DNA of 63,911 nucleotides, the filler included, from Octopus bimaculoides (Eukaryota): NCBI RefSeq assembly GCF_001194135.2. It is 9 parts of 7 records of this genome, joined end to end, with 100 filler letters (N's around TTAATTAATTAA, not from the genome) between each part and the next. Parts side by side here need not be neighbours in the genome. Positions count along the whole stretch, not along the records: positions 11,672 to 36,913 come from NC_068984.1; 8 more parts are not named here. The stretch is one strand, 5' to 3'. Position numbers and translations under genes: made by a program. Position 1 is the stretch's first letter. Every line of letters begins with the position of its first letter. The notes beneath the pieces were generated by a model. It was not told where the DNA came from and searched no databases. It worked only from the letters and a program-made list of their open reading frames with translations. Shown here piece after piece: positions 1 to 63,911 of this stretch.

Positions 1-14495: not shown

Positions 14496-14880
14496 TTCCT
14501 GCATGCCACCACCCTAGCTTGGTACTTTTTATCGAATCCAAAAGCTTGAAGGGCAAAGTTGACTTCAGCGGGATTTGAACTTGGAGCGCAGAGAATTGGA
14601 ACAAATCATCACCATCATCCTTTGACATGGTTGAACAACCAATCCCAAGTAGTCAGGATTTACAATACGATCGACTTCAACACCTAACCTGGTGCTTGAT
14701 TCGGTTGTACTAGTCATCCTTTCGATTGCTGAATACAAAGTCGTGACTCACAAGACCTTCTTTCGGATGACTTTCCTAAGTCACCATCTCACCCTTGTAA
14801 CTTCCTTTCATCCTGTTGATTAGAACAAGCACTGCGTAGTTTTCTATCTAACGCTCAAGCTACTCTGCAAAATCACCTCC
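14496..14880 (-). mobile_element. Family A SINE split by a ~218-bp insertion (14605-14822)
   Basis: SINE body at 14496-14604 and head at 14829-14880. The insert is flanked by GAACAA at 14599-14604 and 14823-14828 and ends in a GAT-repeat tail on the minus strand. Confidence 0.6.
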
Positions 14881-15054
14881 TATACTCACCACCAGTTAGA
14901 TATTTATTTTTGTGTAACTGGTGCATGTAAACTGTATACCTATTATAGTATTGTACTGTTTATTGGCTACTACTTCTATCATTAATTGCCTATTTTTGTG
15001 GGAAATCCAGCAGAGTACAGACAGATTGTTGTCTACTTGTGTTATTTTGTTTAG

Positions 15055-15078
15055 AAGGTACTGTGATTGTTCTTAGTG
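15055..15078 (+). other. Candidate 24-nt microexon
   Basis: Strong acceptor gttattttgtttAG, strong donor GTG|gtaagt. Phase 1 frame reads (E)GTVIVLS(G). Confidence 0.25.
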
Positions 15079-15959
15079 GTAAGTGCATGGGAGGCTGGCA
15101 AGAGAGCATCATACCAGTATGGCCAATATAGCAGTTATGGGTCGGGAAGCTTACAACTTTTACGTTTGCAATCGAACTTATAAATTACATTAACCATTAG
15201 TAACTTACTTGTGAATTTACATGCTTGCAGTTTGTTATTCAAATAACAAGATTTTTAATCATATTAGTTTTGAAGTTCATAATTAGTTTTAGTCTATTAT
15301 TTAATGTAATGCATTTACATTCTGTTTTATGAAGTTTTTGAGAATGTGTTTATCTATTTTATAGTCAGTACGCATTTGATTCATGGAATAGATTTTATGA
15401 GTGACTTGCATTTTTTTCATAGTTGTAGTATTTGTTAGTATTTGTTGTGTTGTATTTATGTATGTATTGTTCTGTGTTGTATTTATGTTTGTGTTGTTCT
15501 GTCTATCAGCCTATCAGTATGTTAGAATACCTTTTGTTGACTAGTGCTTGATTTATTCTATGAAAGAAAATGTAGTTGCCCTTTAAAGTAAGGCTTTTAC
15601 CACTAACATTTTGTATCTGTATGGACATTCTTTGTCGCCATGTTAGTACATGCTTTTGTAGGTGTTTTTGACATAAACGGACGTGATGTATCTGTTATTT
15701 TCTACCTTTACCTTTAAATCTAGACATGGAAATTTTGTAATGCTTGGAGTTTTATTCGTATATTTCTGGATATTTTCTAGATATTCCTTTAGTTTGACTA
15801 CATGTTTCAGTGCGTCTATTATGACGTGTATATCGTTCTCATATATGGTGTATATCGCGTTTCTCGCTTTCTAACCCTTCGTATGTATGTATATACGTAT
15901 GTACATACATACATACATACATGCGTACATGTACACATATGAATAAGTATGTGTACATG

Positions 15960-16340
15960 TAAACAAGGTTACAGGTATGGATGTCATTACATATGTGCTA
16001 AACTTCATGGATGTTTTACATATTTTGACAGTAACTGATAAACTGTAGCTATATAATCTTTTGATTAGGCCTGCTCTTTTTGGTTTTAAGAAACACGGTT
16101 TCTCAAGATTAGTACCAAAGTAGTGAGTCACATAGCCAAGGGTGTCAAAAATCATTAGTGAAATTTTAAAATTATAGCTTGGATTATGTAACTGTCGAGT
16201 TTTCATCAGTTCGGCATAGATGTTTTCTTTTTCATTTCACTTTAACTTTATGTTGGCATTTACTGGGCAACTAATTTCAAATGTTGTAGTCCATGCGTGG
16301 CTCATAATCTTTGTAATGCTAGATGTGGAAATGGATGGAG
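15960..16340 (-). mobile_element. R4/Dong-like RLE non-LTR retrotransposon, 3' fragment
   Basis: FEISCPVNANIKLK*NEKENIYAELMK...IFDTLGYVTHYFGTNLEK...SVTVKICKT aligns with the fragments at 22.5-23.0 kb and 39.7-40.0 kb. Followed by mixed TATG/TACA repeats. Confidence 0.75.
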
Positions 16341-16530
16341 TACAGAGGGATACAGCATTAACCTCTGCTTTTCGACTCCTAGAGTGTTTTATTATGTTGT
16401 AGGGAAGTGGGCATACACCATCCTGTGCATCCCAATTCCGTACATTAAATTCTTCAAGGAAGAAAACGGAACGCAGACTCTAAACTAAAACAGCACAACA
16501 AATATTTTATTACAGTAGAATTCTGCTCAC

Positions 16531-16740
16531 ACTAGGAGGGAATTCGGTAGCATGTCGCCTTTTGGTTAGATGAGACGCCGTCAATGAAGTTGCGTGGTTT
16601 GAAGTCATTTCCTCCTCTCTGGTTAACTATGTGGATTCATTGTAGAGTTGACGGAGAGCTGATGTCGAGACGTCTAACTTCCACGAAGTTCAGCAAGCAA
16701 GAGGCAGAGAGACGCGGGAATGCTTAGATATTGGATGACC
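16531..16740 (-). other. Probable first exon of a divergent minus-strand transcript
   Basis: CpG-rich stretch directly left of the promoter, donor AGT|gtgagc at 16530. Possible ORF start at 16608: MTSNHATSLTASHLTKRRHATEFPPS. Confidence 0.4.
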
Positions 16741-16822
16741 ACGCATGCGCATGAGGGACTTCCTGCATTCCTTCCGGAAGACTAGTCCCTGCGCATGCGC
16801 GGATAAACTCTTGAAAATGGCG
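16741..16822. promoter_or_regulatory. CpG-rich, likely bidirectional promoter (NRF1 x2, ETS x3, YY1)
   Basis: GCATGCGCA at 16743-16751 and TGCGCATGCGC at 16790-16800 (NRF1-type); ACTTCCTG at 16758-16765 and palindromic CTTCCGGAAG at 16771-16780 (ETS); AAAATGGCG at 16814-16822 (YY1-type). Confidence 0.7.
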
Positions 16823-16950
16823 ACTGGTAGCAGGCGCCACTACAGTGTCTACTTCCACCTTTCGAACTTGAACCTCTTGGACTTTTACATACTCCTAGTT
16901 TCTGATATTCACATCCAGCACTGTATAATACAGGTCGCATTTAGATGAAG
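16803..16950 (+). other. First exon of a plus-strand transcript
   Basis: Directly follows the promoter and ends at consensus donor AAG|gtaagt (GT at 16951). Contains a 43-aa ORF (16817-16948) and a terminal ATG AAG. The 5' boundary is approximate. Confidence 0.6.
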
Positions 16951-17662
16951 GTAAGTCGTTTAAGGAATGGTGGACCATTTTGGCCACAGTACAAGGCGGT
17001 CAAAACACACGCTACGCTATTCGCTGTATCAAATCACCTCAGAGGTGATGAATGACTAAATTAACTCTGGTACGATTTGAACACCATAACAGACTTCGAT
17101 TAATACCGTCCAGTCTTGTTAAACAATTAAATGACTTTGGTATATTGCGTTTATTCAAAGATTTTGAATTCCAAGCCATTCACAACATAAGGGAGGCAAG
17201 TCGTGCTTAGGTAATATACATGTTTGTCTAAAACGTATAAACCTCTAAAGTGAACTGACTCGATGTCAGAAATGAAAATGCGATCGAGGGATCCGTTTGG
17301 GAGAAATTTTACAGAACTCTAACTTTTAAAGTCTTAAATACAGAGCAGAGAGTTGACCCAAAACTTGTCAGCGAAATTAGAAACTGCAGAAGCTCGTCGT
17401 TTAGACCGAGAAACTGTATATAAATCAAAGGGCACAGTCATGTTACACACTCAGAGTTATTCTGACTGGGTGCAAGTATCAGCGGAATATTCGTCCACTT
17501 TTACTGCAAAACAAGGACTATACCAGTAATTCAAACACTCAGCTTAGTGTCAAGTTGATTCAGAGAGACACCATAACGTACATTATAAAACCACTCGGGA
17601 CGTTGACTCCATTTCTAACTCACATACACAATTTAATTATATATACGCGTGCAGAGCTTTCT

Positions 17663-17794
<132 letters not shown>

Positions 17795-17829
17795 CTTAGG
17801 AAAACGGAAACAAAACAGAAACAAAAAAA

Positions 17830-18030
17830 ACATTTTATTTATCTCGTTAATAAATGTGCTAAACTTACGCAGCATATGGATAACTCATCCAACCATCTCA
17901 AGCAGGTAACAAAAAAGGCAGTGCTTGTATTTGAGCAGCGCATAGCAACCAACCCTAGCAGTAAGGTGTTCTGGAAATATATACGTTCAAAGCAGAGACC
18001 TCACTCTCCAGTTGGCCCTCTTCGCTGCAT
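17830..18030 (+). mobile_element. CR1/L2/Jockey-type LINE ORF2 fragment (endonuclease-RT linker)
   Basis: FEQRIATNPSSKVFWKYIRSKQRPHSPVGPLR matches the NPKxFWxYxxSK...xGPL motif. Confidence 0.7.
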
Positions 18031-18250
18031 CCGATATACTGCGAGCAGAGGAACGAATCCCTACCACCTTCTAGCGACGCGACCAGCATACCAGTCTGGT
18101 TTCAGGCGATTTCTGCCTCTCATCAGTACTGTGCATTGTTAACCAGCTAGAGGAGATGTCGTCTTCGGGTTAAAAAATAGCAGTAAATTCCGCTCGAACG
18201 TATCAGCCATGTTGAAGTGGCTACGAACATTACTCATATATATACACACA

Positions 18251-18435
18251 AATTAGGTGTTGAAAAGTTCCTGGCTTTGGAGAAGAGGAAATATTGGAGG
18301 ATCAGTTAGTTATGATTTTATTCAATATATTCCCCTCCTAGATTCACACACTTACTGCAGCGGTCCTTCAGTTTTCTAGGCTCTGTAAAAGAACTCGGAA
18401 GGTTGGACCTCCCACCAGGCCTATCACGATACCCT
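18251..18435 (-). mobile_element. Mariner 3' end fragment
   Basis: Minus strand with one frameshift reads AWWEVQPSEFF...LKDRCSKCVNLGGEYIE*. TIR-like GTGTTGAAAAGTTCCTGGCTT at the end. Confidence 0.8.
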
Positions 18436-18738
18436 TATGCATATACAGCTTATTTTATCCCCTGATTTCTCTCCCTCTCTCCCTCTCTTCCCTTCTCTCT
18501 GTGTTGTAAACTCCTGTTTTTAATATTTTCACCTTGCATCTCTTACGCTATCTCTTTCTCTGTTACTCATTCTTCCATCCTTCCATAATTTTCTCTTTCT
18601 GCTCACCGGACTCACTCTCTTGTCAGCATTCGTACAGCTGACTGCGGCTATATACCTCTTCCTTCCCTCCTAATCTGACAATCTCCTATCTACCCTTTTC
18701 TATTTTATCTATCTCATCTATGTCTTTTTACAATGCTT

Positions 18739-18771
<33 letters not shown>

Positions 18772-18782
18772 GTCTTTCTCTG

Positions 18783-18835
<53 letters not shown>

Positions 18836-19337
18836 NNNNNNNNNNNNNNNNNNNNNNNNNNNNNNNNNNNNNNNNNNNNNNNNNNNNNNNNNNNNNNNNN
18901 NNNNNNNNNNNNNNNNNNNNNNNNNNNNNNNNNNNNNNNNNNNNNNNNNNNNNNNNNNNNNNNNNNNNNNNNNNNNNNNNNNNNNNNNNNNNNNNNNNNN
19001 NNNNNNNNNNNNNNNNNNNNNNNNNNNNNNNNNNNNNNNNNNNNNNNNNNNNNNNNNNNNNNNNNNNNNNNNNNNNNNNNNNNNNNNNNNNNNNNNNNNN
19101 NNNNNNNNNNNNNNNNNNNNNNNNNNNNNNNNNNNNNNNNNNNNNNNNNNNNNNNNNNNNNNNNNNNNNNNNNNNNNNNNNNNNNNNNNNNNNNNNNNNN
19201 NNNNNNNNNNNNNNNNNNNNNNNNNNNNNNNNNNNNNNNNNNNNNNNNNNNNNNNNNNNNNNNNNNNNNNNNNNNNNNNNNNNNNNNNNNNNNNNNNNNN
19301 NNNNNNNNNNNNNNNNNNNNNNNNNNNNNNNNNNNNN

Positions 19338-19390
<53 letters not shown>

Positions 19391-19865
19391 GCATAAATAC
19401 ATATACATACATATACACACATATATATACATCAGACATACATATACACATATAGATACATCATACATACATTTACACATATAGATACATCATACATACA
19501 CACACATATATGTGCATGAATACGTACATACACAAGCGTATGTATGTATAAGTATTGTATGTATGTATGTATGTATGTATGGGGGTTGACCGAGACTTCA
19601 AGTTCCACCTCAAGAGATACTTATTCAAACATTGAGCAAAATACAGTTTGAAGTTATTTATGCATAAAAAATCTATACAATCTGTTAAAGAAAAATTTAT
19701 TCATGTGAGACCAGTTCATAATAAAGTATTTCTTTTTATGTTCATCAAAAGCAATAGCAGCGTAAGTAACTTTGTTATGAAGTTTTAACTATTACAAATA
19801 TATCCTGCCCAATTGCAAAAGGTGCTCCTTCTCTGAGAAGCAATCTCTATCAAGCAATCTCATTC

Positions 19866-20098
19866 ATTTCTTTATTGCCCGCAGGGGCTAAACATAGAGG
19901 GGACAAACAAGGACAGACAAAGGGATGAAGTCGATTACGTTGACCCCAGTGCGTAACTAGTACTTATTTAATCGACCCCGAAAAGATAAAAGGCAAAGTC
20001 GACCTTGGCAGAGTTTGAACTCAGAACGTAACGGCAGACGAAATACTGCTAAGCATTTCGCCAGGCGTGCTAACGACTCTGCCAGCTCGCTGCCCTTA
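19866..20098 (-). mobile_element. Full-length tRNA-derived SINE, family A
   Basis: Head GGCAGCGAGCTGGCAGAGTCGTTAGC, B-box GAGTTCAAAC, full body, 3' end caataaagaaa. Similar to 45022-45244. Confidence 0.9.
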
Positions 20099-20296
20099 CG
20101 TAAATTCACTTTACTGTCATGCTTTCACTTCAAACGTGCATTAGGAGAGTTCAAATGCATACTGTGTCATTTTTTATTGTATGTATTCTCATTGTGTATA
20201 TATGGAGTGATAATCTTTTTTTACTTAAAATTCCACATTGTGGTGTCACCTAATTTCAAAATTTCATTCCTTCGTTTTCAGTGTCATATTACACCT

Positions 20297-20855
20297 TAAG
20301 GTGGTGAGCTGGCAGAATCGTTAGCGATCCGGAAAAATTGCTGAGCAGCATTTCTTCCGACATAACGTTTTGAGTTCAAATGCCACCGAGATCGACTTTC
20401 CTTCCATCTTCTCGGGTATGGATAAAATAAGTACTATTTTATCACTGGAGTCGATGTAATCGACATACCCACTATCCGAAATTGCTAGCCTTGTGCCAAA
20501 ATTTGAAACCAATATTATAATACACCTTATGGCAGTGAAATGGCAGAATCGTTAGGGCAGCGAGATTGATAAAATTAATACCAGCTGGAGTCTACGTAAT
20601 CGATGTAATCAACTAACTTCAGGCCTTGTGCTTATATTACGCCTTGAAGCAGCAAGCTGGCAGACTCGTTAAGGCGTTGAGAAAAATGCGCTCTGGTATT
20701 TCTCCCGACTTTTCACATTCTGTTTTCAAATCTGTTTTCAAATTCGTCTTTCATTTTTTTCGGAGTCGATAACATATGTACCAGTCAATATTGAGGTCGA
20801 TGTAACCAACTTTCCCTTCCCTTTCGAAATTCCTCGCCTTATGCCAAAATTTTGA
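20297..20855 (+). mobile_element. Three head-to-tail family A SINEs
   Basis: Heads (c/a)TGGCAGA(a/c)TCGTTA at about 20310, 20540 and 20657; each copy ends in gccttgtgcc/ttatgcc-aaa-like tails. The middle copy is internally deleted. Confidence 0.8.
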
Positions 20856-20899
20856 ATAATTATGTTATACCTTTTTTGACATTCATCGTAGGATTTACT

Positions 20900-22150
20900 T
20901 TATTTTTCATGTATTCCGGATTACACTACGACCAAAAAATATACACAAGAAAAAGAGCAGTACACAAATTAATGACAAAGAAAGCAAAAGGGTGACGAAA
21001 AGTTTTTGATTTTACAATTTTTTTAAAACAACATTTGAAAAGTTTCTTACTGCAATGACTAGAGAGATATTTAGACGGATATGTTCAGATTATTTCAAAG
21101 AGAAAGATGAGTTTCCGACATTTTTCACTGGAAAGATATAATGAAGATTTGTTTCGATCTGAACAAGATTTCCAACGTGGAAATGTAATTAAAATATTTT
21201 TATCAATGAAACTGATGGTAAAATGTTCGAATTGGCAAATACTTTGACGATGTTAAATGACTTGAAATGTAATTATTTTGAAGTTATATAGAAAAATTGA
21301 CCACATATCTTGAAGGGGAATGAAACCTAGTGATGTTGAGATATAATATTTACAAAAAACTGGAATGAGTATTACTGATTTTGAGGTATAATTAAAGCAG
21401 AAATCGTTTGACTGTAACTATGAAGATACAAACTATGTGGTCAGCAACTGATTGACTTATGAGCACGTGTATGAAAAATGTGCAACGAGTAGTTTTCAAG
21501 GAAACAGATCCAGCATTCAGAAAAGTATTGCAAATTGCTGTGGCAACAGAGTGAGTCACTGAAAGCGTTTCAAATTTGCTAGAAGGAAAGCCGCAGAGAA
21601 AAGCTGTGCAGAGAAAAAAATGATACTATGAACCGGAATCAAAAGCAAAATTGTTGCAGATGTAAAGCTACAAATCATTCAAGTAAAATTGTCTAAAGAA
21701 AAATCAAAAAGCAATTTCAGCCATAAAAGCGTCATCTTAGGAAGGATTACAGATTCAGATTAAATCAAAATAAGGATAAACAACAACGGAATAATGAAAC
21801 AAATTTTAAAAGAAAAACTGAGAAAATATTATGTTAAGAATAACAAATGCAACGAAAAGAAGTCCATTTAAAAATTCAGTTGAAAATCAATGGACAGTCA
21901 ACTGAATTCGAATGTGCCACAGGAGCAGCTGTGCCCATAGCTGAAATTACTAAATGGATAAAGATAAGCATGCCTTAATTGAATTTTATCATAATTCAGC
22001 TTTTTGGCCATCGGCACAACTAATTTCACCGAAAGATGTGTGTAAAGTCTCGGTTATATACCAAGCAAAAAACTCCTCACAAATTGAGATTGTTTACTGA
22101 AAGAAATGGGTAGTGACTGAATAAGAAGGTTTGAAATACACGAATGCTCC
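20900..22150 (+). mobile_element. Gypsy/Ty3 LTR retrotransposon gag-protease remnant, heavily decayed
   Basis: VVFKETDPAFRKVLQIAVATE (gag C-terminal pattern) and KINGQSTEFECATGAAVPIAE at about 21.88-21.95 kb (eroded DTGAAVS aspartic-protease motif). Confidence 0.6.
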
Positions 22151-22498
22151 ATAAATGCTTAGGTACGAGAATATGAATACAAATGTGAATATGAATACAA
22201 AAATGAAACAAAAGGAGAAATTGACAACCAATCGCAAACACGTTTAGACAAAAGTTTTGTGGTATTTTTTACCTGGTTTAAGTCTTTTCTCGAAACTGAA
22301 GGCTCATTTACAATTGAAATAACAAACATTACAGAAATTCTACAAGTCATGTTAAGCACTTTACTGTTGCATTGTGTACTTCGTCGTTTTTATTGCATTC
22401 GATTTCACTGGACTCTCTCATACATACATACATACATACATACATACATACATACATACATACATACATGCATGCATACATGTATATATGTATGTATT

Positions 22499-23110
22499 AT
22501 GCGGCACGATGTTGTTGCTAAAACAATTTATAACACCATCCGCAAAAAAGACTGTCCTGAAATAAATTTAGAACATCCCTCTGTTATGGAATGCATTCAT
22601 AAACACCAACTGAAGGAATATTGGTGGAGTATTCCCATCAAAACTTCTGTCAAATGTAAACATAACAGGCCGAATATTGTTGTTTGGGACAGAGAGGCAA
22701 AAGTATGTACCGTCATAGAAGTCAGTTGCCCTGCAGATATAAACATCTCTTAGAAAATCAAAGAAATCAAAAGATATCTATGGACAATTGCTTCGCAACC
22801 TCAAGCTTCTATACCCGGAATATGAATTCATATTCATACCATTAATAATTGGTGCACTAGATTTTGTTAGTAAATGCTTAAAGGAGAATCTGGATAAACT
22901 GGGAATTTCAGAAAGAGAAATCGACCAGCGAATTCGTACACTACAAGTGCAATCTGTGAGTGGAACAGTAAAACTATGCAAGACTTTTTTCAAGTGACAA
23001 ATGTGAATTTACCTGTGTTAACTATATCCCAAAGACGGAGCCTTGTATCTTTGTTGGAAACCGGCTCTCTCCTCAGTGAAAGATTTATAATAATTAAAAA
23101 ATAGAAAAGA
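22499..23110 (+). mobile_element. R4/Dong-like non-LTR retrotransposon 3' end (RLE domain plus 3' UTR) inside a (TACA)n array
   Basis: RHDVVAK...HNRPNIVVWD...IEVSCPADIN...LLRNLKLLYP...IPLIIGAL: RHD / PD(>PN) / E restriction-like endonuclease signature. (TACA)n at 22419-22480 and 23112-23176. Confidence 0.85.
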
Positions 23111-23178
23111 TATACATACATACATACATACATACATACATACATACATACATACATACATACATGCATACATACATA

Positions 23179-24249
23179 TTAGGTTGTTTCACATGAAATG
23201 TCGTATTTGAAAGGTAACAATAAAATGTTTCAGAAGTGTTAGAAAACTGATTTATTTAATCAAAATTTAATCCATGTTCATTTATGACGTTTACCCAACG
23301 TTTCTCTATGTCATATATTCCATCTTTAAAAAAAATTCATCTTTTGCTGTGATAAACTGTCCGAATGCTTCAAGTACTTCTTCTTTGTTTAAAAAATATT
23401 TTATTGCTTATGAAAAGCTCACAATGCTTAAATAAGTGATGGGTTGCTTCTTTTTCAAATTTTCATGCATACAATCAATTTCCTGGCAATAAGATGTTGC
23501 TGTTACCGTTTTTGCATGTTGCAAAAATGAATGATGAATAACCATACAGTGACCACTAACGTTTTAGGGTGCAATAGTAGATTTGGGTAGTGTTTAGGTG
23601 ACTCACCTGCATCTAATCACTGTCCTGTTCTCCTGCTGTTGTCAAAGAGTATCCATTTCCCATCACAAGTAATGATTTGATGCAAAAATGGTCTTTTTCC
23701 AGTCGAGAAAGCAATAAGGAGCACACTTCGAGGCGTCTGTTTTTCTGAATCTCGTTCAGTTGATGTGGAGCAAACCTATCCGTTTTCTTGACTTTTCCAA
23801 TTTTTTATAGATGTCTGAAAACAGTTGTGAGAGATGGTTGGAGTTCTGATGAAAGTTTCGGACCTTTGTTCTCAGAATTTGTTCAACCAAAGCTTTTAAT
23901 CTATCATGCCTACCCCTTGGTTTATTTTCAAGGCTATCATCTCCTGAACGAGAGCTTTGGAACCATCTCTGAACAGTTCTGATGTCAACAAAAACATTAC
24001 CAAAGTCCCGCTTGATATTCCGTTGAGCTTCTGCGGCAGAGTGACCTAGTTTTACTCATACGAAAAATATCACTCAACATACTTTGGTTGTTATCATTTT
24101 CATAAGGTCTGTGGGTACGAATTTTGTATACCAATATTGTTGGGAAAGAAAAAGAGTCAAGATTAAATGCAAGGTATACATAATTGAGTTTTTAAATGAC
24201 TGAAATAACAAGTATTTAAAAATGCGACATTTCATGTGAAACTACCTAA
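23179..24249 (-). mobile_element. Mariner-like element (1071 bp) with both TIRs and TA target duplication; transposase decayed
   Basis: Left end TA|TTAGGTTGTTTCACATGAAATGTCGTATTT and right end AAATGCGACATTTCATGTGAAACTACCTAA|TA differ at 2 positions. Confidence 0.9.
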
Positions 24250-24261
24250 TACATACATACA

Positions 24262-24462
24262 TATGTTTAAGAAAGCTTCGAGATGATAGTAACATCGATC
24301 ATCAAAGCAGTTCATCATGGACCAATAGCCGGATTACTACCTCCCACTTTGAAGGGTATGCGTTTGCAATCCAGGAACAGGAAATATCAACCAAGTATGT
24401 GATGCACAAAAGGGACAGATATGCAGGAAAAGTAGTAAAATATAACAACCGATGCAAATACA
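24262..24462 (+). mobile_element. R4/Dong-like fragment (post-RT region before the CCHC motif)
   Basis: Open frame KLRDDSNIDHQSSSSWTNSRITTSHFEGYAFAIQEQEISTKY...NNRCK matches the EGxxxAIQ(D/E)QxIxT motif. Starts right after TACA repeats. Confidence 0.75.
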
Positions 24463-24499
24463 AATATATATATACACACACACGCACACACATTTAGTG

Positions 24500-25860
24500 T
24501 TTTAGCAATTGCCGCCTCTTTTTTTCTAAAAGCTACACAATGTCACCAAATTATTATAGTTCATTCCTTCGTTCTCATTCTATCACGTCTTTCTGACAGT
24601 CATTTTAAAATTTACTTTTACTTTCCTTCCATTCTGGATTGCACCTAATCAAGAAGTATGCATAATCACAACTGTGGGCTATTTCATAGTTTAGACTTTT
24701 TTTATTTGAACTAAAAAGCATTCTATTATAAGATCATTAAATCCTCATTAATTAACGGCATTCTTAGTTAGGCAAAGAAGTGCGCACTCAAAGAGCCAAT
24801 GCATTAATTCACAGTTTTCCTGGAGGTCTGCAAAAATATGATTGCGAAAGCTTTTAAGTGATTGTCCAGGAAACGCGAAATTAACTGGAATTTTTATCAT
24901 CAATTACATTGCCAATATGTTTTTTGTTTCCTTTATGAATTCTAAGAAGTTCCACACTATTCTGTCCACTGTCATTTGCTTGCATCTGAATGCACATGTT
25001 TCAACTGAATCTGAAGATTTGAACTTCTCAAAGTTCAATCTTCATTAATTTCTTGTGCATGACTTCCATGTGTAGCACAGTTGAGAGAATTTTGTTCTTG
25101 TTACTAGAACATATCATTGAAATTCAACCAAAAGTTCCATCAGATTCAGGAAATCCTCAATATGCGGTTCACTACCTCAAACAACTCGTTAGCACTAGAT
25201 GCTTCATCTTTATGAATCTTGTTGGCTGGTTAGAGTATCAGTTACATTTCTTGGTATTACAATGAAATTTTAATTCCAAGTTATATTCAAATGTACTTTG
25301 AAGCGAGAATGTACGATTAGGCTTTTAAACTTATATCTACAGTAGTTTTTTTAGTCGAGATTCATTAGTGAACCTCTTTACCGAACTCTTGATCATTGTG
25401 TCGAAGAACATTATTCCTTGAAATTAGTTTTTGTCATGCTATAAATCACTACAATGTGAGTCTTATCCATTTAACAAAAAACTTGTACTGTTAACCAGGG
25501 CTGTGGAGTCGAAACTATTGGTACCTCCGACTCTGACTCCGCCTTCTCTTTATGTAATTAAGTAATTGAGGTCTACATATCTCATAAACCATATCCATAC
25601 GCTTGTACTTTGAGTAGGCCTATATGTTATTACTGGTTTATATTAAATAAAGATATTGTGAGTCGAAGTCGGTATAGTTTTACTGATTCCAACTCCAGCT
25701 ACCCCTTAATTGTTTCCGACTCCACAGCCCTGCTGATAACAACTGCAGAGTGTGTCCAACTAACCGCATGAGTGGCGATAATTCAATAAAATGAAGTAAA
25801 CATCCATGCAATGTCAACATACTGTACAGAAACGCAGTAAAAACTTCTTTTCGCATATAA
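24500..25860 (-). mobile_element. Helitron Pif1-like helicase remnant, very decayed
   Basis: Minus-strand traces in helicase order: KFLLN, HGSHAQEIN (cf. GSRAQIIN), DLQENCELMHWLFECALLCLTKNAVN (cf. WLxERAILAPKNxxV). Interrupted by the hAT MITE. Confidence 0.45.
25496..25732. mobile_element. hAT-type MITE (237 bp)
   Basis: Perfect 16-bp TIR CAGGGCTGTGGAGTCG / CGACTCCACAGCCCTG. 8-bp flanks CTGTTAAC and CTGATAAC (7 of 8 match), as expected for a hAT TSD. Confidence 0.9.
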
Positions 25861-25867
25861 AAGACCA

Positions 25868-26088
25868 AATATTGGTTTCAAATCTTGATACAAGGCTAGC
25901 AAGTTCAGGGGAGGGTGTAGGTCGATTACATCGATCCCAGTACTCAATTGGGACTTATTTTATCGACTCCAAAATGATGAAAGGTAAAGTCAAGCTTGAC
26001 AGAATTTGAACTCAGAACGTAAACATAGACGAAATGCCGCTAAACATTTTACACGGCTTGCTAATAACTCTGCCTGGTCGTCGCCTTT
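25868..26088 (-). mobile_element. tRNA-derived SINE, family A
   Basis: Reverse complement of the family A head, B-box and body. Confidence 0.85.
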
Positions 26089-26469
26089 AAAAGATTAAAT
26101 ATTAAGAGAAATTATAAAGGCTGTGCGAATACAGTGAGTAGACAGTAAGTCCAACAACATACGTTTAATTGAAAGAATAAATAGGAGCAATAATGTCTTC
26201 GTAATCTCAACCCATCACCACAATAATGCAAGAACAGATACAATAAGACAAAAAAAAAGACTCAACAAATGTCACGTGTGTACTTATGCCAGTAACAAGT
26301 AAAACAAATAAATAAATAGAAACGCAAAACTATGCCTCGACATCAGCTCACATGCTCGCCATAGAGATGTAACATAATAGCATAGAACAGAAGAAAAATC
26401 AGTTCGTAGATCAAAATCATTTGAAAACCTAAACCCATTGTCTGGGAAAAGAAAAAAATATCGCAAAAG

Positions 26470-27290
26470 AAAAAGACAACTGTGTGTTTATGAGCTTTAA
26501 TATGACTTTCCCAAAACATAAAAATATTGTTGTCAACATACCGTTTCAGATCACATTTCTTCAGATTGCATCCTTACTACCCTCATTTGGACACGTGTTC
26601 GGATTCCTTATTAAATATTTTGTACAGTTTTTTAAGAATGCTCTTGGAGTGCAGTTTATACGCTTGGCCAGGTTATATTGCTGTTTTTAATTCTTTCCTC
26701 TTTCAGACTCCAGATGTATTGGGACAGTGACGTGGTACGTCATTTGTCTATGCCGTTTGAAAATGATGAGTGTATTTGTTCCTATATGCTTTTTCGATTA
26801 GACACATATCATTTTCATTACTATCTGCCAAAAATACCTTAGCTCAACGCACCAGTACCTTCATTTAACATCTGCCAGAGAGAGAACCGAATATGATGTT
26901 GCTAGTTGTATTGAAGTGAATTTAGTTAGCTTTTACGGGGTTTTTACAATTAATTCTAGCTTTGAGGAAGGTAAGGGTTTTAGTGCAATTGTAACTGACC
27001 TTTATATTATTTTTGTTAAGTAGTATGTGGCGTTTGTGGTTACTAGAGAAATGTTTTTATGTCAATCTAAAAACTTTCTCGTTATATTGGGCGTTGCATT
27101 TATGCTAATCAAATTGAACTTCGTTTTTCTTGCCTTACTTTTACTGATTCGGATATTCGGTTTGCATGCACTGTAATTTTTCTTTAAATCCTTTTTGTTT
27201 CTTTTGTTTTTTCCCCATTTTGAATGGCAGCGAATTCGAGTACCTCAATGCCTGAAAATTAGATTTTTCAAATTCCAATCAATGTGAAAA
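26470..27290 (-). mobile_element. Penelope-like element remnant (linker plus GIY-YIG C-terminus)
   Basis: KHFSSNHKRHILLNKNNIKVSYNCTK (cf. KHFP..HKIFNRNTVKVSYSC), LSQYIWSLKEER, FNKESEHVSK (cf. LNKRSELVSKC). Confidence 0.8.
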
Positions 27291-27338
27291 GCGTAAAACA
27301 ACCATTTTATGTATACATACATACATACATACATACGT

Positions 27339-27388
<50 letters not shown>

Positions 27389-28047
27389 NNNNNNNNNNNN
27401 NNNNNNNNNNNNNNNNNNNNNNNNNNNNNNNNNNNNNNNNNNNNNNNNNNNNNNNNNNNNNNNNNNNNNNNNNNNNNNNNNNNNNNNNNNNNNNNNNNNN
27501 NNNNNNNNNNNNNNNNNNNNNNNNNNNNNNNNNNNNNNNNNNNNNNNNNNNNNNNNNNNNNNNNNNNNNNNNNNNNNNNNNNNNNNNNNNNNNNNNNNNN
27601 NNNNNNNNNNNNNNNNNNNNNNNNNNNNNNNNNNNNNNNNNNNNNNNNNNNNNNNNNNNNNNNNNNNNNNNNNNNNNNNNNNNNNNNNNNNNNNNNNNNN
27701 NNNNNNNNNNNNNNNNNNNNNNNNNNNNNNNNNNNNNNNNNNNNNNNNNNNNNNNNNNNNNNNNNNNNNNNNNNNNNNNNNNNNNNNNNNNNNNNNNNNN
27801 NNNNNNNNNNNNNNNNNNNNNNNNNNNNNNNNNNNNNNNNNNNNNNNNNNNNNNNNNNNNNNNNNNNNNNNNNNNNNNNNNNNNNNNNNNNNNNNNNNNN
27901 NNNNNNNNNNNNNNNNNNNNNNNNNNNNNNNNNNNNNNNNNNNNNNNNNNNNNNNNNNNNNNNNNNNNNNNNNNNNNNNNNNNNNNNNNNNNNNNNNNNN
28001 NNNNNNNNNNNNNNNNNNNNNNNNNNNNNNNNNNNNNNNNNNNNNNN

Positions 28048-28079
<32 letters not shown>

Positions 28080-29694
28080 GTATATGTATATATGTTTGCG
28101 TATACGTGTGTTATATTATGCAGTTAGATTCTACCGTTTTTGAAACCACCTGGAGAGTTAACAAGGCGGCAAGTTAAGCGATCACGTCCTAACGTGACAG
28201 ATGACCAGAATATCGATGATTGTATGTTTTCTCTATCAGAGCTGGTCTGGTACTAAATAGCAATAACAACCTAGAAGTAAATACGTACCATGCCTAAGTA
28301 CAACTCGCCAATTCCTGTGTAGCTTATGAGATTTTCAGAAGCTTCATTGTGCTTAGTTCAATCCTTCATTGAAGTTGGAGTCAATAACAAAGATTTATTT
28401 CAATGTTTGTCTTACTGAAAGATCCTGAGATAGGTCGAATTTCCATTTTATTCTACAGTAAAATTCAGAAGGAACTGTAGTGTCGTTAATTCACTTTACC
28501 ATAGAAATACAAACGTTTGCATTTTAATAAAAAGAAAATGGCGTTCGTCAGCTCACATGTTTGGCCCTCTAATGAAATACATATGCAGTGTGTAAAATAT
28601 GTCTGAGTTTGCTTTGGGCCCTCAATTCTGGATGAAGTCGTAAGAGCGTTGTTGTAACATACTGCATGCCTTGAGCATTTTTCAGACCTAGCGAAGCCCA
28701 TACTTATCCAGGACTGACCACAGTCGATTTCTTTCTGAAGAAATACGGAAAATGAGTGAAAGAAAACAAAGAACCGGCCCTAATGCAGGACTGGTCCTTT
28801 GTTTATGACCCCAGAAGGATAAAAAAAAAACACTTGATTTGAAAGATTTGAAGTCAGAGCGTAGAGAACCGGAGTAATTACTGCATAGCAACCGATTCGA
28901 CGCCTAAACGACTTTGATAATCAGCAGCTTTATGCAAAATATAGCAAGTCTTCAAAATAATGCAAGCATTTTCAAGGTCAACTCCTGGTCATTGCTGCTT
29001 ACAGTCTACAACGGAAATGCTTTATAATTCAGCTGACAATTTTTCCTGATGAAATAGTTGCCATAGTCGTGGAAGAAATTATCCACTATTGTGAATTTCT
29101 ATAACCGATTAGTTTAAATGGAATAGATTGTAACACATCTTATGTTTACATGTTGGTTTTTGATCAGAAACTAGATCCAATGTTGTGGATAATTAAATAA
29201 TTGTAGATTTCTTTTTGGGAGTTGATAAGTGAAGTGGTTTCTCATTTGTTTCACTAGACTTAAAGGATGTTTAAATACTGCTCTCTTTAAAGATTATGAA
29301 TCATTCATTAATTAGTAAGAGCTACTACGCCTTGCAGTTGTGAGCTGTACCGAAACTCGGTGACTATTTACAGCCAAATCTACTAAGTCAAGTACCTTGG
29401 CCTTGATTTATTGTGCGAGGTCAATGTTAGAATACAAGTTAACCCTTTCTTTGATCGGTTGTCTGGTGTCTCATTGACAAGAGGAGTTATAACCTTGTCA
29501 CGACTCTGCATATCATTTGATGTATTATTACAATTTTGCGAGTATTACATACGATGATCTAAATCTGATGTCAAATAATACAATGCGTCTTGTATAATAT
29601 ACATATATGTTTCTTCAAATACAAGACTGTTCAAATTTTATCTTTTTACTTTAGATTTTTCGTTTTTTTAATTATTTTTTTTTTCTATTTACAG

Positions 29695-29952
29695 GTATTT
29701 CGAAACAAAAAAGTTCCTAAATTCATATTCGATGTTTCTAGAACTTCCCAGTCTCATTTTCAAAAGTTGATATATTTGGCGTCTGTATTCTTTCTGATTG
29801 AATTCAAGTGGATTTTCCAGCCAAATGTAGTTTTCTTTTATCGTTAGGCTCATACGTCAGTTGCCACCTGTCTTTAGCAGAGTTCCCGCTGTTACAGGCG
29901 TCCGAAGTATCCTTCAAACCATCTACCTTGGAGGCCCTGTAGTGAGCCAGGG
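29695..29952 (+). other. Candidate exon of the plus-strand transcript (alternative acceptors at 29830 and 29847)
   Basis: Very strong acceptor (T)n-ctatttacAG, donor GG|gtaatt. The full exon has stops in all three frames; 29848-29952 is open as LIRQLPPVFSRVPAVTGVRSILQTIYLGGPVVSQG. Confidence 0.4.
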
Positions 29953-30701
29953 GTAATTTTTTCCCTTTCCTGAGTAAAAAACGAACAAAAATGTCTACAT
30001 GTTTCGATCGTTGTTTCGCTATAAATATTCCTGTATCAATTTTCATGTCTAACGGGAATTATGAAAGAAAGTTTTTTTATTATCTAAAATACTTCGAATA
30101 TCATTAATTTCTAAAATAAAGAAATAAATATTTTTACATTCGATTTTATTTTGTTGTGGAAGTTTTCTCCGCACTGATTGAACGAAAGCTTAGTCAAAAC
30201 CCACAATAAATCAGGAGAATGTCGAAATTTTAAAGCTAATTAGAAAATTCTAGGAACTAACAGAATTTAAAAAAAAACGTAAATGTCCACATCATTGCTT
30301 TTGCCGTAAATTTAGAAAATGTGTTTTAATAGGTCTCATACATCATTATGAAGCGAATTCCAATATGAAATTGCTCAGTAGTTAAAATAAAAGAGTAATA
30401 GCACCATAATTAAAGCATTATTATGCAGTAATGTGAAGTATGATAAGGTATTTACTCATGATGACAATAAAGCATAACAAAATCACTGGATAAAACGAAA
30501 TTAATCAGGAGTAACTATAAGTTTTATTTGTCTAGACTAATTTTACTACCATTTATTTTTTACTTTTTCATTTCCTGTTTGCATATTTCTCCGTAAATAC
30601 ATATTTGTTGGTTAGCAAATAAATAGGTTAGTGTCTAATGGTATAATTTGGATTAATAATACCATTTGGTCCAGTATATAATCTGAATTTTATCACTTCA
30701 G

Positions 30702-30719
30702 CGACTGCTGCCACGAATG
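30702..30719 (+). other. Candidate 18-nt microexon
   Basis: Acceptor ttttatcacttcAG, donor ATG|gtaatg. Confidence 0.25.
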
Positions 30720-30879
30720 GTAATGAGTATAAGACGATCGCGATGGCCGAAATAGTTATGTACTTTACCAAAAGTATTTCGGTATTTGGTATCGTTCTTC
30801 TTAGTTCAAATCCCAATATCGATAATATAATTTTAGTTACCTTGTCTTTGTAGTTATTGAATAATACTTGTTATTTCAG

Positions 30880-31000
30880 ATCCCTAATCATGAACCCTAT
30901 CTCATACAGTTTCGGGATTTTGCTTTCCACAAACGTTCACATTCAAACCTATATATCTAATAACATATTTCAGCAATAAAGTCCCTTGATGAATTGCATT
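30880..31000 (+). other. Candidate terminal exon
   Basis: Acceptor cttgttatttcAG, AATAAA at 30975-30980. Confidence 0.2.
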
Positions 31001-31499
31001 TTAATTATAGAAGGAATGTAAATGTCCTCTCTCCTATCTGCCAATTTTAGGATGTTTTTTTTTCACTGTTTGTATACAAATAACGATATTTGTATATTAC
31101 ATACTAGACTGAGACACTTAGTACATGCAAAAACAATGTTCAGCTATATTTGTGGTCATTTGATTTCGTGAAAGAACTGGAGGGGCGTTGCAGGCAGCGT
31201 TAATAATATTTATAACGCTTTTTTTCGGATGTGATCAGACAAAATATGGGCAACACATATATGCTGTTTGAACTCTGCTGGCGACATTAATAAATGGTTT
31301 TCATATGAAAAAAATATAATGGAATTTTCTGTGGAATGAAAAATGATTTATATGGATTGTTATTTCTATACAGTCAAAACAACGACACACGCAAAACCAA
31401 GAAAAATATTTCTTACCTAATTTTACATCCTGCTATAAGGAGTCCTGCTTACCAACTGCTACACAAAACCTTTTCTATCTTTCTGTTAATAATTTCAGT

Positions 31500-31721
31500 G
31501 AAATATTGGTTTCAAATTTTGGTACTGGGTCAGCAATTTCGAGAAAGAGATAAATCAATTACATCGATCCCAATGCTCAAATGGTACTTATTTTATCAAT
31601 CCCGAAAGGATAAAAGGCATAGTTGACTTCGGCGGTATTTGAACTCAGAACGTAGAGATGGACGAAATGCCGCTAACCATTTTACTCTGTGTGCTAAGGA
31701 TTCTGCCAGCACGTCACCTTA
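31500..31721 (-). mobile_element. tRNA-derived SINE, family A
   Basis: Reverse complement of the family A head and body. Confidence 0.85.
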
Positions 31722-32179
31722 ACTTCAGTGAAATATCAGCGAGTCAGAACAAAAAATAGATCCCGTTTCATGGCTCAACAAGATTTCCTTGACCATATGC
31801 GTGATTTAAACTTGCCCCCACCACCACCACCTAAAAGAAACAACAACTGATTCTTAAAATTACGCCTACAAGAGTGGAGCTTAATGGACACAGTATGTAA
31901 CCTAAGATACACACTATCACCAAAGTCCACAATATCTAATTACCTTCTTGAAAGATGGTGGGCTATACTTCTCTCTTAACATTTCTGGACTGTTTCGTGT
32001 TTGTTGAGAAAAAACGATACCGATTAGCACAGCCGTTTTATAGGTGCACTAAAACAAATTATTAAATTTGTGTTGTTTCATATTGGAAAATGTTTTATGT
32101 CATCGACAGTTGCATATTCAGCAACACTAAAAGTACATAACAGAACTCTATTTCTTATATTAGCTCTAATTAGTATTCT

Positions 32180-32560
32180 TTTATTTGTTTCAGTCATTTG
32201 ACTACAGCCATGCTGGAGCACCGCCTTTAGTCGAACAAATCGACTCCAGGACTTATTCTTTGTAAGCCTAGTACTTATTCTATCGGTTTCTTTTGCCGAA
32301 CCGCTAAGTTACGGGGACGTAAACACACCAGTATCGGTTGTCAAGTGATGTTGGGGGACAAACACAGACACACACACACACATATATATATATACGTCGG
32401 GCTTCTTTCAGTTTCCGTCTACCAAATCCACTCACAAGGCTTTGGTCGGCCCGAGGCTATAGTAGAAGACACTTTCCCAAGGTGTCACGCAGTGGGACTG
32501 AACCCGGAACCATGTGGTTGGTAAGCAAGCTACTTATCACAGAGCCATCCCTGCGCCTAT
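32180..32560 (-). mobile_element. Full-length CORE-like SINE (family B) with internal microsatellite
   Basis: tRNA-like head ATAGGCGCAGGGATGGCT..TGGT..GGGTTCAGTCCC, then CACCTTGGG(A)AAGTG (resembles the MIR/CORE CCTTGGGCAAGT motif), internal (TA)(TG)n, and 3' module ending in actgaaacaaataaaag. Confidence 0.9.
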
Positions 32561-32702
32561 ATATCTATACTACTTAAAGAGTTGTAACCATCTTAACATT
32601 ATTACAGCTAGGTTGCACAGTGTTTTGCGGTTTCTTTCACAAGAGGTTCGCACTTAACAGTACAAATGCAAAATTTGGCCTCAAAGAAAAGTCGTAATTG
32701 TT

Positions 32703-32906
32703 TCTAATTTTGGCACAAGAGCAGCAGTTTTGAGGAGAGAGGAATAGTCGATTATATCGAGCCTACTACTTGACTGGTAACATATTGTATCGAGCCCGGA
32801 AGGTTAAAAGCCAAAGACGACTTGAATGAAGGAAGTACAGTGCCGGAACAAATATTGCAATGTATTTTTCCGATGCACATTTAAGATTCTGTCAGATCAC
32901 CGTCTT
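32703..32906 (-). mobile_element. Degenerate family A SINE
   Basis: tagtcgattatatcgag...gccaaagacgac...gattctgtcagatcaccg is a divergent reverse complement of family A. Confidence 0.6.
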
Positions 32907-33009
32907 AGAAGTGAAGTCATTATAATGCGAAATATTTTCACTGGTGTTCAAAAACTAAAAAGAAACGAAAAAGTAAAAAAACTATTATTCTTTCTCCATT
33001 ACATATTAA

Positions 33010-33330
33010 GCGAGGATTTTTGAGACAGTTCTTCAAAGCTACACGTAAGGATTCGTCAAGAATTGCAATACAAACTTCCTGATACCAAAATCAAGTATGG
33101 GGGGGGGGGGTCTTCGTTAGTCAACAGATACACAAATAGATTCTTGATGAGCTATTTTCTCAAATTTTAAACATGATTGACTTAGGTGATGGAGCGCCTT
33201 CAAAAATTATGCCAAGATTTTCTATGGGGAACTCGCACAGATAGCTATAAGCAAATTGTATATAATTGGTTCAAAAACTGTCGGTCTCTGGGATGCAAAA
33301 TGTTAAAAGTTCTTTTTCTGCATTCTCTTT
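33010..33330 (+). mobile_element. Decayed DNA-transposon coding fragment (superfamily not assigned)
   Basis: KIKYG..FVSQQIHK, WSAFKN, YKQIV, LGCKMLKVLFLHS resemble the widespread KIKEGVFVGPQIR...WxAFK...LGCNMSLKVHFLHSHL transposon protein. Confidence 0.55.
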
Positions 33331-33334
33331 GCCA

Positions 33335-34178
33335 AATATTTTATCATGAAAATCATGTATCAAAACATGTCTCGCTATCTTGGAGGCCTTCTGACAAATT
33401 CTTGCTTATAAGAAAGAGAAACGACCTACGTTGCACGACGAAAACAGAGAAGTTTGGGAGTAAGTGTCTGATGCTTTGGGTATACATAAAAAGTGATGAT
33501 TCAAGAAAGTTGGTTTAAACTGACAGTAACTTGAATATTGCCAAATACACCCAGTTTCTGAAGGACAATTTGATACCAGATTTGGATGAAGGTGAGATTT
33601 TCCAGCATGATAGAGCTCTATACCACAGATCGCGTGCAACACAACAAAGTCTGACTGATGAAGGTGTTACTGTATTGAAAGATTGACCAGCCCAGAGCCC
33701 TGACTTAAATATCATTGAGCAAATGTGGACAGAACTAATAAGAAGAGTTCATCAGAAGAATCCACGCAATCTTGAAGAGTTGTAGGAGTTCAGCCACAGA
33801 GAATAGTATCTCATACTCGTGAAGATGGTGAAGTATTTATTCGCATCTCTTCCCAGGCGCACTGAAGCAATTATTCAAGCTAAGGGAAGCCACACGAAAT
33901 ATTAACAACGTACAGTAACTTCTTGAAATGAGCATTATGTATCTTGATTGATTTATGCGAAGTGGCCGAAAACTTTTGTACGGCCATTTTTGGTGGTCGT
34001 CTCGCATCTTCTCTCATTCATAACCCCTACTACAAAATATAATGGTTAGGTATGGAAATGACTCCAACAGGGCCAATGTTTCATCTGTAAAAAACGCAAT
34101 GCGAAACATTCACTTAAAGTTGGCAATAGTAGAAATTTACAATAGTTTAAAGTGATCGAAGACTTTTGCACGGTGCTG
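33335..34178 (+). mobile_element. Tc1-like transposase 3' half plus right TIR
   Basis: CLMLW, IFQHDRALYH, PAQSPDLNIIEQMW, SLPRRTEAIIQAKGSHTKY*. Terminus GACTTTTGCACGGTGCTG|TA. Confidence 0.88.
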
Positions 34179-34801
34179 TACAATGTGGCACTAATGGTCA
34201 GAACTCCAAACGTCGCAGATGTCCTAAACATATGGATTTTTCTTTTAATCTCTAATATAGTAAGTTGAACTGCTGGAATATGTGTACCAAAACTACACAT
34301 AAACTGGAATATCAAACGTAAATATTTGTTAAGTTTTTTGTTATAGATGAAAAACGAGAGTCGTAAATTGTTCAAACGTTATCCTACATATAAAGCTTAA
34401 TAAGTATTAAAAAAAAATTGTAATTTGAATCGTTGGAACATCACCATCACGTCTTCATTATATATATATATATANNNNNNNNNNNNNNNNNNNNNNNNNN
34501 NNNNNNNNNNNNNNNNNNNNNNNNNNNNNNNNNNNNNNNNNNNNNNNNNNNNNNNNNNNNNNNNNNNNNNNNNNNNNNNNNNNTATAAATGAGTGTGAAT
34601 TCAGAGAATCGTGCGCCACGATTTTATTATACAATGCTGACCATACTTATTAATGCAAACTTGTACGCATTTCTTCCATACTGAAATTGACACTGCATGA
34701 AGGAGGTTGCGAAACGGCCATAGCCCTATGAAAATCATGTGGTTAAATCAATATATATTCATTTCTCATGCCTCCTGACTTTATGGTTATGTATATATAA
34801 T

Positions 34802-35020
34802 TAAAACGGCAGGCTGATTGAATCGTTGGTACAATAGACAAAATGTTTAGCAGTATTACTTCCGGCTCTTTACGTTATGAGTTCAAATTTCGCCACGCTT
34901 GAATTTACCTATTATCCTTTCAGGGTCGATAAAATAACTATCAGTAGAGCACTGGCGTCGATGTAATCGACTTAGCTCCTCTCTCCGTAAATTGCTAGTT
35001 TTGTGCTAAATTTAAAACCA
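34802..35020 (+). mobile_element. tRNA-derived SINE, family A
   Basis: ggcaggctgattgaatcgttgg...gagttcaaatttcgcc...gggtcgataaaataac...gtcgatgtaatcgactt. Confidence 0.8.
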
Positions 35021-35561
35021 TTGTATATATTATTGAAATTGAATTTAATTAAATTCTGAGTTGTGTCTAGAAAACTGGTTTAAAATCTGTCTTTCTGAAA
35101 ACTGAAAACTTCCAGTGTTATAAACAGGAGGAGATTTGTTTAATAAAGGAATGAACTAATTGTTGTTGTTTAAGTCTTGATGAGAACTGTGATAAAAGAC
35201 ATTCTAGCCATGACCCAACGAGTAATTTTCAGGTATAATATACCCCGGACAACATCATTCAATGGAACAGTTTTCAAACAGTAGATGTGGTTTTAAGGTG
35301 ATTTAACTGTTATTTCTTCAGGTAAACCGATCACAAAGGGGCTCTCTCATTACCTCAGTAAATATATGAATTTGTCATATAGAAGTGTAACGTCTAAGTG
35401 GATACGACGTTTGACAAACACTTTATTCTAATCTGCCGCTGTTTATTCAGTTGTGAAAATGCCCCGGATATTGCCTTAAAAGTTAATAGGGATGGCTGTC
35501 CATTAAAACATCACTCAACTCTATTTTACTAGCGTAAACAGGCACGTCACAACTTAGGTAT

Positions 35562-35614
<53 letters not shown>

Positions 35615-36510
35615 NNNNNNNNNNNNNNNNNNNNNNNNNNNNNNNNNNNNNNNNNNNNNNNNNNNNNNNNNNNNNNNNNNNNNNNNNNNNNNNNNNNNNN
35701 NNNNNNNNNNNNNNNNNNNNNNNNNNNNNNNNNNNNNNNNNNNNNNNNNNNNNNNNNNNNNNNNNNNNNNNNNNNNNNNNNNNNNNNNNNNNNNNNNNNN
35801 NNNNNNNNNNNNNNNNNNNNNNNNNNNNNNNNNNNNNNNNNNNNNNNNNNNNNNNNNNNNNNNNNNNNNNNNNNNNNNNNNNNNNNNNNNNNNNNNNNNN
35901 NNNNNNNNNNNNNNNNNNNNNNNNNNNNNNNNNNNNNNNNNNNNNNNNNNNNNNNNNNNNNNNNNNNNNNNNNNNNNNNNNNNNNNNNNNNNNNNNNNNN
36001 NNNNNNNNNNNNNNNNNNNNNNNNNNNNNNNNNNNNNNNNNNNNNNNNNNNNNNNNNNNNNNNNNNNNNNNNNNNNNNNNNNNNNNNNNNNNNNNNNNNN
36101 NNNNNNNNNNNNNNNNNNNNNNNNNNNNNNNNNNNNNNNNNNNNNNNNNNNNNNNNNNNNNNNNNNNNNNNNNNNNNNNNNNNNNNNNNNNNNNNNNNNN
36201 NNNNNNNNNNNNNNNNNNNNNNNNNNNNNNNNNNNNNNNNNNNNNNNNNNNNNNNNNNNNNNNNNNNNNNNNNNNNNNNNNNNNNNNNNNNNNNNNNNNN
36301 NNNNNNNNNNNNNNNNNNNNNNNNNNNNNNNNNNNNNNNNNNNNNNNNNNNNNNNNNNNNNNNNNNNNNNNNNNNNNNNNNNNNNNNNNNNNNNNNNNNN
36401 NNNNNNNNNNNNNNNNNNNNNNNNNNNNNNNNNNNNNNNNNNNNNNNNNNNNNNNNNNNNNNNNNNNNNNNNNNNNNNNNNNNNNNNNNNNNNNNNNNNN
36501 NNNNNNNNNN

Positions 36511-36544
<34 letters not shown>

Positions 36545-36547
36545 AAA

Positions 36548-36790
36548 AATATATATATAAAACTAAGAATGTGTATCTGTCTGTGTGTCTGTATGTCTGC
36601 ATTGCTAAAACTAGAGAACTACTCAACTGATTTCATTCAAATTTTACGATGGTTTACTTAGGGTCCATGTAAGTGTCATGGGCCCCAAAAATTTTCAACT
36701 TCTTGCCTAATGCGAGCCCGGAGCAGTCACTTATCTCTTACACATCTCTATTGTAATGTGAGATAATACTTTCAGTTTTAATACTTTCAC
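36548..36790 (+). mobile_element. Possible non-autonomous Helitron (DINE-1/Lep1-like) 5' part
   Basis: TATATATAAAA start, a short CTGT microsatellite, then caactgatttcattcaaatttt: the layout of DINE-1/Lep1-type elements. Confidence 0.45.
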
Positions 36791-36802
36791 TATGTATATA
36801 TA

Positions 36803-36841
<39 letters not shown>

Positions 36842-37094
36842 CTTCCATTTCTATTAGTTTCACTATGTATTATTTATATACACGTTTGTATATATATATA
36901 TATATATATATATNNNNNNNNNNNNNNNNNNNNNNNNNNNNNNNNNNNNNNNNNNNNTTAATTAATTAANNNNNNNNNNNNNNNNNNNNNNNNNNNNNNN
37001 NNNNNNNNNNNNNTATATGTTAACGTTACTTTTCGTGTTGTTCCAGTGTACGCAGTTGAGATGAGCACCAAATCTTTGTCAATTTATGCCTCAC

Positions 37095-37748
37095 CTTTTC
37101 CAGAAGTCACATCATAGATACTTTACAGGTTGATGTGGGGCAAGTGCCAATGTCTAATTTTGAATACTGGGGCACCTAAAAAGTTACCAAAAATATTTTA
37201 CATAGGAGCCAACCCTGTAACCTTGCTGGTTACCACTGCAGTTAATACTCAAAATAGAAAACATGCTGAAACTTTTAACTTGCCCCTGTTATATAGAGGC
37301 TTTAAGGTATTCTTCGTCATAAAATGAAAACTTAAAATACGGTAGATATTGATCCTAGGCTTAATAGAACAGGGCTGAACAGAAATTTAAACAACCACTG
37401 GAACTAGTGTTAGCCTTACAACTCTTTACTCCATTCCCAGTATTCAAACATTTGTACAATGCTCTTGTCTCCAAACTACAGTCACCTGCAAAATCTGACC
37501 CAAGTCATACGTGGAGTAATCGATTGACTGTTGCCTACGGTTATGAGAAAAGGAGAAAAGTAAAACGGCTTGAAAAAGGAATGGAATCTTCAGCACAGAC
37601 AGACTTATTGCGGCATTTAGAACCCTGTGGAGCTTCATGTAATATCACTTTCAAGTTAGGTGAATGATTTCAATAAACTCTGAAAGTTTCTAATCGAAAA
37701 TGCTAGCAAATAGCCTGTCTATTGACTTACGCTCTCTCTCCGAGTTTT
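37095..37748 (-). other. Cluster of three candidate small exons (37731-37748, 37486-37534, 37095-37175)
   Basis: Each has a canonical AG with a pyrimidine-rich or AT-rich upstream tract and a GT donor (gtaagt, gtgact, gtgagg). The last exon has stops in all frames. Confidence 0.35.
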
Positions 37749-38353
37749 CTGTAATTATATTTACAGACAAAAATGGAATGTAAGCCATACAAAATGATTT
37801 CTTCTTCGTTTGGTTAAGTGGTTTTATATTTTGTCTCCGGCCAAAATGTATATCTGACTGAATTGAATGCATTGAAAGTTTTGTTGGAAGTCACCTTTAG
37901 AGTTAACTACCAATTACGATATTACTGGCGACGATTAAAACACAGCAAATTGGGATCTATTTACGGCAGTTTCTTTTTCTGTATTCTTTTATTTCTTATG
38001 ACAAGAAAGTTAGTGATGTTTTATAGAGAAAGTTACACTATCAATTGAAAGGAGAATATATTTTTCCTTTATGGAGATAAAAGTAAAAAATCACTGCCGA
38101 TGAAATGATTGGGTAACTCTAAACATAGTGCCAAACGAAAAATGAATACGATGAAGGAAGGCTCTAAGATTACGTACAGTCCAAATGCTATTTGCAAAGG
38201 CACGGGTATATATATATATATATATATNNNNNNNNNNNNNNNNNNNNNNNNNNNNNNNNNNNNNNNNNNNNNNNNNNNNNNNNNNNNNNNNNNNNNNNNN
38301 NNNNNNNNNNNNNNNNNNNNNNNNNNNNNNNNNNNNNNNNNNNNNNNNNNNNT

Positions 38354-38558
38354 CTCCCATATATATTCATACAATCAATTTTTTTTTTCTCCGTGTTTTT
38401 CTCCTTGTCTCCGTATTCTTTCTGTTGAAGAGCGTAGCTCGAAACGTCAAAGACTTTCCGTATTCCCGAGCGTCATACTAATATATACTTTTGTTATTTA
38501 CACCACCTGTCCTCGTCTGTTGTTATTTTTTGTATAATCTCCCATATATATTCATACA
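38354..38558 (+). mobile_element. Short hammerhead-bearing element (Penelope-type terminal repeat or retrozyme-like)
   Basis: Direct repeats TCTCCCATATATATTCATACA at both ends. Internal TCTTT-CTGTTGA-A-GAGC-gta-GCTC-GAAA-CGTC-AAAGA at 38417-38453. Confidence 0.6.
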
Positions 38559-38819
38559 TATATATGCATATATACATACATACATATATACATATGCATA
38601 TGTACATATATATGCATTTATAGCTTACGCCTATATGAATGCAGATTGAATTAAAACACCTTAATCAGTTTAAGGTTATTGCATTGTTATGGCCTATTAA
38701 TTACAGAATTTAAGTGATAGAGTTTATGTAGAGAATGAATATCAACCACTTTTCAAAACGTCCTAAGATAATAATGCGTATGATATAATATAATATAACA
38801 TAATAGAATTTACATATAC

Positions 38820-39304
<485 letters not shown>

Positions 39305-39644
39305 ATAAACCTATATACAATGAACTATCCCTTCAACTTCCATATGTGAGAAACGAATAGCTAATATTATAACTGTTAGACTACTCTGACAAATGATTTG
39401 TTTTGAGTGGGGAAAAGCTTGTATAGGAGCAGTTAGACTATTTAGAAATGCTGGTAGCAGACAGTTGATGAATGTTTGCCTCAAACCATTATAACATAAT
39501 TCTGGACTATCTGTTATAGTTCTCAGTCACCTGACCTATTTGCCTTCGGCACAACTTAATGTGCAAACTCAGAGTGTACATATGTTAAACGTTCAACTGG
39601 CACTTAAACAGACAAACCTTCATATACATACATACGTACGTACG

Positions 39645-40070
39645 TACAAACCCCGAGGACAAAGAAACAAGAACCCACAGTATGGTGGAAGCCATAGCCA
39701 CTCATAAAAAAGAAACGTCAATAAAATATAAACACAATAAACTTGGCATAAGGATTTGAGATACAGGAGAAATATCAGCTGTATAGCAGATGTTCACATA
39801 ATGCTGAAGATCTTCGAAACAGAAGATCCCCGCGCTGAAGTATTGAGAAATGTGCAGTTACTCTATCAAAATAACAAATTTAGGTTTATATCTGTAATTA
39901 TTGGAGCACTGGGGTATGTAACACACTACCTAAATACCAATCTTGAAAAATTATGCTTCTCATAAACAGGAAGGGGAGCACTGGTGCAAAGAGATCAGAT
40001 CCAATCTATCGCTGGAACTGCAACAATCTGCAAAAATTCCCAGAAATTTTTCATTTAAGTATATATGTGT
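39645..40070 (+). mobile_element. R4/Dong-like RLE 3' fragment
   Basis: CIADVHIMLK...LRNVQLLYQNNKFRFISVIIGALGYVTHYLNTNLEKL. Preceded by catacatacatacgtacgtacgtac. Confidence 0.75.
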
Positions 40071-40450
40071 AGGTATGCAATTATATGTATGACAATACAT
40101 ACATAAAGCAAAGCATACACATCTGCATATATATACATACAAGCAAAAGTACACTGTCCATGTTGCTGAAATTCCAATTAAGGAGCCTTGGATCTAGGTT
40201 ACAAAACAGCTCTTTCATTTTTGGCTAGAAATCTTGAACTAAAGCTGGATAATGACATACATACACACACATATACATGTATATATATATATATATATAT
40301 NNNNNNNNNNNNNNNNNNNNNNNNNNNNNNNNNNNNNNNNNNNNTTAATTAATTAANNNNNNNNNNNNNNNNNNNNNNNNNNNNNNNNNNNNNNNNNNNN
40401 CAAGATGAGGACAAATATCCGTCAAATGTAAATAATGTAAATAATAAAAT

Positions 40451-40862
40451 ATAGGCGCAGGAGTGGTTGTGTGGTAAGTAGCTTGCTTACCAACGACATG
40501 GTTCTGGGTTCAGTCCCACTTCATGGCATCTTGGGCAAGTGTCTTCTACTATAGCCTCAGCCCGACCAAATCTTTGTGAGTGGATTTGCTAGACGGAAAC
40601 TGAAAGAAGCCCGTCGTATATATGTATATATATATATGTGTGTGTGTACGTTTGTGTGTCTGTGTTTGTCCCCCCAACATTGCTTGACAACCGATGCTGG
40701 TGTGTTTATGCCCCCGTCACTTAGCGGTTTGGCAAAAGAGACCAATAGAATAAGTACTAGGCTTACAAAGAATAAATCCCGGGGTCGATTTGCTCAACTA
40801 AAGGCGGTGCTCCAGCATGGCCGCAGTCAAATGACTGAAACAAGTAAAAGAGTAAAGAGAGT
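40451..40862 (+). mobile_element. Full-length CORE-like SINE (family B)
   Basis: ataggcgcaggagtggttgtgtggtaag head, catcttgggcaagtg core, complete 3' module. Confidence 0.92.
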
Positions 40863-40943
40863 AAATGAAGGTAAGTCATTAGTTAATGCTAAAGGCAGCA
40901 GAGTCTGTCTGCAACACAAGCCAACCCTGATCCTTAAATATAC

Positions 40944-41625
40944 TTATGTTTTCACATTTACTGCTGCAAGTATCATTCTGTAAGACATCAACTTCCTGTG
41001 GATCTGCAACAGAAATTTAATTTCTGGCATATTTTTCTGTAACCAATGCCTTCAGGATGTACATCAACACTACTAACCTCTTTTTGTTGAGGTGAAGTGA
41101 TTCCTATTTTGAAGACAACAGGACTAATAATCAATTGGCAGACACTTCTGATTTTTGCATTATTTAATAAAAATATTTTGCTTTAAAAAATACTTTTCTT
41201 TTTTGTATGAAAAAATTTTTTTTACAAAATAATTTTATATTTCCTTCACAAAAATTTTTTCTTTTGCCAAAATATTTTTTTACCAAAATTTTATTATTTA
41301 CAGAAATATTCTTTTACATAATTTCTAGATTATGAAAACATTTTTTTTCATAAAAATATATATTTTTATGAAAATGCTTCTTTTTATGAAAGTATTTTTT
41401 TACCCCAAGCAGATAAATCTTTCACCTTTTGCTGAAGATACTACCGATTTTAAGAAGTCTTTCAATTAACTAACAATTTTCAAGAGAGGTGTACTGTTGT
41501 TATTACTATTATTATGATATAATTTTCATTTATTTTTAAATGTCATATCTCTACATATACCATATTTGACAGCTCATACCTCATACTTTTCTCACCACAA
41601 AATGTCCAAGAAAATCAGCACGTGC
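40944..41625 (-). CDS. Four phase-compatible candidate small exons (41596-41625, 41426-41469, 41078-41103, 40944-41003)
   Basis: All have GT-AG boundaries and splice in frame to ARADFLGHFV-LIERLLKIGSIFSKR-NHFTSTKR-DPQEVDVLQNDTCSSKCENI. Picked by eye, so over-fitting is possible. Confidence 0.22.
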
Positions 41626-41976
41626 CTTATAAATAGAAGGCCAGAGTTACTGACAAGCGGTGCTTCAAGTGCTGCAGTGTCCAATAAAATTCACTAGAAA
41701 TATCTCTCTTATGAGATTACTTCCCAGAGTTATGAGTATTTTCTGAAGTAAGGACGTTTAGCAATGTTGTATCAAATAACATCAGTCAGGAAGTAAAATG
41801 TGTAGCAAGGCTTGACCATACACATAAACAAACTATCAGTCAGCTGCATACCAAACAGGATATCCTTAAAGCTTATATGCAGTAAATATAACACTATGCA
41901 TTTTATAAAGTTTACGTAACATAGTGAAGTAAATAAACATGATAAGGTTTGAAACATATAAATATATATATCATCA

Positions 41977-42063
41977 ACATCATCGTTTAACGTCCGTTTT
42001 CCATGCTGGCATGGGTTGGATGTTTTGACTAAGGTCTGGAGAACCAGCAGCTGCTCCATGTTC

Positions 42064-42097
<34 letters not shown>

Positions 42098-42228
42098 CTT
42101 GCTTCCCAACCATATAGTTCCAGGTTCAGTCCCAATGCATGGCACCTTGGGCAAGTGTCTTCCACTATAGCCTCGGGCTGACCAAAGCCTTGTGAATGGA
42201 TTTGGTTGATGGAAACTGAAAGAAGTCC
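41977..42228. mobile_element. Family C repeat end (41977-42062, minus) followed by a partial family B SINE (42095-42228, plus)
   Basis: catcatcgtttaacgtccg..ccatgctggcatgggttgga matches 47150 and 62970; then gcaccttgggcaagtgtc core running into the gap. Confidence 0.8.
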
Positions 42229-43087
42229 NNNNNNNNNNNNNNNNNNNNNNNNNNNNNNNNNNNNNNNNNNNNNNNNNNNNNNNNNNNNNNNNNNNNNNNN
42301 NNNNNNNNNNNNNNNNNNNNNNNNNNNNNNNNNNNNNNNNNNNNNNNNNNNNNNNNNNNNNNNNNNNNNNNNNNNNNNNNNNNNNNNNNNNNNNNNNNNN
42401 NNNNNNNNNNNNNNNNNNNNNNNNNNNNNNNNNNNNNNNNNNNNNNNNNNNNNNNNNNNNNNNNNNNNNNNNNNNNNNNNNNNNNNNNNNNNNNNNNNNN
42501 NNNNNNNNNNNNNNNNNNNNNNNNNNNNNNNNNNNNNNNNNNNNNNNNNNNNNNNNNNNNNNNNNNNNNNNNNNNNNNNNNNNNNNNNNNNNNNNNNNNN
42601 NNNNNNNNNNNNNNNNNNNNNNNNNNNNNNNNNNNNNNNNNNNNNNNNNNNNNNNNNNNNNNNNNNNNNNNNNNNNTAATATACATGCACACATATACAT
42701 ACATATACACATAGATATATATATGGATATATATAGATAAAAAACCCAAATATATTCAAAAGATAAACACATGTACAAGCATGTAGATATTTATATAAAT
42801 ATTGACAAATAAACTTACTTTTACATGTATAAAAGATACAGGAGAGGGTAAAGATAAGGAGAGAATGCATAGATTTTTTTTTACTTGACATCTGTTTCTT
42901 GGAGTTTGAAATTACATAATAATGATAATGTTTATAATTAGCAGATGGAATGTGCAAAATGTCATGGATATGCAACCATTTCACATCGTAGTGTGAGAAA
43001 TTATATATTAGCTAATAATCCATTTTATACGGTGATATCAAAAAAAAATTTAATATAGGCACAGTAGTGCTGTACAGTAGTGCAGCC

Positions 43088-43250
43088 ACAGTAGTGGCTG
43101 TATGGTAAGTAGCTTACTTACCAACCACATGGTTCCGGGTTCAGTCCCACTGCGTGGCACCTTGGGTAATTGTCTTCTATTGCCTCAGGCTGACCAAAGC
43201 CTTATGAGTGGATTTGGTAGACAGAAACTGAAAGAAGCCCATCGTATATA
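43088..43250 (+). mobile_element. Family B SINE, 5' half
   Basis: gtggctgtatggtaagtagc...gcaccttgggtaattgtc...gaaactgaaagaagccc. Confidence 0.85.
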
Positions 43251-43316
43251 TAATCACATGTGAATCGTTGGCAATTTTTTTTTCCTCTGTCTTCTTTTTT
43301 TATTGGACTTTCCTCT

Positions 43317-43351
43317 GTTTCTGAAGAAGAGCTTTGCTCGAAACGTTAAAC
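43317..43351 (+). ncRNA. Minimal type I hammerhead ribozyme motif with intact core
   Basis: GTTT-CTGAAGA-A-GAGC-ttt-GCTC-GAAA-CGT-T-AAAC: CUGANGA and GAAA cores, 4-bp stem II, 4-bp stem I, palindromic ACGT stem III, GUU triplet. Confidence 0.6.
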
Positions 43352-43404
43352 CATCTTTCTTTCCTTCCCTGTTTTTTTGTGTTTGTTCTTCGTATTTATG
43401 GATT

Positions 43405-43473
<69 letters not shown>

Positions 43474-44507
43474 TAGATAGATAGATAGATTCAGGTGAAT
43501 ATGGTACTTAAGTTTAAGCACCAGAAATAAGTATGGTATCATCCATACAGTTTCAAAATAAGGTGATTAAAATCAAAATAAGCAACAAGGATATCCAAAG
43601 TTAATGCAGTACGATAGTTTCATGCGACTCCATTTGATTAAGCAATGTGAACATTACGTCAAATGTAAAATGCAGAGCAATCGTCAGCTTCACAAAATAT
43701 AGAAATTTAATGAAATTACATTTCAACAGAAGGGCATATTTTTATAACTACATTTAAACTCTCCAAGTAGAAAGGAAGAATACAAAAAACCATTTTGACT
43801 TAGCCAGACCTTATAGGCTAGTGAATTATTCTAAGCAGATTTTTAACTGTCACTGATTTTGATTTTATTTGTTTTTTTGTTTCTGATTTATGGACCATCT
43901 TATCAGACCTAGTGATTCAAAGCTTAAGAGGGCACTGGCATTTTCTTTGTAGGGAAAGGGGTAAACAGTATAGACAGTAAACGTGGATGATATAGTTATA
44001 AAATTTCTTAAGGTTTAGTGACAAACTACTACAGGGGAAGGGGTTCTATACTAGCAGACCAGTTTATAATGGAGCAGGGGAATATTATCATAAGGCACCT
44101 AGGTCAAAAGTGTATAAAATGAAGTTGCTATATTGTGTACAGATACAATAAATGGTTATTCATAATTTTCATTAATCAGAATAATGTATCAATATTGTTT
44201 TACATATGCTAAGTTTGAAATACTTGAGATACCAATATTTGCTTAATTAATATGTGAATAAATAAAAGCTAATTATAAATTAATAATGAAATAAAATGAA
44301 ATATTGTATAATAATGTAACTAATCAATTAAGGCAGTATGCAAAGACCATGAAGTGGTATTAATTTAAAATGCTATGGTAAAGTACATTTAGACTTATTT
44401 ACACCAATATAAGGAACCATAGATAAGATGTGAAATTAAAAATTTTTTATATATATAGGACTAAAATTATAAAATTAAACCTATATATCTAATATCATTT
44501 AAAGGAC

Positions 44508-44640
44508 ACATGTGGTAAGAAGTTTGCTTCTCAACCACATGGTTCTAGTTTCAGTCCCACTGTGTGACACCTTGGACAAGTGTCTTCCTCAGGCCAACCA
44601 AAGCATTGTGAGTGGATATGGTAGATGGAAACTAAAAGAA

Positions 44641-44707
<67 letters not shown>

Positions 44708-44852
44708 TGTCTGTCTGTTTGTCCCCTATCACTGTTTGACAACTGATATTGGTGTGTTTGTGGTTCAGCAAAACAGACCAATAGACTTAGCTCCAGGTAG
44801 TGCTCCAGTGTGGCCACAGTCTAATGTCTAAAGCAAGTAAAAGATAAAAGAT
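44508..44852 (+). mobile_element. Degenerate family B SINE with internal (TG)n
   Basis: gtggtaagaagtttgcttc...gacaccttggacaagtgtc...gtgctccagtgtggccacagtc. Confidence 0.8.
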
Positions 44853-45021
44853 AACTTTATCAATTCAGATCTGATCTATACTTGTCTGTAAGTAAAGTAG
44901 TTTTGAGACAAAAATTCCATAAGAGATTTATGTAAGAACTTTTTATTGAATTTTGCGTAAAATACTACTCAGATATCATGTTTTTATGATTACTTTTCTT
45001 ATTTCTTTCTTATTTCTTTAC

Positions 45022-45244
45022 TACCTACAAGGGGCTACACACAGAGGGGACAAACAAAGACAGGCAAACGGCTTAAGTCGATTATATCGACCCCAGTGCA
45101 TGACTGGTACTTATTTAATCAACCCCGAAAGGATGAAAGGCAAAGTCAACCTTGGCGGAATTTGAACTCAGAATGTAGTGGCAGACGAAATACCACTAAG
45201 CATTTCGCCCGGTATGCAAACGTTTCTGCCAGCTCACCGCCTTA
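45022..45244 (-). mobile_element. Full-length tRNA-derived SINE, family A
   Basis: Head AAGGCGGTGAGCTGGCAGAAACGTT, B-box GAGTTCAAATTCC; similar to 19866-20098. Confidence 0.9.
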
Positions 45245-45659
45245 TGATTACTTTTCTATGCTTGCTTAGGTCAGACAAGAATACACTGGGGAAGAGTTTT
45301 TTCAAGAAGGGTGCCCTTCCTGTCACCAACCCCAACAACAAACAGCCTGGATGTGTTTTATGCAGACAACTGGAGACAAGCAATATCACAAATGAGCCTT
45401 CTGTTTATGAAGATCATGCAGCATGTCAAGACATGTTTCTGTGGTGGCATATTACAAGTAAATGACACTGGAAGGAATCCATCATCCAGAAACCAGTGGA
45501 AATAAGGGAAATATGAACTCACTCACACAAACAGGCACACATGCACACAGACATACACACACTCTCTCTCCTGTCTCTCTCTCCTGTCTCTCTCTCCTCT
45601 CTCTCTCTCCTGTCTCTCTCTCTCTCTCTCTCTCTCTCACTCACACACAAACATATGCA

Positions 45660-45830
45660 CACATATGTATAAGACAATGGGCCTTTATTTAGTTCCCAAC
45701 AATCAAATCCACTCACAAGGCAGTGGTCAGTCTGGGGTTATATTAGAAGACACTTGCTCAGGTTGTTACATAACAGAACTGAACCACACACGATGCAGTT
45801 GGGAAGCGAATATCTTAACTGTACATGCAT
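45660..45830 (-). mobile_element. Degenerate family B SINE, 5' half
   Basis: aaatccactcacaaggc...gaagacacttgctcagg...gaactgaacc. Confidence 0.7.
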
Positions 45831-46159
45831 AAATAAAGTGTTAAGGGTGTTTTGTGAAACTATTTGGAATTCACTCATTTGAAAATTTGATTGAAACACA
45901 TAGGAAGGTGTATTTTAGTTAGAAATATAAAACTAAAGGGTTAAGGTTTCTCAATGAGATTTTTTCAGTCAGATTTCATAACAATCTGAATACATCAAAC
46001 TTTGAAATGACCTGATAGGTGAGAGAGCAATGAAAGTCAAGTGGAAACAGTTTTTTTTTTTTCAAAAAAACATTCCAAGAAAAGATTTACCAAAACTCAG
46101 GTGTGTCTTATAAATGATTAAATTCAGAATGAATGTGTTTCAAATTAAGTAGCCTTTAC

Positions 46160-46195
46160 TTTGAAATAGTTTCTGACATTGTTTGAAAATATATT
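46160..46195 (-). CDS. Candidate 36-nt exon following 46801-46936
   Basis: Acceptor ttgtttgtgattttgtttAG, donor AAA|gtaaag. Phase 1-1 matches the upstream exon and reads (K)YIFKQCQKLFQ. Confidence 0.35.
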
Positions 46196-46315
46196 CTAAA
46201 CAAAATCACAAACAATGAGATCGTCTGGTCAATCCTTTCTACTTCAATTTTAACTATTCAGAAAAACATACTTTAGCAATTTAACTACATATTATATATC
46301 TCTATTATTTAGTTT

Positions 46316-46615
46316 AAAACACCAAATTTATCTCTTTGCGCCATACTAGGTCATCTTATTATCTCTATTATTACTGCGGTTTACCCCATTTATTTTAAGT
46401 CATTGTTTGTCCAGCTCATTAATCTAGGTTGCTGCATATTATAACTGCATAATATATGCATTTTATTCCTTAATTTAAAATCTCAAATTTATCTCTTTAA
46501 GCTACAATAGGTCATCTTACTATTTCTTTTAGTACTATGCTTTACACTGTCTATTCTAAGCCATTATGTTTTGGCCAGCTTGTTAATCTAGATTGTTGTT
46601 CAGTATTTTGTAGTG
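46316..46615. repeat. Diverged two-unit tandem duplication, period 161 bp
   Basis: aaatttatctcttt...taggtcatctta...ccagct...ttaatctag occurs at 46324 and again at 46485. Confidence 0.8.
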
Positions 46616-46800
46616 TGTTAAAAAAAGATATGCAAATTATATAAATTTACTTTCTGATGTTGTTACTTCACCCTGTCAACAATAGCTAGGAATTTCTTTT
46701 TGATAGATATAATTTTCAAGGTCATCATCAGATTTTGTTTTTCACCAAATGAGCAGATTGTAATTGCATATGAAAAAAAAAAAACTATCTCTGTCCTTAC

Positions 46801-46936
46801 TTTTAAGGTTTGTCTTGATCCAGTTGTTGAAGGTAAACCAATCTGCAATTCTTTCATCTTTGTTTAAGTAAATTATGACTTCTTCTACTTTTCTACCCTC
46901 GGCCAGTCCCACAGGGACTTTCATAAATCTTTCAAT
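46801..46936 (-). CDS. Internal coding exon of an unidentified gene (136 nt, phase 0 to 1)
   Basis: Acceptor tatctgaacAG with an in-frame stop just upstream, strong donor AAA|gtaagg. Open non-repetitive frame IERFMKVPVGLAEGRKVEEVIIYLNKDERIADWFTFNNWIKTNLK. Confidence 0.6.
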
Positions 46937-47144
46937 CTGTTCAGATAGTTAATATAGTTTAAATCTTGACTACACTTCACTAGGGATAACACCAGACATA
47001 GCACAATGGTCAGTTAGCTTAATGTCCTAACATTAGGCACATCACATAGTTTTCAAAGATTTCCATGCCATAATTGAGAGGTTTTGTCCAAGGTATGCAT
47101 TCCATACCATAAATTCAAACAGGAAATATACATACATACATATA

Positions 47145-47387
47145 TCATCATCATCATCATCATCGTTTAACGTCCGCTTTCCATGCTAGCATGGGTTGGA
47201 CGATCCGACTGAGGACTGGTGAAACCGGATGGCAACACCAGGCTCCAGTCTAATTTGGCAGAGTTTCTACAGCTGGATGCCCTTCCTAACGCCAACCACT
47301 CAGAGACTGTAGTGGGTACTTTTACGTGTCACCCGCACGAAAACGGCCATGCTCGAAATGGTGTCTTTTATGTGCCACCCGCACAAG
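47145..47387 (-). mobile_element. Family C retroposon 3' end with (GAT)n tail
   Basis: Minus strand ...ggcgttaggaagggcatccagctgtagaaac...gcggacgttaaacgatgatgatg; about 5 mismatches in ~150 bp against 62969-63134. Confidence 0.85.
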
Positions 47388-47489
47388 NNNNNNNNNNNNN
47401 NNNNNNNNNNNNNNNNNNNNNNNNNNNNNNNTTAATTAATTAANNNNNNNNNNNNNNNNNNNNNNNNNNNNNNNNNNNNNNNNNNNNTG

Positions 47490-48075
47490 TATATAAGACG
47501 GGCTTCCACAGTTTCCGTCGACCAAATTCACTCAAGGTATTGGTCAGTCCAGCGCTATAATAGAGACACTTGCCCAAGGTGCCGTGCAGTGGGACTCAAC
47601 TCAAAACCACGTAATTGCAAAGCAAGCTTCTTAACCACACAGCTATGCTCCTTTACTCGTTTTCAGCCTTGCAGCTGCGGTCATGATGGAGCACCACACC
47701 TATTAAATATTCATAGAAAAGCAGTTTTTCAGTCATGTATGTAGAGAAGGCTGTCCAATACTTTTGTAGCATTTTATCATCACCATTTTTCGTCCGTTTT
47801 CCATGTTGATATAGGTTGCACAGTTTGATAGGATTTAGTCTTGTGAGGGACACAAGTTTCCCATCTCAGCGATGTTGGGGGGGGACAAACACAGACACAC
47901 ACATATATATACATATATACGACGGGCTTCTTTCAGTTTCCGTCTACCAAATCCACTCACAAAGCTTTGGTCGACCCGAGTCTACAGTAGAAGACACTTG
48001 CCCAAGATGCCACGCAGTGGGACTGAACTCGGAACCATGTGGTTGGTAAGCAAGCTACTTACCACACAACCACTT
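47490..48075 (-). mobile_element. Two family B SINE pieces (47490-47700 and 47862-48075)
   Basis: gacgggcttc..cagtttccgtc.accaaat.cactc...gacacttgcccaag.tgcc.cgcagtgggact occurs twice. Confidence 0.85.
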
Positions 48076-48569
48076 ATATATGTATATATTCTTTTAACCT
48101 TTTTGCTTTCGTATTTCGGTTGAAATACATTCCTTTTGTTTCAATTATTTTTGAAAATAAAGAATTTAGTAAAATAACTGCCATTCATAAGCTGACGTTT
48201 GGAATATAAATCAACATGAAATTTTGAAGCAAGAAGTTTTAAACTGGTATCAAAAAACTCTTAAAATGGTTTTCAGATTTCGATGTTTTGAACATTAGAG
48301 AATCAGAATATAAAAATCATATTTTCGTAGTATCATGTGACCAAAACGCCATGCGTATTTGAAAGTGAAAGTAAAGGCATTGATAAGAGCACTGTCACTT
48401 TCTACAATGTCAGATTAGCGAAAATTTGCAACACAGTCTGCATCGAACCTTCTACCTCATAAGGTTAGAATTTATTCAGATTTTCAATGTGTTTCAAAGC
48501 TGTGAATACTCTCTCCTATCACTACCAATAACAACAACGCTAGCCCATCAAAGGTTAATCCTCAAATTG

Positions 48570-48722
48570 CCTCAGGTACTCATTTTCAGTTGAGTGTACT
48601 AGAATAACCTGAAGTGCCTTGCTCAAAGAAAGACATAACTCAACACAGGGTCTGAGAATCGACTCCACAACCTATCCATTGTGAGCGCTAACACCTTAAC
48701 CATTAAGCCAAGCACCTTCACA
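48570..48722 (-). mobile_element. tRNA-derived SINE, family D (a related fragment may lie at 12435-12510)
   Basis: Head gtgaaggtgcttggcttaatggttaagg, B-box-like gagtcgattc, core ctttgagcaaggcacttca. Confidence 0.65.
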
Positions 48723-50489
48723 AAGTTTGAAATGCGCTGATTACCAGTGTGCAAATACATTTTTTAACGCTTTAATTAGCAGTAATACTTAAGACAACAT
48801 AACAGCAATATGGCCGAAAAACATGTTCTATTTAAGGATAGGGTATATGACATCATATAAGCTTCTCTCTATTCCATGTCTCGTTCAAATGTGACCAGTT
48901 CGTGAACGATTGATCTTGTTTAATATTTATGCACACACACAACAGATTAAACATCGTTACAGTCGACACTAGTGGCAGGATTCACAAAATGAAAGGAAAG
49001 GAAGGAATGGTTTACAGTTGAAAGATTGGTGAGATTATTAAAAAGTTGATGACTGATCGGTAAAAAACAAATGTTTTATGTACAACGTTATCGATAATTG
49101 TAGTCTCCAAGGTCAGTGCGGTACGATTGGGGTTACGTTAAAGAAATTCTCTTTTTATTAGCGTTAACTTTAATTCCAATGACCAAAAATAAATAGAATA
49201 AAATTATAATTTTAGTTTTTACATTTCAACAACGAATTTTCATCAATTTTTGCCGCATTGATAGGAACCACAGAATCGCACTCAGCTATCTTGTTAAATT
49301 TCTGTGGAACAAATTTTCACGACAGCATTCCTGCCACTAAATAACTGCTTTGGTACCAATACCATTCCGCTCAGTGAAAGGGCCTCTAGGACTTCTCATA
49401 CAAAGCTGAAGACTACATGAAACATAGCAGGCACTGGCAATTTCGATTTTTTTCCAGAAATATGTTGCTTTGCACAGAAACTCGTGTATATGTTTGCTCG
49501 TGAGAGAGAGAGAGAGAGNNNNNNNNNNNNNNNNNNNNNNNNNNNNNNNNNNNNNNNNNNNNTTAATTAATTAANNNNNNNNNNNNNNNNNNNNNNNNNN
49601 NNNNNNNNNNNNNNNNNNTTCGCCACCACCATCAATGCCGGCGTCTTTTTCAAAAGCACCGATTCCACCACCAACACCTCCTTCGCCGCCAACACCAACA
49701 CGACTGTCATTTTTTTTATTTATTTTTCCTTCACAAACAGCCATGACTGTAATAACGACTATTCTTGCCAGGAACCACCACCACCACTACCACTACCACT
49801 ACCACTACTACTACTACTACCACTACTACTACTACTACTTCTAGAGTATTGCCTATAATCACTACGGAGACGGTGGCAAGATCAGAGCAGCAGCCGTGCT
49901 AGCTACGGAGATGTGGTAGATGTAGGGTGGTGGGGATGGTGATGGGGTAGTGGGAATGGAGGTACCGGTGTGTTAAGTTGGTCGGTGTGGTAGGCGGTAT
50001 TGTTGTATACATGGCGTGTATCTATCTATATCTATATGTAGATATATATATATATATATATACTTACTGTAAGTATACATACATACATAGTTGAATATAT
50101 ACATGACGTATATGTTTATATATATATATATATCTATATAATAATCAAAGCTGTACATATAGGTACATATGTGTGTGTGTGTGTGTGTAGATATATATAT
50201 AGATATATATATAGATATGTGTGTGTGTGTCTGTATTTAGGCGTGCGATGGCGTTGGTGTTAGTGATTATGTCGGAAAGAAGAGTTGGGTGAGGTGAGGA
50301 GGATGGGTGATTGCTGAAACGGATATATAAAGGATACAAAAAAATAAAAAAAGACGAAAAATTAAAATGAATAAGGATACCCACATATACATAAAACATA
50401 TATGCGTACGAACGTAAACACACCTATATATATATATAGGTATGTGTGTGTATATACCCATAGATTTTTACATACACATACATAAATCA

Positions 50490-50538
<49 letters not shown>

Positions 50539-52455
50539 CATTCTGTAAAATATAATAAATACAAAAGATAAAAACCCATAAAATAAGTCGCCTAAAAAAT
50601 ATAAACAACAAAAAAGATGGCGGTTCGTAGAACGGATGAGTGATGGTGGTGGTAGGGGTGGTGATATGGTGTGGGAGGATATCACTGTGTGTATGTATAT
50701 GTATGTCTGTGTGTCTTATCTGGTTTATGCGGTTGTAGCTGTCTCTGTGTCTGTATGTTCGTTTTGTGAGTATGTGTCTGTTTTGTATAGTATTAGTATG
50801 TGTGTGTGTGTGTGCCAGTGGGAAGCGATATATATTTACGTTTGTGCATGTGTATATGTATATATATGTTATATACTAGAGCATGTGTGTGACGTAGTTA
50901 TAGTGCGGTGGCAAGGAAGCGAAGCGTGTGTGTATGTATGAGTCTGTCCGTATATATGCAAATAACTCTCTTTCTCTCTATCTGTCTCTCTTTGTATATC
51001 TGTAGATGACGCTATCTCTCCCTTTATCTGTCTATCTCTTTATGTCTCTCTTTCTCTCTCTCTCATTCTCTCGCTCTATCTCTTTCTCTCTTTCTTTCCA
51101 TCTCTGTTACGTGCGTGTGAAAAGCGATATGTTCGATCCAACCTCTATGTGTGTGTGTGTATATATATATATGTCTGTGTATGTATGTGTGGTTGTGTGT
51201 AAAGCGTTATGTTCGTCGTATCTTTGTGTATATGTGTATGTATACGTGGATATGTGTCTATCTCTATGTGTGTTTATTGTCTGTATGTGTGGCGGCAGAA
51301 AAGCCGAGTGTGTATATATATGTAAACCTACTCCCACTCACACTCTGTCTTTCTCTATATACGTGTATTTTGTGTATGTATATATGTGTATGATTTGTAT
51401 TTTTTCGTGTATGTGGTTGTGCATGTGTTGCGTGCGTGTGAAAAGCGATCTGTTCGTTCGTTCGTTAATGCTACATGTATATGTGTGTGTATACTGTGGG
51501 TGTGTGTTTATGTTGGTCTGTCTTCGTGTGTGTGTCTGTTGGTTCGTGATGTGTGTGAGGAAGTAATGTGTGTGCCGATGTATGTATGGGGCGACATGTG
51601 TAAAGATGTATACATATATATAGAAATAGGATATATGTTAATGTATGTATGTATGTATATTTGTAAGTTCTATGTACGTATGTGCATATGTGGATGTACC
51701 TGTGTCTGTGTTTGCGTGCGTGTGCGGTGGTACAATGGAGTGCGGGAGGCGGGGAAAACATGGTGTGTATGACGGTAGTGGTGGTGGTGGTGGCGGTGGT
51801 GAGTATAGAACGGTGTGATGTGATGTAGGAGGTGCGGAGGTGTGTATGTAGTGTTGTGTGGCGTAGTGAATGTGTGTGGTGCGGTGCGGTACGATGTGTG
51901 GTGTGGTGTGGTGTGGTGTGGTGTGGTTTGGAGCGGTTAGGGGTGTGTGTGGAGTGTTGTGTTGCGTGAAGAAGGGAGGGCGGAGGAGTGGAGGGGATGG
52001 AGGCGGTACATAAGTGTCGGCGAGTTTAGAACGGCGCGCTAGAGGTACGGGGAGGGGAGATGGGAAAAGGTGGCGAGTGCTTGCTGTGTGTACGTGTATG
52101 CGTATGTGTATGTATATGTATGTGTGCGTCTGCGACGACGTGGCTATGTTTGTGTATGTGTATCTGTTCGTGTATGTGTGTAAGCGTATGTCGTGTTCTG
52201 TTTTGTAGGTTTTTCTCTGCTGTGTAAGTGTATGTTTACGGTTTTATGTGTGTGCAAACCGTATCTTCCTTTGTGTCATCAGTGCGTTGTGTGTGTGTAA
52301 GTGTGTGACAGTATGGTTATGTTCTTATGTGTATGTACGTATGTACGCATGTGTTTGTATATATGTAGGTATGCATATATGTATGTTGCTGAATATGTAT
52401 GTAATTAAGTATGTATCTAAGTATGTATATACTGTACGTTTATGTGTACGCGTGT

Positions 52456-52492
<37 letters not shown>

Positions 52493-54469
52493 NNNNNNNN
52501 NNNNNNNNNNNNNNNNNNNNNNNNNNNNNNNNNNNNNNNNNNNNNNNNNNNNNNNNNNNNNNNNNNNNNNNNNNNNNNNNNNNNNNNNNNNNNNNNNNNN
52601 NNNNNNNNNNNNNNNNNNNNNNNNNNNNNNNNNNNNNNNNNNNNNNNNNNNNNNNNNNNNNNNNNNNNNNNNNNNNNNNNNNNNNNNNNNNNNNNNNNNN
52701 NNNNNNNNNNNNNNNNNNNNNNNNNNNNNNNNNNNNNNNNNNNNNNNNNNNNNNNNNNNNNNNNNNNNNNNNNNNNNNNNNNNNNNNNNNNNNNNNNNNN
52801 NNNNNNNNNNNNNNNNNNNNNNNNNNNNNNNNNNNNNNNNNNNNNNNNNNNNNNNNNNNNNNNNNNNNNNNNNNNNNNNNNNNNNNNNNNNNNNNNNNNN
52901 NNNNNNNNNNNNNNNNNNNNNNNNNNNNNNNNNNNNNNNNNNNNNNNNNNNNNNNNNNNNNNNNNNNNNNNNNNNNNNNNNNNNNNNNNNNNNNNNNNNN
53001 NNNNNNNNNNNNNNNNNNNNNNNNNNNNNNNNNNNNNNNNNNNNNNNNNNNNNNNNNNNNNNNNNNNNNNNNNNNNNNNNNNNNNNNNNNNNNNNNNNNN
53101 NNNNNNNNNNNNNNNNNNNNNNNNNNNNNNNNNNTATATATATGCCGTGTCTTTGCACACTTAATGCGTTGCGTGTGTTTTAGGAGTTTTGTAGCTTTGT
53201 GTGTATGTATGTGCATATGTGCGTGTGTGTATGTGCATGTGTGCGTGTACGTGTGTGTGTGTGTACGGAGCGGATCGTGCTGTGAATGTATGTTCAGTAT
53301 GTGTTTATGTATGTTGGTTGTCTAGCGACTCGTAGTGCGTGCGTGTGTGTGTGAGGTGCTTGGTGCTGTGTGCTGTGCATGATATGCTGTCGCTATCGTG
53401 TGTGTGTGTGTGGTACTTGATGCTGTGAGCTGTGCGTGATGCGCTGTCGCTAACGTGTGTGTGTGGGTGTAGGTGTGCATTTCTGTGTGTGAGTGTGCGT
53501 TCGCTGTATTATTCTATTTTTACAATTCGTTTGTGTTCGCGCGTGCGTTGCATGTGTGTGTATGCATGCAATTGAAGTGTGCATGTATGTGCTTTAGTAT
53601 GCTTACGCGCGCCTGTACGCTATGTGGCTGCGGTTTCGTTGTACGTGTGCGTGTGATCTTAAATGTGTGAATGCCATACTGTCGCACGTATGCTTATATG
53701 TATGTATGATTGTAGGTATGTATGAATGTATGTATGTTTGTATGTATGTTTGCATGTATGTATGTATGGGTGGGTGGGTTGAGTGAGGGTGGGTATCTAT
53801 GTATATGTGTTAAAGAGGAGAGCCATAGNNNNNNNNNNNNNNNNNNNNNNNNNNNNNNNNNNNNNNNNNNNNNNNNNNNNNNNNNNNNNNNNNNNNNNNN
53901 NNNNNNNNNNNNNNNNNNNNNNNNNNNNNNNNNNNNNNNNNNNNNNNNNNNNNNNNNNNNNNNNNNNNNNNNNNNNNNNNNNNNNNNNNNNNNNNNNNNN
54001 NNNNNNNNNNNNNNNNNNNNNNNNNNNNNNNNNNNNNNNNNNNNNNNNNNNNNNNNNNNNNNNNNNNNNNNNNNNNNNNNNNNNNNNNNNNNNNNNNNNN
54101 NNNNNNNNNNNNNNNNNNNNNNNNNNNNNNNNNNNNNNNNNNNNNNNNNNNNNNNNNNNNNNNNNNNNNNNNNNNNNNNNNNNNNNNNNNNNNNNNNNNN
54201 NNNNNNNNNNNNNNNNNNNNNNNNNNNNNNNNNNNNNNNCAATACGCAAGGGAGATAATTTCAATAAGATCAGGCATATGAAATGTTTTGAGATTTAAAC
54301 ACAGATTGGCATGGAGATGATGTCTTTAGAGCCAGGTGGTGAAAGTATTGGACGTTCACATCTCTCTCACCCTCTTCGTCTTTCCCTCTTTCTATTCCCT
54401 CCCCTACCTCCCTCACTTTTTCCCCTCTGTCTATGTATATATATACATATATATATTGTCGGCATACAC

Positions 54470-55198
54470 CACTCCGCTCTCACTACCTCCATCCACTACA
54501 AACACACTGACTCACACTCCTACCTTAACTTCTCCTCCTCTCACTCAATTCGCACCAGGCCCTCCGCCGCCACTCCCAATTCCTCCGTTTGCGCAGGCTC
54601 TGCAGTGACGACCATGATTTTGAGACACAATCTCAACTCATATCTCGCCACTTCATCGTTTATGGATATCTCCTCGCCACTATCCATACTGCCCTTGCCA
54701 GGGCATGTTCTATGGACCGTGCCTCTGCTCTTTCTCCCCGCACCTGTCCCGCTCCGCTGTTGCTCGTCTCCCGATTCCCCTCACCTAACACCCTTCCACC
54801 TTATCCCTTCAACGCACCATTCTCCGAGCTTTCCAGCAACTCCAGTTCGACCCCTCCACCTTGCACATCTTCCCCAACCTACCTCTTCCCGCCTTCAAAC
54901 GAATCCATAACCAGCGTAACCTGGTTCACAGTTTCTTCCGTAACTCCACCTCTCGGCCTGGATTGTTCCCCTACTCCCGCCCACGCTGCCATACTTGTCC
55001 TTACCTCTCCAACACCACCATCCTTACAGACACCCATAATCGTCCCTGTCACATCACCGATTCCTTTACCTGCACTTCTAGTAACGTCATTTACTGCATC
55101 TCCTGCTCTTTCTGCCCTTCCCTGTACATCGGTAAAACGAGACATCGCTTGGCTGACCAGTTCGCGGAGCACCTCCGAGGCATCAAACTCGGCAATGA
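54470..55198 (+). mobile_element. Penelope-like retroelement, RT thumb plus GIY-YIG endonuclease, frameshifted and 5'-truncated
   Basis: YKHTDSHSYL, LRLRRLCSDDHDF, RCHTCPY, FTCTSSNVIYCISCSFCPSLYIGKTRHRLADQFAEH. Runs into a gap. Confidence 0.92.
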
Positions 55199-55326
55199 CN
55201 NNNNNNNNNNNNNNNNNNNNNNNNNNNNNNNNNNNNNNNNNNNTTAATTAATTAANNNNNNNNNNNNNNNNNNNNNNNNNNNNNNNNNNNNNNNNNNNNA
55301 TATATATATATATATATATGCATATG

Positions 55327-55409
<83 letters not shown>

Positions 55410-55494
55410 CACACGCACCCACGTACACCTTATGTGTGAGTGTGTGTAAGTATGAGTATGTGTAGTGGTGGATGAGTGTGTGTCTGTGAATATT

Positions 55495-55525
<31 letters not shown>

Positions 55526-55642
55526 TCACGTGCCTGTGTTTACCGTATTACTGGAAATCTGTTACTACTTTGCTTAACTCCTCTGACGTAAGACAACGCA
55601 TATAAATCGTTGAAGCAGAAAAAACAAACAGCAGATATTCAC

Positions 55643-55674
55643 CTTCCTCGTATTTGACTGAACTTTGCTCATAT
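55643..55674 (-). CDS. Candidate exon with a possible start (MSKVQSNTRK), phase 0 end
   Basis: Acceptor gttttatctataAG, donor AAG|gtgaat. In phase with exon 46801-46936. Confidence 0.28.
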
Positions 55675-56205
55675 CTTATAGATAAAACATAATACAATTC
55701 TCTTTGCCAGAGAAGTTTCGTGGTGTGTGAACTTCAGTGGAAAGTATTTGTCTGATACTAAACCAGACTTTATGAGTGAGGCAGTATCTCGTATGCTTGT
55801 TTGCATATAGCTATCTGTCAACGTCTATCTGTGTTTCTTAATGTTTATATATTTGTGCGTGACACTTTACTCGTTTTGATTTCTTGTCATTTGTCATTTG
55901 TGGGAAAGAATGCGTTTGTATGAACTTCCGGTTTTTGGTATAAAATTTTAGCGTGTGTGCGTGAGTGATTCAGTGTATTGCTATGTGTGTGTGTGTGTGT
56001 GCGTGTGTCAGTATTTGTGTACGTGTGTCTGCGATACTATGTACGTGTACCCACACGCAAACACACACAAACATACACACACACACACAAACACACATAC
56101 ACAAATATATACGTGCTTTACTTTTGTGTATTTTGTGTCAGTTTTGCGTGTAAGTCCAAATGTGTATGTGTATATTTGTAAATGTTTGTGTGTGTGTGTG
56201 TATAC

Positions 56206-56260
<55 letters not shown>

Positions 56261-57118
56261 NNNNNNNNNNNNNNNNNNNNNNNNNNNNNNNNNNNNNNNN
56301 NNNNNNNNNNNNNNNNNNNNNNNNNNNNNNNNNNNNNNNNNNNNNNNNNNNNNNNNNNNNNNNNNNNNNNNNNNNNNNNNNNNNNNNNNNNNNNNNNNNN
56401 NNNNNNNNNNNNNNNNNNNNNNNNNNNNNNNNNNNNNNNNNNNNNNNNNNNNNNNNNNNNNNNNNNNNNNNNNNNNNNNNNNNNNNNNNNNNNNNNNNNN
56501 NNNNNNNNNNNNNNNNNNNNNNNNNNNNNNNNNNNNNNNNNNNNNNNNNNNNNNNNNNNNNNNNNNNNNNNNNNNNNNNNNNNNNNNNNNNNNNNNNNNN
56601 NNNNNNNNNNNNNNNNNNNNNNNNNNNNNNNNNNNNNNNNNNNNNNNNNNNNNNNNNNNNNNNNNNNNNNNNNNNNNNNNNNNNNNNNNNNNNNNNNNNN
56701 NNNNNNNNNNNNNNNNNNNNNNNNNNNNNNNNNNNNNNNNNNNNNNNNNNNNNNNNNNNNNNNNNNNNNNNNNNNNNNNNNNNNNNNNNNNNNNNNNNNN
56801 NNNNNNNNNNNNNNNNNNNNNNNNNNNNNNNNNNNNNNNNNNNNNNNNNNNNNNNNNNNNNNNNNNNNNNNNNNNNNNNNNNNNNNNNNNNNNNNNNNNN
56901 NNNNNNNNNNNNNNNNNNNNNNNNNNNNNNNNNNNNNNNNNNNNNNNNNNNNNNNNNNNNNNNNNNNNNNNNNNNNNNNNNNNNNNNNNNNNNNNNNNNN
57001 NNNNNNNNNNNNNNNNNNNNNNNNNNNNNNNNNNNNNNNNNNNNNNNNNNNNNNNNNNNNNNNNNNNNNNNNNNNNNNNNNNNNNNNNNNNNNNNNNNNN
57101 NNNNNNNNNNNNNNNNNN

Positions 57119-57232
57119 AAAGCTGTGGTTGGCCCGAGGCTATAGTAGATGGCACTTGCCCAAGGTGCCACACAGTGAGACTGTGGTTGGGAAGCTAGAT
57201 ACTTACCACACAGCCACTCCTGCGCCTACATA
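57119..57232 (-). mobile_element. Family B SINE, 5' part
   Basis: ggcccgaggctatagtaga...cacttgcccaaggtgcc...cacagccactcctgcgccta. Confidence 0.85.
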
Positions 57233-57342
57233 TATATAAGTGAAAATGTAGGTAATGTTTGCGTTTTTAGACTTTAGAGTGGCATTAGAAAATGACTATT
57301 TTTAAATCTCACAACATGAGATATTCAGCAACAGTACATTGT

Positions 57343-57608
57343 AGTAAAGATTGTTTGCCAACATAACATGGCAGTCCTGATTTAGGTCGAATGTTGCTAT
57401 AATTTAGCTCCAGGCTGATGAATAAAAATAACCCGATACACAGATATTGTCTTGTGCTGAGTTGGGGTGCTAGATTCCATTGTTCGAAAATATAAGGACA
57501 CAGATCGCGTCGTATAGCCAGCTGGCGACGATGTCTCCTGGGGCTAAATTACAGCAACATTCGTCCTAAACCAGGACTGTCATGTTATGTTGGCAAACAA
57601 TCTTTACT
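57343..57608. mobile_element. MITE with ~72-bp terminal inverted repeats
   Basis: AGTAAAGATTGTTTGCCAACATAACATG...TTTAGCTCCAGG and its reverse complement, about 5 mismatches. No clear TSD. Confidence 0.8.
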
Positions 57609-57836
57609 TTAGAGTGGCACTTCGTCAGACGGTGCGCCCTAACATTGTGTGTGTTCCAGACATTGTTTCTTTGCTTATATCGGGATATGCTTATACGTTA
57701 AAACCAGCCAGGGTGCAGGAGAATCGGGTATTTAAACAGTAAAGCACTAAGGTCAGGTCAGTGATAGTGTTATCGTGTACAAACATTATTTAAGGACAAA
57801 GACGTGCTTACAGATTTGTACTCCGGTTGTGCTTAC

Positions 57837-57911
57837 CCTCACAACTCGCTGCCTAAACATACGACGGATACAATTGCGTACACTCAGTGCACCACACTTC
57901 ATAGAATTCAT
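57837..57911 (-). CDS. Candidate upstream exon or uORF (MNSMKCGALSVRNCIRRMFRQRVVR)
   Basis: CpG-containing, strong donor AGG|gtaagc, phase 0. Confidence 0.25.
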
Positions 57912-58734
57912 TTTATACCTTTTTCATTTTTATTATATATCTTATGATAGTTCTTATTGTGTTTTATTTTACAGTATACTAGTATGTTTGGTTTTATTGT
58001 GTCGCATTACTAATCCCTTATGCTTAGGTATATATATATATATATNNNNNNNNNNNNNNNNNNNNNNNNNNNNNNNNNNNNNNNNNNNNTTAATTAATTA
58101 ANNNNNNNNNNNNNNNNNNNNNNNNNNNNNNNNNNNNNNNNNNNNATATACGTACCACTCTGTGTGTGGCCAAGCTGAATGGTGACAGCAATGTTGTTGT
58201 AATGGTCTATCGTCTGCAAAAGGCACATACACCTTGTCCTCTTCAGCCATTTTAGATTCATATTAATGTGTTTGTGTATGTCTGTATGCTCCCAGTAGCG
58301 TGTAAATATATATGTGTGTGTATGTATGCGTGTGTGTGTGTCTGTGTGTCTGTGTCTGTGTGTCATTGTGTGAGTGCGGAGGTATGGTTTGCGTGAGAAT
58401 GTATGTTAATAACCTGGGTTTTGGCGCAAGTTAGACTACTCTGGTTATCTCTGTTACCGGCGCTGAAGTTTGGTAGAAGATTGGCAAATAGCTATGTGTA
58501 TATATATGTATATATGTACGTATGAACATATACATACATATGTACGTGCGTGTACCTCTGTGTGTATATATGTGTGTGCGTGCGTGCGTGTATCTATGAG
58601 TGTCTATAAGAATGCGTGTACATTATGTGTTTCAGGTGTATTGAGAATCGTGGATATGTAGGTGTGCTAGTATGCATGTTTGAACGAATAAACATGTATT
58701 TTATATATACCTGTTTGTACACCTCCAAGGAAAC

Positions 58735-58786
<52 letters not shown>

Positions 58787-59339
58787 TTATTAAAATCGCA
58801 AAACAGCTTCACAATGTGTTACTCATTTTCATATAATTCTTCATCAGACAGTTGTGATAATAAAGACCTGTGTGTATATATGTAGCTGTGTGTGTATTCG
58901 TGTGTATGCGTGTGTGTGTGTGAGTGTGTGTGTGCGTGTGTGTATGTGTGTGTGTATGTGTGTGTGCGCGCGCGTGTGTGTGTGTGTATGTGTGCAAGCG
59001 TGTGTGTTTCTCTGTATGCGTATGGTTATCCCACACTGCCACTCGTTAACCGACATATGTGTGTTTACCTCCCCCGTAACATTAGCAGTTCGGCAAAAGT
59101 GACCGATAGAGTACGTACCAGCTTTAGAAAACCAAGTACTGTGGGTCGAGCACATTAAATGAAGATTTATGTTTCTTTTTCTTTCAATTATTAAAACGGA
59201 TTCATTTTTATGTACTTTCGTAAAATATTAACGTTTTAACAGCAATAAATGGGTGGCTCGGGTACAGTGGGTATAAGGCATGCAAGAGCACCCACTGATA
59301 TTTGGGGCGGGGTCAAAGAAAACGCTTTGAAAATCTTCC

Positions 59340-59501
59340 TGTAAATCTTCATCCCCAAGGTCGACTTTACCTCTCATCCTTTGGAGCCGATAAAATAAGT
59401 ACCAGTTGGACATTGGGGTCGATATCAAAGACTTATCCCCTGTCCAGAAGTTGCTGGCCTTGCGCCAAATTTTGATATTATTATTATTATTATTATTATT
59501 A

Positions 59502-59536
<35 letters not shown>

Positions 59537-59990
59537 GAGTGAGAGAGCAGTGAATGCCATCAAAGTGACACTGAGGCACAATTATACGAAGCCCTGTATA
59601 CCCATCAAGACTACCTGTCTGATAAGGGTACATCAGGCACATGCATCACAACCATATGTACACGATAGGGTGATCTCATATCAAGATAAACAACGCATGA
59701 CCTTGCAGGTGGGACCCAGTTAGAATTTTCTTTAGATCGAGCAGCTCATCCCGCTCAAAAGCTCCCTGAATAAGGGTTGTTTAAGGATGCTGTCGAAACA
59801 TCCATGTTTCCAAAGGTGAATTATCCAAACTCCAAAGAATTCCTCTCAACACATGGCTATGATGCTCCCCCACTACTTCTGCTCGTGATCAGAGATGCAC
59901 ATATCGTCAGCCACCAAGGGACATGCTCAACAGGTTACGGTCAAACAACTAACAAGTGGTGCCCCAGCATGGCCGCACTCTAACGGCTGA
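59340..59990 (+). mobile_element. Partial family A SINE, (ATT)n tail, then a ~450-bp presumed interspersed repeat ending in a family B-like 3' module
   Basis: aggtcgactttacc...ggggtcgata at 59358-59425; ccccagcatggccgcactc..gctgaaa at about 59965-59990. Confidence 0.6.
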
Positions 59991-60340
59991 AATAGTAATG
60001 GATAAAAGTGAAAAGATAAAATGTACATTCATAATTCTTCAAAGTTCATCATCTGGAGCACTAGAATGGTTGTCATCATCAGCAGCAGCAGCAATTTAGG
60101 ACTTTCTCAACGAAGCAATCATGGTCAGTCAGCATCATCCTCATCCCCATCGTCATCATCGTCATTGCTATCAGCCTCCACTTCACTAAATATCGCTTTG
60201 TAGGAAACAAGTCTCTGCTCTTATCCAATATATTTAATATAATCTCTCGTCCATAACTTTGTTTGTACGCTCATCCATTCACATTATACACTCAGCTGTA
60301 TAATGTGAATAAATAAACATACATACATAAACACACACAT

Positions 60341-60385
<45 letters not shown>

Positions 60386-60926
60386 NNNNNNNNNNNNNNN
60401 NNNNNNNNNNNNNNNNNNNNNNNNNNNNNNNNNNNNNNNNNNNNNNNNNNNNNNNNNNNNNNNNNNNNNNNNNNNNNNNNNNNNNNNNNNNNNNNNNNNN
60501 NNNNNNNNNNNNNNNNNNNNNNNNNNNNNNNNNNNNNNNNNNNNNNNNNNNNNNNNNNNNNNNNNNNNNNNNNNNNNNNNNNNNNNNNNNNNNNNNNNNN
60601 NNNNNNNNNNNNNNNNNNNNNNNNNNNNNNNNNNNNNNNNNNNNNNNNNNNNNNNNNNNNNNNNNNNNNNNNNNNNNNNNNNNNNNNNNNNNNNNNNNNN
60701 NNNNNNNNNNNNNNNNNNNNNNNNNNNNNNNNNNNNNNNNNNNNNNNNNNNNNNNNNNNNNNNNNNNNNNNNNNNNNNNNNNNNNNNNNNNNNNNNNNNN
60801 NNNNNNNNNNNNNNNNNNNNNNNNNNNNNNNNNNNNNNNNNNNNNNNNNNNNNNNNNNNNNNNNNNNNNNNNNNNNNNNNNNNNNNNNNNNNNNNNNNNN
60901 NNNNNNNNNNNNNNNNNNNNNNNNNN

Positions 60927-60980
<54 letters not shown>

Positions 60981-61080
60981 TGGTATAAAGGCAAACTCGA
61001 AACTTTCACATTAAACATACTCACACACATCCACATACCCACGCACACAAGATCTAACTATATGTATCCATATGCCTATG

Positions 61081-61130
<50 letters not shown>

Positions 61131-61220
61131 CATATGTTTCAGAATATGTAGACAATACATACCTACATGCATATATACATATACACATATATATAAATAG
61201 ATAGATAGATAGATAGAGAC

Positions 61221-61293
<73 letters not shown>

Positions 61294-61400
61294 TGTGTAT
61301 ACATATACACTGTATATATGTATGCATATACAAGTTCATGTATATAAAAGTACAACATATGTATATATTCATATATATATAAGATAAAAATAAACATAGA

Positions 61401-61447
<47 letters not shown>

Positions 61448-61882
61448 TATATAACATATATTTTCGAAATGTATATTCGCATATGTATGTGTGTGAATAT
61501 ATATATATATNNNNNNNNNNNNNNNNNNNNNNNNNNNNNNNNNNNNNNNNNNNNTTAATTAATTAANNNNNNNNNNNNNNNNNNNNNNNNNNNNNNNNNN
61601 NNNNNNNNNNTATAAACTATAAAGATTAATTATTAATCAAATATTATTAATCAAAAATAATCGAAAATATATCAACACTATTCAAATCGAAGTTCTAATA
61701 TTATGTTGAAATGAAACTATAACTTCTAAATAACTTAGTGTTAAATAAGTTAACTATTAAAAATAATCTATAAAGAACCAAATGAATAATACATATTATT
61801 TTCAAATAGTAGAAAATCTTTAGCAAAGTAAAAAACAGTACTTATCCAAATTTTTCCGTAATTCATATATATATATATATAT

Positions 61883-62969
61883 AAATTCTATAATTATAAG
61901 CATAATTATAATTAGGGTTCAGCAAATTGCTTCACCATATACCGAAATTTATAAATAGCAGTTAAATACTACTCCTCTACCATAAGATATCTCCCAGACA
62001 GCAATACTCTTAATTTACGTAGGTAAAGAGAAAAAATAATGAATCCACCCAGCTTTGATCAACCACATATGCGTTTCTGGATTAAAGAGATGTAAAATTT
62101 TAATTTTTACACACTTATTTCCTTCTTCAGTGTAGTATTTCAATTGTAAATTTGAGAGTACTAATAATTAAATACGCATTCGACCAAGCGACATCGAATA
62201 ACTAATATCCAAAAACCAGCACTTCCGAATTTATACAGACAAGTGAGAACTCACATTCTTCCCCAATCACCCACGTGTGTTACGAGTAATCCCGCAGAAA
62301 CTGCGGTTTACTATCAGGGAGTGAATTATATTTTCAATAATAATAAAGGGTAAAATTAATTAATTAATTAATAATTTTACCAAGTACTTCAGTATGTTAA
62401 AATAACCTTTATCGATAAACTTATACAAAAATCCCCTACAAGCTTTAGCTTGTGCAGACTTTAAAGCCAGTTGACAAACAAAAGTGTAAAATATTCAGTG
62501 AAGATATGCAAGAGAAACTTGAAGATGACAACTTTGAAAACTGTCTTGCTTTCAGTGACAAGGCCACATTCCATATAAATGGCAAAGTGGACAAAATGCT
62601 CACATATGGGGGTGAAGAAAATCCACATGACACAATTGAACATGAAAGGGACTCACCCAAAGTGAATGTGTTCTGTGCCATCACAAAGAACGACGATAAC
62701 TTTGGAACATTATAAAATTATCATCTCACAGAATTTTTTGTTGGAAATTTTTTGTCTGGGAGATATCTTATGGTAGAGGAATAGTATGTAACTGCTATTT
62801 CTAAATTTCAGTATGTGGTGAAGCAATTTGCTGAACCCTAAATATAATTATGCTTATAATTATAGAATTTTTGTATAAGGTTACCGATAAAGGTTATTTT
62901 AACATACCGAACAACTTGGTAAAATTATTAATTATTAATTAATTAATTAATTTTACCCTTTATTATTAT
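61883..62969 (+). mobile_element. Rearranged Tc1/mariner-superfamily element with long inverted repeats and a transposase fragment (62452-62700)
   Basis: FSDKATFHINGKV...ENPHDTIEHERDSPKVNVFCAI. Inverted pairs 61883-62000/62753-62870 and 62337-62432/62869-62969. Confidence 0.8.
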
Positions 62970-63134
62970 CATCATCATCATCATCATCGTTTAACGTCCG
63001 CCTTCCATGCTAGCATGGGTTGGACGATTTGACTGAGGACTGGTGAAACCGGATGGCAACACCAGGCTCCAATCTAATTTGGCAGAGTTTCTACAGCTGG
63101 ATGCCCTTCCTAACGCCAACCACTCAGAGAGTGT
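62969..63134 (-). mobile_element. Family C retroposon 3' end
   Basis: Near-identical to 47145-47300; (GAT)n tail. Confidence 0.85.
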
Positions 63135-63514
63135 ATTATATATATATATATATATATATATTGGAAGGTTTGGAGGTGATGTACAGGAATTATATTATAG
63201 AAAAAAATTAAGGTTTCAAAGATCTGGATGGTTGTACATTTACAGATTTTTATTAATATGTCACATGTTTTATAAATCATATAAAGCGCTTTTCACCTAA
63301 TCACATAGGATTTTCAAATTTTTTATTTCACCTTGCGATGCCATCTCTTTATATAGTTTTATTGAGTGTGTAGGAGTGGAGAGAGAGATATATAGGATAG
63401 TAAGAGAGGATGAAGAATGGAGGGAAAAGTGAGAGAGAGAGAGTGTGTGTGTGTTTTTGTGTGTGAGTGTGTGTGTTTTGTGTTGGTGTGTGTGTCTGTG
63501 CGTGCGTGTGTGTG

Positions 63515-63724
63515 TGTCGATGGGAAAGAGAAAAGAAGAAAATTGTGTTTATAGCTTGTCAGTTCTTTCAATATGTTTATTCTTGGCCTTTTAAAGAAAT
63601 GGCAAAACCAGGTGGCATTGTTTTGAAGAAAGTTGTTTTTCAAAAAGAATCTTTGGTGTCATTGTCCAGTAGGAGAGTGTGTGGGTGCGTTTGTGTGTGT
63701 GTGTGTGTATGTGTGCGTATGTGT

Positions 63725-63755
<31 letters not shown>

Positions 63756-63911
63756 CCAGTGTATTTGAAAGGTGTGTCAATGGGAAGAGGAGGGAAGAAG
63801 AAGATTCTGTTTACAGCTGGTCAGTTCTTCCAATGACAAGTTTATTTTTGGCCTTTTAAAAAAAATGACAAAACCAGGTGGCATTGTTTGGAAGAAAGTT
63901 GTTTTTAAAAA
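63515..63911. repeat. Tandem repeat, period about 266 bp, units separated by (TG)n; second unit cut by the window end
   Basis: ttggccttttaaa..aaaaccaggtggcattgttt.gaagaaagttgtttt occurs at about 63583 and 63848. Confidence 0.8.

What the first reader, a model, noticed from the sequence alone, without database searches (positions are those of the whole stretch)
22419..24462. R4/Dong-like RLE retrotransposon apparently targeted to (TACA)n microsatellites
Seen: an RLE-domain 3' end (22499-23110) has (TACA)n on both sides. A second same-strand fragment from further upstream in the element (24262-24462) starts directly after the rest of the same TACA array, which a mariner later split. Established: R4-clade elements are often site-specific (R4 in large-subunit rDNA, Dong in TAA repeats). 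Inference: this family targets (TACA/TATG)n and inserts in tandem. I do not know of a TACA-specific family being described.
Basis: partly seen in the sequence, partly recalled or inferred. Interest (0 to 1): 0.72.

Follow-up and report, generated by a model that had tools for sequence, protein, structure and literature searches.

The report
Retrotransposon that inserts into TACA microsatellites
Two dead fragments of a jumping gene sit inside a (TACA)n simple repeat, and relatives from about a dozen other assemblies show that this lineage inserts into four-letter repeats, which extends an already known habit of such elements to a new repeat type.

Summary
Window 22499-23111 is the dead 3' end of a non-LTR retrotransposon with a restriction-like endonuclease (RLE): the RLE part from the RHD motif, one stop, one frameshift, catalytic PD changed to PN, then a 3'UTR. 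(CATA)15 lies 5' of it and (TACA)n lies 3'. A degenerate mariner (23179-24249, TA duplication) split the 3' array, and removing it restores the repeat in register. Fragment 24264-24462 belongs to the same family and covers the segment just upstream of the CCHC knuckle.

Relatives support targeting:
- Four full-length copies carry the same tetranucleotide array at both ends: (ACAT)n in L014, L019 and L020, and (CTTA)n in L012.
- 5'-truncated copies carry it too (L004, L005, L001).
- A near-intact copy lies in the octopod Argonauta hians.
- All 14 copies with a conserved, covarying 3'UTR hairpin have a tetranucleotide array 36-57 nt downstream.

Full-length relatives encode a Myb-like N-terminus, RT, CCHC and RLE, and have no APE domain. 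The predicted C-terminal fold matches R2 proteins.

Not settled:
- R4/Dong versus HERO placement, because no reference RT sequences were available.
- Whether the two window fragments are tandem insertions or one rearranged copy.
- One same-family copy (L021) lacks the pattern.

Microsatellite-specific RLE elements are already known, and I found no description of an (ACAT)n-specific one. I rate this a new member of a known kind.

The parts
22419..22498 (+). 5' flanking array: (CATA)15.8, then degenerate CATG/ATGT repeat, directly abutting fragment A.
   Evidence: TRF and sequence. The DNA upstream (21900-22418) is unique within the window.
22499..23003 (+). Fragment A, coding remnant. It is the C-terminal part of the RLE module, from the RHD motif to the C-terminus. 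It carries one stop, one frameshift near 22750-22775, a premature stop at 22995-22997, and PN in place of the catalytic PD.
   Evidence: Translation. tblastn and phmmer hits to P0001 (74%) and P0029 (55-58%). The family's predicted fold matches R2 proteins.
23004..23111 (+). 3'UTR of fragment A, ending in an A-rich stretch directly before the array.
   Evidence: About 83% nucleotide identity to the same-family copy L021 up to the last bases before the tail. Comparison of 3' ends.
23040..23065 (+). Conserved 3'UTR hairpin: GCCTTG, a 5-bp stem, loop TTGTT, the 5-bp partner stem, CCGGC. One stem pair is broken in this dead copy.
   Evidence: RNAalifold on 8 copies gave 9 pairs, 5 with compensatory changes. 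A regex scan found 14 copies, each with a tetranucleotide array 36-57 nt downstream.
23112..23178 (+). 3' flanking array or tail, (ATAC)16.8. The TA at 23177-78 is the left copy of the mariner target duplication.
23179..24249 (-). Degenerate, internally deleted mariner-type DNA transposon inserted later into the TACA array. It has 25-bp inverted repeats and a TA duplication.
   Evidence: Pfam HTH_48 (2.7e-7) and Transposase_1. Inverted repeats and TA read. Excision restores the array in register.
24250..24263 (+). Remainder of the same TACA array, including the right TA copy. It abuts the 5' end of fragment B with microhomology: the element's ATGCATGGATATGT against the array's ATACATACATATGT.
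24264..24462 (+). Fragment B, same family and same strand. It covers the segment between the RT and the CCHC knuckle (…W..TSHFEGYAFAIQEQEISTKY…NNRC). It lacks everything downstream. A weak continuation through (AT)n(AC)n reaches about 24532-24560.
   Evidence: tblastn. Profile HMM E 2.4e-26, positions 4-77 reliable.
15880..16287 (-). Third, more diverged dead copy of the same kind of 3' end: coding 16287-15994, short 3'UTR, then (ATGT)5 and (ATAC)n at 15930-15880.
   Evidence: ORF, sequence, tblastn E up to 1e-20.

Best explanation
The window holds dead copies of a single-ORF non-LTR retrotransposon. Its ORF order is an N-terminal Myb-like motif, reverse transcriptase, a CCHC knuckle and a restriction-like endonuclease. 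The lineage integrates into tetranucleotide microsatellites, here (TACA)n = (ACAT)n.

**Shown.**
- Family membership of both fragments.
- The domain order in full-length relatives.
- The RLE fold of the C-terminal module.
- The same array on both sides of full-length and of differently truncated copies, in many assemblies.
- Tandem copies sharing arrays.
- A conserved 3'UTR hairpin with compensatory changes, lying 36-57 nt before the array.
- A later mariner insertion into the array.

**Inferred mechanism.** Insertion is by target-primed reverse transcription. The protein binds the 3'UTR hairpin of its own RNA and the RLE nicks the repeat. The (ACAU)n end of the RNA pairs with the nicked repeat strand to position priming. 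Incomplete copying gives 5'-truncated copies. These rejoin to the upstream array at points of microhomology, such as the MHGY codons ATGCATGGATATGT at the start of fragment B.

**Target choice.** The repeat unit is probably set jointly by the Myb-like N-terminal domain and by the RNA tail. Related lineages use (CTTA)n or (CAGA)n. L004 and L005 are 86% identical in protein yet sit in (CATA)n and (CTTA)n respectively.

**Clade.** It is most likely what octopus repeat annotations call LINE/Dong-R4.
For: **Family and domains.**
- Searches place both fragments in the family.
- One search finds RVT_1 and zf-RVT and no endonuclease/exonuclease/phosphatase (APE) domain in four ORFs of 1041-1217 aa.
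- One search shows that only R2 proteins hit in the PDB, through the RT.
- Searches give a model of mean pLDDT 81 whose best matches are R2 proteins (E 3e-7, TMq 0.6), followed by PD-(D/E)XK nucleases.
- Searches show the N-terminal W-T-x-E...G-Y/F-x-K-R-L...A-K-R-I motif and no zinc finger.

**Targeting.**
- L014: (CATA)19 ... (ATAC)8(ACAT)9.
- L012: (CTTA)24 ... (CTTA)12.
- L008: 5' (ACTT)18.
- L019: (ACAT)13 ... (CATA)13.
- L020: (TACA)11 ... (ACAT)12.
- Argonauta hians L018: hairpin followed by an ACAT/(AC)n tail.
- L004: (CATA)49 on the 5' side and about 3 units on the 3' side. L005: (TTAC)20 and (ACTT)5.
- L001: three tandem truncated copies separated by (ACTT)n.
- Overall, 12 of 14 visible 5' junctions abut the family's repeat directly, not counting the ambiguous L018 junction.
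- Of about 20 visible 3' ends, 17 run straight into a clean tetranucleotide array. The exceptions are L018 (degenerate ACAT/(AC)n), L021 (AC-rich) and L007 ((AC)n-like, no hairpin).

**Hairpin.** One search shows 5 of 9 pairs with compensatory changes. One search shows 14 of 14 hairpin-bearing copies followed by an array.

**Window background.** One search shows that the only two TACA arrays of 10 or more units in the piece flank fragment A. One search shows that the outer flanks are unique in the window.

**Literature.**
- R4/Dong elements insert into rDNA or microsatellites and carry a diverged N-terminal Myb-like domain without zinc fingers (PMC7998251).
- Dong-R4 is the dominant RLE LINE group in Octopus vulgaris, at about 4.2 kb per insertion (PMC13282606).
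Against: - **L021.** This same-family copy is about 83% identical in nucleotides to window 22620-23105. It has no 5' array, and its 3' flank is (AC)n-like rather than (TACA)n.
- **Minus-strand window copy.** It has no 5' array, and its tail begins with the complementary unit (ATGT)n.
- **Fragment B.** It has no 3' half and no tail, so the tandem-insertion reading of this locus needs an extra deletion.
- **Tail versus target.** Because tail and target are the same sequence, protein-level recognition of the repeat is not shown. No empty site was seen.
- **Assembly effects.** Several full-length relatives are short-read metagenome contigs that stop inside the arrays. They are probably collapsed consensus copies.
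- **Clade.** Placement rests on architecture, target type and published annotation of octopus genomes, not on an RT tree.
Confidence: 0.8

Rival explanations
1. Tail only. (TACA)n is an element-encoded 3' tail that seeds microsatellites. The 5' arrays would then be tails of earlier, extremely truncated or decayed upstream copies, or tails of partner SINEs. On this reading the lineage makes and then re-uses its own arrays, and the protein does not recognise pre-existing microsatellites.
For: - Every hairpin-bearing copy has the array at a fixed 36-57 nt distance.
- In L005 and L001 the 5' (TTAC)n array is the tail of a tRNA-derived SINE.
- In L008 and L001 the 5' array follows another copy's 3' end.
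- L021 has a 3' repeat but no 5' array.
- L004 and L005 are 86% identical in protein yet differ in repeat unit.
Against: - In the window and in L004 the 5' array is preceded by DNA with no trace of an element 3' end.
- In L004 the 5' array has 49 units against about 3 on the 3' side. That fits insertion near the edge of a long pre-existing array.
- Even under this rival, insertion is still into an existing repeat array. It differs from the main explanation mainly in what recognises the array.
Confidence: 0.15
2. Fragments A and B are not two tandem insertions. They are the two halves of one copy, or of a dimer, rearranged or broken at a single hot spot just upstream of the RHD motif.
For: - In element coordinates B ends (reliably at profile position 77, weakly to 99) almost exactly where A begins (position 101).
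- B has no 3' half and no tail.
- An independent copy, L001 copy 2, is truncated at the same RHD point.
- The intervening codons (DITHV = GACATCACACACGT) are a proto-(AC)n. In B they have expanded into (AT)n(AC)n at 24463-24492.
Against: - The order A-array-B on one strand cannot arise from one simple event acting on a single B-A copy.
- Tandem arrays of truncated copies are seen directly in L001.
- Two break points within about 80 nt of each other have a chance probability of a few percent, which is not negligible.
Confidence: 0.3
3. The family belongs to another RLE clade, HERO or a NeSL-related group such as Togen, rather than to R4/Dong.
For: - Some HERO families and the Togen families are also microsatellite-specific (PMC4640811).
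- No reference RT could be compared here.
- Pfam finds no Myb domain at the N-terminus.
Against: - The ORF has no N-terminal zinc fingers and no protease domain.
- It has a diverged Myb-like motif of the kind reported for R4/Dong (PMC7998251).
- In Octopus vulgaris the recently active RLE LINEs are 1129 Dong-R4 insertions against 13 Hero and 1 R2. Mean length is about 4.2 kb, matching the 3.9-4.5 kb copies found here (PMC13282606).
Confidence: 0.3
4. Coincidence or passive accumulation. An ordinary, non-specific LINE fragment happens to lie in a microsatellite-rich region.
For: The piece is rich in (AC)n and ACAT-type repeats.
Against: - Three independent junction arrays occur in the window.
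- The same pattern recurs in about a dozen unrelated assemblies, and the repeat unit tracks the lineage.
Confidence: 0.02

Closest known systems
Dong (Bombyx mori) and Dong-like elements, R4 clade
   Same: - Single-ORF non-LTR retrotransposon with RT, CCHC and a C-terminal restriction-like endonuclease.
- No N-terminal zinc fingers, and a diverged Myb-like N-terminus.
- Inserts into a microsatellite, with the repeat on both sides and tandem copies (PMC7998251, PMC3812793).
   Different: - Dong's target is the trinucleotide (TAA)n in insects, molluscs, cnidarians and an ostracod.
- Here the arrays are tetranucleotides: (ACAT)n, (ACTT)n and (ACAG)n.
- Clade membership by RT phylogeny was not tested.
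R4 (nematode 28S rDNA-specific)
   Same: Same general architecture and the same site-specific lifestyle in a repeated target.
   Different: Its target is a unique site in 28S rDNA, not a simple repeat.
Waldo (WaldoAg1/2, WaldoFs1), R1 clade
   Same: It targets ACAY microsatellites, the same repeat class as (ACAT)n (PMC3812793).
   Different: Waldo has an APE-type endonuclease and belongs to an unrelated clade. The elements here have no APE domain and carry an RLE.
Microsatellite-specific HERO families (leech) and Togen ((TG)n, fish)
   Same: They are RLE-type elements specific for simple repeats (PMC4640811).
   Different: They use different repeats. Their relationship to this family is unknown, because no sequences were available for comparison.
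R2 (Bombyx, zebra finch, turtle; solved structures 8gh6, 9dou, 9nl2/3)
   Same: The RT is detectably homologous (E 1e-21). The CCHC + RLE module has the same fold. TPRT primed from a bound 3'UTR RNA structure is the model mechanism.
   Different: R2 has N-terminal zinc fingers plus Myb and targets 28S rDNA. Sequence identity in the RLE module is only 13-19%.
UnaL2/UnaSINE1 of eel (from my own knowledge, not checked here)
   Same: A 3' stem-loop plus a short tandem-repeat tail is needed for retrotransposition, and a SINE shares the LINE's tail. Compare the tRNA-derived SINE ending in (TTAC)n next to the LINE copies in L001 and L005.
   Different: UnaL2 is an APE-type L2-clade LINE and is not microsatellite-specific.

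Membership tests
RLE-type non-LTR retrotransposons (R2/R4/HERO/NeSL/CRE group) | Reverse transcriptase of non-LTR type in a long single ORF. | tested here: met
   RVT_1 at E 1e-22 to 1e-26 in four full-length relatives, with R2 proteins as the only PDB sequence hits. The window copies themselves are truncated and retain no RT.
RLE-type non-LTR retrotransposons (R2/R4/HERO/NeSL/CRE group) | C-terminal CCHC knuckle followed by a PD-(D/E)XK restriction-like endonuclease. | tested here: met
   The CX2CX8HX4C and RHD...(R/K)PD...E.SCP.D.N...K motifs are nearly invariant. The AlphaFold model (pLDDT 81) matches R2 proteins at E 3e-7, then PD-(D/E)XK nucleases. The window copy has PN in place of PD.
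RLE-type non-LTR retrotransposons (R2/R4/HERO/NeSL/CRE group) | No APE (exonuclease/endonuclease/phosphatase) domain. | tested here: met
   No PF03372 or PF14529 hit in any of the four full-length ORFs.
R4/Dong clade | RT domain groups with R4, Dong and Rex6 in a phylogeny. | not testable with these tools
   - No reference sequences were obtainable.
- The relevant papers were not held and the supplements carry no sequences.
- The Bombyx hit P0280 is an RTE-like chimera.
R4/Dong clade | No N-terminal zinc fingers, and a diverged Myb/SANT-like N-terminal domain (PMC7998251). | tested here: inconclusive
   A conserved motif with a Myb-like pattern and no Cys/His fingers is present. Pfam gives no hit, and no profile-profile or structure test was run on it.
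R4/Dong clade | Site-specific insertion into rDNA or a microsatellite. | tested here: met
   The same tetranucleotide array lies on both sides of full-length and truncated copies.
Dong in the strict sense | Target is (TAA)n. | tested here: not met
   The arrays are (ACAT)n, (ACTT)n or (ACAG)n. The (ATA)17 at the start of L013 is at a contig end and of unclear meaning.
Waldo (R1 clade, ACAY-specific) | APE-type endonuclease at the N-terminus. | tested here: not met
   No APE domain is present, and the element carries an RLE instead.
mariner/Tc1 (the element that split the array) | Terminal inverted repeats, TA target duplication, and a Mos1-type HTH with a DDE transposase. | tested here: met
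   25-bp inverted repeats and flanking TA. HTH_48 at 2.7e-7 and Transposase_1. The coding region is riddled with stops and is internally deleted.

The most novel reading that the evidence does not exclude
The repeat unit this lineage inserts into may be set largely by the repeat tail of its own RNA pairing with the nicked target, not by the protein. If so, a change of tail would retarget the element.

Two observations fit this reading:
- L004 and L005 are 86% identical in the C-terminal 262 residues but sit in (CATA)n and (CTTA)n respectively.
- The (CAGA)n-tailed L006 is the sister of the window's (TACA)n clade.

That would make this a naturally reprogrammable RLE retrotransposon, with a compact and well-defined 3' recognition hairpin.
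Probability: 0.3. Interest if true: 0.7.

Novelty: new member of a known kind. Interest (0 to 1): 0.45.

Why it matters
- **What it extends.** Microsatellite-specific RLE retrotransposons are known (Dong at (TAA)n, some HERO families, Togen at (TG)n). A lineage specialised on tetranucleotide arrays, with at least three different repeat units among close relatives, extends that list.
- **Study of target choice.** It offers a natural series for asking how such elements choose and change targets. That question bears on current efforts to redirect R2-type retrotransposons for gene insertion.
- **Repeat annotation.** Many (ACAT)n arrays, and the LINE/Dong-R4 fragments next to them in cephalopod-like genomes, are two faces of one process. 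This affects microsatellite marker design and estimates of repeat age.
- **Testable element.** The conserved, covarying 3'UTR hairpin is a concrete, testable recognition element.

Tried and rejected
- **Pfam on the window fragments** found nothing. The RLE part has no Pfam model.
- **The first single-sequence homolog search** gave only 7 short hits. A profile search was needed.
- **Attempts to obtain R4, Dong or HERO reference sequences all failed.**
  - The RTclass1 and Biedler papers were not held.
  - The Utopia and octopus-brain supplements contain no protein sequences.
  - Figure 6 of PMC7998251 gives no accession numbers in its text.
  - The Bombyx hit P0280 proved to be an RTE-like insertion fused to a kinase gene model.
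  - Cluster look-ups gave almost no names.
  - A contig look-up of the beetle protein P0136 found nothing.
- **Rfam** found no known family in the window piece or in full-length relatives. There was no HDV-like ribozyme, and the only hits were sub-threshold, microsatellite-driven miRNA matches.
- **Pfam on the N-terminal motif** found no Myb or SANT hit.
- **Extending fragment B past 24462.** tblastn alignments to different relatives are in inconsistent registers. The HMM posterior is low after profile position 77. I therefore treat the extension as possible only.
- **L013's (ATA)17 as a Dong-like TAA target.** I considered and rejected this. The repeat lies at the contig start, upstream of a shortened ORF, and may be internal low-complexity sequence.
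- **Self-BLAST of the outer flanks** found no other copies within the window.
Full report
**1. What is in the window**

The region reads as follows.
- Unique DNA is followed by (CATA)15.8 at 22419-22481 and degenerate CATG/ATGT repeat to 22498.
- Fragment A occupies 22499-23111.
- (ATAC)16.8 lies at 23112-23178.
- A 1071-bp element lies at 23179-24249.
- (TACA)3 lies at 24250-24263.
- Fragment B occupies 24264-24462.
- An (AT)n(AC)n stretch lies at 24463-24492, followed by DNA that is unique in the window.

The 1071-bp element has 25-bp inverted repeats (TTAGGTTGTTTCACATGAAATGTCG, one mismatch) and TA on both sides. Its broken reading frames hit HTH_48 (Mos1 transposase) and Transposase_1. It is therefore a dead, internally deleted mariner. 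Removing it with one TA joins ...ACATACA-TA-CATACATA..., which is in register with the repeat. The mariner therefore landed in a pre-existing continuous array of about 20 units.

Fragment A translates to RHDVVAKTIYNTIRKKDCPEINLEH...KEYWWSIPIKTSVKCKHNRPNIVVWDREAKVCTVIEVSCPADINIS*, then after a frameshift ...DIYGQLLRNLKLLYPEYEFIFIPLIIGALDFVSKCLKENLDKLGISEREIDQRIRTLQVQSVSGTVKLCKTFFK*.

Fragment B translates to ...LRKLRDDSNIDHQSSSSWTNSRITTSHFEGYAFAIQEQEISTKYVMHKRDRYAGKVVKYNNRCK.

**2. Both fragments belong to one protein family**

A sequence search and then a profile search found 521 relatives. All were short ORF fragments from eukaryotic contigs in metagenome-type assemblies. An exhaustive search of cluster representatives found 6846 at E of 0.001 or better.
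- Fragment A is 74% identical to P0001 and 55-59% to P0029.
- Fragment B matches the N-terminal 50 residues of P0029 at about 67%.
- A profile HMM of this region places B on positions 4-77 (E 2.4e-26) and A on positions 101-156.

B is therefore the stretch immediately upstream of the CCHC knuckle, and A starts immediately downstream of it.

A third, more diverged copy lies on the minus strand at 16287-15994 (tblastn to 1e-20). It is followed by ATGT and ATAC repeats.

**3. What the family is**

A scan of metagenome contigs and contig look-ups gave full-length copies: L008, L012, L013, L014, L019 and L020. They also gave a near-intact copy in the octopod Argonauta hians (L018, GCA_054771915.1).
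- The ORFs are 1041-1217 aa. They contain RVT_1 and a weak zf-RVT hit, and have no APE domain.
- By sequence, the only PDB hits are R2 proteins, through the RT.
- The N-terminus carries a conserved motif (...RPNRDY...KWTYELN.DL...G[FY].KRLK.LWD..HPE...[ST]AK.L...AKRI) with no zinc fingers. Pfam does not recognise it.
- The C-terminal module has CX2CX8HX4C, RHD, (R/K)PD, E.SCP.D.N and K..EK..Y, all nearly invariant.
- An AlphaFold model of P0029 with 58 relatives (mean pLDDT 81) matches the R2 proteins of zebra finch, turtle and silkworm best (E 3e-7 to 9e-5, TMq 0.5-0.6). PD-(D/E)XK nucleases follow.

In the window copy the catalytic PD reads PN, in line with its stop codon and frameshift.

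**4. Is the microsatellite a target?**

*Full-length copies.*
- L014 has (CATA)19 at its 5' end and (ATAC)8(ACAT)9 at its 3' end.
- L019 has (AT)25(ACAT)13 and (CATA)13.
- L020 has (TACA)11 and (ACAT)12.
- L012 has (CTTA)24 and (CTTA)12.
- L008 has (ACTT)18 at its 5' end.

*5'-truncated copies.*
- L004 has (CATA)49 on the 5' side and about 3 units on the 3' side, then unique DNA.
- L005 has (TTAC)20 and (ACTT)5.
- L001 has three tandem truncated copies separated by (ACTT)n.

*Other 3' ends.*
- L002, L010, L011 and L013 end in (CTTA)n or (TTAC)n.
- L015 ends in (ACAT)14.
- L006 ends in (ACAT)2(ACAG)n.
- Argonauta L018 ends in ACAT(AC)n...CATAC.

*Tally.* 12 of 14 visible 5' junctions abut the family's repeat, not counting the ambiguous L018 junction. 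Of about 20 visible 3' ends, 17 run straight into a clean tetranucleotide array. The exceptions are L018 (degenerate), L021 (AC-rich) and L007 ((AC)n-like, no hairpin).

Copies truncated at different internal points all touch the array directly.

In the window and in L004, the DNA upstream of the 5' array shows no element 3' end. In L005 and L001 the upstream array is the tail of a tRNA-derived SINE. In L008 it follows the hairpin of another copy. The lineage therefore also re-uses arrays that retroelements created.

*Counter-examples.*
- L021 is about 83% identical in nucleotides to window 22620-23105. It has no 5' array and an (AC)n-like 3' flank.
- The minus-strand window copy has no 5' array.

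**5. A conserved 3'UTR hairpin**

Between 36 and 57 nt before the array, all copies carry (G)CCTTG, a 5-bp stem, a TTGTT-like loop, the 5-bp partner stem, and CCGG(C).
- The inner stem differs between lineages in a compensatory way: ATTTC/GAAAT, TTCTA/TAGAA, CTATA/TATAG, CTATT/AATAG, CTGTA/TACAG and CCACC/GGTGG.
- RNAalifold on 8 copies finds 9 pairs, 5 of them with double changes.
- A pattern scan finds 14 copies, each followed by a tetranucleotide array. Eight further pattern hits on either strand, seven with no array and one with a short (AC)n run, look spurious.
- In the window the hairpin is at 23040-23065 with one broken pair.
- Rfam has no matching family.

By analogy with the R2 3'UTR, this is the likely RNA handle for the protein during target-primed reverse transcription. 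That step is inference.

**6. Target switching**

A neighbour-joining tree of the C-terminal ~225 residues is approximate and has no bootstrap support. It shows three groups.
- A basal group is entirely (ACAT)n: L014, L020, L019 and Argonauta L018.
- A second group is (CTTA)n. The (CATA)n copy L004 is nested in it as sister to L005, at 86% protein identity.
- A third clade joins the window copy, L003 and the (CAGA)n-tailed L006.

(ACAT)n is therefore probably ancestral, and the repeat unit has changed several times, at least once between close relatives.

The putative third helix of the N-terminal motif reads AKRI/AKRL in (ACAT)n types and ATRIE/ASRVE in (CTTA)n types. This rests on six sequences and is confounded with phylogeny. 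Whether the protein, the RNA tail, or both set the unit remains open.

**7. History of this locus**

The order is A (3' part), then the array, then B (upstream part), all on one strand. Two copies are therefore needed, or a rearrangement.
- B lacks its 3' half and its tail.
- Its reliable end (NNRC, 24462) is about 25 codons before the point where A starts. A weak continuation through the (AT)n(AC)n to about 24532-24560 would bring the gap down to 3-11 codons.
- The missing codons in relatives (DITHV = GACATCACACACGT) are a proto-(AC)n.
- L001 copy 2 is truncated at the same RHD point.

A truncation or breakage hot spot at this position is therefore possible. I leave this unexplained. Tandem insertion followed by a deletion is my preferred reading.

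The 5' end of B shows microhomology between the element's MHGY codons and the array.

**8. Comparison with known families**

- R4/Dong elements insert into rDNA or microsatellites. Dong uses (TAA)n in insects, molluscs, cnidarians and an ostracod, and has a diverged N-terminal Myb-like domain without zinc fingers (PMC7998251).
- Some HERO families and the Togen families are microsatellite-specific (PMC4640811).
- The APE-type Waldo elements target ACAY repeats (PMC3812793).
- In Octopus vulgaris, Dong-R4 is by far the most abundant recently active RLE LINE group. It has 1129 insertions covering 4.73 Mb, about 4.2 kb each. Hero has 13 insertions and R2 has 1 (PMC13282606).
- A full-length Dong consensus exists in the O. 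bimaculoides repeat library (PMC9115989).
- None of the papers I could search mentions an (ACAT)n or (ACTT)n target for such elements. Repbase entries could not be consulted.

Architecture, target type and host annotation all fit R4/Dong. The defining test, an RT phylogeny with reference sequences, could not be run.

**9. Verdict**

The finding is a new member of a known kind: a tetranucleotide-microsatellite-specific lineage of RLE retrotransposons, probably R4/Dong. Two further points emerged: a conserved 3' hairpin, and evidence that the repeat unit switches between close relatives. The host of the window was not identified. The only named host of a relative is an octopod.

Noticed in passing
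window 23040-23065; L001, L002, L005, L006, L010-L015, L018-L020: A conserved 3'UTR hairpin (GCCTTG, 5-bp stem, TTGTT loop, 5-bp stem, CCGGC) with compensatory stem changes lies 36-57 nt before the tetranucleotide array. No Rfam family matches it.
   Followed up: yes
L005 about 7530-7809; L001 about 5290-5372: A tRNA-derived SINE ends in the same (TTAC)n repeat that the LINE copies are inserted into. Both loci share the SINE's 3' sequence ...aaactcccg. It may be a SINE partner of this LINE lineage.
   Followed up: partly
window 22499; L001 about 5889: Two independent copies in different genomes are 5'-truncated at the same position, just before the RHD codons. Window fragment B ends near that same point.
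   Followed up: partly
L004 7950-9061 versus L005 7890-8955: Two truncated copies are 86% identical in protein and share 3'UTR sequence up to the last bases, yet one sits in (CATA)n and the other in (CTTA)n.
   Followed up: partly
L021 (Logan SRR11869394), whole 1016-nt contig: A same-family copy is about 83% identical in nucleotides to window 22620-23105. It is truncated elsewhere, has no 5' array, and has an (AC)n-like 3' flank. It is an exception to the pattern.
   Followed up: partly
window 22672-22680 (approx.): The catalytic PD of the endonuclease motif (HNRPDIV in relatives) reads PN in the window copy.
   Followed up: yes
window 13821-14512, minus strand: A second mariner-type transposase remnant (Transposase_1, E 2.9e-20), unrelated to the one in the TACA array.
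   Followed up: partly
window 12909-13235, plus strand: An ORF with a reverse-transcriptase-like FADN motif (…LIFADNVVLLG…), probably from a different, APE-type LINE.
   Followed up: no
window 12440-12595: A SINE-like GC-rich piece (…cttgagcaaggtgcttcatttcatgttgctcaagtc…) runs into an (ATGT)n/(TG)n array.
   Followed up: no
window 18836-19337, 27389-28047, 34475-34583, 35615-36510: Assembly gaps (runs of N) all sit next to (AC)n, (TC)n or ACAT-type arrays. The assembly breaks at microsatellites, so array lengths in this piece are lower bounds.
   Followed up: no
L018 (Argonauta hians BAAFZT010000047.1) 5995-9519: A near-intact copy with only two in-frame stops in a named octopod genome, with the hairpin and an ACAT/(AC)n tail. 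The annotated protein P0277 covers only the first 863 residues.
   Followed up: partly
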